A stretch of 29,673 nt of DNA from the NCBI GenBank assembly GCA_042408635.1, contig JBHOQZ010000606.1, positions 1 to 29,673 of the forward strand. The letters run 5' to 3'. Positions 1-29,673 of the stretch are shown here, piece by piece. The stretch is from Chloroflexota bacterium. Its GTDB lineage: Bacteria; Chloroflexota; UBA6077; FW602-bin22; JBHOQZ01. The notes under the pieces were generated by a model that ran no database searches, was not told where the DNA came from, and saw only the letters and a program-made list of their open reading frames with translations. The position numbers and the translations under genes were made by a program. Position 1 is the first letter of the stretch. Each line of letters starts with the position of its first letter.

Positions 1-2
1 CC

Positions 3-218
3 CGGACGCCGAGCCCGCTGACCCGGCGCGAGCGCGAGATCGCGGTGCTCGTGGCGCAGGGCCAGACCGACCGGCAGATCGCCGAGGCGCTGGTGATCAC
101 CTAGGGCACCGTCGGCGTCCACCTCTCCAACATCTTCACCAAGCTCGACCTGCGCTCGCGCGCCCAGCTTGCCGTCTGGGCCGCCGAGCACGGCCTGCTC
201 GGCTCACGCGCCGACTGA
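3..218 (+). pseudogene. C-terminal LuxR-type HTH of a transcriptional regulator (5' end outside window), interrupted by an in-frame TAG at 102-104
   Basis: My translation of frame +3: ...PLTRREREIAVLVAQGQTDRQIAEALVIT*GTVGVHLSNIFTKLDLRSRAQLAVWAAEHGL...; LuxR/NarL HTH pattern continues on both sides of the stop; TGA at 216-218. Not in the supplied ORF track. Confidence 0.85.
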
Positions 219-440
219 GCCGCCCGTCCGGCCGGCAACGTCGAGCGCATTCGTCTGCCCACCTCGCGCCCGGCTCGCGGCGCCTCCGCCGCCGGTCCAC
301 CGCTTCTCCCACCGTGGGTCGCGAGCCGGGGAGCGGCCGCGTGCGTGCCGCCCCTCGACGCCGCGCCGGGGCTCCGGAGCGCACCACGCTGCCACCCGCT
401 CGCGGCCGGCGGGCCCCACGCCCCGAGCAGCAGCGAGTTA

Positions 441-574
441 TAGCGCGCGTCATAGGTAGCGCGCGCACCCGTCGGTAGCGCGCGCACCCGTCGGAGATCA
501 CGTGAGCGTCATAGGTCGTGGGCGCGCGTCTCGGGCTGGCCGCGCCACACCCGCACCGGCAGAAATATAGCGCG
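441..574. repeat. Intergenic direct repeats: 19-bp tandem GGTAGCGCGCGCACCCGTC x2 (455-473, 474-492), GCGTCATAGGT x2 (447-457, 506-516), TAGCGCG x4 (441, 457, 476, 568)
   Basis: Read directly from the sequence between the LuxR gene and the FAD oxidoreductase. Confidence 0.8.
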
Positions 575-652
575 GGTTATCGCGTTCGCCAGGCGCGGGG
601 TGGGCCCGCCGGGACGTACCTTGGTGTCACCAAACCACCAAGGAGTTGCCAG

Positions 653-2071
653 ATGGTCGTCCCACTCACTCCCTCTTCGGTCGCCTCGACCACGCCCGCG
701 CTCGGCGACCACCTCGAAACGCTGCGGGCTCGGCTGCTCGGTGAGCTCGTCACGGCCGAGGACGCGGACTACGACGCGCTTCGGCAGGTGCAGGAGTTCA
801 CGGTCGATCGGCGGCCGCTCGCGCTCGTGCGGGCGGCGGACGAGTACGACGTGGCAGCGGCCGTGAGCTTCGCGCGCGACCACGGCCTGCCGCTCGCGGT
901 CCGCAGCGGCGGCCACAGCCTCGCCCGCCAGAGCATGATCGACGACGCCATCGTCGTCGACCTCGGGGCGATGAAGCACATCAGCATCGACCCCGAGACG
1001 CGCACCACCCGGGTGCAGCCCGGCGCCACCTCCCGCGACCTGGCAGCCCAGGCCCAGCCCTACGGCCTGGCGCTTTCCACCGGCGACACCGCTACGGTCG
1101 GCATGGGTGGGCTGACCACGGGCGGCGGCATCGGCTTCATGGTGCGCAAGTACGGGCTCACCATCGACAACCTCCTCGCGGCGCGCGTCGTCACCGCCGA
1201 CGGCGAGATCGTCACCGCCAGCCCGACCGAGCACCCGGACCTCTTCTGGGCGATTCGCGGCGGCGGCGGCAACTTCGGCATAGTCACCGAGTTCGTCTAC
1301 CGCCTGGCGCCGGTCGGCCAGGTGCTGGGCGGCGAGCTGATGCTGCCGCCCAGCCGCGAGGTGGTCCGCGGCTATCTCGAGTACGCCGCCGCGGCGCCCG
1401 ACGACCTCACCACGCTCGCCAACCTCATGCACGCGCCGCCGGCGCCGCACGTGCCGGCCGAGCGGGTGGGAGAGCTGGTGCTCTCGATCCTCGTCTGCTG
1501 GACCGGGAGCGTCGAGGCCGGTCAGGCGGCGCTGGCCCCGCTGCGGGCGCTCGCCACCCCGATCGCCGACACCGTCGGCCCGATCCCCTACCCGCACATG
1601 TACGCGTTCACGGCGCACCAGGAAGCGCGGCACGGCTGGTCGATCCGGTCGATGTTCGCGCACGAGCTGAGCGACTCGGTGATCGACGCCGCGCTCTACG
1701 CGATGGCGCGGGCCACCTCGCCCTACAGCATCATCCACCTGCGCGGGCTCGGCGGCGCCATGGCACGGGTCGATCCCGCGGCGACGGCCTTCGCCCACCG
1801 CCATCAGCGCTACTGGCTCTCCATCATCGCGATCTGGCTCGACCCGACCGAGAACCCCATCACCCACCAGGCCTGGGTCCGCGGCCTCTGGCAGCAGATT
1901 CAGTACGAGAGCTCCGGCGTCTATGTCAACTTCCTCGAGGCGGACGAGGGGCAGGACCGCATGCTCGAGGCCTACCCGGCCGCCACCCACGCGCGCCTGG
2001 CCGCCATCAAGCGCCGCTACGACCCGCACAACCTCTTCCGCTTCAACCAGAACATCCAGCCGCAGCCGTGA
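653..2071 (+). CDS. FAD-binding oxidoreductase with BBE C-terminal domain (GlcD / 6-hydroxy-D-nicotine oxidase-like)
   Basis: RSGGHS covalent-FAD motif, GDTATVGMGGLTTGGGIG, DLFWAIRGGGGNFGIVT, C-terminal YVNF and KRRYDPHNLFRFNQNI. AAGGAG at 640-645 supports ATG 653 over the ORF-track start at 518. Confidence 0.93.
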   Translation: MVVPLTPSSVASTTPALGDHLETLRARLLGELVTAEDADYDALRQVQEFTVDRRPLALVRAADEYDVAAAVSFARDHGLPLAVRSGGHSLARQSMIDDAIVVDLGAMKHISIDPETRTTRVQPGATSRDLAAQAQPYGLALSTGDTATVGMGGLTTGGGIGFMVRKYGLTIDNLLAARVVTADGEIVTASPTEHPDLFWAIRGGGGNFGIVTEFVYRLAPVGQVLGGELMLPPSREVVRGYLEYAAAAPDDLTTLANLMHAPPAPHVPAERVGELVLSILVCWTGSVEAGQAALAPLRALATPIADTVGPIPYPHMYAFTAHQEARHGWSIRSMFAHELSDSVIDAALYAMARATSPYSIIHLRGLGGAMARVDPAATAFAHRHQRYWLSIIAIWLDPTENPITHQAWVRGLWQQIQYESSGVYVNFLEADEGQDRMLEAYPAATHARLAAIKRRYDPHNLFRFNQNIQPQP

Positions 2072-2074
2072 CCC

Positions 2075-2095
2075 GCGGCGGGCTCCGCCCGCCGC
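2075..2095 (+). other. Intergenic hairpin GCGGCGGGC-TCC-GCCCGCCGC, no U-tract
   Basis: Perfect 9-bp inverted repeat just after the stop codon at 2071. Confidence 0.55.
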
Positions 2096-2135
2096 ACCGA
2101 CCAATCACTCAACCACTCGAAAGGGAGGAACCACG

Positions 2136-3107
2136 ATGAATCTGACGTCGACGCTGATGTCGCAGCTCCCGGCCCGCCGGGTGGCGCGCTGGGGTATCGC
2201 CGCCGCGCTCGTCGGGACGCTCGCGCTGGCCCTCACAGGCACCGGGAGCGGTGCCCCGGCCGGTACCGACCGGACGTTGGGCTGGCGCACGCCGCTCGGC
2301 AACGGCGAGGTCAGCAGCTTCGCCGAGTTCGGGCCGGGGGGCGCCCCCCGCGCCATCGGCCTGGTCTTCTCGGGCGGCGCCTTCAACGGGCTGCCGGACA
2401 CGCATTCGGACGGACACCACTGCGCCGACCGCGACGGCGATGGCATCGTCGCCCGGCCGGGCGAGTGCTTCGAGACCCACGAGTACGTGATCCCGCTGCC
2501 GGACGCGGTCACGCGCCGGGACGACATCCCGTTCAAGTGGTCGCTGCTGAACTGGAACCGGCACGGCCACGCCCCGCCGGGCATCTACGACGTACCCCAC
2601 TTCGACGTCCACTTCTACATGACGTCGATCGCGGAGATCATGGCCATTCCGGCCGGCGCGTGCGGGCCCGAGTTCGTGGACTGCGACGCCTACGCCATCG
2701 CCAAGCAGCCCCTGCCGGCGGGCATGATGCACCCCGACTTCGCCGACGTGGACGCGGTCGCGCCCGCAATGGGCAACCACCTGATCGACCTGACCGGCCG
2801 TGAGTTCGGGGGTGAGCCGTTCACCCGGAGCTGGCTCTACGGGGTCTACGGAGGGCGCGTGATCTTCTACGAGGAGATGGTGACGCTCGCCTACCTCCAG
2901 AGCCGCCCCGCCGAGTGCCTCGCCATCAAGGCCACGCCCGAGGTCGCGGTCGCCGGCTTCTACCCGACCCAGCGCTGCATCCGCTACGAGCCCGGCACCG
3001 ACACCTACGTCGTCTCGATGGAAGCGTTCGTCTACCGCGGGGCGCGCCAGGCAGCCGCCCCGGTCGAGCCGACCGGCCCGACCAGCCCGGCCACCCACCG
3101 CCACTAA
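2136..3107 (+). CDS. Secreted His-rich putative metal-binding protein, DUF5602/TTHB210-like
   Basis: GGGAGG RBS before ATG 2136; basic plus hydrophobic signal peptide; motifs LNWNRHGH, YDVPHFDVHFY, PAMGNH, YGGRVIFYEEM. Confidence 0.75.
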   Translation: MNLTSTLMSQLPARRVARWGIAAALVGTLALALTGTGSGAPAGTDRTLGWRTPLGNGEVSSFAEFGPGGAPRAIGLVFSGGAFNGLPDTHSDGHHCADRDGDGIVARPGECFETHEYVIPLPDAVTRRDDIPFKWSLLNWNRHGHAPPGIYDVPHFDVHFYMTSIAEIMAIPAGACGPEFVDCDAYAIAKQPLPAGMMHPDFADVDAVAPAMGNHLIDLTGREFGGEPFTRSWLYGVYGGRVIFYEEMVTLAYLQSRPAECLAIKATPEVAVAGFYPTQRCIRYEPGTDTYVVSMEAFVYRGARQAAAPVEPTGPTSPATHRH

Positions 3108-3124
3108 AGTCGAACCGGAGTATG

Positions 3125-3168
3125 GACCGCGGCCGGCGGGCGGCGAACCCTGCCCGTCGGCCGCGGTC
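3125..3168 (+). other. 17-bp intergenic stem-loop (one G-U pair)
   Basis: GACCGCGGCCGGCGGGC (3125-3141) pairs with GCCCGTCGGCCGCGGTC (3152-3168); ends just before the GGAGG RBS of the next gene. Confidence 0.6.
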
Positions 3169-3186
3169 GAATGGAGGAAGCCAGCC

Positions 3187-4104
3187 ATGCGCTGTGGAGT
3201 TGCCTTGCCGAGCCTCGGGGCCGGCGTCGGGCCGGCCGAGCTCGTCCGCGCGGCACGCGCGGCGGAGGAGCTCGGCTACGCGAACCTCTGGGTCGCCGAG
3301 CGCTTGCTCTATCCGGTGGCGCCGCGCAGCCGCTACCCGGTGACGCCCGACGGCTCGCTGCCGCGCTTCTACCAGCACGCGCTGACGCCGCTGGAGACGC
3401 TGAGCTTCGTGGCGGCGACCACCACGCGGATCGGCCTGGGGGTGAGCGTGGTGCTGATGCCGCTGCACAACCCCGTCATGCTCGCTCGCCAGATCGCCAC
3501 GCTGGACGTCCTCTCCGATGGCCGGGCGCGGCTCGGGCTCGGCCAGGGCTGGTCGCTCGACGAACTGGAGGCGGGCGGCGGCGCGACGACCCGGCGCGGC
3601 GCCCGCGCCGACGAGTACATCCGGGTGCTCGAGACGATCTGGACGACCGACCCGGCCGAGTTCGCCGGCGAGTTCTTCACGCTGCCGCGGTCGATCCTCC
3701 AGCCCAAGCCGGTCCAGCGGCCGCGGCCGCCGATCTACATGGCCGCCTACGCCCCGAGTGCGCTGGCGCGCATCGGCCGGCTGGCCGACGGCTGGATGCC
3801 CTCGGGCGTGCCGCTCGCGGCGATCGGGCCGATGATGGACCAGGTTCGCCACAGCGCCCGCGCGGCCGGACGCGATCTCGCCGACCTGGAGCTGCTGATC
3901 TGGGCCGACCTGGACGTGCGCGAGACGCCCGCCGGCGAGGGCCGGCTGGACTTCCACGGCTCGCTCGACGAAATCCGGCGCGACGTCGACACCGCGCGGG
4001 AGCTCGGCGCGACCGAGATCGTGTTCTGGCCCGGCTACGCCACCGGTGAGCTCTCGCTCGACACCTTCTTCGACCTGTTGGAACCGCTGCGGCGACTCGT
4101 GTAG
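3187..4104 (+). CDS. LLM-class oxidoreductase, probably F420-dependent (Rv2161c-like)
   Basis: AEELGYANLWVAER, LETLSFVAATTTRIGLG, LARQIATLDVLSDGR, LGLGQGW, QPKPVQRPRPPIY, RIGRLADGWMP; GGAGG RBS. Confidence 0.88.
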   Translation: MRCGVALPSLGAGVGPAELVRAARAAEELGYANLWVAERLLYPVAPRSRYPVTPDGSLPRFYQHALTPLETLSFVAATTTRIGLGVSVVLMPLHNPVMLARQIATLDVLSDGRARLGLGQGWSLDELEAGGGATTRRGARADEYIRVLETIWTTDPAEFAGEFFTLPRSILQPKPVQRPRPPIYMAAYAPSALARIGRLADGWMPSGVPLAAIGPMMDQVRHSARAAGRDLADLELLIWADLDVRETPAGEGRLDFHGSLDEIRRDVDTARELGATEIVFWPGYATGELSLDTFFDLLEPLRRLV

Positions 4105-4123
4105 GGCCGTCGGGAGGACAGAG

Positions 4124-5008
4124 ATGACGCTGATGTTGCACGAACCGGGGTCGGCGGAGGTCACGCTGCGCCGGGCCGGGCCGGACGATGCCGCCGCCTG
4201 CGGCCGGATTTGCTACGAGGCGTTCCGAACGATCGCGAGCAAGCACGCCTTCCCGCCCGACTTCCCGTCGCCCGAGGTGGCGACCGACGTGCTCGCCGGG
4301 CTCCTCGCCCACCCGGGCTTCTACGGGGTCGTGGCGGAGCGCGCGGGGCGGGTCGTGGGCAGCAATTTCCTCGACGAGCGCTCGCCCATCGCCGGGGTGG
4401 GCCCGATCACCGTCGACACGGGCGTGCAGGACGGCGGCATCGGCCGGCGCCTCATGCAGGCGGTGCTCGACCGCGCGGCGGCGCAGAGGTTCGCCGGGGT
4501 CCGGCTGCTCCAGGGTGCCTACCACACCCGCTCCCTCTCGCTGTACACCAAGCTCGGGTTCCAGGTACGGGAGCCGATCGCCTGCCTGCAGGGCCCGCCG
4601 ATGGCGATCACGATCCCCGGCCGCTCGGTGCGGGCGGCGCGCGCGGCCGACCTGGAGGACTGCAACCGACTCTGTCGCCGCGTCCACGGCCACGATCGCG
4701 CCGGCGAGGTGGCGGACGCCATCCGGAGCGGCAGCGCCACGGTCGTCGAGCACGCCGGGCGCATCAGCGGCTACGCCACGGCGATCGGGTTCTTCGGCCA
4801 CGCGGTGGGCGAGACCGACGACGACATCAAGGCGCTGATCGGCACGGCCCCGGCGATCCTCGGCCCGGGAGTCCTGGTGCCGGCCCGCGCCCCGCTGTTC
4901 GGCTGGTGCCTGGGCCACGGCCTGCGGACGTTGCAGGTCATGACGCTGATGACCCGTGGGCTGTACGGCGAGCCGGCCGGCGCCTGGCTCCCCTCCATCC
5001 TCTACTGA
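4124..5008 (+). CDS. GNAT-family N-acetyltransferase with two GNAT-like domains
   Basis: Acetyl-CoA motif VQDGGIGRRLM, then SLSLYTKLGF; GGGAGG RBS before ATG 4124. Confidence 0.88.
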   Translation: MTLMLHEPGSAEVTLRRAGPDDAAACGRICYEAFRTIASKHAFPPDFPSPEVATDVLAGLLAHPGFYGVVAERAGRVVGSNFLDERSPIAGVGPITVDTGVQDGGIGRRLMQAVLDRAAAQRFAGVRLLQGAYHTRSLSLYTKLGFQVREPIACLQGPPMAITIPGRSVRAARAADLEDCNRLCRRVHGHDRAGEVADAIRSGSATVVEHAGRISGYATAIGFFGHAVGETDDDIKALIGTAPAILGPGVLVPARAPLFGWCLGHGLRTLQVMTLMTRGLYGEPAGAWLPSILY

Positions 5009-5065
5009 GGTTCGGCTGCTCCGCCACCACCTCGTCACGGCCCCGGGAAGCCGTTCCGGGGGCCG

Positions 5066-5074
5066 TGGCATAAT
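5066..5074 (+). promoter_or_regulatory. Extended -10 element TGgCATAAT for the AKR-amidohydrolase pair
   Basis: Motif match about 75 bp upstream of ATG 5150, preceded by an imperfect hairpin at 5039-5064. Confidence 0.45.
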
Positions 5075-5149
5075 GGCGCCGCGCCGACCGCCCGGCCCCG
5101 CCGGCCGCGCGCGAGGGGCCGGCCGGCAGCGGCTAAGGGAGGTGTCGAG

Positions 5150-6169
5150 ATGGAGCCGGGGGAGCGCATGGCGTTCGGGCGGACGGGGTTGGCCGTGACG
5201 CCGCTGGGGCTCGGCTCGGCCCCGCTCGGCAACCTCTTCCGGGCCGTCGAGGAGGACGAGGCGCTGGCCACGATCGAGCGCGCCTGGGCGCTCGGCATCC
5301 GGTTCTTCGACACGGCGCCGCTCTACGGCCACGGCATCGCCGAGCGCCGGCTCGGCCAGGTGCTCAGGGCCCGCCCGCGCGACGAGTTCGTCCTTGCGAC
5401 GAAGGTGGGGCGGCTGCTGCGCGCCGACGCGCCGCCCGAGCCGCGCCTGATCGAGCACGGCGAGCCGATCTACAAGGCGGTGCCGCCCGTCAACCCGGTG
5501 TTCGACTTCAGCTACGACGGCGTGCTGCGCTCGGTCGAGGAGAGCCTGGCGCGACTCGGCCTCGACCGGATCGACATCCTCCACATCCACGACCCGGACG
5601 AGCACTACGAGGCGGCGCTGACCGGCGCCTACCGCGCCCTCGACCGCCTGCGCGCCGAGGGGACGATCCGCGCCGTCGGCGCCGGCATGAACCAGGCCGA
5701 GATGCTGGTGCGGTTCGCGCGCGCGGCCGACTTCGACTGCTTCCTCCTCGCCGGGCGCTACACGCTGCTCGACCAGTCGGGCCTGGCGGAGCTGTTGCCG
5801 CTTTGCGCGGAGCGCGGCATCGCCATCATCATCGGCGGGGTCTACAACAGCGGCGTCCTGGCCGATCCCCACGGCGACGGCGCCACCTTCAACTACCGCC
5901 CGGCCGGCATGCGGCTCCTCGAGCGCGCCCGGCGGCTCGACGCCGTCTGCGCCCGCTTCGGCGTGCCGCTCAAGGCGGCGGCGATCCAGTTCCCGCTCGG
6001 CCACCCGGCGGTGAGCGTGGTGCTCAACGGCGCCCGCTCGGTCGCCGAACTCGAGGAGAATGCGGCCATGTTCCGCACGCCCATCCCGCCCGAGCTCTGG
6101 GCGGCGCTCAAGGCCGAGGGCCTGCTGCCGGAGGGCGTGCCCGTGCCGACGGCGGGCGCGGCGAGGTGA
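5150..6169 (+). CDS. Aldo/keto reductase, D-threo-aldose/L-fucose 1-dehydrogenase-like
   Basis: LGLGSAPLGNL, FDTAPLYGHG (catalytic D and Y), LATKVG (K), LHIHDPD (H), LLAGRYTLLDQ, GGVYNSGVL. Confidence 0.88.
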   Translation: MEPGERMAFGRTGLAVTPLGLGSAPLGNLFRAVEEDEALATIERAWALGIRFFDTAPLYGHGIAERRLGQVLRARPRDEFVLATKVGRLLRADAPPEPRLIEHGEPIYKAVPPVNPVFDFSYDGVLRSVEESLARLGLDRIDILHIHDPDEHYEAALTGAYRALDRLRAEGTIRAVGAGMNQAEMLVRFARAADFDCFLLAGRYTLLDQSGLAELLPLCAERGIAIIIGGVYNSGVLADPHGDGATFNYRPAGMRLLERARRLDAVCARFGVPLKAAAIQFPLGHPAVSVVLNGARSVAELEENAAMFRTPIPPELWAALKAEGLLPEGVPVPTAGAAR

Positions 6170-6170
6170 G

Positions 6171-7034
6171 GTGACGGTGAGCCCGGTCGTCGACGCGCAC
6201 CACCACTTCTGGGACACCACCCGCGCCGACTATCCTTGGATGACGGGGGCGCACGCGCCGATCCGCCGGCCGTTCGGCCCCGACGACCTGCGGCCGGAGC
6301 TCACGGCGCACGGCATCGACCGGACAGTGCTCGTCCAGACGCGCGCGAGCCTGGCGGAGACGCGCGAGTTCCTCGCCACGGCCGAGGCGACCGACTTCGT
6401 GGCGGGCGTGGTCGGCTGGGTCGACCTGGCCGCGCCCGATGTGGCCGACCGGCTGGCCGAGCTGCGCGCCGGGCCGGGCGGTGGCTACCTCGTCGCCATC
6501 CGGCACCAGGTCCACGACGAGCCGGACCCCGCCTGGCTGCTGCGCGCGGACGTGCAGCGCGGGCTGGCGGCGGTACGCGACGCCGGCCTCGCCTACGACC
6601 TGCTCGTGCGCCCGCGCGAGCTGCCGGCCGCGCTCGGGGTCGCGCGGGCGCTCCCCGACCTGCGCCTGATCGTCGACCACGCCGCCAAACCGCCGATCCG
6701 CTCGGGTCGGGTCGAGCCGTGGGCGTCGCTCATGGCGCCGCTCGCGGCGCTGCCCAACGTCGCCTGCAAGCTCTCGGGGCTGGTGACCGAGGCCAACCCC
6801 GCGCGCTGGACGCCGGCCGATCTGGCGCCCTACGTCGAGCGCGTGGTCGACCGCTTCGGGCCCGAGCGGCTGCTCTACGGCTCCGACTGGCCCGTCTGCC
6901 TGCTCGCGGCGGGCTACGGCGTGCAGCTCCAGGCGCTCCGCGCAACGCTCGACCCGCTCGGGCTGGGCGAGTCCGAGCGGGTCGCGATCTTCGGCGAGAG
7001 CGCCGTGCGCTGGTATCGGCTGCCGGTGGCGTAG
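6171..7034 (+). CDS. Amidohydrolase_2 family protein, L-fuconolactonase/LigI-like (start GTG 6171 or 6177)
   Basis: VDAHHHFW, VLVQT, GVVGWVDL, DHAAKP, CKLSGLVTEA, YGSDWPVC; abuts the AKR stop codon. Confidence 0.88.
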   Translation: MTVSPVVDAHHHFWDTTRADYPWMTGAHAPIRRPFGPDDLRPELTAHGIDRTVLVQTRASLAETREFLATAEATDFVAGVVGWVDLAAPDVADRLAELRAGPGGGYLVAIRHQVHDEPDPAWLLRADVQRGLAAVRDAGLAYDLLVRPRELPAALGVARALPDLRLIVDHAAKPPIRSGRVEPWASLMAPLAALPNVACKLSGLVTEANPARWTPADLAPYVERVVDRFGPERLLYGSDWPVCLLAAGYGVQLQALRATLDPLGLGESERVAIFGESAVRWYRLPVA

Positions 7035-7047
7035 CGCCTGGCGCGGC

Positions 7048-8388
7048 CTAGGCGACGAGGACGGCCGCCTCGACCGCGCCGATGGCGGCGTCGAGGATCC
7101 CGAGGATCTCGTCGATGTCGGCCGGCGTCGAGACGAGCGGCGGGGCGAGGACGAGCCAGTTCGGGTCGGCGCGCATGAGCAGTCCGCGCTCGCGCGCGGC
7201 CCGGCTGACCTGGAGGCCGAATTTCAGGTCGCGCGGGAAGGGCCGGCGCGTGGCGCGGTCGGCGACGAACTCGACGCCCTGGAGCAGCCCGATGCCGCGC
7301 ACGTCCCCGATGCTCGGGTGGCGCGCCGCCAGCGCCTCCAGCCCGGCCCGGAGCTGGAGGCCGCGCTCGCCGGCCGCCCGGCAGAGGTCGTAGTCCAGCA
7401 GCTCGCGCAGCACGGCGGTGCCGGCGGCGCAGGAGACGGGGTTGGCGCCGTAGGTGTGCCCGGCCATGAATTGGCGCCCCTCCTTGCCGGTGAACGCCGC
7501 CGCCACCTGCTCGGCGATCAGCACGGCCGAGAGGGGCGAGTAGCCGGCGCTCATCCCCTTGCCGACGCAGAGCAGGTCGGGCACCACGCCCATGCCGGGA
7601 CCGCCGAAGAGGTGGCCGAGGCGGCCGAAGCCGGTGATGATCTCGTCGAAGATGAGGAGCACGTTGTGCCGGTTGCAGATGTCGCGCAGCGTCGGCAGGT
7701 ACTCGGGCGGCGGGACGATGAAGCCGCCGCCGGAGACAACCAGCGGCTCGACGATGATGGCGGCGACCGTGTTCGGGTCCTCGCGCTCGATCGTGCGCTC
7801 GATCAGGGTGGCGCAGGTGAGGCCGCACTCGGGGTAGGTCTTGTCGAAGGGGCAGCGGTAGCAGTAGGGCGGGTGGACGTGGACGAAGCCGGGCGGCATC
7901 GGCTCGAACGGCGCCTTGCGGTCGCCCGAGCCGGAGGCGGACATGGCGCCGAAGGTGCCGCCGTGGTAGGAGCCGTAGCGCGAGATGATCTTGTACTTGT
8001 TGGGGTTGTCGGTCTGCTTGTGGTACTGGCGCGCCAGCTTCATGGCGTTCTCGGTCGCCTCGGAGCCGCCGGAGAAGAACTTGACGGCGGTCAGGCCCGG
8101 CGGGGCGTGGTCGAGCAGCAGGCGCGCGTAGGCGAGCGCGGCGGTGTTGGTCGAGAAGAGCGGCGCGCCGAAGGCGAGCGTGTTGAGCTGGCGCACGATG
8201 GCGTCGATGACGCGGCGGTTGCCGTGGCCGAGGTTCGAGACGAAGACGCCCGAGAGGCCGTCGATGTAGGTACGCCCGTCGACATCCTTGAGCCGGATCC
8301 CCTCCCCCTCGGCCAGCACCAGCGGATCGCGGGCGAATTCGCTCATCTGGGTGAAATCGATCAGCACGCGCTCGATGATCTCGGTCAC
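7048..8388 (-). CDS. Class III PLP-dependent aminotransferase (omega-amino acid/BioA-like)
   Basis: YIDGLSG, LGHGN, SGGSEATENAMKLARQY, SYHGGT, IVEP, FDEIITGFGR, GKGMSAGY (PLP lysine), GHTYGANP. AAGGAGG/GGAGG upstream of GTG 8388. Confidence 0.93.
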   Translation of the reverse strand: MTEIIERVLIDFTQMSEFARDPLVLAEGEGIRLKDVDGRTYIDGLSGVFVSNLGHGNRRVIDAIVRQLNTLAFGAPLFSTNTAALAYARLLLDHAPPGLTAVKFFSGGSEATENAMKLARQYHKQTDNPNKYKIISRYGSYHGGTFGAMSASGSGDRKAPFEPMPPGFVHVHPPYCYRCPFDKTYPECGLTCATLIERTIEREDPNTVAAIIVEPLVVSGGGFIVPPPEYLPTLRDICNRHNVLLIFDEIITGFGRLGHLFGGPGMGVVPDLLCVGKGMSAGYSPLSAVLIAEQVAAAFTGKEGRQFMAGHTYGANPVSCAAGTAVLRELLDYDLCRAAGERGLQLRAGLEALAARHPSIGDVRGIGLLQGVEFVADRATRRPFPRDLKFGLQVSRAARERGLLMRADPNWLVLAPPLVSTPADIDEILGILDAAIGAVEAAVLVA

Positions 8389-8489
8389 GGCCTCCGCCTC
8401 CTTACGCTCTGCTCCATGCCGGCCACCGTCAGCCGCCACAGCCCTGCACCACGCCCAGCCGCCGGCAGCGCCGACGGGCACCGCGCCGA

Positions 8490-8498
8490 ATAGTACCA
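8490..8498 (-). promoter_or_regulatory. Extended -10 element TGgTACTAT for the aminotransferase
   Basis: Reverse complement of ATAGTACCA, about 100 bp upstream of the start. Confidence 0.45.
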
Positions 8499-8577
8499 GA
8501 ATCGCGCCCTTCGACGCGCCGATCCCAACCCTGATCGATCGGGAAACCCGCGGCCTGATGAAACAGCGGCACAGACA

Positions 8578-8810
8578 TCACGTTTCAAGAAAGTTCGCAA
8601 ATCGCAACGACGCGACAACACCGCCGCCACCCAAGCGGGCCTACCCGAATGACCGGACCGACGCCGAGTGGCTGCTGATCGCGCCGCTCGCGCCCACACC
8701 CCGGCCGCGCCGCCCGCCGCTGGCTCATCCCTGACGCGCGGTCGCCAACGCGGTCCTGGACGTGCTGCCCGAGGGCTGCCGCGAGCGCCACCCGCTGCAC
8801 GGGTGGACCG
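8578..8810 (+). mobile_element. Decayed IS5-family transposase N-terminus with a possible degenerate terminal repeat
   Basis: Frame from 8633 reads KRAYPNDRTDAEWLLIAPLAPTPRPRRPPLAHP*RAVANAVLDVLPEGCR, matching the IS5-type pattern YPSDLTDAEW..IAPLLP..GRP....REVVNAILYVLRTGC. In-frame TGA at 8732; no DDE domain follows. CGTTTCAAGAAAGT at 8581-8594 resembles IS5-group ends. Confidence 0.75.
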
Positions 8811-8921
8811 CCCCACGACCTGCCGCCTGACTCCTGCTGGCGTTGACCCGCCTCGTGTTGTGGCGATTGGCTGCCCATGCCCGACAGGCATGGGATCTCC
8901 AAAGGTCAGGAGCTCAGCTAC

Positions 8922-8974
8922 TTGACGCCCTCCGTCTCAGGCGCTAACGTATCGATACATCCGTATTATCGTAT
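8922..8974 (+). promoter_or_regulatory. Sigma70-type promoter of the mer operon (TTGACG-17 bp-TAACGT) followed by an imperfect palindrome ATcCG-TATTAT-CGtAT (8959-8974), candidate ArsR operator
   Basis: -35 at 8922-8927, -10 at 8945-8950, AT-rich dyad immediately downstream, AAGGAG at 8991-8996. Confidence 0.65.
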
Positions 8975-9006
8975 AAATGCGAGACAGGCGAAGGAGAAGG
9001 CGGGCT

Positions 9007-9233
9007 GTGCGGTGGTTTTTTCTGGTCGGTGCGCTCGCGCGCCGATCACCGCGCTCTGGAGTGCGGGTATCTTGATGTCCCTGCTGCTCGCAGTGCTCGT
9101 CGCCGCGGGTCTTGGCGGTCTCACGCCAGGCGTGAATCGGGTGTTGTCCCCCTGATCGGCCTGTCCCTGCTGCTAGCCGGCCTCGGGTGGCGAGCCGGGA
9201 AGGCGTGGACGCCTGCTCGACAAGGAGGTATGA
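9007..9233 (+). pseudogene. Frameshifted small membrane protein, possibly a decayed MerF/MerT-like transporter
   Basis: RBS plus GTG 9007 gives MRWFFLVGALA; hydrophobic text continues in a second frame (APITALWSAGILMSLLLAVLVAAGLGGL) and a third (GVVPLIGLSLLLAGLGWR). Confidence 0.4.
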
Positions 9234-9237
9234 ACTG

Positions 9238-9849
9238 GTGGGCAAGCTTCGACACCCTTCTTCATTCCACCCTGGCCTCGCGTGGCTTCTCTTTGTGCTC
9301 CCGAGCATTGCTGTCCTGGCCTGCTCGCCTTCGGCGAGCAAGCCCCCCTCAGCCGCAAGTGCAGCGTCCCCCTTAGCCAATGCATCTGTATCGGCAACAC
9401 CCCAGCGCCCCAACGGAGCAGTGGGTAGCCGTGCGCCAAATTTCACTGTGGCAACGCTCGATGGACAGTCCTTCACCCTAGCCCAACAAATCGAGCACGG
9501 CCGTGCCACGGCAGTTTTCGTGATGGCCACGTGGTGCACGACCTGCATCGACCCGACAAAGCAGCTGGGCGAGCTTGCCAATATCTACCGAGAGCGCGGA
9601 CTCGACGTCTTGGTCCTCGACGTCGATCCCAAAGAAACGCCGGAGGACCTGGCGCGCTTCCGCAACCGCTTCAAGGGCGGTGACCACCTCTGGGCGGTCG
9701 ATCAGGGCAGCACCATCACCCTGCAGTACCAGATCCTAGCGCTGGAAACCTTGATCCTGATCGACAAGACCGGCCAGATCGTCTACCGTGATACGGTTCC
9801 GCGCAATCAGGGCGCACTTCGCAAGCTGCTGGAGGGAGTCCTCACGTGA
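9238..9849 (+). CDS. Thioredoxin-fold (TlpA/redoxin) lipoprotein, WCTTC active site
   Basis: AAGGAGG at 9222-9228 before GTG 9238; lipobox AVLA-C; APNFTVATLDG, MATWCTTC, LVLDVD, ALETLILIDKTG. Confidence 0.85.
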   Translation: MGKLRHPSSFHPGLAWLLFVLPSIAVLACSPSASKPPSAASAASPLANASVSATPQRPNGAVGSRAPNFTVATLDGQSFTLAQQIEHGRATAVFVMATWCTTCIDPTKQLGELANIYRERGLDVLVLDVDPKETPEDLARFRNRFKGGDHLWAVDQGSTITLQYQILALETLILIDKTGQIVYRDTVPRNQGALRKLLEGVLT

Positions 9850-10553
9850 CCTACCTGGTCGAGGGTCTCCCCCTCTTACTTGCCTTCTCCGCCGGCCTCG
9901 TCGCAACCGTGAACCCCTGCGGGTTTGCGATGCTGCCGTCGTTTGTCTCCTATCTTCTCGGGACTGAGGACGAGGGATTTGTTCAGGCCTCGGTCGTCCA
10001 CCGAGCGTTGCTGGGGCTAGGCCTCGGCCTAGCGCTCACAATGGGCTTTCTGGCGGTCTTCCTCACGATCGGCCTAATCGTGTCGTTGGGCGGGCGGGCA
10101 ATCTTGCCACTAATACCGTGGGGGACGCTGATAGTCGGTGTGCTGATGGTCGGTCTGGGCATCTGGATCGCCGCCGGTCGATCGCTGGGCCTGTCCCTGC
10201 CACACGTTGCAGCGGTCCACCCCGGCCGAGGTATAGGCGCCATTGTGCTCTTCGGGGTTGCCTACGCTGTGGCGTCGCTTGGATGCACGCTGCCGATCTT
10301 TCTGGTCGTTGTCGGTAGTGCGCTCACGTCGAGTGGTCCGCTTGCCGCTCTCCTCCTCTTTATCGCCTACGGATTGGGAATGGGGGTGGTGCTGGTCGCG
10401 GTCAGCTTGGCTGCCGCGCTCTTCCAGAGCATGCTAATCAGCCGGCTCCGTGCGGTGCTGCCCTACGTCAGCCGTCTCAGCGCCGCGATCCTGATCCTTG
10501 CGGGTATCTATCTCGTCGTATTCGAGCTCAGTTCGGGCCTCCTGCTGTCATAG
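9846..10553 (+). CDS. ccdA: CcdA/DsbD-family transmembrane electron transporter
   Basis: NPCGFAMLP and LGCTLPIF Cys motifs, about 6 hydrophobic helices; GTGA overlap with the upstream stop. Confidence 0.9.
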   Translation: MTYLVEGLPLLLAFSAGLVATVNPCGFAMLPSFVSYLLGTEDEGFVQASVVHRALLGLGLGLALTMGFLAVFLTIGLIVSLGGRAILPLIPWGTLIVGVLMVGLGIWIAAGRSLGLSLPHVAAVHPGRGIGAIVLFGVAYAVASLGCTLPIFLVVVGSALTSSGPLAALLLFIAYGLGMGVVLVAVSLAAALFQSMLISRLRAVLPYVSRLSAAILILAGIYLVVFELSSGLLLS

Positions 10554-10588
10554 CAGGAGGTACGACACTCCACATAGGGAGGGAACCG

Positions 10589-11008
10589 ATGTCTTCACGT
10601 TATGCAGCCTCGACCCTAAAGCTGAGCCAGTCAGGCGCTGGGCGCTTCCTCGCATTCATTGTGCTCGCCGGCGCTGCGCTGCTATCGTCCCCCACGGCCG
10701 ATCCGGTGACGGTGACGGCGCACCCACAGGTTGGACCGTCCATGGTCGCAGCCGCCCCTGCAGCAGCACTGGCCCAGGTGGTCTACCACCCGTCATACCT
10801 GCAGCCGGCTGTCCAGCAGGATCCCTGTTGCATCATCTCGCCGAGCGTGGCGGCGCAGCTGATTCGCCAGATCCTCGCTAAGCTGCCAGGCATCGCCGAT
10901 GTGACCGTCGACGCCGCTACAGGTACGCTCACGGTAAGCTACGACCCGGCCCAGGTGCAAGAAGAACAGATCACAGCATTGTTGACCGAGGAGTATTTCC
11001 TACCATAG
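10589..11008 (+). CDS. Exported or membrane-anchored HMA-fold (MerP/CopZ-like) protein with vicinal CC instead of CxxC
   Basis: N-terminal hydrophobic segment; C-terminal DPCC...LIRQILAKLPGIADVTVDAATGTLTVSYDPAQV matches the HMA beta-alpha pattern; GGGAGGG RBS. Confidence 0.7.
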   Translation: MSSRYAASTLKLSQSGAGRFLAFIVLAGAALLSSPTADPVTVTAHPQVGPSMVAAAPAAALAQVVYHPSYLQPAVQQDPCCIISPSVAAQLIRQILAKLPGIADVTVDAATGTLTVSYDPAQVQEEQITALLTEEYFLP

Positions 11009-11041
11009 GCATGCTGGCAGCGGTGATGGCTGCCAAAGTAC

Positions 11042-11437
11042 ATGGGAAGAGAGGCAACTTTCGTGGGAAGTAACGCAGGGACGGCGGCTGTCAGTGCCCA
11101 GGTAACGCCAGCGAGCGCACCCGATGCGCAGGTCGAGTTGCTGGCGAAGTTCTTCCGGGGGCTGGGCGATCCCACCCGGCTGCAGATTATCGAGATCCTG
11201 CTAGAGGAAGGTGAGCAGAACGTCAGCCAGTTGGTCGAACGGGTCGGGGGATTGCAGGGGCGGATCTCCTCACACCTGATGTGCTTGCGCTGGTGCGGCT
11301 TTGTCACGACCGAGCGTCGCGGCAGGTATGTTTACTATCGCGTCAGCGACGAGCGGGTGGCCGAGTTGGTGCGCTTAGGCCGACACTTGCTCTTGGAGAA
11401 TGCTCAGCAGGTGCTGGCTTGCCAGGTGATCCGCTAA
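11042..11437 (+). CDS. ArsR/SmtB-family metalloregulator, CmtR-like
   Basis: FFRGLGDPTRLQIIEIL, ISSHLMCLRWCGFVTTERRGRYVYY, and a Cys near the C-terminus (VLACQVIR). Confidence 0.92.
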   Translation: MGREATFVGSNAGTAAVSAQVTPASAPDAQVELLAKFFRGLGDPTRLQIIEILLEEGEQNVSQLVERVGGLQGRISSHLMCLRWCGFVTTERRGRYVYYRVSDERVAELVRLGRHLLLENAQQVLACQVIR

Positions 11438-11471
11438 CGAAACCTACCGGCACGGGTGATGACGAAAGACG

Positions 11472-11753
11472 ATGCCCTATCAGGCCGTCCCTGGGGAGAG
11501 CCGTGCCTTGCCCGAGGTCGAGCCGTCTCGCGATCACGCTCGGCGAGGCGTCGTACTTGAGTATCTGCTGATGGGTGCGGCCGTCGCCCTGCTGCTGACT
11601 GCACCTGAGCCCTCCCGCGCCGCGGCGGGATCAGTCAAGCAGACGGTAGCCCAGGCCCTCCGGGAGCCCCGAGCATCCGGGAACGACGCCGGGCTGCGCG
11701 AGACAGGTTGCGCGATTGCCTGCCCGTGGCCGGGTGCTGCGATTCGGAAATGA
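11472..11753 (+). CDS. Hypothetical small membrane-anchored protein with a CAIACPWPG motif
   Basis: One hydrophobic stretch (VVLEYLLMGAAVALLLTA); co-directional gap between arsR and merT; no family recognised. Confidence 0.35.
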   Translation: MPYQAVPGESRALPEVEPSRDHARRGVVLEYLLMGAAVALLLTAPEPSRAAAGSVKQTVAQALREPRASGNDAGLRETGCAIACPWPGAAIRK

Positions 11754-11820
11754 CGCCGCGGGCCGACATGCGCGACATACGCTAGCGCTTGGTTGCCCAA
11801 TCACCAAACGGAGAAAGCTC

Positions 11821-12213
11821 ATGGAAATAACGGCACAGAAGCGGCAACTGACCGGGAACTCCATCGCCCCGATAGCCGGTAGGCCGCTAGCTGGCAGCGT
11901 GGTCGCCGCGCTGGTGGCCTCGCTCTGCTGCGGCGGCTCGCTCGTATTCGCCTCGATCGGACTGGGCGCGCTCTACGCCAGCCTTGGCCTCTCGCAGTAC
12001 ATCCCCCAAGTCTTGGCAGCGGGCACGCTCACGATCGTGGCGCTCAACTGGCTCTTCTACCGCCGGAAGGCCATGGTCGGAGGGCTCGCCCGCGACGGCA
12101 ATGCGCTGCGCCGGGCAATGTACGCGAGTGCCGTGCTGGGACTGGTCATGATGGTGGGCAGTTTTCTCTTCTCACTGCCATTACCCAACCAGGCACGGCC
12201 CGAACGCGCCTGA
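11821..12213 (+). CDS. merT: MerT-like mercuric ion transporter
   Basis: AALVASLCCGG vicinal Cys in TM1, three hydrophobic segments, GGAG RBS before ATG 11821, mer context. Confidence 0.75.
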   Translation: MEITAQKRQLTGNSIAPIAGRPLAGSVVAALVASLCCGGSLVFASIGLGALYASLGLSQYIPQVLAAGTLTIVALNWLFYRRKAMVGGLARDGNALRRAMYASAVLGLVMMVGSFLFSLPLPNQARPERA

Positions 12214-12258
12214 GGCAACGGAATCGAGACGATCGCTAACCCCAAGGAGACAACGACG

Positions 12259-12606
12259 ATGGCACCTCGCGGGCTCAAAGGGTACGTGCTGCTCGGGTCA
12301 GCGCTCATCGCCTGCCCCTGCCATCTCCCGCTGATCGCCGCACTCTTGGCCGGCACCGCAGTCGGCGGGTTGATCACCGCGCATCTGGGCCTGGTGTTCG
12401 CTGCGCTGGCGGCGTATTTCGTGCTGGCCCTCGTCCTGGGCGTGCGCTGGGTCGCGTCCGCGTCGGAATCCGCGGCAGCAACGACGATCTCCCGCTGTGC
12501 CATCCCGCACGCGGATTCGGCCTCGTCTACCCCGGCTATCCTCGAGCCTGCGCGCGCATCGATGGGTAACGGCTTGGCGAGTCCTCTGGCAGAGCAGGAG
12601 CGATGA
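12259..12606 (+). CDS. merE: MerE-like mercury transporter with a C-terminal extension
   Basis: ACPCHLP motif, two TM segments, AAGGAG RBS. Confidence 0.8.
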   Translation: MAPRGLKGYVLLGSALIACPCHLPLIAALLAGTAVGGLITAHLGLVFAALAAYFVLALVLGVRWVASASESAAATTISRCAIPHADSASSTPAILEPARASMGNGLASPLAEQER

Positions 12607-13199
12607 AGGACCCCGTCCAGCAACATCCTGCCTCAGCCCACGGCGCCCAGCCGTCCCCGCGAGGGCGCGTCCTGGCCGCCATCCTCGCGATTCTCGTTGT
12701 GGGACTGGCGATTGGACTCCTGGTCGGCGGGCGCCTGAGTCTGAGTGGCGCGCGGTTCGGCCTCGCCAGCGGCCCGGCAAGGCTGGCGCTTGGGGAGCCA
12801 GCCCCCGACTTCGCCCTGGCGGCTCTCGACGGAGGCGTGATGCAGCTTGGCGCATTGCGGGGCCGGCCAGTCGTGCTCAACTTTTGGGCCACCTGGTGTG
12901 CGCCCTGCCGGATCGAGATGCCCGAGATCGCGCGCGTTCATGCGCAGTTCCGGGACCAGAACCTGTCGGTCATCAGCATCGATCTGCAGGAGGATCCCAA
13001 GATCGTCCGGGCGGCGGTCACGCGCGGTAGGTTCCCCTGGACATTTGTGGTTGATCCTGATGGGGCGGTGGCCCGCTCGTACCAGATCAGCTCGCTGCCC
13101 AGCACTGTCTTCATCGATCGAGCGGGCATCGTGCGCGAGGTGTTCGTCGGCGCGATGACACGGGAGATGCTTGAGCAGAAGGTTCAGGCATTGCCGTGA
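12603..13199 (+). CDS. Membrane-anchored TlpA/ResA-like thiol-disulfide oxidoreductase
   Basis: APDFAL, VVLNFWATWCAPCRIEMP, SSLPSTVFIDRAG with the cis-Pro present; ATGA overlap with merE. Confidence 0.92.
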   Translation: MKDPVQQHPASAHGAQPSPRGRVLAAILAILVVGLAIGLLVGGRLSLSGARFGLASGPARLALGEPAPDFALAALDGGVMQLGALRGRPVVLNFWATWCAPCRIEMPEIARVHAQFRDQNLSVISIDLQEDPKIVRAAVTRGRFPWTFVVDPDGAVARSYQISSLPSTVFIDRAGIVREVFVGAMTREMLEQKVQALP

Positions 13200-13492
13200 G
13201 CACTCTCGGGCTGGGTGGGCGGCACGCCATCGCCATCGGTGGTGCGGTGGTAGTCTCCGGGATTGGTTTCTTCCTCCTCACTGATGCGCTTAGGACTCCA
13301 CCGCCCAAACCGGTGCCGCCAGTGACCGTTGCGTCGTTAGGCGCCGCCGTCTGCCCGTTCCCGAGCGGGACGAGCGGCTCGGTTCCACCTGGAGCAACCT
13401 GCACCTTGCCCGATGCGCTCCGCTCGGCTGGTGAGGGGGTGCAAGAGGCGTATACACAACATCGGCTAACCCGAAGGCGGTGTCGCCGATAA
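13196..13492 (+). CDS. Hypothetical membrane-anchored Pro-rich protein with a VCPFPSG motif
   Basis: GTGA overlap with the tlpA stop, N-terminal TM segment, ends 18 bp before merA. Confidence 0.5.
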   Translation: MSTLGLGGRHAIAIGGAVVVSGIGFFLLTDALRTPPPKPVPPVTVASLGAAVCPFPSGTSGSVPPGATCTLPDALRSAGEGVQEAYTQHRLTRRRCRR

Positions 13493-13510
13493 GCCGAGGA
13501 GGGCAGGACG

Positions 13511-15166
13511 ATGCATGGCCAATCATACCGTATGCCGGTTACGGGCATGACCTGCGAGCACTGTGAACTCACGGTGGCTCGGGCGCTGGAGCGGGCTGGG
13601 GCAACCAAGGTCACGGCGGATTTTCGCCGTGGTGAGGCCCGCTTCACGGTGCCCGCCATGGCTGATCTGTCGGCACTGGCCGCTGCGGTAGCGAATGCCG
13701 GGTACACGCCAGGCCAGATTGAGCCGATGCCTACCGCCGCACGGTCTCGGGGCCGCCATTCTGCAGCCAAGCACCAGTACGATCTGGCCATCGTTGGCTC
13801 GGGCGCCGCGGCGATGGCCGCCGCGATCAAGGCCACCGAACAGGGTGCCCGCGTGGTGATGATCGAGCGCGGGACCATCGGTGGCACCTGCGTCAACATC
13901 GGCTGCGTGCCCTCTAAGACCTTGCTCCGGGCTGGCGAACTATTCTACCAAGCCGGGCACCAACCCTTTGTGGGGATCCAGATCCAGGCTGTCGGCGTTG
14001 ATCTGGCCGCGCTTGTGGGTCAGAAGAACGAGCTGGTGGCACAGCTGCGCCACGAAAAATACGAGAACCTGATCGCCGACTACGGCTGGGATCTGGTGCG
14101 GGGTGAAGCGGCCTTTATCGATGGGGAGACCCTGGCCGTCAACGGGCGCTCGATCCGCAGCCGCAACGTCCTGCTAGCCACCGGGGCAGCACCGGCAGTT
14201 CCCGCGATCCCTGGACTGGCTGAGAGCGGGTATCTGACGAGCACCACGGCGCTGGAGCTGGCCCACGTCCCCAAGAGCCTCGTCGTGATCGGATCGGGCT
14301 ATATCGCCTTGGAGCTGGGGCAGCTCTTTCATCACCTGGGCAGCCGCGTCACGCTGATGCAGCGCAGCCCGCGTATCCTGAAAAGCTACGAACCGGAGGT
14401 CACCGAGGCTGTTGCCGGAGTGCTTGCCGAGCAGGGGATCGAAGTCGTCACCGGGGCACGTTTTGTACGGGTCGAGACAACGGCCGCGGGCAAGCGGGTG
14501 GTGGTCGAGGTCAATGGTGCCCCCCGCGTGGTTGAGGGTGAGGTGCTGCTGGTGGCAACCGGGCGTACACCCAATACCCAGGCGCTCCATCTGGAGCGAG
14601 CGAGCGTGGCAGTAGGCGAACGAGGCGAGATCCTCGTCGACGACTGGGGCCGCACCACCAACGGCCGCATCTATGCCGCCGGCGACGTCACCTTGGGTCC
14701 ACAGTTTGTCTATGTAGCTGCCTATGAAGGCAGCGTTGTCGCCGACAACGCGCTCAACGACGCCAACCGTGCCTTTGACCTACGCGTGGTCCCTGGGGTC
14801 ACCTTCACCACGCCGGCGATCGCTACCGTTGGGTTGACAGAGGCCGAGGCCACGGCGGAAGGCTTGAGTGTCAAGACGTCGGTCCTACCAGCTTCGGCGG
14901 TGCCGCGGGCGATCGTGAACCGCGACACACATGGCGTCTTCAAGATTGTAGCCGACGCCACGACCAACCGGATCGTCGGGGTGCACGTGGTGGCTGAGAA
15001 CGCCGGCGACGTGATCTACGCCGGGGTACTCGCCGTCAAGTTCAACCTCACCGTCTCGGATCTGACTGAGACGCTCGCACCGTACTTGACGATGGCAGAG
15101 GGCCTCAAACTCGCCGCCCAAACCTTTAGCCGCGACGTCAGCAAGCTCTCTTGTTGCGCGGCGTAG
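13511..15166 (+). CDS. merA: Mercuric reductase with one N-terminal NmerA (HMA) domain
   Basis: GMTCEHC; GSGAAA FAD motif; GGTCVNIGCVPSK; GSGYIALE; YAAGDV, FVYVAAYEG; C-terminal LSCCAA. Confidence 0.98.
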   Translation: MHGQSYRMPVTGMTCEHCELTVARALERAGATKVTADFRRGEARFTVPAMADLSALAAAVANAGYTPGQIEPMPTAARSRGRHSAAKHQYDLAIVGSGAAAMAAAIKATEQGARVVMIERGTIGGTCVNIGCVPSKTLLRAGELFYQAGHQPFVGIQIQAVGVDLAALVGQKNELVAQLRHEKYENLIADYGWDLVRGEAAFIDGETLAVNGRSIRSRNVLLATGAAPAVPAIPGLAESGYLTSTTALELAHVPKSLVVIGSGYIALELGQLFHHLGSRVTLMQRSPRILKSYEPEVTEAVAGVLAEQGIEVVTGARFVRVETTAAGKRVVVEVNGAPRVVEGEVLLVATGRTPNTQALHLERASVAVGERGEILVDDWGRTTNGRIYAAGDVTLGPQFVYVAAYEGSVVADNALNDANRAFDLRVVPGVTFTTPAIATVGLTEAEATAEGLSVKTSVLPASAVPRAIVNRDTHGVFKIVADATTNRIVGVHVVAENAGDVIYAGVLAVKFNLTVSDLTETLAPYLTMAEGLKLAAQTFSRDVSKLSCCAA

Positions 15167-15895
15167 GGAGGACGACGACCCCGCCTGCGTCTGCAGTGAC
15201 GCCCGTGTGCATGAAGAGCATCCGGGCTCAAGTGAGACTCCTTGGCGCAGACCCTACAAGCATATGCTTCTAAGCGTTCGTTGTAGGACACGGGGAGCAA
15301 GAGCAGCGAGGAATCCGTGGCCGCACACGCCCAGCAGGCACAGCCGAACTCTCTGGAGCGGGCGGTGGCTCGGGTTGATGGGGGAGTCCGACCGCTGCCA
15401 GCGTCGACAGCCAGGCGATCAAGACGACGAACCCGGCGGCGCTGCCGAGGACGCCGGGGGAGAATGGGTCAAGGGGTGCAAGCGGCACCCGCGGGTGGAC
15501 ACTGACGGTCTGGTGCCGAGGGGAAGCGCTTAGCGCCGACCTGGCGGCGGTCGAAAGGGGAGGCCTGGCTAGCCGATGCGCGCCGGGCGTCCCTCGCCCT
15601 CCCTGGAGGTGGTCGGGGAAGACGGAGCCTGTCAGGGCTTGGGTGAGTGGGTCCGCTTGTGCCGTTCGCCCTCCATGCTGATCAGTCGTGCGGACTCGAA
15701 GATCGGCGCCGGATCATGGACATGGCGGCGAGCCTCTCGCTGATTGCCTGCGGCACAGCTTCATTATAAAGAGGTGGCCTCACGATCAGGAGGTGGCCTC
15801 GCGCTTATCGTCCTGGGTAGACTGCATATGTTTCGGGTGCTGTCATCGGGTCGGGTGGCGCACCGGTTCACGCAGAAGACACGCGGGCAGGAACA

Positions 15896-17584
15896 CTAGG
15901 TGCGGCCGGTGACGCGGGCGGTGGCGCGTTCGAGGAGGCGGATGGCGTCGGCGCCGTCGGCCGGGAAGGTGGCGATGCCCAGGTTGGCGCCCACCTCGAC
16001 CGTGGGCGCCGGCTGCGGCCCCTCGATCGGGAAGGGATCGGCCAGCGCCGCCAGCAGCTTCGAGCCGACCACGGCGGCACCCGCCTGATCCGTTCCCGGC
16101 AGCACCACGGCAAACTCGGCGCCGCGCAGCCGGGCCAGGGTCGAGACGCCGGAGCGCACCACCCCCAGCAGCCGGGCCGCCACCTGCCGCAGCAGGGCAT
16201 CGCCGCAGTGCAGGCCGTAGGAGTCGTTGACCGCGCCGATGCCCTGCAGATCGAGCACGAGCAGCGTCACCGGCTCCGCCTGGCGCCGCGCCTGCGCCAG
16301 CGCCTCCTGCAACCGTTCGAGGAGCAGCCGCCGGTTCGGCAGCCCCGTCAGCAGGTCGTAGAGCGCAAACTGGCGCAGGTACTCCTCCGATCGCCGCTGC
16401 TCCGTCACGTCGCGCAGCAGGACGATCCAACCCGCCCCGGCGGGCCAGGCGCCGCCCGGCCCCTCCAGCTCCCCCAGCCCGCCGACCGGTGAGCGACCGG
16501 GGGCGGTGACGTCGCTGCCGGCGCCCCGGAGGCCGGCGTCGACGGCACCGCCAGGCGCCGAACGCACCCGGTGCGCCAGCGGCGCCAACCGCACCTCGTA
16601 GTAGCGCAGGTTCGCCTCGGTGCCCAGCGCCACCTCCGGCGCCGCGCCCGGTTCGTCGTCCTCGACATCCAGAGCGGTGCCGGCAGGCGCGGCGGACGCC
16701 GCGAGCAGGTCGTCGAGCGAGCGCCCGAGCACCGTCACCAGTTCACGCCCGAGCACGTCGTCGTGGGGACGGCCGAGGAGGCGCAGCGCGGCGGGGTTGA
16801 GGTCGACGACGCGCCCGCGGCGGTCGAGCACGATCACCCCGTCCTGCATGGCCGCCAGCACCGCCTCGTGGGCGACCGGCATCAGGTCGAGGAGGCGCAG
16901 GTGGAAGAGCGCGTAGCCCCAGAGCAGGGAGGTGACCGCGAAGGCGGGGGGCGTGATGTCGAGCCGGCCGAAGGGGCTGAGCCCGCTGATGTAGAGGAGG
17001 TTGACGAGCCACGGCACCAGCGCCCCGGCCAGGAGGGCGACGACCTGGGCGCGGTAGAGCGCAGGCGAGCGCAGCGCCGCCTGGACCATGAGCGCGGTGG
17101 CGAGCAACTGCACCCCGTAGCTGTAGGTCACGTGGACATACCACCAGGGTCCGCGCGTGATCCGCAGCGCCGGGAACGGCCCGTCCACGCCCATCAGGCC
17201 GACGCTGCTCCAGTGCAGGCCGTGGAGGTCGTTGGTGAGCACGATCAGCAGGGTGCAGGTCGGCACCAGCGCGAGCAGGCGGAGGGTCCGCGGGGTGAGC
17301 CAGCGGTCGCGCCCCGTGTAGGCGAGCGCGAAGACGAGCCCCGCCACCGGCAGCGGGGCGATCCCGACGTATTCCAGCTTGGCGAACAGCAGCTTGGTGG
17401 CGAGGTCGGTGCCGGCCGCCTCGCCGGTATAGCCGAGCGCGAAGAGCGCGCCGGAGAGGGTGAAGAGCGTGAAGGCAGCGGCGCCGTGCGTGCCCCGATG
17501 ACGCCAGGCGTAGGCAGTCAGCGCCGCCATGAGCAGGCCGCCGACGAGCGAGGGGAGCGCGTAGGGGGTGAAGGCGAAATGCAT
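15896..17584 (-). CDS. 7TM sensor (HisKA_7TM-like) plus PAS plus degenerate GGDEF domain protein
   Basis: Multi-TM N-terminus (YTGR, GPWWYVHVTYSY, DITPPAF), PAS (DGVIVLDRRGRVVDLNPAA), LRDVTE, YDLLTGLPNRR, VNDSYG; signature reads RGAEF. Start ATG 17584 or 17608. Confidence 0.88.
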   Translation of the reverse strand: MHFAFTPYALPSLVGGLLMAALTAYAWRHRGTHGAAAFTLFTLSGALFALGYTGEAAGTDLATKLLFAKLEYVGIAPLPVAGLVFALAYTGRDRWLTPRTLRLLALVPTCTLLIVLTNDLHGLHWSSVGLMGVDGPFPALRITRGPWWYVHVTYSYGVQLLATALMVQAALRSPALYRAQVVALLAGALVPWLVNLLYISGLSPFGRLDITPPAFAVTSLLWGYALFHLRLLDLMPVAHEAVLAAMQDGVIVLDRRGRVVDLNPAALRLLGRPHDDVLGRELVTVLGRSLDDLLAASAAPAGTALDVEDDEPGAAPEVALGTEANLRYYEVRLAPLAHRVRSAPGGAVDAGLRGAGSDVTAPGRSPVGGLGELEGPGGAWPAGAGWIVLLRDVTEQRRSEEYLRQFALYDLLTGLPNRRLLLERLQEALAQARRQAEPVTLLVLDLQGIGAVNDSYGLHCGDALLRQVAARLLGVVRSGVSTLARLRGAEFAVVLPGTDQAGAAVVGSKLLAALADPFPIEGPQPAPTVEVGANLGIATFPADGADAIRLLERATARVTGRT

Positions 17585-17635
17585 GGGGCTATCCCTGCCC
17601 GGCGTCACGGCTGATGGCCCCGGCCCCGGCCGGGC

Positions 17636-18409
17636 CTACCCAGCGTGCCGGCCGTCTGATCGGGCCGCCGCCTGATCTGCCGGCGCCTGTTCCGCCGCCT
17701 GATCCCCCGCCACCCGGCCGATTGCGCGGGGACCAGGCGGCGCAATGCGGCCGTCGAAGATGACGTCGTGGCCGAGGGTACGGACGCTCGTCTGGGTAAA
17801 GGTCACTGCCTCGCTCAGACGGCGGATGTGGAGGTCGCCGACGGCCTCGATGCCGGCGCCGATCAGCTTGGGTGCGATGCACACGACCAGCCGCTCGACG
17901 AGGGCGCCCCGCAGCGCCGAGGTGATGATACCGCGCCCTCCCTCGATCAGCAGCGAGCCGACGCCGCGCCGGCCCAGGTGCGCCACCAGCGCGGCCAGGT
18001 CGACTCGCCCCTCCGCGTTGCCGGGTAGCACCAGCACCTCCGCCCCCAGCCGCCGGATCGCCTCGCGCCGGGCAACCGGGGCGGCTGGCGTCGTGACCAC
18101 GAGCGTGGGGGCAGCCCGGTCGGTGAGCACGTGGGCGCCGAGCGGCAGCCGCAGCGTGCTGTCGGCCACGATCCGCAGCGGGGATGTCCCGGGCGCCAAC
18201 CGCACCGTCAGGCGCGGGTTGTCCGCCAGCACGGTGCCCACGCCCACCAGGATCGCCGCGTGGCAGGCGCGCAACTCGTGGGCGAGGCGCAGCGACGCCT
18301 CTCCGCTGATCCATTGCGAGCTGCCGGTGCACGTGGCGATCCGTCCGTCGAGCGTCTGGGCGTAGTGCACCGTCACCCGCGGCAGCCGACCACCATCCGA
18401 TTCGATCAC
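17636..18409 (-). CDS. Stand-alone RibD C-terminal reductase-domain (DHFR-fold) protein; start uncertain
   Basis: VTVHYAQTLDGRIAT, SQWIS, AILVGVGTVLADNPRLTVR, LLIEGG, IAPKLIG; no deaminase domain. Confidence 0.85.
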   Translation of the reverse strand: MIESDGGRLPRVTVHYAQTLDGRIATCTGSSQWISGEASLRLAHELRACHAAILVGVGTVLADNPRLTVRLAPGTSPLRIVADSTLRLPLGAHVLTDRAAPTLVVTTPAAPVARREAIRRLGAEVLVLPGNAEGRVDLAALVAHLGRRGVGSLLIEGGRGIITSALRGALVERLVVCIAPKLIGAGIEAVGDLHIRRLSEAVTFTQTSVRTLGHDVIFDGRIAPPGPRAIGRVAGDQAAEQAPADQAAARSDGRHAG

Positions 18410-18437
18410 ACTCTGTCTTCGTGCGCCGGGCGGCCCG

Positions 18438-18553
18438 TCGTGGACTCGACCACGCCGTGCCGCTCGCACGGCGTAGCCTACGCCACTCGCCGGATCGATC
18501 CGCCGGGTACCCGCTTGCGGGTGGGGCGCCATCGGCCGGGGCGGCGCCGCCCC
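18438..18553. repeat. Cluster of six short inverted repeats in the leader of the RibD-C gene
   Basis: Dyads at 18439-18454, 18454-18472, 18470-18484, 18491-18502, 18509-18522 and 18538-18553. Confidence 0.6.
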
Positions 18554-18559
18554 CGCCCC

Positions 18560-18624
18560 ATTCTACCCCGTCGACCAGGCGCGCGAACAGCCTCGACCAC
18601 CCCGCCGCCGCGCCATGGTATGGT
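18560..18624. promoter_or_regulatory. Divergent -10 elements: TAGAAT (- strand, 18560-18565) and TGgTATGGT (+ strand, near 18616-18624)
   Basis: Motif matches between the divergent RibD-C and serine hydrolase genes. Confidence 0.4.
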
Positions 18625-18694
18625 TCCCCGGACGGTTCGGAGCCGGCCCGCCAGCACGGCGCGGGCCGGACGCAGGAGCAGGGAGAAGCCCGGC

Positions 18695-19780
18695 ATGGGT
18701 GGGACAGGGATTGAGCTCTACGTGCCGCCGCACGGCACATGGGCGACGCGACCGCCGGAGGCGGTCGGGCTCGATCGCGGTCGGCTGGACGAAGCGGTGG
18801 CGTTCGCGCTCGCGCACGAAACGCCCTGGGATCGGGACCTCGAGCGGCAGCTCGGTGTCCAGTTCGGTGACATGCCCGACAGCGAGCTCGTCGGGCCGGT
18901 CAAGCCGCGCGGCGCGCCGAACGGGCTGGTCGTGCGCGGCGGCTACCTCGTCGCCGAGTGGGGCGATACCCACCAGGTCGACATGACCTTCAGCGTGACG
19001 AAGAGCTACCTCTCGACCATGGCCGGCCTGGCGCTCGACCGTGGCCTCATCCGCGACCTCCACGACCCGGTCCGCGAGTACGTGCGCACCGGCCACTTCG
19101 ATTCGGAGCACAACCGCGCCATCACCTGGCACCACTTGCTGCGCCAGACGAGCGAGTGGGACGGCACGCTCTGGGACAAGCCGGTCGCCCACGACCGGCC
19201 CGGCAGCCTCGGCCGGCCGCTGCGGGCCCCGGGCACCTTCCACGAGTACAACGACGTGCGCGTGAATCTGCTCGCCTTCGCGCTGCTGCACGTCTGGTGC
19301 CGGCCGCTGCCCGAGGTGTTCCGCGAGCTGGTGGCCGACCCGATCGGCTGCGCCGACACCTGGCAATGGCACGGCTACCGCAACTCCTGGGTCGAGATCG
19401 ACGGCCGGCCGATGCAGTCGGTGAGCGGCGGCGGCCACTGGGGCGGCGGCCTCTGGATCCACGCCCGCGACCAGGCGCGCTTCGGCCTGCTCTGGCTGCG
19501 CCGCGGCCGCTGGGGTGATCGCCAGCTCATCTCCGAGCGCTGGATCGACCTCGCCACCGCGCCCGGCGACATCGAGCCCACCTACGGCTACATGTGGTGG
19601 GTGAACCCCGCGCGCCGGCTCTACCCCAGCGCGCCGGAGAGCGCCTTCGCCGCCCACGGCGCCGGCGCCAACATCATCTTCATCGACCCCGAGCACGACC
19701 TCGTCGTGGTCGCCCGCTGGCTCGACCCCGAGCTGAAGGACGCCCTCATCGCCCGCGTGCTGGCGGCCCTGCCCACTTGA
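18695..19780 (+). CDS. Serine hydrolase, beta-lactamase/AmpC-like fold
   Basis: FSVTKS (SxxK), ITWHHLLRQTS, PGTFHEYND, GGGLWIHARDQARFG, YGYMWW, AHGAG; RBS before ATG 18695. Confidence 0.9.
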   Translation: MGGTGIELYVPPHGTWATRPPEAVGLDRGRLDEAVAFALAHETPWDRDLERQLGVQFGDMPDSELVGPVKPRGAPNGLVVRGGYLVAEWGDTHQVDMTFSVTKSYLSTMAGLALDRGLIRDLHDPVREYVRTGHFDSEHNRAITWHHLLRQTSEWDGTLWDKPVAHDRPGSLGRPLRAPGTFHEYNDVRVNLLAFALLHVWCRPLPEVFRELVADPIGCADTWQWHGYRNSWVEIDGRPMQSVSGGGHWGGGLWIHARDQARFGLLWLRRGRWGDRQLISERWIDLATAPGDIEPTYGYMWWVNPARRLYPSAPESAFAAHGAGANIIFIDPEHDLVVVARWLDPELKDALIARVLAALPT

Positions 19781-19799
19781 GGAGGAGGCGTAGCCACCG

Positions 19800-22052
19800 A
19801 TGACCGAGACCCTCTCGCCCGCCGCGACGGCGCGCCGGGCGATCACGCCCGACGACCTGCTCGCCATCGCCACCATCACCGGCGCCCAGATTGCGCCGGA
19901 CGGCCGCTTCGTCGCCTACGCCGTCCAGCGCAACGACCTCGAGCGCAACCGCAAGCCCGCCGCGATCTGGATCGCCTCGACCGACGGCTCCGCCGCCCAC
20001 CCGATCACCTCGGGGGAGCACGCCGACGGCTCACCGCGCTGGTCGCCGGACGGCCGCCGGCTCGCCTTCGTCTCCGACCGCTCCGGCAAGCCGCAGATTT
20101 ATGTCATTGACCGTGCCGAGTCGGGCTGGGGCGGCGAGCCGCGGCAGCTCACGCGCCTTGGCCGCGGCGTTTCCAACCCCGTCTGGTCGCCCGACGGCCG
20201 CCGCCTCGCCTTCCTCTCGACCGAGGGCAACGGCATGGACGACCGGGAGCGGGATGAGCCGGGCGGGCCGATCCGCCACGTGCGCCGCAAGCGCTACCGC
20301 TTCGACATCGCCGGCTACATCGACGACCGCTTCACCCACATCTGGGTCGTCGACCTGCCGACCGAAGCGGGCGGCCGGATCCCCGAGCCGCGGCAGGTCA
20401 CCCGCGGCGACTACGACGACGTGATGCCCGCCTGGTCGCCCGACGGCAAGCGCCTCGCCTTCACCTCGAACCGCCAGGACGAGCAGAACACCATGTTCCG
20501 CTCCCAGCTCTACGTCGTCGACGTCCCCCCACCCACCCCCACACCCACGGCCACACCGGCCACAGCCCCCCTCTCCCCCGGCCTTCAGGCCGAGCGCCCC
20601 GGGCCCGCAACCACCGCCTCCCTCTCCCCCACCACTGGGGGAGGGGGACGGGCCGGGCACCCTCAGGGTAGCGGTGCCCTACCCACCTCCCTCTCCCCCA
20701 GCATTGGGGGAGAGGGCCGGGGTGAGGGGGATCCCCCCGCCGACGCCGCCCGGCGCGTCGAGGTGACGACCGAGATCGCGCTCGCGCCCGCCTGGTCGCC
20801 CGACGGCCAGCGCCTCGCCTTCATCAGCCGCCGCCCCGACGCTCCGCCCGGCGCCAACAACGCGGTCTACGCCGTCGCGCCGGACGGCGGCGGTCTGCAG
20901 GAGCTCACCGCCGGGTTCGACCGCAGCCCCGGCGTCACCACCTACAGCGACACCTGGTCGACCATGGCGGCGCCGCCGACCTTGTTCTGGGCGCCGGCGG
21001 GTGACGCCGTCTACTTCACCGCCGCCGACTGCGGTCGTGTGCCGCTCTTCCGGGCCGATGCGGGTGGCTCGGGTGGAGTGCGCCCAGTCGTCGGCGGGGA
21101 GCGCACGCTCGCCTTCGGCTCGATCGCGCGCGAGGGCGGGCGGTTGGCCTACGCGGCCGGCTCGTTCACCAACCCGTGCGACCTCTACACCTGCGACGCC
21201 GACGGGGGCAACGAACAGCGCCTAACCGAGATCAACCGAGCGCTGCTGGCCGAGCTGCCGATCCAGGCGCCCGAGCACCTGCCGTTTGCGAGCTACGACG
21301 GCGGCTTCTCGGTCGACGCCTGGCTCTACCGGCCGGTCGGCTACGGGCCGGGACAGCGCTACCCGCTCATCCAGGTGATCCACGGCGGGCCGCACTCGAC
21401 GTTCGGCTACACCTTCTTCTTCGACATGCAGCTCTTCGCCAGCGCGGGCTACAACGTGCTGTTCGTCAACCCGCGCGCCACCGGTGGCTACGGCGAGGCG
21501 TTCGCCACCTGCAACCTCGGCCGCTGGGGTGAGGGCGACGCGCCCGAGCAGCTCGCCGCGCTCGACCTCGCCATCGAGCGCGGGGGCGTCGATCCCGACC
21601 GGCTGGGCGTGACGGGCCTCAGCTACGGCGGCTACATGACGAACTGGCTGATCGGCACCACCAACCGCTACCGCGCCGCCGTGAGCGAGAACAGCGTCGC
21701 CAACCTCGTCTCCTTCTACGGCACGAGCGACATCGGCTGGTACTGGATCGAGGGGGAGATCGCGCCCGACATCTGGTCGAACCTCGACACGTTCTACCGG
21801 CTCTCGCCGATCACCTACGCGGGGCGGGTCACCACGCCGACGCTGTTCCTCCAGGCGGAGGCAGACTGGCGCTGCCCGACCGAGCAGGGCGAGCAGATGT
21901 ACGCGGCGCTGCGGGCGCGCGGCGTCGACGCCGAGATGGTCCGCTTCCCCGGCGAAGCCCACGGCTTCCTCTCCGGCGGCAAGCCTCGCTCGCGCCTCGA
22001 ACGCCGCCGCCACATGCTGCGCTGGTTCGACCGCTACCTGCGCGGGCAGTAG
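19800..22052 (+). CDS. S9-family peptidase (acylaminoacyl/dipeptidyl aminopeptidase) with PD40 beta-propeller
   Basis: Repeated WSPDG motifs, IHGGPH, catalytic GLSYGG, EADWRCP and EAHG; GAGGAGG RBS. Confidence 0.95.
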   Translation: MTETLSPAATARRAITPDDLLAIATITGAQIAPDGRFVAYAVQRNDLERNRKPAAIWIASTDGSAAHPITSGEHADGSPRWSPDGRRLAFVSDRSGKPQIYVIDRAESGWGGEPRQLTRLGRGVSNPVWSPDGRRLAFLSTEGNGMDDRERDEPGGPIRHVRRKRYRFDIAGYIDDRFTHIWVVDLPTEAGGRIPEPRQVTRGDYDDVMPAWSPDGKRLAFTSNRQDEQNTMFRSQLYVVDVPPPTPTPTATPATAPLSPGLQAERPGPATTASLSPTTGGGGRAGHPQGSGALPTSLSPSIGGEGRGEGDPPADAARRVEVTTEIALAPAWSPDGQRLAFISRRPDAPPGANNAVYAVAPDGGGLQELTAGFDRSPGVTTYSDTWSTMAAPPTLFWAPAGDAVYFTAADCGRVPLFRADAGGSGGVRPVVGGERTLAFGSIAREGGRLAYAAGSFTNPCDLYTCDADGGNEQRLTEINRALLAELPIQAPEHLPFASYDGGFSVDAWLYRPVGYGPGQRYPLIQVIHGGPHSTFGYTFFFDMQLFASAGYNVLFVNPRATGGYGEAFATCNLGRWGEGDAPEQLAALDLAIERGGVDPDRLGVTGLSYGGYMTNWLIGTTNRYRAAVSENSVANLVSFYGTSDIGWYWIEGEIAPDIWSNLDTFYRLSPITYAGRVTTPTLFLQAEADWRCPTEQGEQMYAALRARGVDAEMVRFPGEAHGFLSGGKPRSRLERRRHMLRWFDRYLRGQ
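20568..20729. repeat. Palindromic CCCTCTCCCCC...GGGGGAGAGGG repeat elements inside the peptidase CDS
   Basis: Three CCCTCTCCCCC copies (near 20569, 20620, 20689); hairpins 20620-20647 and 20689-20716 (perfect 12-bp stem, GCAT loop) followed by CCGGGGTGAGGGG; extra hairpin 20655-20679. Confidence 0.8.
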
Positions 22053-22177
22053 GGCACCGACCCGTCGCGCGCGCCGGCCGCCGCGCGAGCCTGGTGCGGT
22101 GGCCGTCCGAGGCGCCACCGCACCAACAGGCGGACACGGCGTCGGTCGCCGCATCCAGCGGGCGATAGGGTGAGCCG

Positions 22178-23119
22178 TTAGAGGTCGGTGTAGCGCTCGG
22201 GGGTGCGCACGAGCCAGCGCAGCGCCAGCAGCAGGCAGAACGCCAGGACGACGAGCAAGGCACTCAGCGTGAGCGAGACGTTCAGGTCGCTCTCGAACGC
22301 CTGATAAATCGCCAGCGGCATCGTCTGCGTGCGGCCCACCACGCTGCCCGCGAACATGATCGTCGCGCCGAACTCGCCCAGCGCCCGCGCCCAGGCGAGG
22401 ATGGCGCCGCCCAGCAGCGCCGGCGAGGTAAGCGGCAGTGTGACGGTGACGAAGCGCGCGAGCGGGCCCGCGCCGTCGATCGCGGCAGCCTCCTCGACCG
22501 CGCGCTCGACGCCGCCGAACCCGGCGCGCGCCGCGCGCACATAGAACGGGAGCGCCACGAACGTCTGCGCGACGACGACGGCGGCGGTCGAGAACGCCAG
22601 CTCGATCCCGAGTGCCCCGAGCGTCGGACCGAAGACGCCGCGCCGCCCGAACGTCAGCAACAGCGCCAGCCCCGCCACGGCGGGCGGCAGCACGATTGGC
22701 AGGTCGATCAGGGTGTCGACGACGCGCCGGCCGGGGAACCGCCGCCGCGCCAGCAGGTATGCCACCGGGGTGCCGAGGAGCAGGCAGGCGAGGAGAGTGA
22801 CGGCCGAGGTGGCGAGGCTGAGCGTGAGCGCCGTCGCGACGGTCCGGTTGGCGAGGTAGCCCGGCAGCGTGCCACCCTCGACCGCGCGCAGCAGCACCAT
22901 CAGCAGCGGCAGCCCGAGCAGCACGCCCACGACCCCGAGCGGCAGCCCCAGGCCCAGCAGCGTCGGACCATATTCACTTGGCCGCCCCGGCAACCCAAAC
23001 CGCACCGTCGGTAGGCGTACCCGCCCAAGTGTCACCGGCCACCGCAGTCCCGCCACACCCGCCCGCGGGGCCACGGTGGTCGGACGCTCGATCGGAACGG
23101 CTGTGCGTTGCTCCGGCAA
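22178..23119 (-). CDS. modB: Molybdate ABC transporter permease; start uncertain (TTG 23119 preferred, ORF open to ATG 23506)
   Basis: LGTPVAYLLAR, DLPIVLPPAVAGLALL, AQTFVALPF, EEAAAIDGA (EAA loop), WARALGEFGATIMFAG, TQTMPLAIY. Confidence 0.92.
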   Translation of the reverse strand: MPEQRTAVPIERPTTVAPRAGVAGLRWPVTLGRVRLPTVRFGLPGRPSEYGPTLLGLGLPLGVVGVLLGLPLLMVLLRAVEGGTLPGYLANRTVATALTLSLATSAVTLLACLLLGTPVAYLLARRRFPGRRVVDTLIDLPIVLPPAVAGLALLLTFGRRGVFGPTLGALGIELAFSTAAVVVAQTFVALPFYVRAARAGFGGVERAVEEAAAIDGAGPLARFVTVTLPLTSPALLGGAILAWARALGEFGATIMFAGSVVGRTQTMPLAIYQAFESDLNVSLTLSALLVVLAFCLLLALRWLVRTPERYTDL

Positions 23120-23502
23120 GCGGTCACCCCTTCCCAGATCTGCCGAGCGCTGCACCTGCGCCGGCGGGTACCTAGCGGCGGGCACAGCCAGCCGGGGTGT
23201 GTCGCCTGTCACGCGACACCCGCCCGCGTCCTCGACGTGCCGATCCCGGCCCGCCGCGACCGCGCCAGGATCGGCTGCTGCCAGACACGGACACGCGCTA
23301 CCCGGATTAGCCTGGTGGGTAGGAACTGCGGCGATCGCGGGAGCGCCAGCCGGCCGCCCTCGGGAACGGACAACAGCTGAGCGAGCGTCAGTCTGGCAGC
23401 GAGCATTAGTCAGGAGTAGAACTGGCCAACCGGCGGCGCGCGGGGCTGGTGGACGGGAGAGAGTCCCACACGCCAGCGCCGGTCCGCCAGCCCGTAGGAC
23501 AA

Positions 23503-24393
23503 TCATTCGACCGGACCGACAGGAATAAAGCCGTACCGCGCCAGCACGGCCTGTCCGGCCGGCGCAAGCACAAGCTCGATCCAGCTTTGGGCCAGCTCAG
23601 GCCGGCTGGCGCGACTCGTGGCCGCGATCGGGTAGCTGGCGATGACGTTATACTCGTCCGGTATCGCGATGACCTGAACATCGGGCGCCACGCGCGGCGT
23701 TACATCCGACGAGTAGACGACGGCCGCGTCGGCCTCACCGAGCTGAACCTTCGCCACGACCTGACGCACGTTCGGCTCCTCCGAGACGACGTTGGCCAGC
23801 ACGCGCTGGGCAAAATCCGGTCCGAACGCGGGGTCCCGCGCCATGCGGTCGAGCATCTCGCGGGTGTAGACCGCGATCGGCACCTCGGGTGCAGCGATGA
23901 CGAGCTTGAGGCCGGACCGCGCCAGGTCGCGCGGGCCCATCACCTCGCCCGGGTTGGCTTTCGGCACGATGATCACGAGGCGGTTCTGGGCGAAGACAAC
24001 CGGCTCCCCTACGATGAGGCCAGCCTCGCGCGCCAGATCCATCTGGCGTCCATCCGCCGAGGCGAAGACGTCGGCCGGTGCGCCCTGTTCGAGCTGCGTC
24101 CGCAGCGTGCTGCTCGCACCGAAATTGAAGACGACCGTCGCGCCGGGGTTGCGCTCGGCGAACGCCGGCCCGAGTTCGGTGAAGGCATCGGTGAGTGATG
24201 CGGCCGCGAACACCGTGACCTCGACCGCCGGTTGGCCGCTCGGCGTGCTTCCATGTCCACTTAGCGCGGCGCGGGGCGAAGATCCAAACACCTGCGCTGG
24301 CCAGCCTCCCCAGAGCAGGAGTAGTGTCATCAAGAGAACCGCCCACCGCGCTGCTGGTCGAGCGTGGGCAGGTGGCCGCCCCAACACGTTCAT
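23503..24393 (-). CDS. modA: Molybdate ABC transporter substrate-binding protein
   Basis: VFAAASLTDAF, FNFGASSTLRTQLEQGAPADVFASAD, FAQNRLVII, VSEEPNVRQV, GEADAAVVYSSD, YPIA. Confidence 0.95.
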   Translation of the reverse strand: MNVLGRPPAHARPAARWAVLLMTLLLLWGGWPAQVFGSSPRAALSGHGSTPSGQPAVEVTVFAAASLTDAFTELGPAFAERNPGATVVFNFGASSTLRTQLEQGAPADVFASADGRQMDLAREAGLIVGEPVVFAQNRLVIIVPKANPGEVMGPRDLARSGLKLVIAAPEVPIAVYTREMLDRMARDPAFGPDFAQRVLANVVSEEPNVRQVVAKVQLGEADAAVVYSSDVTPRVAPDVQVIAIPDEYNVIASYPIAATSRASRPELAQSWIELVLAPAGQAVLARYGFIPVGPVE

Positions 24394-24429
24394 GCGCTTT
24401 TCTCCCCCGGTGCACCAAACGTCCTACCG

Positions 24430-25026
24430 CTAACTCCGCGGCGGCGAGTCGATGTCGCGTACCTCGAGACGGGTCAGGCCAAAAACAGCGCGGCCGCCAC
24501 GCTTATCCCCGGGTACAAGCAGGCGCGCTATCCCCTCCCGGCCATCAAGTAGCTGTCCGTCGCGCTCATAGGCGACGAGCACATGCTGCCCGCCAAAGCC
24601 AGGGTCGAGCTCCGCGACGGCCACAATGACTTCATACCCGTCGGCACCTGTAGCCACGACGTATTTCCGCAGGCGGTCGTTGCGCGTGCCGGTCGTGTTC
24701 TTGAGGCGGGCCGCCTGGAGGAGGTCCCACAGGAGGACCCCTCGGTAGGTGGCGGTCTCGGCTCCGCTGCTCGTGGCAAAGGTGTTGGCAAATGTCAGCG
24801 ACGGCAGGGCGCGCAGATCGTCGAGCCCAAGCCGAAGCGGTTGCTCAACCTCTCCGCGTAGCTCGACGACCCCCTCCTGGGTGGTCGGGGCACCCAGCGC
24901 CACGTGCCCAGCCGCGACCACGCCTTCCCCCGCCGGGTACCCGCTCGCGGGTAGGAGGGCACTCACCAGCAACAGCCCAGCCAAAACCAGGACTATCCGT
25001 CGCCTGCCTGCCCTCTGCTGCCGCAC
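24430..25026 (-). CDS. Exported molybdopterin-oxidoreductase-fold (sulfite-oxidase-like) protein containing no cysteine
   Basis: Signal peptide; GEVEQPLRLGLDDLRALP, YRGVLLWDLL, ATGADGY, LVAYERDGQLL, RLLVPGDKRGGR; GGGAGGA RBS. Confidence 0.8.
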   Translation of the reverse strand: MRQQRAGRRRIVLVLAGLLLVSALLPASGYPAGEGVVAAGHVALGAPTTQEGVVELRGEVEQPLRLGLDDLRALPSLTFANTFATSSGAETATYRGVLLWDLLQAARLKNTTGTRNDRLRKYVVATGADGYEVIVAVAELDPGFGGQHVLVAYERDGQLLDGREGIARLLVPGDKRGGRAVFGLTRLEVRDIDSPPRS

Positions 25027-25268
25027 GTGCGTCCTCCCTGATGCCCGCTGCTCTCCCCTGACTCGACCGCGACCATGACCTCGGTAGCCTTGACGACAGC
25101 AGTAACCGGCTGACCAGTCGCTAGCCCGAGCGAGCGGGCCGCCGCGGCGGTAATCACCGCCACGATCTCCTGCCCCTGGCCGAGGTCGATCACCACCTCG
25201 GCCATCAGGTCACCGACCTCGATTGCCTTGACAGTGCCCGCGAGCTGGTTGCGCGCGCTCAGCCGCAT
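24993..25268 (-). CDS. mop: Molbindin/TOBE molybdate-binding protein
   Basis: MRLSARNQLAGTV...AVIT...LGL..G..VTAVVKATEVMV; a tail of about 20 aa overlaps the next gene. Confidence 0.92.
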   Translation of the reverse strand: MRLSARNQLAGTVKAIEVGDLMAEVVIDLGQGQEIVAVITAAAARSLGLATGQPVTAVVKATEVMVAVESGESSGHQGGRTCGSRGQAGDG

Positions 25269-25915
25269 GCCACTACCTCCGTATTGTCAGCTGGGGTCGT
25301 CGCTGCGCCGCCCACCGTGCCCGGCGGCGCGCTCGGAGCCCGCGCCGCGCCCGGCCCAGCCGGCGCGAGCAGCAACTGCTCATGCCGGTCGAGCGTGCGC
25401 TCCAGCCAGGCGATCGTGGCTCGGGTGGCGGCCAGGCGCATCTCGCGCACCATGAGGCGGTAGCTGCCCGGCGGCAGCGCAGCGATCTCGCGCTCGAGCC
25501 CGGCGACCCAGCTCCGGGCCGCCGCAAGCTGGCGCTCGACGAGCGCGGCCGTGTCGTGCTCGGGAAGCTGCCGCGAGAGGTAGAGCTTGAGCAGAAACTC
25601 GATCCGCACGTCGCGGTTGTGCGCGACCGGCGCGTCGAGCCACCGGCGCAGCTCCGCTTCGCCGGCCGGGGTGATCCGGTAGACGGTGCGCGGCGGCCGC
25701 GCGCCCTGGGGCACGAGCGTGCCCTCGATGTAGCCGAGCCCTTCGAGCCGCTTGAGGTGCGTATAGAGGAGGCTCATGTGGAGGCGAAACACGTCGCCGA
25801 GTTCGCCGGTGGGAGCGAAAAGCTCCGCCAGCTCGTAGCCGTGCCGGGGTCGTACCTGGAGCAGCCCGAGCAGGGCGTGCTCCGCCGGCCCGAGCGACTG
25901 CGCCCGCCGCATCAC
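25259..25915 (-). CDS. PadR-family transcriptional regulator with AphA-like C-terminal helical domain
   Basis: HALLGLLQVRPRHGYEL, LYTHLKRLEGLGYIE, RPPRTVYRITPAGEAELRRWL, RIEFLLKLY. Confidence 0.92.
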   Translation of the reverse strand: MMRRAQSLGPAEHALLGLLQVRPRHGYELAELFAPTGELGDVFRLHMSLLYTHLKRLEGLGYIEGTLVPQGARPPRTVYRITPAGEAELRRWLDAPVAHNRDVRIEFLLKLYLSRQLPEHDTAALVERQLAAARSWVAGLEREIAALPPGSYRLMVREMRLAATRATIAWLERTLDRHEQLLLAPAGPGAARAPSAPPGTVGGAATTPADNTEVVACG

Positions 25916-25928
25916 CCACTCCTCAATC

Positions 25929-25974
25929 TCTGAATACTCCAGACCATTATTGGTCCGATCGCCCGCCGCGTCAA
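25929..25974 (-). promoter_or_regulatory. Promoter TTGACG-17 bp-AATAAT with dyads GACCA-TTAT-TGGTC (25942-25955) and TCTG-N7-CAGA (25929-25943); candidate PadR operator
   Basis: -35 is the complement of 25969-25974 and -10 the complement of 25946-25951; the first dyad overlaps the -10. Confidence 0.65.
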
Positions 25975-26167
25975 GCGGAGCCGAGCGCGAGATAGAGACG
26001 GTGGTGCGGGACTGTGTGGCTACTGTTGGCAGGTGCGACCGTGTTCCGGTCGGCGGGCGGGGCGCGGCCGCTCGGGGCTCATGGCGATGGCCAAGCTAAC
26101 CGTCAAGTGAGTCGGCGGGCTCAAGCCCGCGCGAAGGTTACCGCAATGCTTACCCCCGGCCGGTTGG

Positions 26168-27463
26168 CTACGGCTGCTGGCCGCGGACGATCTGGCCGAG
26201 CTCGCGCATCGGGCCGGCAAGCGGGCTGGTGCGGCGCTCCTCCTCGGTCAGCGGCGCCGTCTGGGCGACGGTGTAGCCGTAGGCGGGGTAGCTAGGGATC
26301 TCCTCGTCGTGCAGGGCGCGCATCGCCTGCTTGCGCTGCAGCGCCGCCTCGACGTAGGGCGCCAGCCTCTCCGCCTTGCGCGCCTGGCGCTCGGCCTCCT
26401 GCTCCTTGAACTCGGGCATCACGGCGGAGGCGAACAGCTCGAGCGACTCGCAGATGTGGTCGTGCCGGTTCTTGCCGCACTGCTGGATGAAGATCGTCTG
26501 ATCGACGCCGGCCTCGGCCAGGCGGCGCAGGTGCCGGCGCAGGTCGTCGGGCGTGCCGATCCCCTGAGTGCCGCCCTCGACGCTCTCCGGCAGCCGGTCG
26601 CGCAGCGCCCAATACTGCTCCCAGAGGTTGGTGCGCCCCGGCGTGTGCATGCCGAAGACATAGTAGTGGCCGAGCGCGAAGCGGAAGAAGCGGAAGCCGT
26701 CGAGGCCGCGCCGCCGCGCCTCCTCGGCGTCGCGGTGGCAGGAGAAACTGGTGACCATCGCCACGTTGGGGTTGACGGTGTGGCCGATCGGCACGCACTC
26801 GCGCTTGAACGTCTCGTAGTAGTCCTCGACCCAGGTGCGCGCCTCATCGGGATCGACGAAGGCGAAGGTGAGCGCGCCGATGCCGAGCTGCGCTGCCAGG
26901 TGGATCGTCCTGCGGTTCGAACAGGCGACCCAGAGCGGCGGGTGCGGCCGCTGCACCGGCTTGGGCACGATGTTGCGGCAGGGCATGGAGAAATACTGCC
27001 CCTGGTAGCCGGGGTAGGGGTCCATGGCGAGCATGTTCGCGGTCTGCTCGACCGCCTCGCGCCACATCGCGCGCCGCTCGTTCGGGTCGAGGTTGAACCC
27101 CTCGATCTCGGTGCGCGAGGCCGACTCGCCGGTGCCCCAGTCGACGCGCCCGTTCGAGACGAGGTCGAGCGTGGCGATCCGCTCGGCGACGCGCGCCGGC
27201 GGGTTGTAGGCGGGCGGCATCAGCACGATGCCGTGGCCGAGCCGGATCTGCTTCGTCCGCTGCGAGCAGGCGGCGAGGAACACCTCGGGCGCGGAGGAGT
27301 GCGAATACTCCTCGAGGAAGTGGTGCTCGACCTCCCACACGTGATCGAAGCCGAGTCGGTCGGCCAGCTCCACCTGGTCGAGCGCCTCCTGAAAGAGCTG
27401 CCGCTCGCCGTCCTCCGTCCAGGGGCGCGGGTACTGATGCTCGTAGAAGATGCCGAACTTCAT
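26168..27463 (-). CDS. LLM-class flavin-dependent monooxygenase
   Basis: MKFGIFYE, ADRLGFDHVWEVEHHF, PEVFLAACSQRTKQIRLGHG, RVAERIATLDLVSNGR, PKPVQRPHPPLW. Confidence 0.92.
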   Translation of the reverse strand: MKFGIFYEHQYPRPWTEDGERQLFQEALDQVELADRLGFDHVWEVEHHFLEEYSHSSAPEVFLAACSQRTKQIRLGHGIVLMPPAYNPPARVAERIATLDLVSNGRVDWGTGESASRTEIEGFNLDPNERRAMWREAVEQTANMLAMDPYPGYQGQYFSMPCRNIVPKPVQRPHPPLWVACSNRRTIHLAAQLGIGALTFAFVDPDEARTWVEDYYETFKRECVPIGHTVNPNVAMVTSFSCHRDAEEARRRGLDGFRFFRFALGHYYVFGMHTPGRTNLWEQYWALRDRLPESVEGGTQGIGTPDDLRRHLRRLAEAGVDQTIFIQQCGKNRHDHICESLELFASAVMPEFKEQEAERQARKAERLAPYVEAALQRKQAMRALHDEEIPSYPAYGYTVAQTAPLTEEERRTSPLAGPMRELGQIVRGQQP

Positions 27464-27833
27464 CGCCTTTCCACCACTCCAATGCCCGGCCGGGCGGCCC
27501 CCTTACCCCAAGCCCGAGGGGACCGGCTGGGATGCGGGGGAACGCCCCCTTGAACTCTAGCCCCCAAGGCCTGGGGGAAGCGCCGGCCGGCTACGCCGGC
27601 CGGCCTCTCCGCACTCTAGCAGAGCGCGGCCACGGCCGCGACGAACGGTCGGTTGTCCCGCCTGCCCGCGTCGGGCCTGACGGCTCGATCCGACACCCGT
27701 CTCGGGCCGGCTGATGGCCGGGCGAGCCGCGGTGGGACGTCGGGCCGGGCGCCAAGGGGGTGTGGCTGGCTGCCCGGGCCGCGCCGGCCGATCGGGTCGC
27801 GGGTCGAGGTTCGGGCCGCTGAAGTATCGGGAT

Positions 27834-29048
27834 TCAGCCGGGCTGGGCCGATGGAGACGGGGCGGGCGGCTGGTCGGTGTGCAACGCCCGATCCAGCTCG
27901 GGCCGGTGTGGCGGGTCGACACCGGCTCGCGCGCAGGCGAGGCCGGCCGCGGCGGCGGCGAAGCGGCCGCAGGCGGTCAGGTCGTCCCGGCCGAGCGCAC
28001 GCAACCCGGCCCGATCCGCGACGCCGCGCTCGAGCAGCGCCACCAGGAGACCGGCGGCGAAGACGTCGCCTGCCCCCACCGTGTCGACGACCGGCACGCG
28101 GTGCGCCGGCACGTCCACGCGGGCCCGTCCGCTCAGCAGCATCGCTCCGGCCGCGCCGCGCGTGAGCGCCACGAGCCCGGCGCCCCGGTCAAGGAGGCGC
28201 CGGGCGGCCGCCTCGGGCGCGAGCTCCGGGCAGAGCCAGGCGCAGTCGGCCACGCTCAGTTTGACGAGATCGGCGAGTCCGACGAGGCGGTCGAGCCGCG
28301 CTCGGTAGGCGGACACGTCCGCACCGCGCAAGAGGGCCGGCCGCGGGTTCGGGTCGAAGGAGAGGAGCGCGCGCCCGGCCAGCCGCTCGACCGCGGCCTC
28401 GACCGCGGCTGGCGTCTCGCCGCGCAGCAGGCTGATCCCACCGAAGTGGAGCGCGGCCGTCCGGTCGAGGAGCGAGGTGGACAGGTCCTCCAGCCGCAGC
28501 CGGGTGTCGGCCGCCCCCTCGCCGTAGAAGGTGAAGGCGGGCTCACCCGCGTCGTCGGCTACGAAGGCGAGGGTCGAGGGGGCGTCGATGTCGAGCAGGC
28601 CGGCGACGTCGACGCCCTCGGCTTCGAGGTGGCGGCGCAGGCGGCGGCCGAAGTAGTCGGTCGAGACGCGCCCGATGAAGGCGGTGGGCCAGCCGAGGCG
28701 CGCGGTGCCGACCGCCACGTTGGCCGGCGCGCCGCCCGGCCAGGCGCCGAAGGCGACCGGCCCGGCCAGACTCCCCGGTGCCTCCTGTGAGCGCGCAGGC
28801 CCGGTCGCCCGGTCCATGCCCGGGCCGGTGGTGGGTGGCAGGCCGCGCCCGGCGTCCGAACCGGTCCCCGGCGCGCGGCTGAGCCCGGCCACGGCTTGCG
28901 GATCGTCCAGCGGGGCAGGCGGGGTTGCCGGCCCCGCCCCGGCCGCGGCAAGGGGCAGCGGCAGGAAGTCGACGAGCACCTCCCCGATGCACGTCAACGG
29001 GGGCCGGCGGCCGAGCCGGGCACAGGGCTGGGGGTGTGACTGAGGCAC
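27834..29048 (-). CDS. PfkB-family carbohydrate kinase (fructokinase-like) with a long N-terminal insertion
   Basis: CIGEVLVDF, PGGAPANVAVGTARLG, FDPNPRP, DLVKLS, VDTVGAGDVFAAG; GGGAGG before GTG 29048. Confidence 0.92.
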   Translation of the reverse strand: MPQSHPQPCARLGRRPPLTCIGEVLVDFLPLPLAAAGAGPATPPAPLDDPQAVAGLSRAPGTGSDAGRGLPPTTGPGMDRATGPARSQEAPGSLAGPVAFGAWPGGAPANVAVGTARLGWPTAFIGRVSTDYFGRRLRRHLEAEGVDVAGLLDIDAPSTLAFVADDAGEPAFTFYGEGAADTRLRLEDLSTSLLDRTAALHFGGISLLRGETPAAVEAAVERLAGRALLSFDPNPRPALLRGADVSAYRARLDRLVGLADLVKLSVADCAWLCPELAPEAAARRLLDRGAGLVALTRGAAGAMLLSGRARVDVPAHRVPVVDTVGAGDVFAAGLLVALLERGVADRAGLRALGRDDLTACGRFAAAAAGLACARAGVDPPHRPELDRALHTDQPPAPSPSAQPG

Positions 29049-29243
29049 GGTCACCTCCCAGCGCCCAGGCGGATTCGGATGGCGCGTTGCGCAACACACA
29101 CGGGGTAATGATAGCGCCCCGCGTTTGCGCTACACGCTCCCCGTCGCTACACTGACCGCCGGCCGTGGCCCGGCCCCCGGCGGTGTAGCCCGGCCGGTTC
29201 GGACCGGTGCCGGCCCAGGAGCACGCGCAACGGGGGCAGCAGC

Positions 29244-29673
29244 TTGGCGGACCCAGCGCAGACCCGCACCCCTCACCGGCGCGCCCGACACCTGCGCGGC
29301 GCCTGCGCGCTCGCCGTGGCAGTCGCCCTCCTCGAGACCCCAGGACTGGCCGCCGCCTCCGCCGTCGACCGCTTCCCGGCAACCGGGGCCGCTGGCCTGC
29401 CGCCCGCGCAGGTCGGCGGCGCGCTTGATGCGGGCGTGGCGGACCGCCGCCCGGTTCGGGTAGCAGGGAACCCATCGGGCTGGGTCGACGCGCTCACGGG
29501 CGCACCTCTCGCCTCCACCGGGGTGAAGGGTGCCACACCGGCGGGCCCGCAACCTGCGCCCACGGCCACGCCGACGCCGCGCCGGCCCCGCGACGAGGCG
29601 GAACCGGCCCCACCACCGGCCACGGCCACGGCACCGGCGCCGGCGCCCCCGACGGCCACCGTCGCACCCACTC
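29244..29673 (+). CDS. Secreted Pro/Thr/Ala-rich protein, truncated by the window edge; start uncertain
   Basis: My translation from TTG 29244: ...HRRARHLRGACALAVAVALLETPGLAAAS (signal-like)...PQPAPTATPTPRR...PAPPTATVAPT, open to the end. Not in the supplied ORF track. Confidence 0.6.
   Translation, partial: MADPAQTRTPHRRARHLRGACALAVAVALLETPGLAAASAVDRFPATGAAGLPPAQVGGALDAGVADRRPVRVAGNPSGWVDALTGAPLASTGVKGATPAGPQPAPTATPTPRRPRDEAEPAPPPATATAPAPAPPTATVAPT

Follow-up and report, generated by a model that had tools for sequence, protein, structure and literature searches.

The MerT, MerP and MerE proteins of Tn21/Tn501 mercury-resistance (mer) operons follow a common logic, in which an outer thiol protein binds Hg(II), the metal passes to pairs of intramembrane cysteines, and from there it goes to MerA. 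These proteobacterial operons have no dedicated supply of reducing equivalents. In operons of the Staphylococcus aureus pI258 type, a gene for a thioredoxin-fold protein directly precedes ccdA, overlapping it by 4 bp, and the pair lies upstream of merA and of the gene for a small transporter with a Cys motif; a MerR-family activator, merB and a recognised MerT are present as well. We know of no published function for the staphylococcal TlpA-family and CcdA ORFs. Actinobacterial mer clusters (those of Rhodococcus ruber and Streptomyces longwoodensis plasmids, and of the Streptomyces lividans 1326 type) comprise a weakly matching MerT-like gene followed by those of a redoxin that has no cis-proline and of CcdA, all transcribed divergently from merA–merB; the Streptomyces plasmid has an additional VKOR gene. 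In S. lividans, mer is subject to ArsR-type repression, according to work cited in PMC3466566. Beyond mercury resistance, the CcdA–ResA/TlpA and CcdA–Etrx pathways (the former acting in cytochrome c maturation, the latter through the pneumococcal surface thioredoxins of PMC3914529) combine a CcdA-type membrane protein with an anchored or lipidated thioredoxin-fold partner, and their clients are apocytochromes or MsrAB.

Here, we describe a mer cluster from a Chloroflexota bacterium that combines elements of these systems. The DNA analysed, which we refer to as ‘the window’, is a stretch of 29,673 nucleotides (contig JBHOQZ010000606.1). Its cluster shares with the pI258 type the overlapping redoxin–ccdA pair and the position of that pair ahead of merA and of a gene for a small transporter with a Cys motif. 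The two CcdAs are 35% identical, and the staphylococcal redoxin, like its counterpart in the window (Rdx1), has Glu at the cis-Pro position. The window cluster lacks merB, has neither an activator of the MerR family nor a recognised MerT, and possesses a second, canonical TlpA (TlpA2), an HMA-fold protein with a vicinal cysteine pair (HMA-CC) and a MerE-like protein. The last three are missing from the actinobacterial clusters, too, whose ArsR regulators have the same CxxxC and C-terminal Cys site as that of the window, but whose orientation relative to merA is different, whose CcdAs are extended at the C terminus by a segment containing two CC pairs, and whose redoxins have Ser where Rdx1 has Glu. 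With Tn21/Tn501 the window shares a recognisable MerE homologue (CPCH) and an exported HMA-fold protein, although the latter carries CC in its loop instead of GMxCxxC, the MerT-like protein is not recognised by MerT models and is without the cytoplasmic Cys pair, and the regulator is of the ArsR type. In contrast to the CcdA–ResA/TlpA and CcdA–Etrx pathways, finally, the CcdA-coupled redoxin is without cis-Pro, and the clients would be Hg-handling thiols. Since the same pairing already occurs in Staphylococcus and actinobacterial mercury operons, the arrangement is a known one, of which the window cluster is a variant.

The cluster occupies 8.9–15.2 kb, with all of its genes on the plus strand, and sits on an acquired island of ∼7 kb (8500–15900; limits approximate) between an aminotransferase gene (7048–8481) and a 7TM-PAS-GGDEF gene (15896–17608), both on the minus strand. 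The GC content of the island is 63–67%, against 72–76% in the flanks, and GC3 is lower in its genes (0.72–0.80) than in those of the host (0.93–0.98). The family assignments of the genes bear out the original prediction that this is a genuine mer cluster, and it is best explained as an ArsR-regulated mercury-resistance set, located on an island that its host, a hot-spring bacterium, acquired by horizontal transfer. The prediction was right, too, that a MerR-family regulator is absent from the cluster, a lack that is normal for ArsR-type mer operons, and that merB is absent; neither the window nor the genome, which is 78.7% complete, yielded a homologue of it. Its picture of a co-directional, partly overlapping run holds for direction and only in part for compactness, there being two 4-bp overlaps and gaps of 35, 33, 383, 45 and 311 bp. 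The main gene identities that it proposed stand; those of two small Cys ORFs do not, the merT assignment and start have been amended, and a MerF-like relic had been overlooked.

Much of the revision comes from comparison with L106, a syntenic sibling operon from another sample. Ahead of the first gene lies a promoter-like site, TTGACG-17 nt-TAACGT (8922–8950, plus strand), that aligns with TTGACT-17 nt-TATAAT in the same place in L106; a consensus promoter scan did not include the window site among its listed matches. This putative promoter is followed by a decayed MerF-like gene (9007–9230, plus strand), a pseudogene that differs from L106 by two 1-nt deletions and in which the CC codons have become TGG AGT (WS). 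The L106 counterpart is an intact MerF-family segment (PF11431, 28.7 bits; cut-off 24.3) in frame with Rdx1. The MerT-like membrane protein (11821–12213), with CC in its first helix, starts at ATG 11821, by comparison with L106, to whose 177-aa protein it is 58% identical. The ‘merT’ of the prediction is thus upheld as a MerT-like protein with CC, but the resemblance is weak (Pfam MerT, 16.5 bits; cut-off 32.9) and the start has moved. At 130 aa, the protein is short within its unnamed, mer-linked family of 65 related protein clusters, most of them 170–225 aa, in none of which is any Pfam domain detected and for which the context is of mer type in 3/3 cases examined. The MerE-like protein that follows (12259–12606; CPCH in helix 1) exceeds the Pfam MerE cut-off (38.2 bits; cut-off 22.8) and scores 47.5 bits with the NCBIfam MerE model (cut-off 80). 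Its tail of ∼50 aa is poorly conserved, and is not conserved in L106.

Neither small Cys ORF was upheld. The first (11472–11753) lies in a 383-bp spacer (11438–11820) to which a gap of only 35 bp corresponds in L106, and the second (13196–13492) falls largely in a 311-bp spacer (13200–13510); codon-position GC is flat in both (GC2 0.64 and GC3 0.66 in the second), and neither has a homologue. The MerF-like pseudogene, the short MerT-like gene and these two spacers are signs of decay, and in the window copy part of the Hg relay may not function, and the genes may not all be on one transcript.

MerA (13511–15166) has an N-terminal HMA (NmerA) domain, scores 608.3 bits with TIGR02053 (cut-off 454.45), and carries GMTCEHC, CVNIGC and a C-terminal SCCAA, features by which it is identified as a true mercuric reductase. 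The regulator (11042–11437) is of the ArsR/SmtB type (NF033788, 83.3 bits; cut-off 55), with a CxxxC and C-terminal Cys site; it scores 56.8 bits with a CmtR-like model, below that model's cut-off. Its three cysteines are kept in 48 merA-adjacent homologues, those of the Rhodococcus and Streptomyces plasmids included, which places it, on sequence, in an ArsR-type group that accompanies merA in Chloroflexota and actinobacteria. HMA-CC (10589–11008; Pfam HMA, 34 bits; cut-off 24.8) has a hydrophobic N-terminal segment, fitting an exported protein, and a vicinal CC (DPCC) in its metal-binding loop. Relatives with the CC loop occur near merA at L106, L107, L016, L111 and L118, and HMA-CC is a plausible candidate for a non-canonical MerP.

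Rdx1 (9238–9849; Pfam Redoxin, 61.7 bits) is an exported thioredoxin-fold lipoprotein with a VLAC lipobox and a CTTC active site, and its start codon is a GTG 8 nt past AAGGAGGT. In an AlphaFold2 model (pLDDT 88), its top structural matches are ResA structures, with TM-scores of 0.90–0.94 (normalised to the target), and Etrx structures are also among its sequence hits. Aligned with ResA (4nmu), however, it has Glu opposite the cis-Pro. TlpA2 (12603–13199), whose gene overlaps that of MerE by 4 bp, is by comparison a canonical, membrane-anchored TlpA/ResA-type reductase (ResA model, 114 bits; Pfam AhpC-TSA, 94 bits; Redoxin, 91 bits) with a WCAPC active site and a cis-Pro loop, SLPST, in which the proline is retained. 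The two redoxins of the original prediction are therefore both present, but not as equivalent copies of ‘tlpA’, as only the second is canonical. Such a cis-Pro-bearing reductase occurs within the cluster in the window and at L107, L133, L010 and L011, and at the last two it ends in a CC tail.

The ccdA-like gene (9846–10553) overlaps that of Rdx1 by 4 bp and encodes a six-helix membrane thiol–disulfide transporter. The protein scores 13.5 bits with Pfam DsbD_TM, under the cut-off of 27.1, and this counts against assigning it a role in a relay of electrons and metal. A homologue 44% identical to it does exceed that cut-off, and a profile built from eight homologues (seven mer-linked, and one at the end of a contig that shows no merA) spans the whole of the solved Thermus CcdA (5VKV) and aligns with it at both catalytic cysteines.

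Is the association with merA more than local? A survey of merA neighbourhoods for ccdA and redoxin genes found the linkage to be recurrent. Among 63 merA loci from 401 sampled genomes of the phylum, 17 (27%) have a CcdA-like gene no more than 8 kb away; this association count, like those below, takes in any loci related by descent or by the transfer of whole islands. The linkage also appears in varied gene orders in three further relatives from the same order. A homologue is also present on 70 plasmids. Forty of these are from Staphylococcus, with the order merR–TlpA–CcdA–merT–merA–merB, and on those of Rhodococcus and Streptomyces, merA faces ArsR–MerT-like–TlpA–CcdA. In all, the linkage extends to Bacillota, Actinomycetota, Chloroflexota, and single Methylomirabilota and Pseudomonadota MAGs.

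With linkage goes a change in the redoxin. In mer-linked Rdx1 orthologues, the cis-Pro is replaced by a conserved Glu or Asp, and one or the other residue occurs in the redoxin immediately preceding ccdA at 13/14 merA-seeded loci; on the plasmids, the residue is Glu in Staphylococcus and Ser in Rhodococcus and Streptomyces. In a pooled and partly hand-counted tally, 22 mer-linked CcdA partners are without cis-Pro and 2 have it, whereas 41/49 non-mer partners keep it. In human thioredoxin, according to work cited in PMC2665069, loss of cis-Pro lets the CxxC thiolates bind metal, and the ccdA-coupled redoxin looks like a metal binder. Two observations count against this reading: at L049 and L073, a merA-linked CcdA is paired with a redoxin that keeps cis-Pro, and redoxins without cis-Pro occur with no merA within 12–13 kb (e.g. 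L046 and L048, from Rubrobacteraceae).

We lean, by a little, towards a scheme in which Hg(II) is bound on the extracellular side by Rdx1 and HMA-CC, whose exposed thiols are maintained in the reduced state by CcdA together with TlpA2. Capture would fall to the CC loop of HMA-CC and to the CxxC of Rdx1, which sits in a thioredoxin fold deprived of the residue that normally prevents metal binding. From there, Hg(II) would pass to the Cys motifs that the MerT-like and MerE proteins have within the membrane, and on to MerA, at its NmerA domain and C-terminal CC, to be reduced to Hg(0). Dithiols exposed on the outer face oxidise, and once in disulfide form they can no longer bind Hg; CcdA would therefore bring in reducing equivalents from cytoplasmic thioredoxin and keep the capture sites reduced, either directly (Rdx1) or by way of TlpA2.

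The Rdx1–CcdA pair might instead be an Hg(II) import route in its own right, with no electron transfer, Rdx1 behaving like MerP and the two intramembrane cysteines of CcdA moving Hg(II) by alternating access, like MerT. We judge this unlikely, for every operon type examined encodes a separate small Cys-motif membrane protein (MerT in Staphylococcus, MerT-like in actinobacteria, and MerE-like, MerT-like or MerF-like in Chloroflexota), and the co-encoded TlpA2, as a canonical reductase, needs an electron donor. The pair does occupy the place of merT and merP in other operons, its genes are translationally coupled, Rdx1 is without cis-Pro, and actinobacterial proteins with TrxA and CcdA domains are listed as ‘mercury transporter’, a historical annotation (PMC12195606, Table 4). 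The two CC pairs in the extra C-terminal segments of the Rhodococcus and Streptomyces CcdAs point the same way. The Cys motifs of CcdA itself (VNPCGFAMLP and SLSCTLP), however, are identical in mer-linked proteins and in non-mer ones whose redoxins keep cis-Pro, which favours ordinary thiol–disulfide chemistry over a specialised Hg channel.

Alternatively, the module could be induced by Hg and serve to repair or back up the cell envelope, feeding no Hg to MerA; CcdA and the redoxins would re-reduce, or de-mercurate, extracytoplasmic thiol proteins of the host that Hg(II) has blocked, such as apocytochromes c or copper-centre assembly factors. Apart from the island copy, no CcdA-like gene was found in the genome (78.7% complete), and that copy may have a general housekeeping role, which we count against the relay; ResB was found neither in this incomplete genome nor in five others with this CcdA subfamily. 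The subfamily occurs mostly in non-mer, housekeeping-like contexts (e.g. WhiB–TlpA–CcdA in Acidimicrobiia), TlpA2 is fully canonical, and Hg(II) induces a tlpA gene in Thermus thermophilus (PMC6445937). Repair would leave unexplained the mer-specific loss of cis-Pro in the CcdA-coupled redoxin, the CC tails and MerF-like fusion on module proteins, and the joint spread of merA and the module through plasmids and islands of different phyla, and we think it quite improbable. That redoxin and ccdA merely share a mobile island, with no functional tie to mercury resistance, is most improbable: the cluster does lie on an acquired island, many linked loci could stem from few transferred cassettes, and the spacers and decayed genes of the window bespeak a relaxed organisation, but the linkage holds through many gene orders and orientations and across phyla, the partner redoxin bears a mer-specific signature, and the 27% of merA loci that are linked compares with a chance expectation well under 1% (a rough estimate for a one- or two-copy gene, not a computed null).

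By gene neighbourhood, then, merA is repeatedly accompanied, in several phyla, by a redoxin–CcdA pair whose genes are translationally coupled. The original prediction had pointed to such a pair in staphylococcal mer operons, adding that this would make the module under-studied rather than unique; the pair is real, and under-studied, not unique, is therefore what the module is. If, as we favour, CcdA keeps the capture sites reduced, the module would thus be a redox-maintained line for the capture of Hg, and not a second detoxification enzyme.

The redoxin–CcdA gene pair is a recurrent, translationally coupled companion of merA. In the window, the pair comprises Rdx1 (9238–9849, plus strand), a thioredoxin-fold lipoprotein with the lipobox VLAC and the active site CTTC, and the CcdA-like gene (9846–10553, plus strand), which overlaps it by 4 bp. 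The start codon of Rdx1 is GTG, 8 nt downstream of AAGGAGGT. The original prediction proposed a survey of merA neighbourhoods for ccdA and tlpA, and when this was run the linkage proved to recur, both in the phylum of the window organism (Chloroflexota) and on plasmids. From the phylum, 401 genomes were drawn evenly, of which 61 encode a MerA that passes the curated cut-off; 8 kb on each side of each merA, together with loci from other comparisons and the window, made up 63 merA loci. A CcdA-like gene occurs within 8 kb of merA in 17 of the 63 (27%). In most of these the CcdA-like gene is immediately preceded by a redoxin gene, and a MerE-like gene and ArsR are often present. Among relatives from the same order, five genomes keep merA, ArsR, redoxin and CcdA together, often with a MerE-like gene, in varied orders and orientations.

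Plasmid homologues of the window CcdA number 70 records (35–45% identity), 40 of them from Staphylococcus. The one Staphylococcus plasmid record that was read has the order merR, TlpA family, CcdA, merT, merA and merB. In Rhodococcus and Streptomyces plasmids, merA (with merB) faces ArsR, a weak MerT-like gene, a TlpA-like gene and CcdA. Redoxin and ccdA overlap by 4 bp in the window, Staphylococcus and Rhodococcus, and by 1 bp in Streptomyces. The window thus shares the Gram-positive type of arrangement: a redoxin gene immediately upstream of, and overlapping, ccdA, in the same cluster as merA. The original prediction had mentioned a redoxin/CcdA pair in staphylococcal mer operons, a precedent that would make the module under-studied rather than unique; the Staphylococcus record confirms the precedent, and by that criterion ‘under-studied’ is the apt description. 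A 2025 review (PMC12195606) lists actinomycete ‘mercury transporter’ proteins with TrxA and CcdA domains. The pair is not among the genes tabulated in one mer survey (PMC3466566), DsbD is unmentioned in PMC8261052, and the literature searched yielded no functional study of a mer-operon redoxin–CcdA pair.

The window cluster was predicted to be a co-directional, partly overlapping run, and both descriptions hold: every credible gene between 8.9 and 15.2 kb is on the plus strand, and 4-bp overlaps join not only Rdx1 to the CcdA-like gene but also the MerE-like gene (12259–12606) to TlpA2 (12603–13199), the second redoxin of the cluster. The predicted merA (13511–15166) is a true merA. Its product scores 608.3 bits on the curated equivalog model TIGR02053 (cut-off 454.45), the same score as in a search of the whole genome, and its translation includes the redox-active motif CVNIGC, the C-terminal vicinal pair ...SCCAA and, in NmerA, GMTCEHC; Pfam HMA matches residues 10–66. 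The regulator (11042–11437, plus strand) belongs to the ArsR/SmtB family (NF033788, 83.3 bits; cut-off 55). It has a putative thiolate sensing site, HLxCLxxCG plus a C-terminal Cys, that is kept in 48 homologues adjacent to merA, including the regulators of the Rhodococcus and Streptomyces plasmids. The mer operon of Streptomyces lividans is under ArsR-type repression (cited in PMC3466566), and the window protein has the attributes of such a regulator: an ArsR/SmtB winged helix, a predicted sensing site and adjacency to merA. These features identify it, by sequence, as the ArsR type that accompanies merA.

The cluster is carried on an acquired island. GC content is 63–67% in the island versus 72–76% in the flanks, and GC3 is 0.72–0.80 in island genes versus 0.93–0.98 in host genes. 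To the eye, short translated stretches at ~8640–8734 and 15400–15533 (...DAEWLLIAPL... and ...KRHPRVDTDGL...) look like ends of IS5-type transposases; Pfam gave no match and the assembly holds no repeats of the flanks, which leaves the resemblance unconfirmed. The assembly is a metagenome-assembled genome (MAG) of 1088 contigs, 78.7% complete, and the sequencing runs that contain the window DNA are hot-spring and microbial-mat metagenomes; the runs listed included none of RNA. Within the assembled genome we found no merB, in line with its absence from the cluster in the original prediction, and no second merA or second CcdA-like gene.

Comparison with L106, a 3.9-kb contig from another sample with the same gene order, clarified several features. 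Protein identities are 58–89% across the five genes that run from CcdA to MerE; the same comparison did not recover the Rdx1 region of L106. Upstream of Rdx1, L106 has a MerF-family segment (PF11431, 28.7 bits; cut-off 24.3) that is intact and in frame with Rdx1. The homologous stretch of the window (9007–9230) has two deletions of 1 nt each, and mutation has turned its CC codons into WS; it is, for these reasons, a pseudogene. A consensus promoter scan yielded none that passed, and terminator-like sites are no more frequent than in shuffled sequence. Alignment with L106 points to a promoter-like element at 8922–8950 that is kept between the two: the window reads TTGACG-17 nt-TAACGT, and L106 reads TTGACT-17 nt-TATAAT.

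Two small Cys-containing ORFs that the original prediction counted as genes did not survive. The first (11472–11753) lies wholly inside extra spacer: the gap between arsR and the MerT-like gene is 35 bp in L106 versus 383 bp in the window. Its GC2 (0.60) and GC3 (0.71) give no codon-position signal, nor do those of the second (13196–13492; GC2 0.64, GC3 0.66), and homologues were found for neither. In tblastx and blastn comparisons with all of the comparison loci, the 383-bp spacer and a second one, of 311 bp, gave compositional noise only, with no conserved coding content. Both ORFs were dropped because of their flat codon GC, their want of homologues and, for the first, its position in a spacer missing from L106. 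Given both long spacers and the decay of some genes, neither a single transcript nor full function of the window copy is assured.

The genes predicted as merT and merE stand in part. The first encodes a membrane protein of a mer-linked family, with a vicinal CC in helix 1 and no cytoplasmic Cys pair, and falls below every MerT model (PF02411, 16.5 bits, cut-off 32.9; NF010314, 19.4, cut-off 150); we call it ‘MerT-like’. Homology to L106 rules out TTG 11716 as its start in favour of ATG 11821. The family comprises 65 related protein clusters, none with a Pfam domain and most of 170–225 aa, so that the window copy, at 130 aa, is short. All three members whose neighbourhoods were read lie in mer-type clusters, one of them in the order ArsR, MerA-like reductase, MerT-like family, redoxin and DsbD_TM. 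The second, the MerE-like protein, passes the Pfam model (PF05052, 38.2 bits; cut-off 22.8) and has the motif CPCH, but is below the NCBIfam equivalog cut-off (NF010310, 47.5 versus 80). Its tail of ~50 aa (12430–12606), with an RCAIP motif, has no conserved counterpart in the syntenic protein of L106.

The HMA-CC protein (10589–11008, plus strand), an exported protein of the HMA fold, has a hydrophobic N-terminal segment and an HMA domain that scores 34 bits (cut-off 24.8). It has no cysteines other than a vicinal CC pair, which occupies the metal-binding loop in place of the GMxCxxC of MerP, and it scores 16.5 bits on the NCBIfam model for Gram-positive MerP, the cut-off of which is 110; this agrees with the prediction that the cluster lacks a canonical merP. 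Only one close homologue emerged from a word-based search across 5.8 billion proteins. HMA proteins with a CC loop occur near merA in five further loci; in the phylum they adjoin merA at L107:10593–10742 and 16636–16812, L016:4578–4802, L111:6563–6721 and L118:5553–5879. Some of the proteins next to merA have an export signal; others do not.

On its own, the CcdA-like protein of the window reaches 13.5 bits on PF02683 (DsbD_TM), below the gathering threshold of 27.1; a homologue that is 44% identical to it (L041) reaches 28.4. A profile of eight homologues, seven of them mer-linked, aligns end to end with the solved Thermus CcdA, 5VKV (1–223 against 1–203, E = 9e-4), and places the catalytic cysteines of helices 1 and 4 together: NPCG with SPCV, and LSCTLP with TPCIGP. 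The Cys motifs, VNPCGFAMLP and SLSCTLP, do not differ between mer-linked and non-mer members, which argues for ordinary CcdA chemistry, and no residues specific to the mer-linked members were found apart from one Ala/Ser column. Together with the coupled redoxin gene, these identical motifs suggest, indirectly, that the protein may hand reducing equivalents from cytoplasmic thioredoxin to a thioredoxin-fold partner outside.

Membership of the CcdA subfamily is not confined to mer loci. Among 80 loci found with the window CcdA as seed (39–51% identity), only ~7 have a bona fide merA nearby and ~50 are of the Acidimicrobiia type, in which a canonical TlpA–CcdA pair follows a WhiB gene. In L035, L041 and ~40 other Acidimicrobiia loci, WhiB, TlpA (with its cis-proline) and CcdA keep this order, and merA is absent. 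In the CcdA tree, these Acidimicrobiia loci fall into a large clade apart. The mer-linked sequences are not a clade of their own, being intermixed with non-mer members from Chloroflexota, Rubrobacter and Desulfobacterota, and the placement of the window protein is ambiguous. We also rejected the subfamily as part of a ResB/CcsA system for cytochrome c: no ResB was found in the window genome or in five other genomes that bear the subfamily, and none in the genomes checked that have CcdA of the Acidimicrobiia type. Two of the mer-linked CcdAs, those of Rhodococcus (L023:5001–5993) and Streptomyces (L024:4989–5948), are extended at the C-terminus by a further hydrophobic segment and a tail bearing two CC pairs. 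Directly after ccdA, the Streptomyces plasmid cluster also encodes a second reductase and a protein of the VKOR family.

The redoxins fall into two classes according to the ‘cis-Pro’, the proline of the thioredoxin fold that lies opposite the CxxC: it is kept in TlpA2 and in the non-mer partners of CcdA, which have WCxPC, and is lost in Rdx1. TlpA2 (AhpC-TSA, 94 bits; Redoxin, 91 bits; Pfam) is membrane-anchored and of the TlpA/ResA type, with a thioredoxin fold, the active site WCAPC, the cis-Pro loop SLPST and, judging by sequence, an N-terminal hydrophobic helix; it scores 114 bits on the NCBIfam ResA model, short of the subfamily cut-off of 170. Rdx1 has the thioredoxin fold and a CxxC, and its AlphaFold2 model (pLDDT 88) superposes on ResA structures with target-normalized TM-scores of 0.90–0.94, but alignment places Glu opposite the cis-Pro of ResA (4nmu). 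The substitution is systematic: the redoxin directly upstream of ccdA has Glu or Asp at this position in 13 of 14 merA-seeded loci. Elsewhere, Staphylococcus also has Glu, whereas Rhodococcus and Streptomyces have Ser and an Arthrobacter locus has Gly. A pooled tally, counted in part by hand, purely descriptive and uncorrected for relatedness, divides mer-linked CcdA partners into 22 without the cis-Pro versus two with it, and non-mer partners into eight without versus 41 with. Exceptions occur in both directions. The mer-linked redoxins of L049 and L073 keep the cis-Pro, and in three Rubrobacteraceae loci (L046, L048 and L092) a redoxin with Glu precedes ccdA and merA is absent within 12–13 kb. 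This redoxin possibly has a single active-site Cys, and in L048 a gene for an NHL-repeat protein lies just upstream. An uncharacterized thioredoxin-like protein of Aeropyrum pernix with a solved structure (PDB 3HA9) combines WCPSC with, as in the mer-linked class, Asp at the cis-Pro position. In two relatives from the same order, the canonical reductase of the TlpA2 type that lies downstream of ccdA (L010:10139–11017 and L011:4953–5786, both minus strand) ends in an ...AGCC(P)AP tail, the vicinal Cys pair of which resembles the C-terminus of MerA. Like the CC pairs of the actinobacterial CcdA tails, the MerF-like segment in frame with Rdx1 in L106 and the CC-loop HMA proteins, this tail is a motif in the Hg style borne by a module protein.

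How does such a module most probably work? At the outer face of the membrane, Rdx1 and HMA-CC would bind Hg(II) and hand it on to Cys motifs in the MerT-like and MerE-like proteins, after which MerA would reduce it. CcdA would bring reducing power outward, directly to Rdx1 and by way of the canonical TlpA2, and so stop the exposed thiols from forming disulfides. We tentatively propose, with somewhat less than even confidence, that mer-linked redoxins lacking the cis-Pro are a distinct, uncharacterized extracytoplasmic class of Hg(II)-binding proteins that replaces MerP, their dithiol regenerated by CcdA, here via a canonical TlpA; and that this redox-maintained capture would be a main accessory of Hg uptake in these mostly single-membrane phyla, overlooked by surveys that score only merT, merP, merC, merE and merF. 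The redoxin–CcdA pair could instead itself be the Hg importer, although every type of operon has a separate small transporter with a Cys motif, and the motifs of CcdA are unchanged. It could, too, be a system for envelope repair, a role that leaves unexplained both the mer-specific loss of the cis-Pro and the CC tails. That the pair could be a mere passenger sits poorly with a linkage that has outlasted many rearrangements across phyla.

The proposed capture module has its closest known counterparts in mer operons of the pI258 type and in those of actinobacteria, with which the window has the redoxin–CcdA pair in common. It differs from them in its second, canonical TlpA, its exported HMA-CC protein, its MerE-like and unnamed MerT-like membrane proteins, its decayed MerF-like gene, and its phylum. 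What the window contributes is a version of the module enriched by a second redoxin, and not a new kind of system. Standard mer surveys tabulate merT, merP, merC, merF, merE, merG and merH, and leave out a pair that accompanies approximately one quarter of merA loci in the phylum and is present in the classic staphylococcal and actinobacterial operons as well. This locus is of less interest than the broader proposal that, in these operons, Hg(II) is captured by a thioredoxin fold that lacks its cis-Pro and is kept reduced by CcdA. Metal capture by such a fold, and the upkeep of its thiols, lend themselves to direct tests by simple protein chemistry and in genetic systems that already exist. 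Should the pair keep Hg-binding thiols at the surface reduced, or itself bind Hg, it would explain how thiol-based capture operates in an oxidizing environment, without a protected periplasm; and, if true, it would be a clean natural case of a thioredoxin fold turned metal binder through loss of the cis-Pro.
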